Notes: generated from the sequence alone by a model not told the origin. A stretch of DNA of 64,000 nt from Phaeosaccion multiseriatum (GCA_965112735.1 OZ218951.1:2728001-2792000); one strand, 5' to 3'; positions 1 to 64,000 are shown, counted from the stretch's first letter. Program-made: numbers and translations.

Positions 1-419
1 CTTTGCTCCTGCTGCGGCTCTGGCGCTCGCAAAGCCCACTCATCCCCTCACTCTCTCACTCTCTCAGCACCAAGTCTTGAAGGCGAAGCGAAGAATGTTA
101 CCCTTAAGCTCCTAAGCTCCAGAGAAGGCAGGCCTTGGCCTGAATCTCCACCTCTCTGCGCCTCGCTCTCCGCCTTCTCCGACTAAGTCAGACCCTCACA
201 AAGAAACCTCAGGCCAAGACGAGCAGGAGCCACAAGGAAAGCGTCGTCTACAGTGCTTACTGTTCTTGGTTGTCTTTTATTTCCTCTTACATTCTGTGTG
301 GTGCCCCAAAGCCAAGGGCGAACCAACTGAAACTCAAATAGCCCTCCCGTCCTATTTCGATTTCTCTCTCGATCCTCAACCTGTAGCGAGCCAGACAGGG
401 GTATTATACCTATGTGAAC

Positions 420-1122
420 ATGAGCTGCATGTGCTGCCACCGAGTAGGTCATGTACTGGTCCTGCTACTCCTGCTTGTGGCTTGGACTGACTCATTCGTG
501 CAGGAATGCACCAGGGGAAGAGGCGCCTTGGCTCTTGCCGCCAAGAAAGGGAAGAGTAGTAAAGGCGGGAAGAAGAGGAAGGCAACGGGTGGAAGTGGTA
601 GTGGAATGGGCTTCGGCTCTGGCGGCGAGCTGGGGTCTGCAGAGGTGTCTGTGCTGACCCGGGCGCCGGCTGCAGCAGCAATACCAGCGGCAGGCACCTT
701 GCCAGACGACAATTTCCCCACCTTTCCACCCCTGCCCAAACACGTCAAGGACACCCTGGAGGGCCTGGTGGCCGCTGGAGAGGGGAAGGAGGCAGGCAGG
801 GAGCTCATGTCGGCGGAAGTTGCGGATAGGGTTAAGCAAGTCTACGGCTTTGGTAGCTTCCAGGCTGAGGTGGGCCACCCTCTCTTCCCGGGGCTGAGGG
901 TACTGCATAGAGACCCCACCGTCATCGCTGTCGACGATTTCTTCACGGCAGAGGAGGTGCGTGCATGGAGGCTGCAGATCGGTGGCAGCGGCTCCTTGCG
1001 GCATTCGGGGCTCCACACGGTGTGCTCACTGATTGACGTCCCACTACCCCCCTTGTCGCTCTGTCTTCTACTGCTTCTGTTGCTGGTGCTGCTGGTGCTG
1101 CTGCTGCTGGTGCTGCTGCTGC

Positions 1123-1158
<36 letters not shown>

Positions 1159-2661
1159 TGCTGCCTCATATTCCACGGTGTTCTCAACCGTGACTGCTGC
1201 TCCAACGTATCGTGTCCTCCTCTCCTCTCTTGTTGTTGTTTGATCAGTGCGATGAATACATCGCCATGTCCAACAACTGGCGAGAGGGTAGAGCCATTCC
1301 AACAGGAGCAGAAGGAGCAGCAGCAGGACGCACACCTGCCTCTCACAAACAACAGTCCGGAGTACTGGACAGCAAGGACAAAGCCGCGTCAGCCCAACGC
1401 ACCTCCACCACATGGTTTCACCACTTTAGGTCTGCCCCGGAGCTCATGGCCAAGAGCTCTGCCCTGCTGGGGGTGTCCTTTGATGACGAGAGGTGGGAGG
1501 AGCCGCAGACGGTGCGCTACCGGGCAGGGGAGAAGTTCACATGGTACGTAAGATGGATGGTGGTTTCGATTCGTTCATTCATTGCAGTAGATTGATTGAA
1601 TGGTAAGGGATTGATCAATTGATGGATTGGTTGATCGACACACCCAGACAGATTGTAAGCGGCTAATGTTTGAGAGTGGGTGCAATAAGATGATACACTG
1701 CAGACGGGTTTGGAAGAGGCTGGCCTTGAGAGGGGAAGAGTGTATGTAGCTCCAGAGAGGGAAAGGCATATCATACGCTCTCTTCCTAACTACTACAAAG
1801 TATTTCGTATGCGTGTACATGCGTGGCACGCGCGCTTGGTTCATTCCGTAGGCCTCTTGTCTCGCTCGGTATGCCCCTTTGTAATTAACCTCTTTCTTGC
1901 TCCTCTCTCAATCTCACAATTGACACTTGATTTGCTCGGTTTTCTTGCTCGGGTCGATCGGCCCTTATCATCAACAGGCATATGGACGCCATCCCGGCTG
2001 GCGAAGACGGCACCGTGCCGCAGGGGGGGCAGCGAGTGGCTACTCTGCTCGTGTACCTCACCGATTTGGGGGAGGGTTCGGGAGGGGCTACTGCCTTCAG
2101 AGACCTCGGGCCTCTGCGCGTCAGGCCCAGAAAGGTGAGGGGCCAAGTTGGTCAAGCCGTACGCACACGCACACACGCACGCAATCGCCCCACGCGCACC
2201 CACACCCACACACACGACACGCACGCACTCACGCGATTCAATGGACTACCTACTTGGTCCTCGCCCTCGTCCTCGCCCTCGCCCTCGTCCCCCCTCCCTC
2301 CCCTCCTCCTCTGCTCCTGCAACTATTGGAATGGACTTCTCTCTTCTCTCCCTCTCTTTGTCCCTCCCTCTCTTTCTCTCCCCCCTCTCTTCCTCTCCCC
2401 ACCCACTCCACATAGGGCTCGGCACTGCTCTTCTTCCCTGCCGCAGGGGCCATTCCCTCCTGCCCCTTTGACATCCGCACGCTGCATGCAGGGGAAGTGG
2501 TGGAGAAGCAGGGCGACGAGACCAAGTGGATTGCCCAGCTGTGGCTACGGCAGGGCAAGTACACTCCACACTGCCCCGCTGGCAACGGTTACACCGAGGC
2601 CGCCAAGAAGGCTGTGGCAAGCTTTGAATCTACTTGGAGGGCCCAGGAAGATGGTGCATGA
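420..2661 (+). CDS. Prolyl 4-hydroxylase-like 2OG-Fe(II) oxygenase with N-terminal signal sequence (4 exons: 420-956, 1248-1543, 1978-2134, 2416-2661; ~411 aa)
   Basis: Spliced product reads LHRDPTVIAVDDFFTAEE|CDEYI...RTSTTWF...WEEPQTVRYRAGEKFTW|HMDA...GGQRVATLLVYLTD...GGATAFRDLG...RPRK|GSALLFFP...RTLHAGEVV...KWIAQLW. This gives the HxD...H iron triad and the 2OG-binding Lys of the P4H family. GT-AG sites are in phase (1236 nt). Confidence 0.9.
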
Positions 2662-3319
2662 GCAGGGGCAGTTGGTGATACAGCAGCAGCAGCAGCAGCA
2701 GCGGAATAAGGAGAAGCAGGAGCAGCAGCAGCAGCAGCTGTAGCGGAGGAGGAAGCAGCAGGGGCAGAAGCCGAAGCAGACGCTTGAAGCATGAAAACAA
2801 ACCCCACGTAGCATCGCTCGGAGAAGCTGACGCCCCTCACAACGCGAAGAGAATAGAGCTGACGGAGGAGATCGGGGGAGCGGCTGGACTTGTGCGCGGA
2901 TGCGATGGCCCCATTAGAGATGCGGAAACTCAATCCCTCGTTCGGTATGAGGGCACTGATTCAACACCCCGCCATACTAGGCACAGATTCTCCCAGGTTG
3001 CAATCAGCTGTCGGACATACCCAAGTTCAGCCCCCCTCCCTCCCCATACCCCCGAGCCTCCCCTTTCTCTTTCTCTTCCAGGCTCATTGTAATAAACGGA
3101 ACCATGCAAAGCTTGCTTGCGAAGTGGGGAAAGTAATACTACAAGTACATACTTCGAATAAAAAAGACTTCCAAAGCACACTTTTTCTATTTTTTTACAC
3201 CTGACACCACACGACCCGAAGCCCGCAAAGCGAAGCTCTATCAGCCAGCAGCAGATAGTCAGTCAGCCAGCTTGTGTCCACCAACCAGCCAAACAGTAGT
3301 TAGTGAGTCGGCCAACAGC

Positions 3320-5518
3320 TCAGTCGCGGTTGTGCCTCCAAATCGCCTCAAAGTTCTGTGGCGCCGCCTCTGCACTCGCCCCGCCAGACCACGGAGCAGC
3401 AGCAGCAGCCCCGGGGGCGGCCCGAGGAGTGATGGGTGTCAGGTACCCGCAGTCGCCCAGCGTGCCCTTGTTGTTCTGCCCGTCGCTGCTGCCGTAGCCC
3501 GGGAAGCAGTTGCACACCCCCGTGTCGTAGTCACAGAGGCCCTTGTGGCTGCACTCTACATACTCCTTGGTCCCCGTCGTTGTCTCTGTGATGTTGACAC
3601 TCAAAATTTCCTCCGCCGCAATGTGGATGAGCGGCACATTGCCCGTCTCGGTATAGAACTCCACGGTGCACAGCGTACCGTTCGTCGCACAAATGTTGGA
3701 TGTGTCGCACTCCACCGCCACATCCACAATGGAGTCAAGATCCTCCAATGCCGCCTCCAGCTCCTTGGAGGTTGACGTGGGCGCGAGTGAGTCCGCCTCG
3801 CTTTGCCGGAAAGTGAAGATTAGAGTGCCATCCTGATCATCGTCCGTGCACATGATGGTCTGAATCTCATTGGCCTGGCGGTACGTGTCGGCGTCGTCCC
3901 CCTTGGGGCAGCTTCGAAGCATGCAATCGTGGCCAAAGTAGCCCGAGTCGCACAAGCACCCGTAGATCATGTCGTGGTCCCAGGTAGTCGCCTTGTTAGG
4001 CGTGGCTCCATAGGTATAATCCGTGGCGTCGCCATTGTCGTCGGCGTTCTCGGCCAACTGCCCCATGGGGAGGCACTGTCCGTGGCCGTTGCAGACGGCA
4101 GACTCTCCTCCTCCCGTGCTTGCCCCGGGGCAAGACATGCGATCGCACGCACTTCCCTCGAAGTTCTCCATGCACGAGCATTCCCCCGAGCTGCGGTCAC
4201 AGATGCCCATGTCCGAACACTCTGCATACGTGAGGTGGGCCTCCTCGTCAGCGCTGGGGAGACTGAACCAGCTCTTTCCCTCCGGGCACGTCTTGAGCGA
4301 GCAGTCGCCACCCATCCACCCATCGCTACAGTCACATGCGTATGTAGGCGAGCCGTTACACACGCCGTGGCCGCTGCACGCAATCTCTCCGGGGCAGTGC
4401 GTGATGGCCTCGTACACATAACCGCAGTCGCCCCTCCTGCCGGCCTCATTGTAACCGTCGCTGGACTTGACCTCGTCCTCGCAGGTACACACCCCATTGC
4501 CCACGTCACACACACCGCGGTCGCTGCAGTAATTGTCCTCCTTGCTTCCCGCAACGTACTCGGAGACCAGCACCGAGGCCGATATGCCTGTGCTGGAGTG
4601 GGACAGGCTTGTGGTGCCAGCCACCAACAACGGAAGGTCTCCAAAGTTCTGCAGAAACTCAATGGTGAACGTGTGTCCCGCGCTGGTACAGGCCTGCGTG
4701 TCGGACGAAGAGAAGGCCACGCTAATAGCGTCATCGTAACTGGCGGGGATGGAGGGGAGGGCCTCCAACGCGTCGACAATGTCGTCGGCGCCACAGTCCC
4801 AGGCCAGGGCGGTGGTGGTAAACCCGCGGAACGCCAGGGTAAAGGTGCCACCTGTGGCTGTGCAGGTCACCTCATGCACCTCGTTCTCCTGTTCACCATC
4901 CGGGTCTTCTTCGGTACCGGTGAGAGGGTCGTCTCCGGTCGGGCAGTGCCGGAGAGAGCAGTCCGGGCCCCAGTAGCCTTCATCGCAGTGGCATCCCTGA
5001 ATCTTTTCGGCGTCCCACACGTCCTCATAGGCGTATACTGTGCCCTCCCCGCTGTCTTTGACAGAGGAAAAATAGGAGAGGGACTGGCACTTGCCGTGCC
5101 CGCTGCAGTTATTCGGGCACCGCAGCCGCTCGCAAGCCTGCCCTTCAAAGGTGCCGTCACATTCACATTGCCCTGTAGCTCTATTGCAGCTGCCCCGGTT
5201 GGAGCACTCCGCCCTGTTGTGGGCGTCATCGACCCCGTCTGCTATATCGTTCCACGCTGCCCCAAAAGGGCATGTCTTGAGAGAGCAGTCCGCTCCCTGC
5301 CAGTTGTCGAAGCACGAACATTGCTTGGCTGAGGTGCTGCCGTCTGCCGAGCTTTCGCAACTGCCGCGTCCGTTGCAGAGATTGGGCGAGCAGGGCGTCC
5401 CTTCCACTCCGACCATACCACCAGGACCCCCTCGTCCTCCGCGAAATGATGGCAAGCGGGCCGCCAGCGCCGACACCAACACAGTCACACACACTCTCCG
5501 CAGAGCGGACCCACCCAT
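3320..5518 (-). CDS. Secreted EGF-like/tenascin-repeat protein, stramenopile mastigoneme/Sig-like family; intronless, ~732 aa
   Basis: First ATG (MGGSALRRVCVTVLVSALAA) gives a signal peptide. Repeated CSNRGxCDxxTGxCxC..F/YEGxAC and WDxxxIxGCxCDxGYxGxDCSLRxCPxGDD modules, plus two EV(H/Q)xxxC...F...ALExL...EF..xGDLP inserts, are typical of stramenopile tenascin/mastigoneme-like proteins. Confidence 0.8.
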   Translation of the reverse strand: MGGSALRRVCVTVLVSALAARLPSFRGGRGGPGGMVGVEGTPCSPNLCNGRGSCESSADGSTSAKQCSCFDNWQGADCSLKTCPFGAAWNDIADGVDDAHNRAECSNRGSCNRATGQCECDGTFEGQACERLRCPNNCSGHGKCQSLSYFSSVKDSGEGTVYAYEDVWDAEKIQGCHCDEGYWGPDCSLRHCPTGDDPLTGTEEDPDGEQENEVHEVTCTATGGTFTLAFRGFTTTALAWDCGADDIVDALEALPSIPASYDDAISVAFSSSDTQACTSAGHTFTIEFLQNFGDLPLLVAGTTSLSHSSTGISASVLVSEYVAGSKEDNYCSDRGVCDVGNGVCTCEDEVKSSDGYNEAGRRGDCGYVYEAITHCPGEIACSGHGVCNGSPTYACDCSDGWMGGDCSLKTCPEGKSWFSLPSADEEAHLTYAECSDMGICDRSSGECSCMENFEGSACDRMSCPGASTGGGESAVCNGHGQCLPMGQLAENADDNGDATDYTYGATPNKATTWDHDMIYGCLCDSGYFGHDCMLRSCPKGDDADTYRQANEIQTIMCTDDDQDGTLIFTFRQSEADSLAPTSTSKELEAALEDLDSIVDVAVECDTSNICATNGTLCTVEFYTETGNVPLIHIAAEEILSVNITETTTGTKEYVECSHKGLCDYDTGVCNCFPGYGSSDGQNNKGTLGDCGYLTPITPRAAPGAAAAAPWSGGASAEAAPQNFEAIWRHNRD

Positions 5519-5800
5519 CGTCGCTCTCGTTGGAGCTGAGCTAGAGGGCCGCTCCCCTCCCCTTGTTCGGGGAGGAAACTCGTTCACAGCGATCTCGCTG
5601 CTGATGTCCAGGCGCTTCCCTCTCTGGCGGGTCTCTCTTCTGGCTTGTGAGCAAGTCCTTTCCGCGCTTTCTCACTCTTGGCCCGCCACCTCCGTTTTTC
5701 CGAAACTGCCCCGTTGACTTACTGACGCTTCAAAAAATCCTGGTCAGATCCTTGCGCAAGCCGCTCTGCCTGTTTCCCTCTTCGGAGCCGCGGTGCAAGG

Positions 5801-7104
5801 ATGGGGGGCGATGCGAAAGACAAGAAGGGAGAAGAGGGGAAGACGAATAACAAGTTTCTGGGTGTTTTCCCAGGTGAGTTGGTGCGTCGGGTGATTGGGC
5901 TTGCTTTTGAGGTGATTAATTGCCGGCCTGTGCCTTGCTGCGTGGTGGCTTGTGAGCCAAAGCTGTCTAGACCTGGCCTAGGCGGGTGGATTGCTGCTAT
6001 TGGTCGCCATCGGTGGTCATCGTGGGACTGATGCTTTGTGAGGGGTGCTCCTGGTCCGCACCAACCGCCTTGTTCTTCGTTCAGACGCAAGACGCGGCAG
6101 AAAAGGCGATGACCTAGCTGACTGCTGGCCCACGTGGAAGGATATGCGCTACGATCTGAGCAGCAGCATTTGAGAGCGAGCATCGACCCCCCCCCCCCCC
6201 CCCCCACCTTCTCCTCCTCCCCCCTCCCGCCAAACAGAATCGATGCGCGACTGGTTCGGCCCTCTCGTCCTCATTATGCTGTGCAGCCCCTTTGTCATCG
6301 TCTTGCAGCACCTGCTGCAGGTGCACACCGGCGACATCTTCTCCATGAGAGACTCCCTGACCGATAAGGGCAAGAAGGGCCTGCTGGAGGCAGTCACCGG
6401 CTTCCCCTCTTGGTGGATGTCCATCGTGCCGGACCCCTTCGACGCAGAGGTTGGTGAAGAGTCTTCGTGTGTGTAGGGGGGTGGTGGGACGGAGGGCTCT
6501 CCCATTGACCTGTGGGAGCTTTCGACTTTATATCCTTGTTCGGCCCTAATCTGTGAGCCCGAAAAGAAGATACGCATGTTGTCCATGGCGGAGATGGAGT
6601 CAAACCATGCCCGAACCGTCCGAACCCACTCAAACCCAAGCACCAACCCAACCCTCGCCCTCACCCTCACCAAACCCACCAACAGGCGTGGAAACTGATT
6701 GGCATTTACTCCGCCTTCGAGCTGGCTCTGATGCGCCTCCTCCCAGGCAAGGAGTTTCGAGCCAACCACACTTCCACGGGACATGTCCCTGTGTACAAGG
6801 CCAACGGGATGCAGTCCTACGTTGTGACTCTGGTCACATATGGCGTACTTGTGTATACAGGCTTGTTCCAGTCCTACAGAGTGTACGACAAGTTTGGGGA
6901 GATCATTAGCGGCCTGGTGAGTGAATGAAGTGGTGGGTGGGTTTCTGTGGGGTAGGTGGGTAGGTTGGTGGGCAGGCGGGTGGGGTGGAGTCGGGGGCTT
7001 ATGACATGGCAACGCAGATGATGCATGATGTTGTCCTTGCGCGGGGCCCTTCCCCTTCCCCTCCTTTCACCGAAGTGCTATTCTCCCTCCGCGTACTCCC
7101 TCCC

Positions 7105-7167
<63 letters not shown>

Positions 7168-9326
7168 CCCTCTCTCTCCCTCTCTCTCTTCCCCTCTCAC
7201 CCCCTCTTCTCTCTCTCCCCCCACCCCTCTCTTTCCCTCTGTCTCTTCCCCTCTCACCTCCTCTTCTCCCCCCCCCCCCCCCCTGTCTCTCCCCATCTGT
7301 CGTCCTCCCTCCATCCCCTCCTCCCTTACCAAAGGCCTTGATGAGCTTTGTGTTTGTGGGCTTCCTGACCTTCAAAGGCCTGTACTTCCCCTCCACGGCC
7401 GATAGCGGCACCAACGGTAACATCATCAAGGACTTCTTCTGGGGCACGGAGCTCTACCCTCGCGTGTTTGGGTGGGACGTTAAGGTAAGTTGCACCAACA
7501 GTTTGTCAGAGAAGCTGCAACGACGTGTGTACTAGTAGTCAGCGAAGCGACCACGATACGCCAGCGAAGGTACTACCCTCCAGAAGGACCACGGTGTGCT
7601 TCGGGCTTGAAGGGAGGTGGTATTTTGGTTTTGCTCGGCCCTTCAATGTTTATCATGGTTGTGTGACCGTAAGTCTTCTTGCCACCCCCCATCCTTCCTC
7701 CCCACCCCTCCTTTTGTCTCCTTTGGCCCAGGTGTTCACTAACTGCCGCTTCGGGATGATGTACTGGGCTGTGGGCATTCTTTGCTACGCCCACCATCAG
7801 GTTGGGGGATAGCTCAGTAGCCTGTTTACTTTCGTCCTCCTCCTCCTCCTCCTCCTCCTCCTCCTCCTCCTCCTCCTCCTCCTCGTCCTCCCCCTCCCCC
7901 CCCTCCTCCTCCTCCTCCTCCTCCTCCTCCTCCTCCTCCTCCTCCTCCTCCTCCTCCTCCTCTCCTACTCCACCAGCTCCTTATTCTCTACTGCCGTTGC
8001 TGATACAAATTACTGCGCCTCCTCCTCCTCCTCCTCCTCTTCCTCCTCCTCCTGTGTGACTGTATAACCAACTGCTTTGTCACAGATTCACTACGTGGGG
8101 TCCCTGGCGGACTCCATGTTCGTGTCTGTGGCGCTGCAGCTCGTGTACATCGCCAAGTTTTTCTGGTGGGAGACAGGGTACTTCAACAGCATGGACATCC
8201 AACACGACAGGGCCGGCTACTACATCTGCTGGGGTTGCCTGGTGTGGGTGCCGTCCGTCTACACGAGCGCGTCCTTCTTTTTGGCCACACATCCTGTGCA
8301 GCTGGGGAATCAGACGGCGGGCACCATTTTGGGCCTGGGGCTGCTGAGCATTTGGGCCAATTACGACGCGGATCGGCAACGGGCGCACTTCAGACGCGTT
8401 AATGGTGCGTTGTGTTGTGTTGTGTTGTGTTGTGTTGTGTTGTGTTGTGTCGTGTCGTGTTGTGTTGAAGGCCTCCGCGTGAGTGAGGGCGTGCGCGTGT
8501 ATGCGTGGGCGCATGCGCGAATGTGGGTGTGGGTGTGGGTGCGCGTGTGCGTGTCTGTGTGTGTGTGTTTGTGCGTTGGGAAGGAATTTACGGGCACCAA
8601 CCACCATCACCATGACCATCACACCCCATCCCACCCCACCTCACCTCACCACAACAGGCAAGTGTAACATCTGGGGCAAGCCCGCGGAGTTTATCACAGC
8701 CTCGTACATGGCCGGCAAGGAGCAGAAGACGAGCCTGTTGCTCACCTCGGGCTGGTGGGGCCTATCGCGTCACTTCCACTACTTGCCCGAGATTACTGCG
8801 AGTCTCTGTTGGTGCTGCCCTGGATTGGGGGCGGGCATCATGCCGTACTTTTATGTGGTGTTTCTGACCATCTTGCTCTTCGATCGGGCCTACCGTGACG
8901 ACAAAAGGTGGGTAGGGGAGAGGAGAGGGGAGGGAGGGGAGGGAAAGAGGGGAGGGGGGAAGGAAGGGAGGTACGGAGGAGACACACGGAAGATGGGCCG
9001 AATGGTTGTGAGACGGCGGTAGTGGTGGTGGTGTTATTGATGGCGGGGTTGCTTTCGATGTCCTCACGGGCTCACGCTCCTGTTACTACTACGCCTGCTA
9101 CTGCTGCTGCTACTGCTTGCTGCTGCTGCTCCTGCTGTGGCTCTTTGTCACCCCTTGTTCCTCCCCCCCCCCCCCGGGCACACTGTGTATGCTGACAATG
9201 TTCAATGGTCGGTGTGGTGTGGGGGTTCGTGTCTCCTTTATTTACAGATGCGGCGACAAGTACGGGCAGGACTGGGCCAAGTACTGCGCTCTAGTTCCCA
9301 AGAAGGTCATCCCCGGCATCATCTGA
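5801..9326 (+). CDS. DHCR7: Sterol delta-7 reductase (7-dehydrocholesterol reductase, ERG4/ERG24 family); 8 exons: 5801-5873, 6238-6449, 6686-6916, 7335-7484, 7732-7800, 8086-8404, 8658-8907, 9248-9326; ~460 aa
   Basis: Motifs GHVPVYKANG, DFFWGTELYPR..WDVK|VFTNCRFGMMYW, KFFWWETGYFNSMDIQHDRAGYYICWGCLVWVPSVYT, SLLLTSGWWGLSRHFHYLPE and DRAYRDDKR|CGDKYGQDWAKYC match DWF5/DHCR7. The exons total 1383 nt, in frame. Confidence 0.95.
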
Positions 9327-9344
9327 GTCTGCCTCTTTCTCTCT

Positions 9345-9384
<40 letters not shown>

Positions 9385-10139
9385 CTCTCTCTTTCTCTCT
9401 CTCTCTCTCTCTGTCTTCTCTCTTGTCTCCTCTCTCTCTCTCTCTCTCTCTCTCCCTCTCTCCCTCCCTCTGGTACTGACTGCTGCGTGATCGCGTTGCT
9501 GCTCGGGCCCACTACACTACTATGAGTTAGATATTAGAGCGTTTAAACCACATCTTAATTTAGCAATGGACTCTTTCTGTGTGTGTTGGACACTGACCAT
9601 CACACCAACACCTCCTCAAGAAGCACTTGGGAGGGAGGAGGCTCTCCAACCCCCAAACATTTGGAAACACTCACTCACTCACCACTCAGTCACTCAATTC
9701 ACTCACTCACCACTCAGCCACTCAATTCACTCACTCACCACTCACTCACTCAATTCCCCCTTGCACTATTATTGAGTGACTCACCACTCAGTCACTCAAC
9801 TCACCTCCTCACCTCTCAATTCACTCCACTTGCACACTCCCTTCGCGCTTTCCCGAATCCTTTCCCGCCAAAAAAGTTCCTCGCACCCTTGCCAACTGTG
9901 ACAGGAGGAGGAGGAGGAAGGGAAGAGAGCGGGAACAAATGGGGGGAATGGGAAGTACAAGGGGCAGAGTCACAAGATATTGAAATGATACGCATAGGGA
10001 GCCGTAGTCTCATTAGTGCTGCTCAGCATCTACAACGACTCTGAGAGAAAGACAAGGACAGCGGAGGGGGGGGTAGGAGATCGCGGGGGAGGAGCGGAGC
10101 CAGAGCAGGGCGGGGCGACGAGGAGCAAGAGCAGGAAAC

Positions 10140-13187
<3,048 letters not shown>

Positions 13188-14161
13188 TCCTTCGGCGGGA
13201 TCGTCGCCATCGTGTTGGTTTTTCACTGGATTGGGAAGTGTGAGGATTTATTTCAGGAGCGAAGCCGCAAGGAGGCTGTGTGTGTACTTTCGGGGGGGCT
13301 TCATCGTCTCATCCCGTCAAAGCATCGGAGAGGGGAGGCTTGAGAGCTTTCTTCTTCAAAACGTTGCTTTGCTTTGCTTTGCTTGTTTCCGAATTGGCGT
13401 ACACAGCACCCCCCCCCCCTCACCCCCCCACGCGCGCTGCAGGCCACGTTTTCTACCGAGCATTTTATCACTAGTACTACGAAGCAGGGGAGGGGGGGGT
13501 TATGTCTTGTTGGTCAGGCTTATTACTCAATGTAGGTGGAGCGAAGCAGGGTGTGGTGATGAGCACCAGTGTTAAGGGCATTGTCATCCATTGCCATCCA
13601 TTTTGTCATCCATTCGATGAGCTCAGAAATCAGCACTCAGCAGCGGGGGGGGGGGGGGTGCCCGGCTTGTCCGCGAAGCGAAGGACAGCAGAGCAACAGC
13701 ACCCAACGACAAATGCTATCGAGAATGCTATACGACAGGAGTCACTTTCGCAAGTCAGGGCTTGGTCGGTTGGTCGGTTGGCTGGTTGGTCGTCGGTTGG
13801 TTGGTTGGTTGGTTGGTTGGTCGCAGGCCACGGCGCAACCCACCCTGACAGTTACACTTACACTTACAATTATACACTTATAGAGAGAACACAAATGGTG
13901 GGGTGAGATGGAGGCCGCAGTGCGAGTAGCGAGCGCCCCATGTGCACTACTGTGCGTGCCTGTTAGCTAGTCACGTACAGACAAAGACACACAGACACAC
14001 ATACACGTGCACACGCTTTTCGAAGGTGACCGGGTGGTCGGGTCGTTCATCGCAGAGTGGGCGGAGGAGCGAGGCAGCAAGGCTCCACCTCTACTGTCAC
14101 ATCTGGCGACGACAGTGGAGGCACAACACAACGGGTCTTCGTCTTTCCAACCTGGCGTACA

Positions 14162-14436
14162 AATCGCATCCATATGTATATATATATTACATTCGCCCGG
14201 TGTTGCCAGAGGACAGGAGTACCCACACCACACACACTCACACACACACGCACGCACGCACCCAAGAAAGCAGGTAGTGGGAGTGGATGCGATGCGGCTC
14301 AATCGCATCTATATATATATATTACATTCGCCCGGTGTTGCCAGAGCACAGGAGTACCCACACCACACACACTCACACACACACGCACGCACGCACCCAA
14401 GAAAGCAGGTAGTGGGAGTGGATGCGATGCGGCTCA
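14162..14436. repeat. Two-copy direct tandem repeat, ~138-bp unit
   Basis: aatcgcatc..tatatattacattcgcccggtgttgccagag..caggagtacccacacc...gtgggagtggatgcgatgcggctc occurs at ~14162-14300 and ~14301-14436, near-identical. Confidence 0.9.
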
Positions 14437-14749
14437 TGCGGTTCTCTCGTGCGTGCAGTCGTTCTTACCCACTCACCCCCGCCCCCCGCAGCCCCCCCCC
14501 CCACTACGTAAAGGCGTAAAGCAATTCCTTGCTCCTTCTCGCTGCTGCTCCAGTAGGCAAGCCTTGCTTCTGTCAAGAACCTTCTTGAGGCTCTCCTCCT
14601 CCTCCTCCTCCTCCTCCTCCTCCTCCTCCTCCTCCTCCTCCTCCTCCTCCCACTCACCCCATCTGTGTTTTTCTCACTGTAAAAGCCTACTCCTCCACCT
14701 CTTTCGAAGGATCACCCAACCCGCGGCGGCCGGCGTCCCTGCTTCCTCC

Positions 14750-16658
14750 TCACCTTCCTCGCTGTCCTCCCTTGCTCCTGCCCGAGGCTACAACGGTGCT
14801 CGCGCTACTCGCCTCTCTTTGTGACGGTTGCTGCTGCTGCCGCTGCGACGCCTCTGCCTGTCTCCTGCTGTTGCTGCTGCCGGTGCTGCCTCCACCCTCC
14901 CGTCCGTCCGTGCCAGCGTTCTTCTTTGCATCATGGTACTTTGCCACGACCTTGTCTCGGGCTGGGGCGGAGGTAGCGCTGGTGCTCTTGGGCGAGGAGG
15001 GTGGCAGCGGCTTCTTGCTCTCCCTGCTGCCTCCCCGCCCCGCTGAGACAGCGCTTCTCGCAGAGGAGGACTCCCGTTCATGACGAGACGTGGAGCCAGG
15101 GGAAGGGGAAGCGCCGCCGCCGTCGTCTACTGACCCACCCTCGCGCTTTCCTCCTCCTGGTTTGCACAAGTTGAGCAGTTCAGAGACGGCGGCCGAGCTC
15201 CCGGATCGTTCCACCATGGACCGGATGTAGTCTTCGTCCTTTGAATTGACGTCCATAAAGTCGAAACTGTCGTCCGAGTAGTACTGATCATCCCCGATAC
15301 TGCTCTTGCGTCGGGACTTCCTCTTGTTCTTCTTCTCCCGCCCTCCGCTGGTTCCGTGGCCGGACTCGCCTTGACTGTCCACCTGGTTGGCGTCGTCTTC
15401 CTCCTCCGCCTCCTCCTCGTCGTCGTCGTCGTCATCGTCGTCACTCGGCGGTGCTATGCCGCTAAACCTCCGCATAATCCTCTCCTGCACGCCGCCGTTC
15501 TTGTCTATGAGCGGGGCTGAGTTGTCCAAGCCGCTGGCCGCGGGTGGCTCCCATTCGATGGCAGCAGGATTGGCGACTGCCTCGGGCTCTATGAGACCGA
15601 GCAGTACCTTGAGATTCTCAGACATGTTCATTTCGCTCAAAGTACCCCCCATGGCAAACTCTTCGTCGTACGCATCGTCCTCATCGTCTTCATCACTCTC
15701 GCCATCCGACCAATACTGAGGATCGTTCACGGCGTTGCTGGCCTCTCGTTCCACCTTTAACCCCTTCCCTACCGGCTTGACTACAATCGCCCCTTCCGCC
15801 GCCCTCACACTACCTGCACGCTCTAGCCCCCGACCAACTTCTGCGCGGAGCTTCTCAGTCATGGTAGGCTGCTTGGGCATATCCTCGCTGTCCTCCGGTT
15901 GTTGCCTCGCCCCGCTTCTTTCTCCACCTCCTCCTTTCTGGAGATTATGCTTGTCCAACATGACGTCCTTTGCTTGGGCAATGGCGTCACTGTGCTCCAG
16001 TCCTGCGAGCGAGGGCGCTACCCAGTCCTGTAGCCACCAAAACCAGCCCCACCCAGAGAGTCCAAATACAAGCAAACCCCGCACAGACAGCGTCCAGATT
16101 CAGAATCAGCCAGCAGCTCGCTCAGGGTGGAAGATAATGGATGAAGACACACGATACCACACTCACCCCACCCAACCACTCACCGTATCCGCGGTCTCTG
16201 CCTTTTTGGCCTCGATTTCTGCCTCACTGGCTCCAAGAATTGCCAGAATGTCACTGGAGAAGTTCATGTTTGACATGTCAATCTCGTAGTCCTCATCGGC
16301 GTCGCTATCGTCTGGCCAAGCACGGGGGAGACAAGCCACGGGACGGAGGAGGGTCAGGCAACACTATCGTTTCCCCAAGTGCAGGGGGGGGAGAGACATG
16401 CCACGAGAATAAGGATGGCCAGGCAACGAAAGGTTCATGTCGCATCGATGGGAGACGCGCAGCAGGAGAGAGGCGGTGCAGTTCCCGGAAGGGTGCCTCT
16501 CCACTCCATCCTGCCTAGGCCCTACCTGCCCCACAAGCAATGTAGTCGTAGGTGTCGTCGCCGCTGCTGTCTCCATCGCTGTATTCGCCTTCGCTTCCCC
16601 CACTCCCCTCCTGGTCCGAGGCCTCCTCCCGGTTCTCGTGCTCCTCTCTCGTCTTCAT
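14750..16658 (-). CDS. Uncharacterised acidic/low-complexity protein; exons 16658-16526, 16311-16184, 16027-14750 (3' end uncertain)
   Basis: The 444-aa ORF has coding-like content and joins in phase to two upstream exons (MKTREEHENREE...GAD|DSDADEDYEIDMSNMNFSSDILAILG...ADT|DWVAP). I recognise no domain. The stop at 14750 overlaps a possible GTGAG donor. Confidence 0.55.
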
Positions 16659-17292
16659 GTTTTTATCTCCCAATGTATGGAGACAGAACCGCAACCTCCT
16701 CCTTCTACTCGGCCAGTCGTAGCACCAGAGCTCTCGTCTTGCTGCTGCTGTGTTCAACTCTCTCTCACTCCTGGGTGACGACCTCCTTCAAGCCACGTAC
16801 GTGCTGTGCGAGAGCAATCCTCACCATCCAAGGGACAAATGGGGAACAGGTTATATAACTCAACAGCTTCCCTTCGCTGCTCTGCGCCTGCACTTCCGAT
16901 GCGAATAAGGAATGAGCTCTTTTAGTGCTGGGTGTGTCTTGCTGGCCTGTCTTGTCAGCCTTGCTCGGCGGAAATATGCCGGATTAATTTCGCGTTGTTC
17001 AATTTGTGAGCGTTTCACAAGAAAGTGGGCCGCCTGCCCCCCCAAGTGCGCACAGCATAAGTCAACCAAAAATATTTTCTGACATCGGCCCGCCACCTTT
17101 CTTGGCTTGTTCTTCTCGCCCCTTGCTCTCACGCCTTAACATCGCAGAAGGGGAAGCGTCACGCACCGCAGAAACAGTACGCAGAATCAGGAGACGGGAC
17201 CAAGGAAAACCAGTCGTGAGGCGCGAGTCGAGGAGCTCTCCAAAACAAAGATTTGGCGGGCCATAAGCGCCGAAGCGCGAAGCGTGTGCGTG

Positions 17293-20200
17293 ATGGATCG
17301 GCGGCGAGGAGGACGGAGGCGGCTGGCAAATGCAGGCGCAATCTACCTGTTTTATAGTATGGTGTCGGTAGTGAGCGGCTTCCATATGGTGGCGCAATCG
17401 ACGGCGGGAGCGCAGAAGGCGAGGGGCCAGAGGGTGGCATGGGGAGGGGACAGAGGTCCGAGCAGCCGGGATGCTCAATCAAGGACGGCGCTGATGATGA
17501 GTGCGGGTGCAGCAAGGGCAGCGGCAGGAGCTGTAGATGTTGCAGTGGGTGACCCCCCCTCGACAGCGACAGCGACAGCGACGTCTTCGTCGGTGTCATC
17601 ATTTTCCGAGTTTGGGAAGATGCCTTGGAAGCCGGAGGGATACGAGAGCTGGCAATGGGACGGACATAAGATTAACTACGCTGTTACTGGTCAGGAAGGT
17701 GAGGAGGACAAGCAGAGCCCGTAGAGCCTAGCTCAAGGACGGGGTGCAAGAGGCGAACATTTTCATTTCATGCCCTCCGTGTCACCCTCTCTTCCTTGTG
17801 TCTCCTTCCGACGTACATCCATGTATGCGCCCCACACCCAGGCAAGCCCGCCATCCTTCTTGTGCACGGCTTCGGTGCGAGTGCCTTCCACTGGCGCTAC
17901 AACATGCCCGCCTTGGCGCAGGCTGGGTACAGGGTGTACGCAATGGACCTGCTGGGCTTTGGGCTGAGCGACAAGGTACAGACGTAATCTTATGGGAGAG
18001 GTGCGGAGGCGGGCTGGTACTCCTCCTTTGACTGTATTCGAGGCCGGTTGAGTGCAGGTGGAGAGGCGCCAATTGCCTCTCGAGATGGCAGACCCCAGAA
18101 TCTCATTACTTTATTCTCTCACTTTCTAACTCTCTTGTCTCTCTTTTCTCCCTTTCCCTCCCTCTCTTGCTCCCCATATACCCCCCCGCAGCCCCTCGTT
18201 GAATACACCGCTGACGTCTGGAGAGACCAAGCCGTGGCCTTCATCAACGAGGTGGTGCAGGAGCCCGTGGTCATCGCAGGCAACTCCCTAGGAGGCTACA
18301 CGGCTCTGGCAGCGGCGTCTGAGCTTACGGACAAGGTCAAGGGGTGTGTGCTCATCAACGCTGCGGGGAGATTCGACAACCCGGAAGGTACACAAAGCTG
18401 AGCCGAGGGGGAGGAGGGATGTGGTTGGTTATGGCTGTAAGAGGAGCAAGAGCTACTGGTGGAAGGGAGGAGGGAGTTGCCACAGCGAGGAGATGGGGGG
18501 GGATGATTGAAGCACAGCACGGAGAGGGGGGGGGGAGGAGATGCCACTTGGAGATACACCCTTCGCACCATCCCGACCAATCTGCTCTCCGTTGCTTTCT
18601 TCTCTCCCTCTCTGCCTCTCTGTTATATCCTGTTTGTGTGTTACACATCACTCTGTGCCTACGCTGTGGTGCTCTGCCCCCCCTCCCCCTCCTCACCTCC
18701 ACAGCGGATGCTGAGGCGGCGGCCCTGGCCGAGACCGGGACTGGTCGAATCGCGATGCTGGCGAACATCAAGGAGTGGGCGACTAAGACAGCCATCAAGG
18801 CCTCTTTCTACTACACCAAGCAGCCTCTGCGAATCAAGCAGGTATCAAGGAGAGAGAAGAAGGAGGGAGGGAGAGAAGGAGTGAGGCAGAGAGAGAGAGG
18901 CAGAGAGAGAGAGACAGATAGAGCGAGAGCGGAGAGAGAGGGATAGAGCGAGAGCGAAGAGAGGGGGGGCGACCGGGATCTAGGGCAGTACGGTTGGGCC
19001 GTGATGGTGGTGTGGTGTGGTGTGATCCCTGATAGGTCTTGTCTCTCTCTCTTGGTTGCATCCACCACCTCTCACTGTGCCCGTCTGTCCCTCTACCCCT
19101 CCTCCCTCTCTCCCTCCCTCCCTCCCTCCCTCCCTCCCACCCACCCACCCACCCATCCTCCCTCCCCTCCCCTCCCTTCCTCCCTTCCTCCTTCCCTCCC
19201 TCCCTCCCTCCCTCCCTCCCTCTCTCCCTCCCTCCCTCTCTCCCTCCCTCCCTCCCTCCCTCCCTCCCTCCCTCCCTCCCCTCCTCTCTCCTCCTGCTCT
19301 CCAGGTACTGAGGCAAGTGTACTCGGTCAATCCCGACAATGTGGACGACGAGCTCGTGGAGAGCATTCGCCTCCCGGCAGAAAACCCAGACGCACCAGAG
19401 GTGAGTTAAGTCTTGTTCTGACTGAAGTAACCATCAAGTGGGAGCGATAAGTAAGAGTAAGGATCAAGTGGAATAAGAAGGATGTCGAAGGATATACGTG
19501 GGGGGCGATGCACGTGGCTGAGAACGAGGAATAATGTAGAGGGTGATTGCTGTACACTGAACGGGAAACTGAAACTGAAAGCCCCTCCCCCTACCTCGCT
19601 CCCTGCGCCCTTTCTTGTCTGTCTCTGTGCCGTGCAGGTGTTCTTCCGTGTGATTAGGAGGAGTGGCAAGCTTCTCGCCACCTTCAACGACCTTCTCAAA
19701 CCCATGACCGAGACGCCCATTCTGCTGCTGTGGGGCCAGAAGGACCCGTGGATCCAGCCGATAACGGCCGACAAAATTGAGCAGATCCACCCCCAGCGAC
19801 TCACCACACGGGTCAAGCTCGATGCAGGGCACTGTCCGCATGGTGAGAGGGAGGGGGAGGGGGAGGGGGAGGAGGAGAGAGGGAGGCAGGGGGATGGGGG
19901 TAAGGAGAGGGAGGGGGGTGTCAGGCCGGGAGAGACTGGGTGGGTGGAGAGAGGGAATGCAGGGGGAGGGGGAGAGAGTAGGGAGGGGCGGGGGGGGGGC
20001 GGGGAAGAGGTGCAGAGAGGGAGGGAAAGATACAAGACAAGAGAGAGGAGGAGAGTTCAACAGCTTCAAGCTCGCATGACAAAGCTCTCTCCTGGGCTCT
20101 CACAACACATACACCCCCCCCCCCTCTCTTTCTGTCTTATGCCTCCTTTGATTTGTTGGTTGTTCGGGCGTCCCCCTCTGTTGGTGATGGTGCGTCGCCT

Positions 20201-20693
20201 TCTGTTGAGCAGACGAGGACCCAGAGGAGTGCAACAGGTTAGTCGGGGGAAGTCAAGAGGGGGGGGAGAGACAGGCGGGAAAGATACAGAGAGATGGGGA
20301 GAGAGTGTGTGTGGGATGGGAGAGAAGAGAAAGAGGGAGAGAGAGTGAAAAGAGGTGTCTGTGTAGAGAGAGAGAGTGTGTATGGTAGGGGAGAAGAGAA
20401 AGAGGGGGAGAGTGTGTGGTAAGAGAGAAAAAGAGACGAAGAGATAGTCTGTGGTAGGGAGGAAGAGAGTTGTGTGGAAGGGGAGTAGAGTGAAAGACAC
20501 ACTCACACACACACAGAGAGAGAGAGAAAAAGAGAGAGCGTTTCCCTTTAAAGCCCATCCTCTCGAAGACGTCACTGGACTCTCACACACACATTGTGGC
20601 CCCATTCTTCCTCCCCTTCCTTTCTTTTCTTCCCTTCTCGTGCCTCCCCGCAGCGCCTTCGTGGATTGGATGAAGAAGATTCGCTACGCTTAG
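17293..20693 (+). CDS. Plastid-targeted alpha/beta-fold hydrolase, pheophytinase-like family; exons 17293-17698, 17842-17975, 18192-18387, 18705-18841, 19305-19400, 19638-19842, 20213-20237, 20654-20693; ~412 aa
   Basis: MPWKPEGYESWQWDGHKINY, LLVHGFGASAFHWRYNMP, YAMDLLGFGLSDK, nucleophile elbow GNSLGG, LLWGQKDPW and DAGHCPH|DE give a Ser-Asp-His triad. The signal peptide ends VSG-F (bipartite presequence). The exons total 1239 nt. Confidence 0.9.
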
Positions 20694-22331
20694 TCGACTT
20701 ACATGGTCTTGGAGGGATGAAAATGCCTCTCTCATTTACTTTCTTTACTACTACAGGCAGAAAATTAATTTTGAAATTAAAATTTGTTAACAAAAAGAAG
20801 CGACTGGATGCGAGCCCGATTTTGCTTGACTTCGCGTGGCTCAACTTCTTCTCCTCGTGGCCTCACGCCGCCTTGTCAGGACCAGGCAGGCAGGCAGTCA
20901 TCTGTGCGAGTAAATGGATGCATGGGTGCGTCCGAGCGTGCGTTGCGAAAGAGGTCGGGTTCCCATGCGAGACCTCCAACGAATAAGTACTCAAATGAAC
21001 AACAAGGGGGCTCATGATGTACGAACTCAAGCATTGGTGTTTAGCCGAACAATGGGGGGCATTGAAGGGGAGCTGACCCCCCGCTACGGCAAGAAGGAAA
21101 GGCTGACCAGGGGGCACTGCGGGTGAAGGCGTGTGTGTGTATATGTGTGTACTCTGGTGGACTGGCTGTCTGAGCAACTGCTGGTGGCGCGAAGTGCGTT
21201 CTACAGCGAGGAGAGAGGGAGAAAACCTGCGACTCGTTGCCAGCCAAAGGCGCCGTCCAGCGAGATAGAGACGACACAGAGGCCTCAAGACCATATACAT
21301 ATCTTCAAGTTTTATTACATTTTTCGAAGAGGTTCTTGGCACGCAACTGTCTCCCTGTCGCCATCCTAATGCGCCTTCTCGCCCCTTACTACTTACTATT
21401 CTCTGCTGCTACCTTTTCTACTACCAGTACCACTGCCCTTCCCGCCCCCTCCTCTCTCGATTTTGCTTCGCTATCGTGCGTCATCTTCTGAAATCGCCCC
21501 GCAAGCATCTCTGCCACTCCTCACGACGCGCAGCGGGCCCCGCCAAGAAGGGTTTAGCAGCACCCAGGGAGAGGAAGAAGAAAAATGGAACCAGCAGCCA
21601 CCATTGCTTGAAGAAGACGGGTCCGGCAGCAGTAGCAGAGGGTGGTCCGCTTCTTGTTGCCGTGTCGTCCGTCTTGCTGCCCGCCTGACCGACGATGCTC
21701 TCCGTAGCCTCATGGCCTAGCCGTGATTCTACTGGGGGAGGTTGCCCCCATCCGTCTTCCTCTTGTCGGGGCCCATCTCCTGACCGCGACGATTGCGACG
21801 TATTATCCCATATCCCTTGGCCGCCTGATGCTGTGTGGCGGCAGGCCACGATGGGAACGTTCTTTTTCCAATAGTTAGTCTCTCTTCTTCTCAATGGATT
21901 GTCCTGTCCTCAGTGGTCGCGTGAAAAATGAAAGTGAGATCGATGTCCTGCTGCTGCTTCTCTGGCTCTCGGCGTATCCATTGTTGCTGCGAGAGGTTCC
22001 CTAGGACGTCACGGACCTATCGTTGAGCCCGATAGGCAGATATCCGATATCCAGATTGTGCTAGGAGGGAGGTTCTCGTCTCCCCCGGAAGAACATGGTG
22101 CGCCGTTGTGTTGTATTAAGGGGAAAAAACCCATCTCGAAAACCACCGTTACTTTTAGGGGAGTAAAAATAATAATCCCGTTACAGAAAGGAAACGGGGT
22201 TCCTCATAGAGTAAGAGTACAGTCTAAAAAAACATGCGGGGGAGATAGAAAGAGTTACAGGCTTGTGCGAAGTGCTGGCATCCCACCTTCTCCGACATAT
22301 GCTTACATGACCGAGGCTACCAGGCTGTCAG

Positions 22332-27484
<5,153 letters not shown>

Positions 27485-27849
27485 TGAACAGGGTGAGGAG
27501 ACGAGGAGGAGGAGGAGGAGGAGGAGGACATCATGGCAACTTGAGAAGGAACCAGGTATAGAAAGAAGAGATTAATCCATTGATATTGAACGTACTATAG
27601 CGTGTGTACATAAATATTTTTAGAGGTTCAGTACTCGCCTGAAAAAGGGGACATTACTTTTGCCCAATTGTGCGGGTGAGGATGTGGTGGTACATGTTTC
27701 AGGAGTCACAGATGATGGAAGGTGACATGACAACGAAACTCTCGCAAGAGTAAAGCGAACATGGCCCCGGATGCAGAAAGAGTTACAGCTGGTGCAGAGT
27801 GCTACCATCCCCACTATAGCTTGCATGACCGAGGCTACCAAGCTGTCAG

Positions 27850-28551
27850 ATGGTCTTCCATCTATCATTCTCTCTGCCAAAGACTTTGGCTCAGGTGTCT
27901 CTCTCTCGCGGCTCCGCTCCGCTCCTGCGAGTCGCCTTCGCCGCTCTTCACATTGGGGTCTTCGTATCGGCAGCAGCACCAGTGGTGAGTAACAGCAGTG
28001 CCGTGTATACCAGCGCGGGAGGAAACCTCACGGTGGAGGCGTGGCATGCTCACCACCCCGTCAATATAAGCTGGAGCTTCTCAGAGCTTAGCACGGCCGC
28101 ACCGGGAGACTACATTGCTGTGTACTATGATAAGTACGAAACCACACACTGGATACCACAGTTTAACAGTTCTAGCAGTAGCAGCAGTAGCAGCAGCAGC
28201 AGCAGCAGTAGTAGTAGCAGCGCCAGCTACGTGCCCTATTCGTGGTTCAGTACGGCAAGCTCGTGGATAGAGTACGAAAACGAAACCTCCTTCAGCTGGT
28301 GCGATGTGGAAGCCTTTCAGGGGGGGCAGTACTCCAGCCCCTTCTACAATGACAGCGTGGAAGCGCAGTCCACGCTCGACGTGAACACACCTTTCGACGC
28401 CACCAACTACTCGACCTGGTTCTACACCAACACCCTTGGACAGGATGAGAGCTCGGCTAGCATCACAGCAGCAAGCACAAGCGGGAGCGCATCTGTGATA
28501 CTGGCAGACGTTGGCGTTTTCCAAGTTTGTATATTCCCCCCCGTTGATGGC

Positions 28552-28602
<51 letters not shown>

Positions 28603-29436
28603 TGCACAGTTCCAAGAGAGTGTGTGGCCATCCACGTGTACCAGCCCCCATACGACATCTTCGTTCTGGAAACAACGAGTATTGTCGACGTGGCCATCTT
28701 TCGCCTCAGCATTGTATCCTTCGACACCGGGATCTACGATTGGATAGGTAAGATGTTACCCCTTTTTCTCACGAAGCTCCGCACGGCAGGCACACAGCGA
28801 CAGTTGGCCATTTCCAATTCCTTTCGTCACTCCTTTTGTTGTATGTTCCTGTGGCGCACAAGCTTCTTTCTCTCTCTGTGTGTGTATGTTCGTGTGTCTC
28901 TCTCTCACTCTCAACTACTTGACCTCATGATCCCCCTCTCCATCCATCTTTGTCGCTCCCTCTCTCTCACGATTATATACAAAAGAATTCGGGGAGGGAG
29001 TGGACCCCTCAACCACTATAGAAGAGGCCCGGGGGTTTGCTCTAAGCACCTTTGGCGCTACATTCATATGTTGGTTCTACATCGGGCAAGCTTTCAGGGT
29101 GTTTGGGAATCAGGAGCCGTGGTTGTGCTCTCAAGCCTCGGACGACATTGCCACTCTCACATCCGAGGCGGCGGATGATGCTTATCAGGTGAGCAAAATA
29201 CGAAACATTGAATGGGAAAGGGAAAAAGGGAGAGGGGAGGGGTGAGACAGAGACAGACGGGTGTAGGTAACGGTAGATATATGGATGGATTTGGATTGAC
29301 CGATAGATTGACAGATAGATACGAAGAGATAGATAGGTAGATAGATAGAAAGATAGATGGATAGATAGATAGAGAGATAGAGAGATGATAGAGAGACAGA
29401 TGAAAAATAGAAAGATGGATAGATAGATAGATAGAT

Positions 29437-29468
<32 letters not shown>

Positions 29469-29485
29469 TATATATACATAGATAC

Positions 29486-29527
<42 letters not shown>

Positions 29528-32500
29528 TGGAGCGTCTTATTGTACTGGGCTGCAAGAGGCTCGCGTGCTTACCCCCACACGCATCACGCTCTTGCCCGCT
29601 TGCTTCAGTGGGGCTCCACGTCCTTCTACCTCGGGATGGGTGGAGCCATCACGTCTGTCTATGGCCCCGACGACGGATTGGAGGTACGTAAGAGGGAATA
29701 CATACACACACATACACACACGCATATATACACACACGTACACACGAACACAGGTGCGCGTGCACACACAGAGAGACAAACACACGCGCATATACACACA
29801 CACAACGACACACACGCACATGCGAGATTGGAAATTAAGCTCATAGGTTCTGAGAGTCTGATTCCCCTCTCCCGGCCCCGCTCGCTGTCGATCTCACGCT
29901 CTCCCCCTATCCCCCCTCCTCTTCTCTCTTCTCTCTCTTCTCTTTCTGTGTACGCTTTCCCAAAACAGTACACACATATGTCCCGAACGTACTCGTGCGG
30001 CATTCACACGAATGTTTCCGAGTCGGCCTTGTCCGCAACAGATGCCATGTCCGTCGATGTCGCACCCGAGCTGGGAGGGGATGAGAATTGCGTCATTCCT
30101 AACGATGGCAACGGTATCACACTGGTGAGTGAGTGACTGAGTGACTGAGTGAGTGAGTGAGTGAGCGAGTAAGCGAGTGAGTGAGTGAGTGAGTGAGTGA
30201 GTGAATGAGTGAGTGAGTATGTTAGTGAACGAGTGAGTGAGTGAGTGAGTGAGTGAGGGAGCGAGGGAGGGAGGAAGTGTAAGAGTGGGTGAGTGGGTGC
30301 GTGGGTTAGTGAGTGAGTGAGTGAGTGAGTGAGTGAGTGAGTGAGTGAGTGAGTGAGTGAGTGAGTGAGTGAGTGAGTGAGTGAGTGAGTGAGTGAGTGA
30401 GTGGGGGAGTGAGTGAGTGAGTGAGTGAGTGAGTGAGTGAGTGGGGGGTGAGTGAGTGAGTAGCTGAGTGGGCGGGTGAATGAGTATGTGGGTGAGTGAG
30501 TGGGTGAGTGAGTCATTGAGTAAGTGAATTAGTGAGTGAGGTGAAGGAGTGAGTTAGTGAGTTAGTGAGTGGGTGAGTGAGTAAGTGAGTGAGTGCGTGT
30601 AAGAGTGAGTGAGAGGGTGAGTGAGTGAGAGGGTGAGTGAGTGAGGAAATGAGTGGGTGGGTGAATGAGTGAGTGAGTGGGTGAGTGAGTGAGGAAATGA
30701 GTGGGTAGGTGAATGAGTGAGTGAGTGAGTGGGTGGGCGTGGAGGTGGGTGAGTGAGTGAATGCGTGGCGAATGAATGAATGAGTGAGTGAGTGAGTGAG
30801 TGAGTTAGTGAGTGAGTGAGTGAGTGAGTGAGTGAGTGAGTGAATTAGTGAATTAGTGAGTGAGGTGAGGGAGTGAGTTACTGAGGTGAGATTTTGAGTG
30901 AGTGAGTGAGTGGGTGGGTGGTTGCGTGCGTGCGTGCCCTGCAACTGTCCCCTGATCTTATGGTCTCTTTTGCCCTCTTGCCTCCCTCACACGCACTCGC
31001 CCACACTCCCGCACTGGTTCAGGACATTTCAACCGTGGAAAGAGTCTTTCCTGTCTTTCCCGGCATCAACGCCGCAGTGCGCTTCCTCGGCAAGACGGAG
31101 AGCATGAAGGCAAACGAGACGACAGCGAGCATCACCGTGCCCATTGCTGGGGACTATTCTGTAACCGTGGCGCTAGGGACGGGGTCTGTGATCACCAGCC
31201 GCACAGTCGAGGTGAGAAGCGCACACTCACCACAGCTACATTTTCTCGCCCTTTCTCTGTCCCTCTCTCCCCCTCTCTCTCTCCCTCCCTCTCCCTCTCC
31301 CTCTCTATCCCCCCCCTCCCCCTCCCTCTATCTCCCCCCTCCCTCTCTCTCTCTCACACACATACACACACTCTCTACTTTTGTCTCCGGTAGGTCTCCG
31401 CGGGAGAGGCATATGGGCCGAGCTGTGGAGTATCGGGAAGCGTACCCCAATCTATGGAGTCGGGCTCGTCTCACATCATAACTGTGAATACCAGGGACCT
31501 CTACGGTAACGAGGTGAGGAGGAAAGCTAACTCACATACTCACTCACTCACCCACTCAACTCACTCGCTCACGCATTCACCCACGCATTCACCCACTCAC
31601 TCACTCCGTCACTCACCCACTCACTCAACTCACTCGCTCACTCACTCACTCAATCACTCACTCACTCACTCACTCACTCACTCACTCATGTCGAGCATGT
31701 ATGTGTATGCACCTCCTTTCCGCCCTGCGTCTGTGCGGTGCAAGGGCTCCACTCGTTGGATGGACCACCGCAACGATTACCCAGTGCTGGTCCCTCCGTC
31801 CCTCCCTCCGTCCCTCCCTCCCTCCCTCCCTCTCCCTCTCCATGCCTCCATATTAGCTAGCAGCTTGGCCTTTACAGCCCTATGGCTCCTTCCCTCACTC
31901 CCTCACCCACCCTCCCTCCCATCGCTTTTTCTCTCCCTCCCCTCCCCTTCCCTCCTATCCTCCTCCCCCTATGCATGTTTACAATAGGTAACATCTGGTG
32001 ACGTCACTTTCATCGCCACTGTCTTCGGGCCTGAAGTCACGAGTAGCAGCTTTGCCAATGTCACCCATACGGGGGATGGAGTGTACGAAGTGAACGCCAC
32101 CTTTGGCGGGAAAGGTTCCCAGGTATGGGAAGGAAGGGAACAGGGGCGCACTCATATTCAGACTACCCACTCCTTCCCCCCTCTCCTCCGTCCGTCCGTT
32201 ACCGCCCTCGGTAGTCCATATGGGCATTTTCTTCGATATCGACTACACAGAGTACTCACCCCCAAGAAAAACTCTCCCCTTTGCTGCTATGCACTCGTTT
32301 CCTTCCAACGACCGTTCTCCCTTTCTGCTCTCCCCTTTGCCCTCCCCTCCCCTCCCCTCCCCCCTCAGTACCTCCGTATCACTCTGGACTCACTCGGTGT
32401 GCCCGGCTCCCCCTTCGAGACAGCGATGATCGAGCTGCCCGAGTGCTCCCCCACTCATTGGATCGGGACCGTGTCAGACTGCTCGGCCTTACTAAGAAGA

Positions 32501-33552
32501 GATGCCACTTTCGTTTGGAGAAGTGATGCTCTGTGTGAAGATGGGCTGTCGCTACCGTCCAACGAAGTGCTTTCTTGTGACGCGGTAAGAAAAGGAAGCC
32601 CCATTCATCGTTTCCCCGTTCGGTTCTTCGCCATCTTATCATTTGATATCCTCCTCGGTCCTCTGTCTCTCTCTGTCTCTCCCTCTCCCTCTCTCCCTCT
32701 CTCTCTCTCTGTCCTCCCTCTCTCTCTGTTCTCTCTCTCCCTCTCTCTCTCCCTATCTCTCCCTTCCTCTCTCTCTCTCTCTCCGCTCTCTCCTCTCTCT
32801 CTCTCTTTCTCTCTCTTTCTCTCATTCTCCGTCTCTCCCTCTCTCTCCCTCTCGGTCTCTCTCCCACTCTCTCCCTCCTCTCTCTCTCTGACACACGCAC
32901 ACTCCTCTCTCATATGCCCCCTCTCCTGCCCTCCACTGCTCTCTTGTACCTCGCTTTTGTGACTTTTAACACTCCAGGTACACTGGGACTCGTACATGGG
33001 CATCGTGATCGCCTTGTTCTGCTGCTTGTCTATGTTGTACGGGGTGGTGCTGCTGGGCATCATGTGGCAGAACAGGTGAGAGAGAGAGAGAGGGAAGGGG
33101 GGGGGGGGAGGGAGAGAGAGGGAGAGACAGGGAGAGAGAGGCAGACACAGAGAGAGAAAGCAGTCCAAGGGCCCATGAATCCCCTTTGATGATCTTTTCC
33201 GAAGGACTTGGGCCCAAACCGCTCAAGGCCAACGCGTTTGTAGTGCGTCTTCTCACATCGCTCTATGATAGTGCTACGGAGCACTCTTAAATGGAAAGTG
33301 ACACTCCTACATTCATATTCGAGCACACCTACATTCATATTCCTTGACATAGTCCGTTGATGCTCTGCCACTGACGCATCTCTCACCGCCGATGACACTC
33401 CTCTCTCTCCCTCTCTCCCTCCCTCTCTCTCTCTTCCTCTCTCTCTCGTCTCTCCCTCTCCCTCTCGTCTCTCCCCCCACCCCTCTCTCCCTCTCCCTCC
33501 CTTCCTCCCTCCCTTCCTCCCTCCCTCCCTCCCTCCCTCCCTCTCCTCCTCT

Positions 33553-33586
<34 letters not shown>

Positions 33587-34633
33587 CCCTCGCTTTCAAA
33601 ATCCACCAAATACACCCCCCCACTCGTCATAACAGGACGCATTGGATCGTGAAACTCAGTCAAGCGATGTTTTGCTACATGTTCCTGTCGGGGTGCATTG
33701 CTCTGAGCCTGACCAACTTGTTCTTCCTGGGGCCTGCCACCAACGCCGTTTGTTTCCTACGGCCGTGGATGCTGCATCTGTCGCTCACCTTCACCATCGG
33801 CTGCCTTCTTGTCAAAGTAAGACCGGTGTATGCACACGCACGCACACACACACCCACATACCTATATGCACACACACACACAGAGAAAGAAGGAGAGAGA
33901 CGCACACACACACCTATATGCGAGCATAGACAGAGAGAGAGGGAGAGGGAGTCTTTCTTTCTTTCTCTCTCTCTCTCACACAGATGGCTACACATGCCTC
34001 CTTCATCCCATTGTAGTGCGATGGTCTTGCTTGTGTTATGACTTTCTGGCGAGGAGTCATGTCAAGGGCTCGGAGGTGGGGATTGGGTTTGAGGTGGCCT
34101 GGTTGGTGATACAATAACATCTATGCTTACACGTCTCGCCCTCCCCTCCTCCCCCCTCCCCTCTCCTCCCCTCCCCTCCCCTCCCCTTCCCTCGCCTCGC
34201 CTTCCCTCGCTCTTGTACTCCTCTTGCACACCACTACCGACCGACCGACACGAGCAACAGGTGCACCGCGCGTGGAAGCTCTTCGACCACACCACAGGTC
34301 TTAAGCGAATCAGAATCAGCAACCGGCAGCTTGTGCGGCGCATCGGGCTTCTATGTAGTGTGGACGTCTTTCTCCTAGTTCTGTGGAGTGCCATCTTTAC
34401 GCCCCACGCTACCTCATCAACGGAGCTTGACGGTTTCGTGACGGTGCCTCATCTTGAGTGTGACGATTCCAGTGGCGGTCACGTGTTTTCCTACGTTCTC
34501 TGGGGATACAAAGTGAGTGATGGGAGGGAGAGAGAGGGGGGGGGGGCGCAAGACGGTGTAAGGTGTGGTAACGCCTCCAAGGACTATCCACTCTGCTGAC
34601 CTCTCTTCTCCACCCCAACCCCCCTCATGCGAA

Positions 34634-34683
<50 letters not shown>

Positions 34684-35440
34684 ACACACACACCATGTCT
34701 ATGTGAGCAGCTGATCTTGCTGACGGCGGGGGCCTATCTGTCCTACCAAACATGGAGCATCAACGACACCGCAGCGGAGGCAAAGCCCACGGCAGTCTCT
34801 CTGTACAACGTCATCATTCTCCTCCTCGTCAATGCTTTGCTCAAGATTATGAACTCGACTCCAGTCCTTTCGGTGAGTGAGGAAGTGGGTGTAGTATGTC
34901 AGTGGGTGGGTGGATTAGTGAGCGGGTGGGTGGGTCCAGAGTATAGCTCGTTTATTCACTTCTTCGCACCGTGTGCTCCGTTCGTGTTCTCTCCTCCATT
35001 TTCCCTCCCATCTACTTCGTCGTCGTTTCCCTCCCTATCTCCCTCCCTCCCTCCCTCCTTCCCTCCCTCCCTCCCTCCCTCCCTCCCTCCCTCCCTCCCT
35101 CCCTCCCTCCCTCCCTCCCTCCCTCCATACTACACCCTTTCATCTTGTTCTGACTTCCCCCCTTCCTGCCCCTCTTGCACTGCCAGGTCACTTTACTGAG
35201 TGTCTCCATCATCACAGGCACAGTTTTCTCCATGACGGTCCTGTTCGTGCCCAAGCTGCAGCGCATCATAAGCGGAGAGACGGACGTTAGCTTAACCATG
35301 AGCAAGGCGACCACTCGGTCTTACAAGACGAGAGTGTCCGTCCAATCGAAGGTTTCCGGCCGCGGAACAAAGCCCCCCAGCCTACGTGGAAGCGTAAGTG
35401 GAAGAAGCGCAAGACCCCCTCCCAAGCTTAGCGAGAGCGG

Positions 35441-35476
<36 letters not shown>

Positions 35477-35720
35477 GGAGCAAGAAACATCGAGCAACAT
35501 GGTTCAGATGTCTCCACTCATACCCGTGGAGAGTCGGGAAGGGCCCGAAGGAAGGGCTGGGGAGGAGGTTGAGAAGAAGGCCAAGGTTGAGTTTGCTGTG
35601 AAACCACGGGGGCGGAGTGGGAGCAGTGGCAGCAGTTTCGTCGTTCCCTCGCAACAAGATGATGGTGATGATGATGCTGCAACAGAGCAGATGCAGGACA
35701 TTGAAAAAATTATGTTATAG
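27850..35720 (+). CDS. GPCR copy B: full-length class-C (7tm_3/GABA-B-like) receptor with a long ectodomain (Ig-like region, filamin-type repeat, Cys-rich stalk); 13 exons: 27850-28747, 28986-29188, 29609-29683, 29969-30124, 31023-31211, 31394-31513, 31988-32122, 32369-32584, 32978-33075, 33636-33816, 34261-34512, 34711-34872, 35187-35720; ~1072 aa
   Basis: TM1 is followed by NRTHWIVKLSQAMFCYMFLSG (class C K.SQP.F-like motif), then C.LRPW..HL.LTF.IG.LLVK|VHRAWKLF (K.WR..IF-like), ECL2 LEC, GYK..LL..GAYLSYQTWSI...AEAK...SLYN, and TM7 ending LFVPKL. Filamin-like motifs: TRDLYGN, GDGVYEV, GSPF. The exons total 3219 nt, in frame. Confidence 0.85.
30125..30912. repeat. (GAGT)n-derived microsatellite, ~790 bp, starting at the 5' splice site of GPCR copy B intron 4
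   Basis: CTG|gtgagtgagtgactgagtgactgagtgagt... The copy A counterpart (24997-~25172) is ~175 bp. Confidence 0.95.
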
Positions 35721-35750
35721 TGAACAGGGTGAGGAGACGAGGAGAAGGAC

Positions 35751-35806
<56 letters not shown>

Positions 35807-36474
35807 GGAGGAGGAGGAGGAGGAGGAGGAGGAGGAGGAGGAGGAGGAGGAGGAGGGGGGAACCAGGTATATCAAAAACACACGTTCAAACTTGCTTCAA
35901 GCTAGGCGTTTGTATAGCAATGCCATTCTGAGTAACGGCGTTAGTATTGAATGTACTAAGGAAAGAAAACTCAGCTTCATACTAAGCACCAAGCAAACGT
36001 GTGTGTGCGGCCGTGTGTGCGTGCGTGAGTACGTGTAATGAGTCGGACAACCGTCGACTCACTGCGCTTCCTTGCCGGAGTAAAAGTCGTCGTACTTACT
36101 CGGCCCTAGAGCGGCCTAGACCTATCTTGGAGTATGTGAAGAGGCCCGCGACAGAGGCCCGCAGCGCGGCGGCGGAGGGAAGGGATTTAAGGGGGGAAAA
36201 TATATGTTCTAAAGAGGGACCCCCCCCCCCCCCTCCCTTGTTCACAGATTCATTTTTTCTTTATCACCAACACTTGCAGGTGTTTTTTTGTATCGTTCGA
36301 TGTTTCCCTGTTCCTCGAGAGATTCCCTCTTATTAATCATCCCGCAGCACACTCTGAAACTGCCCACAGTAGAGATTCTACCGAGGGGGATCTTGGTGAA
36401 AGGAATGGGACAGGGGGAGGAAGAGGAGCAAATATCTATCCCCTTGTCTTTGGACTGGGCCGACAGAGGAGAGA

Positions 36475-38231
36475 ATGTGGTTGGGCAGTGCCGTCGTCTT
36501 GCTCTCATTGCTGCTCGGCAATGCGGCTGATGATGGTGCTCCGTGTATGGAGCACTTTGGGAAGGTGACAAAGGAGCAGAGGGCAAGTTATGCCGAGGCT
36601 ATGACCTTTCAGGCCCAAACGGGGCCAGGACCGAGGCAAGCGAAAAAACCAGGACAGTTGCATGAAGAGATCAGTGACAGGACATTCAACTTTCTCGTCG
36701 CGGGCGAGAGCGGGTTGGGCAAGACCACTTTCATCAACACTTTCTTCCAATTCTACAGACCGGATGGGGTACATCTGTACGACGGTGACGTGCTTGGCGC
36801 AACAAGACTGAGTGACTTTGTCCATCCGGAGACGCGCGCGCAATTGCAGTATTCTTTCAGTCACTACATGGAGAAGGTTGCAGGCGGGGGATTCAACATG
36901 AAATACACATTGCAAGATACCCCTGGCTACGGCGACGATTTGAACGTCAACAAGAGCATATCCGTGGTGATGGACCACATTACTGAGCAGCACTGCAGCT
37001 GGAGTAGGCACAGGAGTGACGCCTTCATCAGTGGAGGTGAGCCTGACCCTGGCCTGGACACTCGGTACCACGTGTGTCTGTACTTCATCAGCCCACATCG
37101 ATACAGGATGAACGATCTCTATTTCATTGAGCAACTTTCCACAGTGTGCAACGTGATTCCCATCATTGCCAAGGCTGACAGCATCACAGTGGCAGAGATG
37201 GAGCGGTTCAGGCCTCACATCATGGGAATGGACGGTGATACACCGGCTGGTGTCGATCGTCGACTACAAGGGCTTGGCGCGAACAAAACCACTGCCCAGC
37301 TTCTCGAGTACTTCACGGCAGAGCTCGCCACGTTGGAGCCACCGGCGAAGAGGAGACTGGAAGACATGTCTAAAAAGTACCCTGACTGTGGTACGAAGGG
37401 AGGAAAAGGGGTCAGCGAGGCTTCCAGAAGAGAGGATTGTCTCAACCTCATCGATGTCTTCCTCGTCGAGAAGTACGGATCCAAAGAATCGGAGGCTGCT
37501 CGCCGGCGGGACGTTGCTACACGGTTCATGCGTTTCAGCGACCCTCAAAGGAGGCAATTTTATGAAGATTTCGGCATTCGCTCCCCGCCAGATGGAGTCT
37601 TCTCAGTCATTTTAGGTAAGAGCCGACCCCTGAGGGTTTCTGTGGCTGGGGCGCACCCATATGCTGCAGAGGGGCGGGTACTCCTCCTTTCATTCTCTTG
37701 TCTGCCATCCTTTCGTCCCTTTCTCACCCCAGCTCCGCCATGGCCTTGCTCCCTTCCTCCCTTGCTCCTTTGGTCCTGTTGCTTCCATGATCAGGCCACG
37801 ACGACCGCAGCGACTTCTTCGAGCAGTGCTTCAACGTGAGCCCCAGGGCGTATCCTGCTCGAGTGTATCCGTGGGGCAGTGCCGAGACATTCAACCCCCA
37901 GCAGAGCGACGGTTTCAGCTTGCGCATGATGCTGTTTGAATACGGTTTCTATGACATTGAGAAGGCCATGAAGACACTGCACAAGAAGATTAAATCCTCG
38001 GGCCGAATTGACGACGCGAGGTGCAGCGCCATCCGTAAGACTCAAGGCACCGCCAACAAGAGAGGGTGGTACTCATCGTGGCGATTCTCTGGACTTGCTG
38101 CGGTGCTTTGTGTGAGCGCAGCCACACTCTACATGAAAAGGACAACTGTTTCCAGAGAGCAAGAGCAAGCAAGGAGGAGGATCGAATATGCTGCACAAAT
38201 GCGGCGGCGCTCAGAATCTATAAAAACCTAA
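36475..38231 (+). CDS. Septin-family GTPase with predicted N-terminal signal peptide and C-terminal hydrophobic anchor; exons 36475-37615, 37795-38231; ~525 aa
   Basis: G1 FNFLVAGESGLGKTTFINT, G3 DTPGYGD, DTRYHVCLYFISPHR, G4 NVIPIIAKAD and the septin-unique element RVYPWG...N...SD..LR..L. One GT-AG intron; 1578 nt in frame. Confidence 0.9.
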
Positions 38232-39366
38232 TGGTAGGTCTCCTATAAAGGCCCCCCTCCTAACGATTTATCTCTAGGTAAAGTAACAAGGAATTTGTGC
38301 TTTCCTTTGCCTCAGCACTTGGCGGGACCGTCACCCTAAACAGTTACAGAATGTTTTGGACCGGCACCGCTTTAACGGCTGCGGGAGTCCTGACCCCTAT
38401 TAAACCCCGGGGCAGACTCGACCGACGGCAACAGCAGATGCTGTACAACGGCCGCACGCAGCACTTTTGAGGTCACCTCTTGTCCGCCGAGCAGGAGTTT
38501 CAGGCTTGCGGTAAGGTCAGTAAGGCACATTCGGTGTTATGAAGAGACTATTCGGGTGCCATGCCCACCATGCCCTATTTACGATAGTAAAAGAAAGCCT
38601 GATTTACACTACTACTGGCAAGCGAGCCCCAAGATTTCAATTTCTCTGCAAACAGAGCCCCGCGCGACCGTGAAACGACCGAAAGAAGGACAGTGTGTGT
38701 CTGGTGCGACAGAGACTGCCCCCTTCCTTGCCACTCCTCCTCACGTCAATTTGATTTGTGGTAAAATTCATACTTAAGTAACCACCTTGCCTTGAAAAAG
38801 AGGAAAGTGAATATGTGAGGCACACCACCGCTTGGGCGGTCCACACCCCACAACCCACAAAGCCTCCCCTCCTGCCCACACACTCACAACCCCCCCGTCC
38901 AAACGCCACCCACTCACTGAAGAATGCCCATGGTAACCACGGAACAAACTCAGTCCCCCCCCCTCCCCTCCCCGGACACTACACACCCTCACAGAGCGCA
39001 AGCACGGTGTGGTTGCAGTGGCGGAGAAAGAAGAAAGCAAAGCGTCGTAACGAAGGATTTCGTCCAACAAAACGAATCCAGGGGGGGAGGAGTGCCCTTC
39101 CACCTTCCAACAGGCTACTACTACTGTAGCCAATAAATCCACCATCTCTCCCTTCCTCTTCTCCTATTCGCCTCCTCCCCCCCCCCCCCCCCCCCTAGTC
39201 CACCCTCGTCCACATTCGCCGTCGCCAGCCTATGATACGATGTGAGCCTGCCAGCCTGGCCTGCCAAACCGGTCTCCGAACCTCGTCTCTCTCTCTCTCT
39301 CTCTCTCTCTCCCCGGCCACACCCCCTCCCTCCTGTCCTACCCATACTATTTCACTATGACACTTA

Positions 39367-42300
39367 TCACTTCTTCTTGGCGCTCAGGCACAGCCACACG
39401 GCGCTGTTGCACTTGAAGCCGCTTCCAAAGGCCACCTGCAGCACTCGGTGGCCCCTCCTAAGATCCTGATTGTCGATAATGTACTCCATCTCGTACCTGG
39501 GAATGAATGATCAAGTGGGTCAGGTCAGGCCAGAGAGAGAGGTGGGGGAGGGGGGTGGCGACAGAAGGGGAGAGAGATAGCGGGAGGCAGAAGAGAGGTG
39601 AGTGGATTCAACGGGCGTCCGAAAGACCAGGTCAGCTAATGAAGGGGAATGAAGGATTCAGATTGAGAAGCGCCAGGCGCGAGAGTGATGACGAAGGGCC
39701 CAAGGTTCGCCCATGTCTCTTGGAGAATCTCTCAGGTTAGGCCTCTACCACCACCCAATACCACCACCCAATCGTGGCCAGGAAGGAGGAGGGCCCTCTC
39801 GACTCTCCTCCCCTCCCCTCCCTGCCCACCCCCCCCCCCTCCTGTCTCCCCTGCTTCCCTCCCATCCTCTCCCATCCCTCCCTCCCTCCCTCCCTCTCCT
39901 CCGCCCTCACCAGATGGAGGAGGAGGAGGTGTTGCCGTAGTCATGCAGCGTCCTTCTGGACGGCTCTGAGTGGTGCTCCTGGAGTTTGAGATTCTTCTCA
40001 ATGCCGTCAATCACGCCTCGCCCGCCCGCATGGATGCAGAAGTGGTCAATGCCTCGCTGTGGCAATGGAGGGGTGGAAAGAGAGAGACAACAGAGGGCCC
40101 AGGTCAATTCACGCAGCTCACACGCTACACACATTACACTACACTTAACACGCACACATACTACAGTACACACACGCCCCCCCCCCCCCCCTCCCTCTCC
40201 GCCCACTGCCATCCACTGCCATCCACTGCCATTCTCCCGCCCTCCCTCCCTCCCTCCCTCCCTCCCTCATACCTTGAAGTCTGGGATGTAGGTCTTGACG
40301 CTGGGTACCCTCCCTGCCATGGCCTTGTTGGAGGCAAGCATCTTGCCGATGCGCTTGAGCACCAGGCTCTTGACCACCTTGAGCTGCTCGGATAGGGGCA
40401 GCACATACGGGCCCAGGGATGTGAAGTTCTTCTCCATGGCTCTGTTTGGGTGGTGGGGTTGGGTGGTTGGTTGGGGAGGGGGAAACGAGAGGGGGAGGGG
40501 GGAGGGAGAACGAGAGAGCAGAGGGAGAGAGAAGGTATATCAGAGAAAGAGAGGGCATGTGTGTAGAAAGACAGCAGAGAGCGAGAAGGACGGATGGGTA
40601 CCGCACACCGCCCGCCTTGCCGCCCCACGGAGGTAAGCCTGAGCCCAAGCCCTCAAACTTGAGCCCCAAGCCTAAGCGGCAAAGCAAAAGCCTCAGCGGC
40701 AAACCAAAAGTCTCAAACCAAAAGTCTCAAGACTGAGCCAAAGCTCCAGCCTGACCCCTCAAGCCTGACTGAGACAGAACACTGACTGAAGCCCCGAGTG
40801 AGAGCTGAAGACTGACCTGCCCGCAACCGTGACGATCTCCTTGCTAAGGCGCACACCGTGATGGCCCTCGTCGTCCTCACACTCAAACACACATCGGTAC
40901 GCCTCGTCGCCCTTGCCCTGCGTTCGGACAGTGTGCAGCAGCTTGAACTTGGCACGGGTGGCGTCTTGCCATCTGGGGGGGTGCGGGGGATAGATACGCC
41001 GTGGATGGGGCGGGGAAGGAGGACGAGGAGGAAGGTTAGGGCAGGAGGAGGAAGAGGAAGTTGTTGGACTCAACAACACGGCTGACAGAGTGCAAACGGT
41101 CCAAAGCTCGAGGGGGAGGCACGAAGAACTCCATGAAGAGAAAGGAGGCTTCAATGCGAATAGAGGAGCGTGCGAATGAGAGAAGACTACGTGTGATAGC
41201 ACATCACCACAGGCTTGTTGCGTCAAGCACAGTGTCAAGCACAGTGTCAAGCACAGTGTCAAGCACAGTGTCAAGCACAGTGTCAAGCAAAGTGTCAAGC
41301 ACGCTTCTTACCTGTTGGAGAGGACAATGGCGGCCCCTCCACAGCGGAAGAGCGTGTTCTGTAGGGGGATGCACAGAGAGAGGGATGGGGAGAGAAAGAG
41401 AGAGCCGTAAGAGAGAGGGCCATAAGACACACACAGAGAGAGAGGGAGGGAGAGAGCAATGAGAGAAAGAGAATGATGACGACGATAGGACCGTCCCACC
41501 AGGCCCAACATGTAGGGCGGTAGCCTGCAGTAAGGCCTAACGTAACCGGCCTACGGATATGTAAGGCACATTGCGCCGATACGTAAGGCCTGTACTTAGG
41601 ACTCTGCACCGAGACCGAGAGACCAAAAGACAGAGACCAATACAGAGACCAAGAGACCGAGAGACCGACCTGCAGCAGCATGCCCCTGGAGTTTCCGTGG
41701 TACAAGTTCTGCGTGAGGTTCTCGGTGGACACCACGAGGGCCACACTCTGCGGTCGGGCCTTCATGAGGTCCTTGGCGAGGTCGATGCTGATCACTCCGG
41801 CACTGCACCCCATTCCGCCTGAGGGAGTGGGGGTAAGAAGGAGGGGGAGAGGGAGGAGAGGAGGGGAGAGGGGGAGGGGGTGGGGGAGAGCGATTTAGAA
41901 ACGGCAGCGAGGCCTGCATGAGACTTGTTCGTCCCCTACCCTACCTCTCCCTCCGTCCCCTCCACTCACTCAGGTTGAACGTTTGGCAATTGGTGCGAAG
42001 GCCGAACTCGTGCACCACCATTGAGCACAGGGAAGGGGTCGGGCTGAAGAGACTGCAGTTGATGATGAGGAAGTCGATGTCTCCGGGCTTGACGTTGGCC
42101 TTGGCCATGGCCTGCGCTACAACGTCGTAAATGACGATGGAAGCTTCCTCCCGAGCTGCCTCCACAGACCTGTATTACACACACAAACACGCACAGTTAC
42201 ACGGGGGTTAGAGCGAGCACGCGAGCGAGCTAGAGAGCATTATTAGAGTACGCCGGGCGCGGCAAGCGAAAGGAAGGGGACAGAGCGAGAGAGGACCCTG

Positions 42301-43457
42301 TTCTCCCTCCTCCTCCTCCTCCTCCTCCTCCTCCTCCTCCTCCTCAGTCTCTATCCTTCCACTTCCCTCCTGACGCTCCTCAGCCAACCCCCTCCCTTCC
42401 TCCCTCCCTCCTATGTCCCTCCCTTACCTGTCGGCAACCACGTCAGCCTTGTGGCTCTTGAGGATGCCGGGTGGCCACGCTGTGGCCTGCCCTGTGCCGC
42501 TCTTCTCCAAGATGCGCTGCATAAACTGAATGCTGTCCTCCGTGAAGCACCTGGTAGTAGAGCAAGGGAGAGGAAGAGAGAGAGGATTACATAGAAGGGA
42601 GGGCATTAGACAGGAGTGCCGAGAGAGAGTGCATACTGAGGAGAGGTGGAGCCGTGTCAACGCAGGACCGAAACACGGCCACATCAGACAGACCAGACTG
42701 CTGCCGTAACGAACTCATCAACCAACGAACGAACGAAGCAAGTAACGAAGCAAGTAACACACACTAAACTCACTTCTGCCGCCGGAGAATGTTGACTATC
42801 TCATCGTGGCTAAGCTTCCACTCCGCGGGGGGCTTGAATGTGGCAAAGTCCACAAGGTACACGGGGGTGGCCTTGCGAGCAAACCACCACACCAGCCCCA
42901 CCAAGAGGGCGGTGGTCTTCCAACTAAGGTCCAAGAGCGTCTTGCTCACGGCGTCGCGATTGAAGGTGGCGGAGATGGTATCGACGAGAGACTCGCGGTT
43001 CTCGAAGGCGTCTCGGGCGATTTGGGCGGTGAGGATGCCCACACCGCACACCAGCAGGAAGGGAATGTAGATGGACACCACCTGGTATGGTTTATGACAT
43101 GGAGGCATATGGAGTGCGAGGAGGCTTCAGTGGGTTGGGGGGGTTGGGATTCGTTGAGTTTCGGGTCTTTATGATGATAGCGACAGTCAGTACAGGAGCT
43201 GAGTGAGTAGGGAGCGAGCGAGTCAAACCACTTAGGTTGGGGAGTAGCAAAGAGACTAGACACCGATAGGGTCTATACGCTTCACTTATGCACACACGCA
43301 CGCACGTACGCACCTGCGTCCAGTTGATGAGCTGGATCAGACGAGACTTCCGCACGCGATAGATCTTCTTGACCTCCTCCTCGTCAAGGTCCGGCAGAGA
43401 CAACACGCTCTCCTGACTACGAGTCATCCCCCCGTTGGGTCGGCCCGAAGGAGCCAT
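39367..43457 (-). CDS. KCS: 3-ketoacyl-CoA synthase (FAE1/KCS very-long-chain fatty acid condensing enzyme); exons 43457-43314, 43081-42774, 42550-42428, 42169-41970, 41818-41670, 41358-41312, 40972-40817, 40441-40273, 40056-39911, 39496-39367; ~523 aa
   Basis: [34 protein letters not shown]|[14 protein letters not shown] (catalytic Cys), [24 protein letters not shown]|[33 protein letters not shown]|YE and [15 protein letters not shown]. The exons total 1572 nt. Confidence 0.95.
41223..41302. repeat. Intronic minisatellite, 12-bp unit (agtgtcaagcac) ~6.5 copies
   Basis: Visible directly in a KCS intron, next to the donor of exon 41358-41312. Confidence 0.9.
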
Positions 43458-44217
43458 ACTTGTCCTACTCTACACGGAGGCAAGGAAACGAGAGCAAGGG
43501 GCAGGGAGGGAGGCGACAGAGGGGCTAATGAGGGCCCGGGGGTCGGGGGAAGTGTTTGGAGTCGGGAGGATTCTCGTTGCATTTAAAAAAGAGAAGGAGG
43601 AAGTGTCCCTTGAAAGAACGAAGAGCTTGTTGAAGTAATTAGTACGAGCGAGCAAGGCAGAAACGTCCCTCTCTACAGAACTGTGGGCGGGCGGCTGATG
43701 TCAGAAGGGAGAGTCGTGCACACCCAGCAGAACCGGCCACTATCAATGCGCTCAACGGGTTGTCGCGCAGTAGTGGCGAGGCAGGCAACTCGTGGGGAAG
43801 GGAAACAGTGCCGAGTCCTACCCCAGCCTGTCCCCGCCAGCCCAAGCCAGCGACACGGAGCGTAGTGCGCACTACGCGTCAGAGGTTTGAAGGGAAGACA
43901 AGTGGGGGTGTGTTGCTTTTTTCTCTTTTTTTTTCTCCTTACTCTCACCTCTTGTACTCCCTCCTTTTACAGGATTTGTTTCCTTCGCTGCTTTCCCTCC
44001 TTACCGCCGCTCGTGACTGTGCCTCCCCCTGGCGGCGATTACTATACGGTACTCGTGCTTGATATGCTGCTGTGGTGGAGGAGATGTGCGTGAGCTGCGA
44101 GAGAGTTGACGCGCAACCAAAAAAAGCGAGGCATCATACGTACCCCTCGGGCGGCACCATCTGTGAAATAGGCCGGAGACACAATACGTGCACTTCACTC
44201 GCTTCGCCGTGCGACCG

Positions 44218-46532
44218 ATGTTGTCCCTGTGTTGCCTTGTTGTCCTGTGCTGTGCGACGACTGCAAGCGCTTTTGTCAGTCCAGGCGTTGCTGGTAGGAG
44301 ACTTGCCACCTCTGTGTTTTTCGAGAAGCCTGAGCGTTCGGAGAAGCTTCCCGACGGCGTGATAGATGTTGGCGATCCGCTCGGTCCCGCAGGTGAGGGA
44401 CACAATGGGTGGGGCGTGAGGCGGGGATCCTCGAGAGAGGGTGTGTGAGAAAGAGAAGGGTGGGGCTATCTGAGGGGGAGTAAAGGAAAGAGATGTGGCG
44501 GCGCAAACTGGGGAGGCCCGAGGGGCCCTCAGCATCTCGGTTCGCCTCCTTGACTCTGATACAGAAACCCCCGGCCTTCTCCAGACTTGGCGCAAGAGTT
44601 TTACGACTGCTGGAATAGAGGAGACACACAGAGGGCCATTGCGTGCTTCTCCAATGACGTCGTCTTCCACGACATGAACAACAGGGTAAGAATTTACGTG
44701 CAGAGAGGGAGAGAGAGAAAGAGAGAGGGAGATAATGGGAGGAGCGTAGAGATCTGACCTTTGGGTAATGCCACGGCTGGGAGAAGAATCCCTGAATCAC
44801 CAGCAGGAGAACGCGGCGGGACGGCAGGGAAAGCCGTAAGCCTAGACAGGAGAGACAGGAGTAGCGAGCGCGGCACGTCTCCCTCTCCCCGCCTAATGCT
44901 CGCTCGCCCATCTACACGCGGGCTACTGCGCTAGTGGGGGAGAGAATTCACGCTCTGTGCCTTTATGGATTTGTGACGTGCGTCCCCTCGTCTGCCACTT
45001 GCACACCGCAGAAGCCTTACGTGGGCAAGGCAGCCACGTTAGAGTACTTCGAGGATTGTATCGACTCCCTGCCAGGTAGAGGGTTGGGGAGTGGGGAGTG
45101 GGGCATGAAGAGGGGGGTGGAGAGAGTAACGCGGCTATGCTGTGTGTCTCTGTCCTCTGACTCAAATGATATGTGCACGAGGGCCCTTACTACGTAAGAC
45201 ACTCCTTTCTCACCCTTTGAGGCCCGTCTCTCTGGCCTCGCTCCTCTAGTGTACGATAGCCTATGTGCTCACCAAGTTTGGCCCCCGTGCCTTTCATTGA
45301 TGCTCCGTCCCACTCCACTCCACTCTACTCCACTCCACTCCATCCACTCGACTCCACTCCACTCTGCTCTACTCTACTCTACTCTACTCTACTCTTCTCC
45401 ACTCCACTCCACTCCTCTTTACTTAACTCCACTCCACTCCACTCCTCTTTACCTCACTCCATTCCACTCCACTCCACTCCTTCTCCTCTCCACTCCCCTC
45501 CACTCCTCTACACTCCACTCCCCTCCCCTCCTCTGCACTCTACTCCACTCTACTCCACTGCCATGCATATTGCACCGTTACTGACTTACTGACGTGTCTT
45601 TGTATTCGTTCGCCTGACATGATGACGTGACACAATACGGTGGTACAATCGAATATTGACTCTGCAGGGTGGCAGTTTGTGGTCGACGACTTCGCAGAAG
45701 ACAAGGAGAGAGGCCGCCTCGGCGTGATGTGGCACGTGGAAGACAAGGAGGGAGACGCGCTGCCCATCCCTACCCGGGGGCTCAGCTTCCTCAAGTGCGT
45801 TCAGCTCTGTCCGTCTTTTCTATTTGTTTGTGTGTCTGTCTGTCTCTCTGTTTGTCTGCCTGTCTGTCCGTCTGTCTGTCTGTAGTGCGTTCAGCTCTGC
45901 CTGTCTTTTCTATTTGTTTGTGTGTCTGTCTGTCTCTCTGTTTGTCTGCCTGTCTGTCCTCCGTCTGTCTGTCTGTAGTGCATTCAGCTCTGTCCGTCTT
46001 TTCTATTTGTTTGTGTGTCTGTCTGTCTCTCTGTTTGTCTGCCTGTCTGTCCTCCGTCTGTCTGTCTGTAGTGCATTCAGCTCTGTCTGTCTTTTCTATT
46101 TGTTTGTGTGTCTCTGCCTGTCTGTCTGTCTTTCTGTCTGTCTGTCTGTTTCTCTTCTCTCCCCCCCCACCCCCCCCCCTTTCCCCTCTCTCTCTCCCTC
46201 TCTCATCTACCTACTGATCTATCTACCACCTACCTCTCTCCCTATCCCCCTGCGTGCCTCCGCGTCTCCTCCTCCGCGTCTCCTCCTCCATAGCGGGCCC
46301 TCTTCGTATATCCTTGCAGCCCCTCCCTCCCCCCCCCCCCAACGTATAGTGCGTATGTACCAACCTCTACCCTCCCCCCCCCCCCTGCAGATTCGACGAA
46401 GACGGCTTGATCTGTGAGTGCATGGACATCCCTGAGCCCACCGTCAAGGCAGGCAGTCTGCAGCTGCCCGTTCTCAAGGTGGTCAGCAGGTTCCTGCCTC
46501 TCCTGAAAAGAATGCCTAGAGAATCTGTCTAG
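44218..46532 (+). CDS. Plastid-targeted SnoaL-like/NTF2-fold protein; exons 44218-44392, 44585-44685, 45012-45075, 45668-45794, 46391-46532; ~202 aa
   Basis: The presequence MLSLCCLVVLCCATTASA-FVSP has an ASAF motif. The domain reads DLAQEFYDCWNRGDTQRAIACFSNDVVFHD...KPYVGK...G|WQFVVDD...LGVMWHVE...PTRGLSFLK|FDEDGLI...DIPEPTVK. The exons total 609 nt. Confidence 0.8.
45305..45560. repeat. (CTCCA/CTCTA)n pentanucleotide microsatellite, intronic
   Basis: Read directly in intron 3 of the SnoaL gene. Confidence 0.9.
45794..46150 (+). repeat. Intronic tandem repeat, ~90-93-bp unit x ~3.6, each unit starting with the donor sequence A|GTGC(G/A)TTCAG
   Basis: Units start at ~45794, 45884, 45977 and 46070: agtgcgttcagctctg..cgtcttttctatttgtttgtgtgtctgtctgtctctctgtttgtctgcctgtctgtcc... 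Confidence 0.9.
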
Positions 46533-46938
46533 TTCATATAGAGAAGAGAGAGAGAGAGAGGGAGTGAGGGAGAGAGAGAGGGGAACGGGGTGTGCTTGGT
46601 GGTGAGTAAGCGCGATTCGGAGAGAGGGGACTGACCGACTGACCGACTGGCCGACTGGGCAACTGCGACATCCGCCTTTGCCCGCAGGGGCCGTTCCTGT
46701 GTACATACTTTTACTTTTGACCAACAGTTGGCTTTTAGAGGGGGAGGGGGGATGGGGGGGCGGCTTGAGATGACCAATTGAAGCCCTGGCAAGAATAGAC
46801 ACTCTAGCTTTAATGTATGTATTTATTACAACAAGGAGTTTGTGATCGCCCGGTTCGCTACGGAGGAGGACACAGAGCAGCAAGACGCCGCTGAGAAGAA
46901 GGCGCCTGGGCCTTGGCCGTGGGTGCTTACTTACTCAC

Positions 46939-47878
46939 TCATTCCCCTTTGCCCTCCTCCTCCTCCGCTTCCTCCTCCTCTGCGTTCTTCTTGTTTGGAT
47001 CTGCTTGAATCGCTACCAGTGTAAAGTTGTCCTGCTGCGCTATAATCATTTCGTACTCGTTGGTTTTTAACCTTAGAGACACCACATCATTCTGGTACGT
47101 TGTTCCATTCCAAAAGGCGGGCGGGGCGGAGAGGGCGGTCAAGTTGAGGGGAAGGGCGCGAGGAGGGTGTGAGAGACAGAGAGCAGAGGCAAGGAAGCAC
47201 ACAATCCCCTTCTCATCCCTCAGCGCCCCTTGAGATGAATGGGGCGTGGGATGCATTCCTTAATGCAGAGGCCGTCAGGCACCACGCACACACACACACA
47301 CACGCACACCCACACACAGGAGTATGTCAAGCGCACTCGTACTCACGTCTGGTGGCTCGAAAAGCTCTCTCATGTACTTTTTGGACTTGAAGGCGAGGTC
47401 GAGTACGAGGGCAGCGTGATGTACGGCGGATTGGTAGTCCATGTTCTCGTACTTTATCACGATGCCTGGGAGGGACAAGCGACGAGCGGGTGTAGTTAAG
47501 GTATGGGAGTAAGTGGGGGAAGGGGGACTTTTGGGATGGAAGCTCCTGTCACTCTGCTTGTCACCCTCCCCCGTTCCTCAAGGAGCGAAGCCCTTACCGT
47601 CGTTGTTCATAATGACATATGCATGGAAGCCTGGGTTTCGCTTCAGGTCCTTGATAACCTCCTCTACTTCATTGGTTTGATGGGCCTGACGGAGGACAAG
47701 CGATGGAGGGACGCGTCAAATCTCCCCTCTTTCCAAGCCTGCAGGACAAGAAATCATCCACTAAACAAGCACACCCCCCTCCATCTGCCACCACCACACC
47801 TATCGCATTGTTTATATAGAAGCCGTCTCTTTTTCAGCTCTGCACTCTCTCCCCATCCACCCCATGACTTACCGCCAT
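46939..47878 (-). CDS. DYNLRB: Dynein light chain, roadblock/LC7 family; exons 47878-47873 (ATGGCG only), 47685-47598, 47465-47347, 47091-46939; ~121 aa
   Basis: MA|AHQTNEVEEVIKDLKRNPGFHAYVIMNNDG|IVIKYENMDYQSAVHHAALVLDLAFKSKKYMRELFEPPD|NDVVSLRLKTNEYEMIIAQQDNFTLVAIQ is a classic roadblock/LC7 pattern. The exons total 366 nt. Confidence 0.9.
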
Positions 47879-48832
47879 CTTCGCTGCTGCTGCTGCTGCT
47901 GCCGCCGCCTCCTTCCGCAGCTGTTGCCACTAGCCCTAGAGGAAAAGAAATAGGGGAGTTTGTCTCGGGTCCCAGCACAGCTGCGCGCAATCGCCCTCCT
48001 CCACTCTTGAGAAAGTGTGTGGGTCAGCACCTGCTGCTCTACTCGCAAATGCTCATCGCCTACAATCAGAAACTGCGTGCTTGATAGCTGACCGTGTCGG
48101 AGCCTCACTCTCCTCTCTGGTTGAAGGCTTTTAAGGCTTTACGGTCTCCTCTTTCGCCTGTTTTTTCAATACTTACATTTCTCTCAGAGCCTCGAAACAG
48201 TTACGAGGTCAGGCGGAAACTGAAACGGCCCCCCCGGGTCGTTCGTGTTGACATAATGACAAAGCGGAAGTCGTCCCATGCCCTCAAACCCACAACGAAC
48301 CCTCTCCATTACGGGAGAGAGCGACAACCAGCAGATACACTGAACATCAAGTTACGGACTCGGCCTTCCCGGACCGCTCCTCTTGATGCTCTGGAGGGCG
48401 CCGCATAGCGCGTACTGAACGAATTGACATTTTCGTTCAAACAAAACGTACCCTCGACACCATGACCCGATGCTCTACATGAGCGTTGCCCCCCCTTCTC
48501 GTGAGGACGGGGGGAGGAGAGGTCCGAACCTCTCGCCCACACCTACACGTGTGCTTGCAGGCATCCATTTTCTTTTGTCTTGGTAGCCGCAGCGCAAAGC
48601 GCGAGCAACGGCAAGTGCCACTCCCTGTGGAGGGGAAGGGGAGAGAAATTGAGACGAGAAGCAGAGGCAGCGCAACGGACGGCCAGGATTCAGGGTCAGT
48701 GCAATTGAAGGCTGCCTTGGGAGTCACTGCAGCCGACTCGGGGCCGAGGAGGGTCCTGCAATATTGGAAATCGGACATAAATAGGCTTCCAAATACTGGG
48801 GACATTGAGACTTGAGGGTTGAAGGGAAGGTG

Positions 48833-51800
48833 ATGAGCCAATACTACCGGGGTTCGCCCTCAGACAGAGGGGTGGCGGGGGGCTACTCTCGCGAGCGAGC
48901 GGGACGGATGGACGGGACCACCTCTCCCGGCTTGAGCGGGATTAGCGGAAGCGGCACCAGCAGCAGCAGCGGACCCACGAGCAATGAGAGCAAGTGCCAT
49001 CAGGTCATGCTCGAGTGTATGCACAAAGTGGCGGAGATTATAGTGCTGAGTCGGCTCGTCATGCCCGATTCCAAGGGTGGCTTAGGCAGCAGGCAGCAGC
49101 AGCTGGCGGCAAAGAATCGGGTCAGGGTGAGTACGAGGGGGCATCTGAGGGAGGGAGGAGGAAAGGGGCGCGTGTGAGAGCTTTGAGGAGCATCTGGGGC
49201 TCTTCCTTTTTGCTCTATATATATCTGCGTTACTGGGGCTTTGCCTAGTCCCTTGATATGACAATGAACGACTCCGCTGGCCGCACAGAGGGCTGCGAGG
49301 GGAGGGAGAAGGCCAAGGGCAGCGAGGCAGAGGCAGGGGCAGGGGGCGGGGGCGGAGTGAGCGAATAGCGGCATAAACTGATGGCGGGTGGTTCTCCGCT
49401 GGCCTCAATGATGTTACAGCTTCGCGACCCGTGATACTACTCCCATTTCCAACCCGCTACCCCCCCCACCCCGTTCACCATGTCTGCCTCCCTCCCTCTC
49501 TTCAGACCCGCTCACCAACAAACACTGTCGTTTTGAATCAGCCCACCCTGGGGCGGCTGACGCACAGAGCGGTTTGCCCCCCCCATGGCCTTTCCGTTCC
49601 TCACATCGTCGTAACCCCCAACAATACAACCCCCTATCTCCCCCCCCTCCTCCCCTTTCACTCCCCTACTCTACTTCCCCACTACTCTACTCACTCCCTC
49701 ACCCCCGACCCACACAGTTTCACTTGGAGATTCCTGAGGTGGACTTGGTGCGTCGCTCCATGGAGGCGTGGACACACAACCCCTACTTACCACTGCGGCT
49801 GGACGTGTTTTGGCAGGGGCAGGGGCAGGGACAAGACCCTCCGAGAAGAGTGCTTCTGGAGCGGTGGGCAGTGGACTACCGCAAACCCAAAACCGCCCCG
49901 TCGGGGGACATTCTAGCGCAGGTACGTCCTTCGGTGTTTGTGCGTGTGTGTGTGTCTGTGTGTGTGCGTGTGTGTCTGTGTGTATGTATGCATGTGTACG
50001 AGTGTGTGTGCGTGTGGGCGTGTTTCCCTCGTTGTGTGTATGTGTGTATGTGTTGTCTCCCCTTCGGCTGTAGTCCTGTCCCCCCCTCCCACTCTTACCT
50101 ACCTCACTCTTCATCCTCGCCCCCCCCCCCCCTCCACCTCCACCCCACACTTGCCTTGTCTATCGTGCTCTCTCTCTCACCAGCTCCGTGGAGTGTGTAA
50201 GCGCGTGATTACGGTCCTGCGCACACTCCTCTCCTATGTCCGCATGCTCCCCGCCCACCAGCTCTTCCGTCGCCTCCAGCAGAGCCGCACTCGAGTCTCC
50301 TCTTCTTCTGCCTCTGCCGGCGGTTCATCGTCCTCGGGGGGCATCTCCTCTCTCCCAGAAGACATGGGCTTTTGTCTCTACACCCTCAGCGGGGGAGGAC
50401 CAGGAATGTCCTTCCCTCGGGGGGAGGCGACAGGGAGCTACCGCATCGGCCCTGTGGAGACCCCCTACGGCAGGCTCGAGATCTCCTCCACGCACAGAAA
50501 GTAAGGAGGGAGTTAAAGAGATAAGGGGACAGAGAGGAGGAGGAGGAGGAGGGACGGAGGCTTGCGTGAAATGAATTGGCGTTGCCTCTCCCCCCCAGGC
50601 TGGCCTTCGCGCAGAGGGAGAGGGGGGGAGATAGAAAGCCGATAGAGAGAGACCTGCATCAGAGCTCCAAGTTTCAGCAACCAGAGCCTTCCTTGCCTTG
50701 TGCTCAACAGAGGCAGATGGCCTTGTGCTCAACAGAGGCAGATGGCCCGAATCCTGCCCCGGTCCTTACACCTGCTCTTGTGCCTGCTCTCTCTCTCTCT
50801 CTCTCCATCCCCTCCCATTGCACGCGTTGCCCCGCACAGGTCTCTCGGCTCGCTGGACGCCCTCCGTCCGTCAGCCCTCATGGGCAGTGCCGGCCGCATT
50901 GAGCAGAACTTTCACATTGCCGACAATTACATGGCAAGAATGACTCAGTCTCCACCGCCCTCTGCGTCATACGAGCAGCAGCAACAGAATGAGGAGATGC
51001 GGCGCCATCAGCGCGAGCAGTACCAACAGCAACAGCAAAGGCAGCTCTATTCAAGCGAGTCGGAGGAGAGAGACATACCCAAGAGCGGGATAGGGGCAGC
51101 TCTGCAACACCACCATGATACACGGGGCCAGTCTCTGTTGGAGCAGCAGCAGCGACAGCACCAGCTACAGCAGCAGCACGTGACCAGCAGCAACGCGTCC
51201 CGTCATCACACACCGCAAACGTCTCTCGGAATTCTCAGTACCGATACCCCCCCAACTCCTCCTCTCAGTACCACCAGTGGCAGCACCAGCAGTGCGAGCA
51301 GCAGTCGGAGGCAGTACGCCGCTTACGAGCCTTCGTCATTGGGAAGAGAGAGAGACAGAGAAGGTGGATTCGTGATGAGTGGAGGAGGAGGAGGAGGAGG
51401 AGGAGGAGGAGGGGGGGGGGGGGCGAGCAGTGGGATGGTGGGGGCCATTGGGAGTGGAATGTTGGGCGGCGTTCCGGAGGGCACGCCCATCCCCCACGAC
51501 GGCATGGACAACAGATACACGAGCAGGGTTGGGGTTGGGGCGGCGTCCTATGCCAACCAGCCGTACCACCAACAGCAGCAGCAGCAGCAGCACCAGTACC
51601 AGCAGCACCAGTACCACCACCTCCACCACCACCACCAGCCCGGAAGCACCCCCCGGGGCCCCGGTTCTGACCCTGACCAGAGGGTTGTGCAGCACTCCAA
51701 GTCCTACGACGCCCCCCGGGGTCAGCAGGATTTCCACCACCACATGTTGAGGCAGCAAATGACGGGACAGCCCCCTCAAGGGCAGCAGCAAAAGCTCACA

Positions 51801-54465
51801 CAGATGGCGGGGCCCTACGGCTACGGTAGACCAGACTTGGTACCTCCGGATCAAGAGTCCTCCCAGGGGGGCTCCCAGGGGGGCTCCCAGGGGGGCAGCG
51901 GGATGGTGGACACACCGCCCACGAGCTCGGGTGGGTCTTCTGCTGTTGTGGTGGCTGCTGTGGCTGGATCCGGGCTGCGTGGTGGTGACTCCTTTAGCGA
52001 CGGGGCTGGGGTTGGGGTTGGAGGCGGAGGGGGCCCAAGCGCACCAAGTGGGAGTGCGGCGGCGACCAGGATGGACGACCCCGGGCGGTCCCCCCAGGGG
52101 GGCGGTACCGGTACCACCCGGGGGGGAAGTACCCGAGGTGGAGGATTCCGCCACTCCTCCTCGTCTCTGACTCGAGCGATGGCCGGGGTGGCCAACACCA
52201 CGCGCGATGAGCAAGTGGAGCGGAGGGACGACCACATGCTGGAGCGAAGACGAACGCTACACAATATGAAGGCGGCGCCGTCGTCCTCCTGGGAGGTCCA
52301 GCAGCAACAGCAGCAGCAGCAGCTTCTCATGATGTATCACCGAGAGGGTGGTGGAGGTGGGGACAGCAGCAGAGAGAGCAGCATCAGAGATGAGCGCTCC
52401 GGCTCTGGCGGTCGAGATGACAGGAGGGATGACAGTGGAAGGGGCCGCCACCACAGTGGGGCAGCAGCAGCAGCAGCAGCAGGCGGAGGAGGAGGAGGAG
52501 GAGGAGGAGGAGGAGCGGAGGAGCACAATCGCAGACAGGGGCATCAAGTGCAGCAGGGGCAGCAGGGGCAGCAGGAGCAGTATCCGCAGGAGTGGGAGGT
52601 GTCCAGGGCGGCAAGCAGTGGAGGCGGAAGAGGGCGGACGAGGTCAGGCTCCGGAGGAAGTGGAAGACCCCCGTGGGAAGGGACGCCGCCTTTCTCTTTC
52701 TCAGACCCTGCTGCTGCTGCTGGTGTTGGTGGTGGTGGCGGTGCGATGGCTTCGTCGAGCGGGGCATCTACCAAGTCGAGCTCCGCTAGCACCAGCACAC
52801 CGACGGGGGGAGGCAGTGGACAGACTGCAAATCAGTACCAGCAGCAGCAGCAGCAGCAACAACAGCGAAACATCCTCATTGGCAACTGCAGTCCTTTGTT
52901 CCCTTCACCAATGGGCATACCGCACCAGCACCAGCAGCAGCAGCAGCAGCAGCAAGGGACCGGTGGAAGTGGCGGCAGTGGTGGTGTTGATGCGACAACT
53001 GAATCCATGCTGTTGCTAGCAGCGTCGGCGACAAACGCCACCTCGCAACTAGAAAGGCTGCCTGCATCTCCCTTCCAGAGTGACCCACAGATGGCGCAGA
53101 CAGAGTTGGTACTGTCTCCACACCTCTTGCGACATCACGGTTTGCTGAGCACGCTTAGCGGCCCCCTTGGAGGGCCGGGAGGGGCGGAACCAGCGATTAG
53201 CACGTCCGCTCCCAACGATCACTCTCACTCCTCTCACTCCTCTCACTCTGCTTCTCGCCCGGGTGGTCGGAGTTTCTTGCTGTTATCCGACATTCTACCC
53301 CCCCCGCCCTATTTCGGGCCCACGGCTGTCACCTCCTCGGTTATCAAGCTGCAGCAACAGCAACAGCACCAGCACCACCACCAGCTGGTGGCGACGAGAG
53401 GAGGAGGAGGAGGAGGAGGAGGAGCGAGTACAGGGGCAATGGCTGTGGGGGTTGGCGTTGGGCAGGATGAGGACACTCTGTCGAGTCAGCTGGGGCGGCT
53501 GGGACTCTCTCACCCCTCCCACCAAGGGGGGGGGCGCGAGCGGGGTGTGGTGGAAGAGGTGGAGGCAGAGCTTGCCGAGAAGGAAGGGGGTGGTGTCATG
53601 GACGAGACGGAGGGTGAGGGAGGAGACGCCGCTATGATGCCCTTTGCGCTGTCGTCTGACAATATGGAGCAAGAAGTAGGGTACCACCACCACCAGCAGC
53701 AGCAGCAGCAGCAGCAGCATGGGGAGGGGGGCTCTCAACAGCAAGAGGCCGGCGGGGGAGGTGCATCGGGAGGAGGCAGTGGTGGTGCTAGTGGGGATGA
53801 TGGTCTTCCCCCCTCCGCCCACTCGACAGCCTCCGCGCTCTTCTCTCTCTGCGCCAAGGGGCAGGAGGCAGGGCGGGGGTACGGCCTGCAGGAGGGGGGT
53901 TTCGAACACGCACCCACACCCACCCACCACGCACACGCACACACATTGCGTGGGCAGGGGGCAGGGGCAGGGGCGGGGCAAGGTCTTGGGCAAGGCGATT
54001 CTGACTCCTCTGATTCAATGGGCTTCTCGTCTTCCATCCCCATCCACGCCGCCGCAGCTCCCCCACCGAGCTCAGCTTCTTATATGCTCAAATCTGTGGT
54101 ACGTACATGCGGTGCTACCCTCGTGAGTGTGTGTGCGTGAGTGCGTGAGTGTGTGTGTGTGTGTTAGAGTGGGTCTTCGCCTGGTGTGGGATCTTGCGAT
54201 GGCCGTAGTGAGGCGGCAGGAATGTATCCCCCAAGTAGGCGTACTTCACTTCCTCACTTCTAAGCCTGTTCGTCCCCGCTTGTCTCCTATCTGCTGCTGC
54301 TCCACTTTGTTGACTTCACGCACTCTACACACACATCAGCAAACACTGGAGGAGGAGCTGGGGGAGTTTCGTCGGTTTCACAACTCCATCTTGTTAGGCG
54401 GAGATGGACTACAACCAACAACACCATCACCACCGCCAGAATCACCAGGAGAAGGAGGAAGATAA
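48833..54465 (+). CDS. ATG13: Autophagy protein ATG13 (N-terminal HORMA domain, very long disordered region, C-terminal helix); exons 48833-49126, 49718-49921, 50184-50500, 50840-54098, 54340-54465; ~1399 aa
   Basis: HORMA motifs KCHQVMLECMHKVAEIIVLSR, FHLEIPE, PLRLDVF, VLLERWAVDY, KRVITVLRTLLSYVRMLPAHQLFR and PVETPYGRLEIS. The C-terminal TLEEELGEFRRFHNSIL resembles the plant ATG13 terminal helix. The exons total 4200 nt. Confidence 0.85.
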
Positions 54466-55456
54466 GGAGGAGGATGAGGGGGAGGAGGAGGAGGAGGAGG
54501 AGGAGGAGGAGGAGGAGGAGGATGAAGAGGAGGACGACGACGACGATGACTCACACCAGCAACACCAGCGCAGCGAACGGGACACTGAAGCAGCAGAAGG
54601 CAGCAGAGGCGAACGAACACGCTGTTGGAAAGGCACCCCCCCCTCCTCCACTGGGGGCGTTGTGTGACGTCAGGGGGTGGGGGGGGGTTGTGTGATGTCA
54701 GGTGGTAGCGGGGGTCGGAAGGGGTTAAAAGGGGGAATTGTATATCAATTACATAGGGGGTGGGAAGGGGTGGGCAGGTAGAGAGAAGGTGTACCTATGG
54801 GGGTGATGGTGCGGGAGAAGAAGAAAAAGAAAAAGAAGGGAAACGGAACAGAACAGAACCGAACGGGGATTTATTAAGATGTAGTTGTATATGTTGAGAA
54901 AGGAGGAGAGAGAAAAGGAACGATTTTGAGACAAGCCACACATCTCTTGTTAGCCACACAAATAAGAAGTTTTAAGACCAGAGATACCATAGGCTTGAAA
55001 GTTGATTATCAATATATAGAATGTTGTTTCAGCCGCGCGTCATTGCATCGCTTCTGGATCGCGTTCGGGAGAACACACACACACACGCACACACACACAA
55101 CACACACACTGCTGTCTGTGCTCTGGTACTCTCCCATCCCCGCCGGACCCTTCACTCTTCTCTTTCACTGACTTCGGTACTGGTCTTGTACGATGCCTTG
55201 CCCTCTCCTCTCCTCCTTCCACTCTCTCTTCTCTCTCCCCCTCTCTCTATCTCTCTTTCCTCTCCTCTCTCCCTCCCGTCCCTCTCCGTTATATCTCCCT
55301 CTCTCCCCCCCTTCTCCCTCCCACACCCTCTCTCTCTCTCTCTCTCTCTCTCTCCACCTTTGTACAAAGAACTCGTCGCACCACCAGCCAACAAAACAAC
55401 AAAAAGCAATAGTACAGTAGTGACGAAGCGAAACTAAAAACGAAACCCCACAACAA

Positions 55457-61027
<5,571 letters not shown>

Positions 61028-62261
61028 CTTGATGAGGGAGCAAGGCAAGCAAAAGCAAGCGTGGATACGACCGATCTACGACCCCCTTGCCATATTAACG
61101 GTTTTACTATTACCATTCGGGTGCCATCCGCCGGCTTTTCACCAACCCCCCCCCTTCTTTTACCCTTGCACACACACAAAACCCCACAAAAGGAATTCTG
61201 AATTCTATTAAGGAGGCCCCATAAGCTGTTTCCATACGCTGCTCGCGTGTTACGGAGTCGTCACTGGTACAAAAGGCGCCGGGAGCAGGCAGAATGAGGC
61301 TCGGTAGCACCCAAGCAACCAAAACCCCCCAACCTCCTCCCCCCCCGCCAGATCTGCTTCTGCTCGGCTCATGGGTCGCCTCTACCCACACTATGGACTG
61401 TGAGTGTGTGAGTGTGGGTTATTCATGCGAGGATACACGCAGCCACACGCCAGGGTGCTCAAGTGTGGCGCTTGTCACGCCACCCACTCCGTACAAACGA
61501 CGCCCAGCATCTCTGAGCTGTGCCACACATACACATACACGTGTGCAAGTGAAAACCGGCGTCTTGCTGGCACCGCAGAAAATGCAACAGAGCAGCAGAC
61601 GCTTCGAGCGCTCCCCTGCCTGCCTGCCTGCCTGCCTGCCTGTCTGTCTGCCTGACTGACAGACTGATTGACTGCCCGACTGACTGCCTGCGCCATCTTC
61701 AGCGAGGATGAGGAGAGCGTCCGGGGCACAGCAGATCACAGCAGAGCAGAAGGGTAGTACAACGTGTCAAGCTCCAGCTCGGAGTCCAGTCCTTCTCCTG
61801 CCAAGCTGGCGAGATGGTGCGTGTGCTGTGTGCGTCTGGTCCTCTTCGATGCCGCCTAGCGGACTTGCCTTTGACCCCAACGGAGGGAAGAGCTCCCCCT
61901 CTAAACGCAGGGCATCAATCCCACATATCCAACGCAGAGCATCCCCATATGCCTACAGCTACCTGCTCGCTTCAAGATCTTCGGTGTCTCTGGTCTCTGA
62001 TGCCCGAAGTACTCCCCAGATGGCAACAGACGTTTCGATCGCTCAACCTCCTCGAGAGGTTCTCCTCCCTCCCCGGCCACGTTCGCTCGTCGCCTCTGCC
62101 TCTAACCCTTCTCCACTGACTTATGCCCCCTCCTTCTCCACACACATGTTGAGTGCATGTGTTTGTGTGGGGTGGGGATAGGGGGGGGGGGGGGGCATAA
62201 AGAAAAAGAGACACACTGAAGACGTGCACAGGTGCTCTGTTGTCTGTCCAACAGACAACAG

Positions 62262-62302
<41 letters not shown>

Positions 62303-62350
62303 CACGCACGCAGGTGGTGAGGTCTTGTGCATCTGTCCGTCCGGCCGTTG

Positions 62351-62790
62351 CTATCTCTTGCCGAGCACCTCAAGAATCAAGTCCCTGCTGAGCGACTTGA
62401 AGGCATCTGACTTGGTCACGAGGTCAAAGTGCCGCACAATAAAGCCCAGGCAGAGGTCCCTCAGCTGCAACGCGTTAAACTCATCGCTCATTTGTAGCAA
62501 CACAGACGCGTTCTCAATGTTGATACCCTTTTGCAGCGTCAACTCGCACATGCTCTTGAGTCGGTCAATCGTGTACAAATCCGCGGCAATGTACAGCTCA
62601 ATCGCATTCTCGGCGGAAATGTCCACCGTGTCGGAGTAAATGTACTCCATCAACGCTAGGAAAACAGGGTGACGAATATGCGGGATGACCACCTCCTTCT
62701 CCACGCTCTCTCGCATGCCGGAGCTAAACATGGCGCGGAAGTGCTGGCAACGTACCGCCAGCACGGCTTTGTGGCAGTACACCGGCTGAC

Positions 62791-62825
<35 letters not shown>

Positions 62826-63712
62826 TTGGGCGTGTGTGTGTTTGGGGGGGGGGGGGCGGGTGAGTGAGTTGGTTGGTGGGTGTGAGTGTTGTGTGTGTGG
62901 TGGCGGGGGTGAGGGGGGTTGGATGGGTGGGTGGTGGTGGTCGTAAGAAAACACGCTTGGATGCACCATGGTAAGCACAGACAAAAACGGAGGAGAGAGA
63001 GACCACTTTTGCCTTTCCCCCCTCCCCAGCTGCTCCTTGGTCTCACTCCATACTCCTCCATACTCCTCCATACTCCTCCTCCTCCTTACTCCTCCTCCTC
63101 ACCTCGACGATGAATGTAACGTCGCTAAAGTCCTGCTCTCCAATGAGATTCTTGAGGTCCATGAGGAAGGAAGAGTTTGCCGCCGCCGCCCCTCCATTCA
63201 CTCCGGGATCCACCAGTGCCGCTGTGTGTTCATTGTAGGACGCCACTTTGGTCACTCGAAGCGCGTTGAGAGGCTCCACCAGCCGAGGAACCGTCACCTG
63301 TGAGTAGGAGGAGGGAGAGAGGGAGGAGGAGGAGGAGGAGGAGGAGGAGGAGGAGGAGGAGGAGGAGGAGGAGGAGGAGCAGGAGTAGGACGAGGAGGAG
63401 AAGGAGTGGGAGGAAGAGGAGGAGGTGAGTGAGGAGGAGTACAAGAGAAGGACGGAACACAACCATTAGTCCCTCCTCTCATTCCCCCCCCCCCCGCCCC
63501 CCCCCACTCCTCCTCCTCCTCCTGCTGCTGTTGCCTTCTATCTAACCCACCTTGAGCACATCACCATGGCCGAGCTTTCCATGGTCCCCATTTCCCCATG
63601 TGTACACCTTGCCACTGTCGGTCAGGCCAACCGTATGACTCCATCCGCATGTGATTTGCACCAGCACACGCTTGTTCAGCGACTCTACCAGGCAAGGCGT
63701 CGTTTTGTTCAC
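62351..63712 (-). CDS. RCC1-repeat and BTB/POZ domain protein (RCBTB-like), 3' part; exons 63712-63551, 63297-63103, 62791-62351; 5' exons lie beyond the window
   Basis: RCC1 repeat VQITCGWSHTVGLTDSGKVYTWGNGDHGKLGHG; BTB FSDVTFIVE|GQPVYCHKAVLAVRCQHFRAMFSSGMRES...FLALMEYIYSD; BACK-like tail. Confidence 0.9.
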
Positions 63713-64000
63713 CTGTAGCAGTTGGCGATAGAGCAACCGCAACGGGCAACCAGGTGAGGAGGAGGAGAGGGAGGAGGAGGAGGTGGGGGAGGGGGAGGGG
63801 GAGGAGGAGGAGGAGGAGGAGGAGGAGGAGGAGGAGGAGGAGGAGGAGGAGGAGGAGGAGGAGGAGGAGGAGGGGGAGGAGGAGGAGGAGGAGGAGGAGG
63901 AGGGGAAATCCGATCCCGCTGACACCATCAATACGGCTAGGGAACTATCTCCCATGTTTCTCCCATTGCCCCCACCCCGACCATCCCCCATCCCCCACCC

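Follow-up and report, generated by a model that had tools for sequence, protein, structure and literature searches.

Septins are treated as a cytosolic cytoskeleton that contacts membranes through polybasic patches, amphipathic helices and, as recognized more recently, transmembrane (TM) domains. Among the described systems closest to the gene analyzed here are the algal septins of Groups 6A and 7, for example Ectocarpus Sept2; a TM segment was found in the C-terminal extension of 43% of Group 7 septins, in a study in which diatoms are unmentioned (Delic et al. 2024, PMC11238149). A second system is that of the 'TMD-septins', such as C. elegans UNC-61a, whose membrane link is functionally important (Perry et al., PMC10690161). 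N-terminal hydrophobic septin segments have so far been read as TM domains of cytosolic septins, in a survey that covered TM domains only and did not consider signal peptides (PMC10690161). The third is Chlamydomonas SEP1, a single algal septin, equipped with an arginine finger, whose place of action is an organelle membrane rather than the division site, indicating that algal septins can be organelle-associated, in this case from the cytosolic side (bioRxiv 10.64898/2026.03.28.715002).

The gene that we compare with these systems lies in a stretch of 64,000 nucleotides of Phaeosaccion multiseriatum DNA, analyzed as a whole and referred to here as the window. Its product shares with the Group 6A and 7 septins the arginine finger, the switch-I Thr and a hydrophobic segment at the same place in the C-terminal extension, and differs from them in an insertion of ~100 residues after G4; furthermore, the Ectocarpus Sept2, haptophyte and green-algal septins that we retrieved are, unlike the window protein, without an N-terminal leader. 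With UNC-61a it has in common an N-terminal hydrophobic segment that is absent from other isoforms or paralogs, yet the UNC-61a segment was read as a full TM helix of a cytosolic septin, whereas the hydrophobic cores in the clade of the window protein are mostly 10-15 residues long and have signal-peptide-type flanks and -3/-1 residues. SEP1, unlike the window protein as we read it, is cytosolic, binds through a C-terminal amphipathic helix and carries neither a leader nor a TM segment. A C-terminal anchor is already known from algal septins, while a signal-peptide-like leader on septins appears to be undescribed: in the full-text literature on septins with signal peptide, stramenopile, periplastid or diatom, we found no description of a signal-peptide-bearing or luminal septin. 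On the evidence presented below we lean, by a little, towards reading the N-terminus as an ER signal peptide and the C-terminal segment as a stop-transfer anchor, which would place the septin domain outside the host cytosol.

The septin gene and its product

The gene occupies positions 36475-38231 of the plus strand and consists of two exons, with a product of 525 aa. A sequence-only reading of the window had placed the start codon at 36475 and spliced the exons into a 525-aa septin with a hydrophobic N-terminus ending in a small-residue, cleavage-like site and a hydrophobic C-terminus followed by a short basic tail, and all of these elements were borne out. An in-frame TGA (36397-36399) precedes the start and no in-frame ATG lies between the two, the open reading frames and splice sites agree with the model, and the relatives align gap-free over the exon 1/exon 2 junction once the intron is spliced out. 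The start codon was judged by comparison with related genes; exon pieces were used as queries in the database searches and the spliced 525-aa sequence in local comparisons. Four public runs hold the DNA of the locus, all as genomic contigs from one sample, and these read through the intron, with neither splice joints nor read ends at the locus. The features of the locus are listed by position.

36405..36530, +, out-of-frame upstream ATG with a 41-codon ORF (uORF) that runs across the main start codon, its stop lying 17 nt short of the Met25 codon (36547)
36475..37615, +, exon 1, codons 1-380 and the first base of codon 381 (ORF; GT donor at 37616)
36475..36525, +, signal-peptide-like leader MWLGSAVVLLSLLLGNA, residues 1-17 (hydrophobicity and -3/-1 rule; kept as a property in the clade)
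36526..36684, +, short N-terminal extension ADDGAPCMEHF..., acidic at its start and containing Met25 and Met43
36703..36726, +, G1/P-loop GESGLGKT, residues 77-84 (unchanged throughout the clade alignment)
36802..36804, +, switch-I threonine T110, candidate catalytic Thr (invariant column; role from PMC11238149)
36916..36927, +, G3 DTPG, residues 148-151 (sequence and clade alignment)
37096..37101, +, H208-R209, arginine-finger position between motifs S2 and S3 (invariant in the clade; position as in PMC11238149)
37168..37179, +, G4 AKAD, residues 232-235 (sequence and clade alignment)
37225..37530, +, charged stretch of ~100 residues inserted past G4 and ahead of the septin unique element (Tribonema and P0001 have a short one or none)
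37616..37794, +, intron GTAAGA...ATCAG, 179 nt, phase 1, GT..AG (in-frame homology resumes past it)
37795..38231, +, exon 2, stop codon included
37860..37877, +, core of the septin unique element RVYPWG, residues 403-408 (sequence, Pfam and alignment)
38085..38135, +, C-terminal hydrophobic segment FSGLAAVLCVSAATLYM, residues 478-494, probably a TM helix (P0001 and P0003 have TM segments at the aligned position)
38136..38228, +, basic tail of 31 residues, with 10 K/R and 4 E (sequence)

The septin identity claimed by that reading was upheld by Pfam Septin (PF00735), which matched exon 1 with an E value of 4e-33 (115 bits against a cut-off of 26.2) and exon 2 with 1e-3 over profile positions 219-262 (18.9 bits, by itself below the 26.2-bit cut-off), together with the motifs G1, G3, G4 and RVYPWG. 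The septin unique element, ARVYPWGSAETFNP..SD..LR..L, aligns with that of the relatives. Both the switch-I Thr and the arginine finger, which are typical of non-opisthokont (Group 6-8 type) septins, are present. Since a comparably long insertion after G4 is contained within one open frame in a related gene (L005, see below), the insertion of the window protein is not a missed intron. With its P-loop, switch-I Thr, G3, G4, arginine finger and septin unique element all kept, the window septin still looks like an active, dimerizing GTPase, and judged by its motifs and its place in the trees the product is an algal non-opisthokont, Group-7-like septin. The trees place it among algal septins, with Ectocarpus Sept2 and the green-algal septins; in a maximum-likelihood tree of 48 septins it forms a clade with P0001 and the Tribonema proteins P0002 and P0003 at 99/99 support, which adjoins the Ectocarpus Sept2 clade yet is separate from it.

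The C-terminal segment FSGLAAVLCVSAATLYM consists of 17 uncharged residues and is only moderately hydrophobic, with a mean Kyte-Doolittle value of ~1.8 and a summed Hessa value of +4.1 for the 19-mer, which is marginal, while P0001 and Tribonema P0003 have clearly hydrophobic TM segments at this position. The residues before the segment are also basic, so that basic residues flank it on both sides. C-terminal TM segments were common among the algal septins of our retrieved set, in line with the earlier remark that such segments occur in some non-opisthokont septins and with their known occurrence in algae (PMC11238149).

Leaders in the window clade and in a second algal clade

Relatives of the window gene were sought by word-based and profile searches over 5.8 billion proteins. 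Only three close relatives were retrieved, namely P0001, from an intron-free and transcript-like Logan contig (48% identity), and P0002 and P0003 of Tribonema minus, and at the next match the score drops from 594 bits to 215. The fragments P0196, P0197 and P0198 came from an exhaustive profile search, and a metagenome DNA scan with exon 1 detected no relative. The two Tribonema genes are arranged head to head, ~1.1 kb apart as annotated (L002 4881-6001, JAFCMP010000401.1). A similar head-to-head septin pair, from an uncultured relative, is found on L004, a contig of JGI metagenome 3300081568 (122-2478), where a prokaryotic gene caller had cut it into exon-sized 'genes'. A further gene lies on L005, a Logan contig of SRR23617243, and at ~560-640 of this contig the P-loop itself is split by an intron (GESGLG/KTT). 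No second septin, as a head-to-head partner of the Tribonema kind, was detected in the 64,000-nt window. The clade was counted as seven genes: the window gene, P0001, Tribonema P0002 and P0003, L004 A and B, and L005.

A cleavable ER signal peptide has an N-terminal hydrophobic core of ~7-15 residues and small residues at -3 and -1. The N-terminus of the window protein, MWLGSAVVLLSLLLGNA-ADD, contains 18 uncharged residues, and the candidate cleavage site GNA/ADD places G at -3 and A at -1; its core WLGSAVVLLSLLL, followed by GNA/A, conforms to the n-, h- and c-region pattern by a hand-made heuristic only. The sequence-only reading had asked whether orthologs share this hydrophobic N-terminus, and most of them do: a hydrophobic leader stands at the first in-frame ATG in six of the seven clade genes, the window gene included. 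Under similar criteria, leaders were found in 5 of 189 and 8 of 302 other septins, and so the leader of the window clade is beyond chance (6/7 against ~3-7%).

Two of the leaders had been missed, as both public Tribonema gene models (P0002 and P0003) are cut short at the N-terminus. At the P0003 locus the frame is open upstream of the annotated start to an ATG at L002:5896, which yields the leader MVCAAVRRCAVAVTVFLVVGQRAAAAADDG and a corrected N-terminus reading MVCAAVRRCAVAVTVFLVVGQRAAAAADDGLSAEK-MQAAAAALWAT..., and the sequence AADDG is common to this extension and to the ...LLLGNAADDG of the window protein. In P0002, whose coding sequence runs from L002:4944, homology continues upstream of the annotated Met, where there is no ATG, and an unannotated first exon with GT/AG borders (L002:5512-5426, minus strand) encodes the leader MRVARLMAVVAGTAAAAAAGEADQ; MRVARLMAVVAGTAAAAAAGEADQLSADQ, encoded by this upstream exon, is homologous to the P0003 extension. 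The leader of L004 gene A is MLVPSWYRRLRLHLLLSCLVLLLPHSSLQG (N-terminus MLVPSWYRRLRLHLLLSCLVLLLPHSSLQGAVAAS) and that of gene B MIGLTFALTVGLCAGVAAQ (N-terminus MIGLTFALTVGLCAGVAAQMVPQ). The L005 leader is (MKGLGTWSFRA)MALVSGVVLLSS, its first exon reading (MKGLGTWSFRA)MALVSGVVLLSSQEMTD, and its MALVSGVVLLS is identical to MWLGSAVVLLS of the window protein at 8 of 11 positions. The four loci checked (L004 A, L004 B, L005 and the Tribonema P0003 locus) all have an in-frame stop ahead of the first ATG, and in the two L004 genes it stands just upstream of the start. The exception in the clade is P0001, whose N-terminus MDMSMFVSVSEILLGKS is in register with the window leader but is weak and broken by Glu.

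When leader alignments were shuffled, the observed score of the window leader was reached in only 19 of 2000 shuffles against L005 and in 36 of 2000 against Tribonema P0003. As only these two comparisons were significant, the argument from the leader rests on a conserved property and not on a conserved sequence. The extension behind the leader does hold a conserved motif in the window clade, LW..TP..Q..T(F/Y)L..MR..YR..M.

A second clade was traced from some of the few other septins with leaders. It comprises proteins of Cylindrotheca, Pseudo-nitzschia, Amphora, Seminavis ('Septin-8') and Pelagophyceae CCMP2097, along with many environmental sequences (P0273, P0277, P0325 and P0347-P0416), with Pfam Septin E values of 1e-37 to 1e-46. 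Its N-termini were taken as complete when they reached 40 residues or more ahead of G1; of 52 such sequences 44 carry a leader, and among other septins 10 of 134 do (Fisher p 9e-25). Like the window clade, it consists of true septins with leaders and a hydrophobic stretch after the septin unique element; unlike it, its members have AGLSGLGKTT as G1, Ser/Thr-rich inserts and a weaker C-terminal hydrophobic segment. The clade has 100% support and a long branch, and it is not sister to the window clade, so that the leader was either gained twice, or was ancestral in ochrophytes and lost in the brown-algal Sept2 line. The Seminavis 'Septin-8' and Cylindrotheca closterium models begin at the G domain and may be truncated.

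Signal peptide, membrane anchor or plastid targeting

The type of leader was assessed by simple features, namely core length, flanking charges and the -3/-1 residues. Core lengths in the window clade range from 10 to 18 residues (mostly 10-15), and each core is followed by a candidate cleavage site with small -3/-1 residues. Two or three positive charges precede the core in four of the six leaders, the 15-20 residues after it are acidic or neutral (net -1 to -4 in most), and the N-flank is more positive than the C-flank in five of the six. By the charge-difference rule, an N-flank more positive than the C-flank sends the C-terminal side into the lumen, as it does for signal peptides, and thus the positive N-sides and acidic or neutral C-sides of these leaders point to a C-terminal side oriented towards the lumen. 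Taken together, in their length and in the charges on either side the leaders come closer to signal peptides than to membrane anchors. The same orientation, with the N-flank more positive, was seen in 32 of the 44 leaders of the diatom/pelagophyte clade, and the reverse in six of its members.

Under the signal-peptide reading, the leader would target the ribosome to the ER, so that the septin domain would be moved out of the host cytosol, and cleavage would follow Ala17. With the C-terminal segment serving as a stop-transfer anchor, the protein would take a type I topology with the basic tail left in the cytosol, the side on which a basic tail is expected in a type I protein. Such a protein would most likely reside in the lumen of the ER or chloroplast-ER, or in that of a compartment later in the secretory pathway, and it is on the luminal face of these membranes that the septin would polymerize. 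In the head-to-head pairs (Tribonema and L004), one member with a TM segment and one without could supply an anchored subunit and a soluble partner subunit. The P0002-type paralogs of both pairs end in a conserved ..DDR(A/H)L(G/N)VW followed by the stop and have no TM segment; a search downstream of Tribonema P0002 gave no convincing TM exon, and the fact that the ending is kept in L004 suggests that this type of paralog is truly without one.

The main rival, which we consider unlikely, is a cytosolic septin anchored at both ends, by an uncleaved N-terminal anchor or in-plane helix and by a C-terminal tail anchor, with its GTPase domain polymerizing on the cytosolic face of an organelle or of the ER. 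Much of what speaks for it also weakens the case for a luminal septin. To our knowledge, the characterized septins are all cytosolic, and GTP is present in the cytosol; the clade keeps all residues for GTP binding and hydrolysis, and the ER lumen is not known to contain an established GTP pool or GTPase. The leader of P0001 is weak and the charges flanking its TM segment favor a cytosolic GTPase domain, and in the window protein basic residues flank the TM segment on both sides, which also counts against a luminal domain. In the diatom-type clade, two proteins (P0400 and P0406) show a polybasic RRKR or RKRRRR directly behind a long hydrophobic stretch at the N-terminus, as true anchors do, and so some members of that clade probably carry N-terminal anchors and keep their septin domain in the cytosol. 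A double anchor would, moreover, have precedents, in the documented TMD-septins with an N- or C-terminal TMD, UNC-61a among them as a functional case (PMC10690161), in Chlamydomonas SEP1, which acts on the cytosolic face of the chloroplast envelope, and in the many algal septins with C-terminal TM segments. Against it stand the leaders themselves, as most cores are only 10-15 residues long and have a positive N-side, an acidic or neutral C-side and small -3/-1 residues, an arrangement that indicates orientation towards the lumen, and likewise the P0002-type paralogs, which carry the leader but no C-terminal TM segment.

The signal-peptide reading is further weakened by the out-of-frame ATG at 36405, which could move initiation to Met25. 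This ATG has a good context and its uORF sits in the frame of ORF 36288..36530. It would be relevant only with a 5' UTR of more than 70 nt, in which case leader-bearing and leaderless (Met25) forms could both be made.

A septin of the periplastid compartment is improbable. Here the leader would be the signal-peptide half of a bipartite sequence and the extension a cryptic, transit-peptide-like part, bringing the septin beside the plastid envelope, to a place equivalent to the site of SEP1; the association of the Chlamydomonas septin with the chloroplast envelope agrees with this, as do the plausibility of GTPases in that compartment, the non-aromatic +1 residue, as in periplastid proteins, and the S-, T-, A- and Q-rich extensions of L004 A and B. 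Transit-peptide-like regions, however, require a net positive charge, judging from diatom targeting work. In the window protein no net positive stretch follows the leader: the 20 residues after the core have a net charge of -2 (-1 to -4 in four relatives), and acidic residues follow the leader in the window gene (ADD..), in both Tribonema genes and in L005. The periplastid space, which the sequence-only reading had listed among the possible destinations, is therefore disfavored by the acidic stretch. In addition, the conserved extension motif suits a mature protein better than a presequence, and in the Amphora septin only ~25 residues separate the leader from the G domain. Stromal targeting of the ASAFAP type, with F, W, Y or L at +1, was rejected, as the earlier reading had also concluded: the +1 residue of the window protein is Ala, and no candidate +1 residue in the clade is aromatic.

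Very improbable by now is an artefact of the gene model. Under this account translation would begin at Met25, at Met43 or on a further exon upstream, and the hydrophobic stretch would be pyrimidine-rich 5' sequence that is not translated. In its favor, the public runs that contain the locus are all genomic DNA, the stretch is CT-rich like intron ends with AG dinucleotides upstream of it and inside it, the upstream ATG at 36405 is out of frame and the public Tribonema models start downstream. The account is at odds with the leaders at the first in-frame ATG of six related genes (four with upstream stops), the 8/11 match of L005, the separate GT/AG-bordered leader exon of Tribonema P0002 with its homology to the in-frame extension of P0003, and the distance of only ~750 bp from the neighboring upstream gene.

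Wider meaning and surroundings of the locus

To return to the reading we favor, in which the leader is a signal peptide, the recurrence of the same tag across two algal septin groups suggests that septins with a leader may work inside the internal membrane system. In ochrophyte algae the endomembrane lumen also houses the four-membrane plastid. A wider proposal, doubtful as it stands, is that ochrophytes (xanthophyte relatives, diatoms, pelagophytes and Phaeosaccion multiseriatum) moved septin filaments into this lumen, where TM-anchored and soluble subunits would scaffold or constrict membranes from the luminal side. Luminal septins of this kind could act, for instance, at the periplastid membrane or the chloroplast-ER during plastid division, a step for which no machinery is known. 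If true, the proposal would give the first septin cytoskeleton outside the cytosol and would mean that guanine nucleotides are supplied to that lumen. As the leader is conserved in two septin clades of ecologically dominant algae, it would mark either a septin system across the membrane or a large N-terminally anchored class, and either reading changes the annotation of algal septins, with the leader dropped from both public Tribonema models and probably from several diatom models. The leader-bearing septins also offer a concrete candidate for the machinery by which the outer membranes of complex plastids are shaped or divided.

Around the gene, a scan for bacterial-type promoters and terminators upstream of the septin gene gave no match, such models being uninformative for a eukaryote. 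The spacer at 35504-36035 is crowded with simple repeats, first trinucleotide runs whose ORFs would spell poly-Ser, poly-Met or poly-Arg and then a GT-rich run, and a tract of 14 C lies at ~36219-36232, between the upstream gene and the septin gene. Right after the septin stop, positions 38224-38440 hold a multi-copy repeat over which contig depth rises 5- to 20-fold, and many contigs end in this repeat or continue from it into unrelated sequence.
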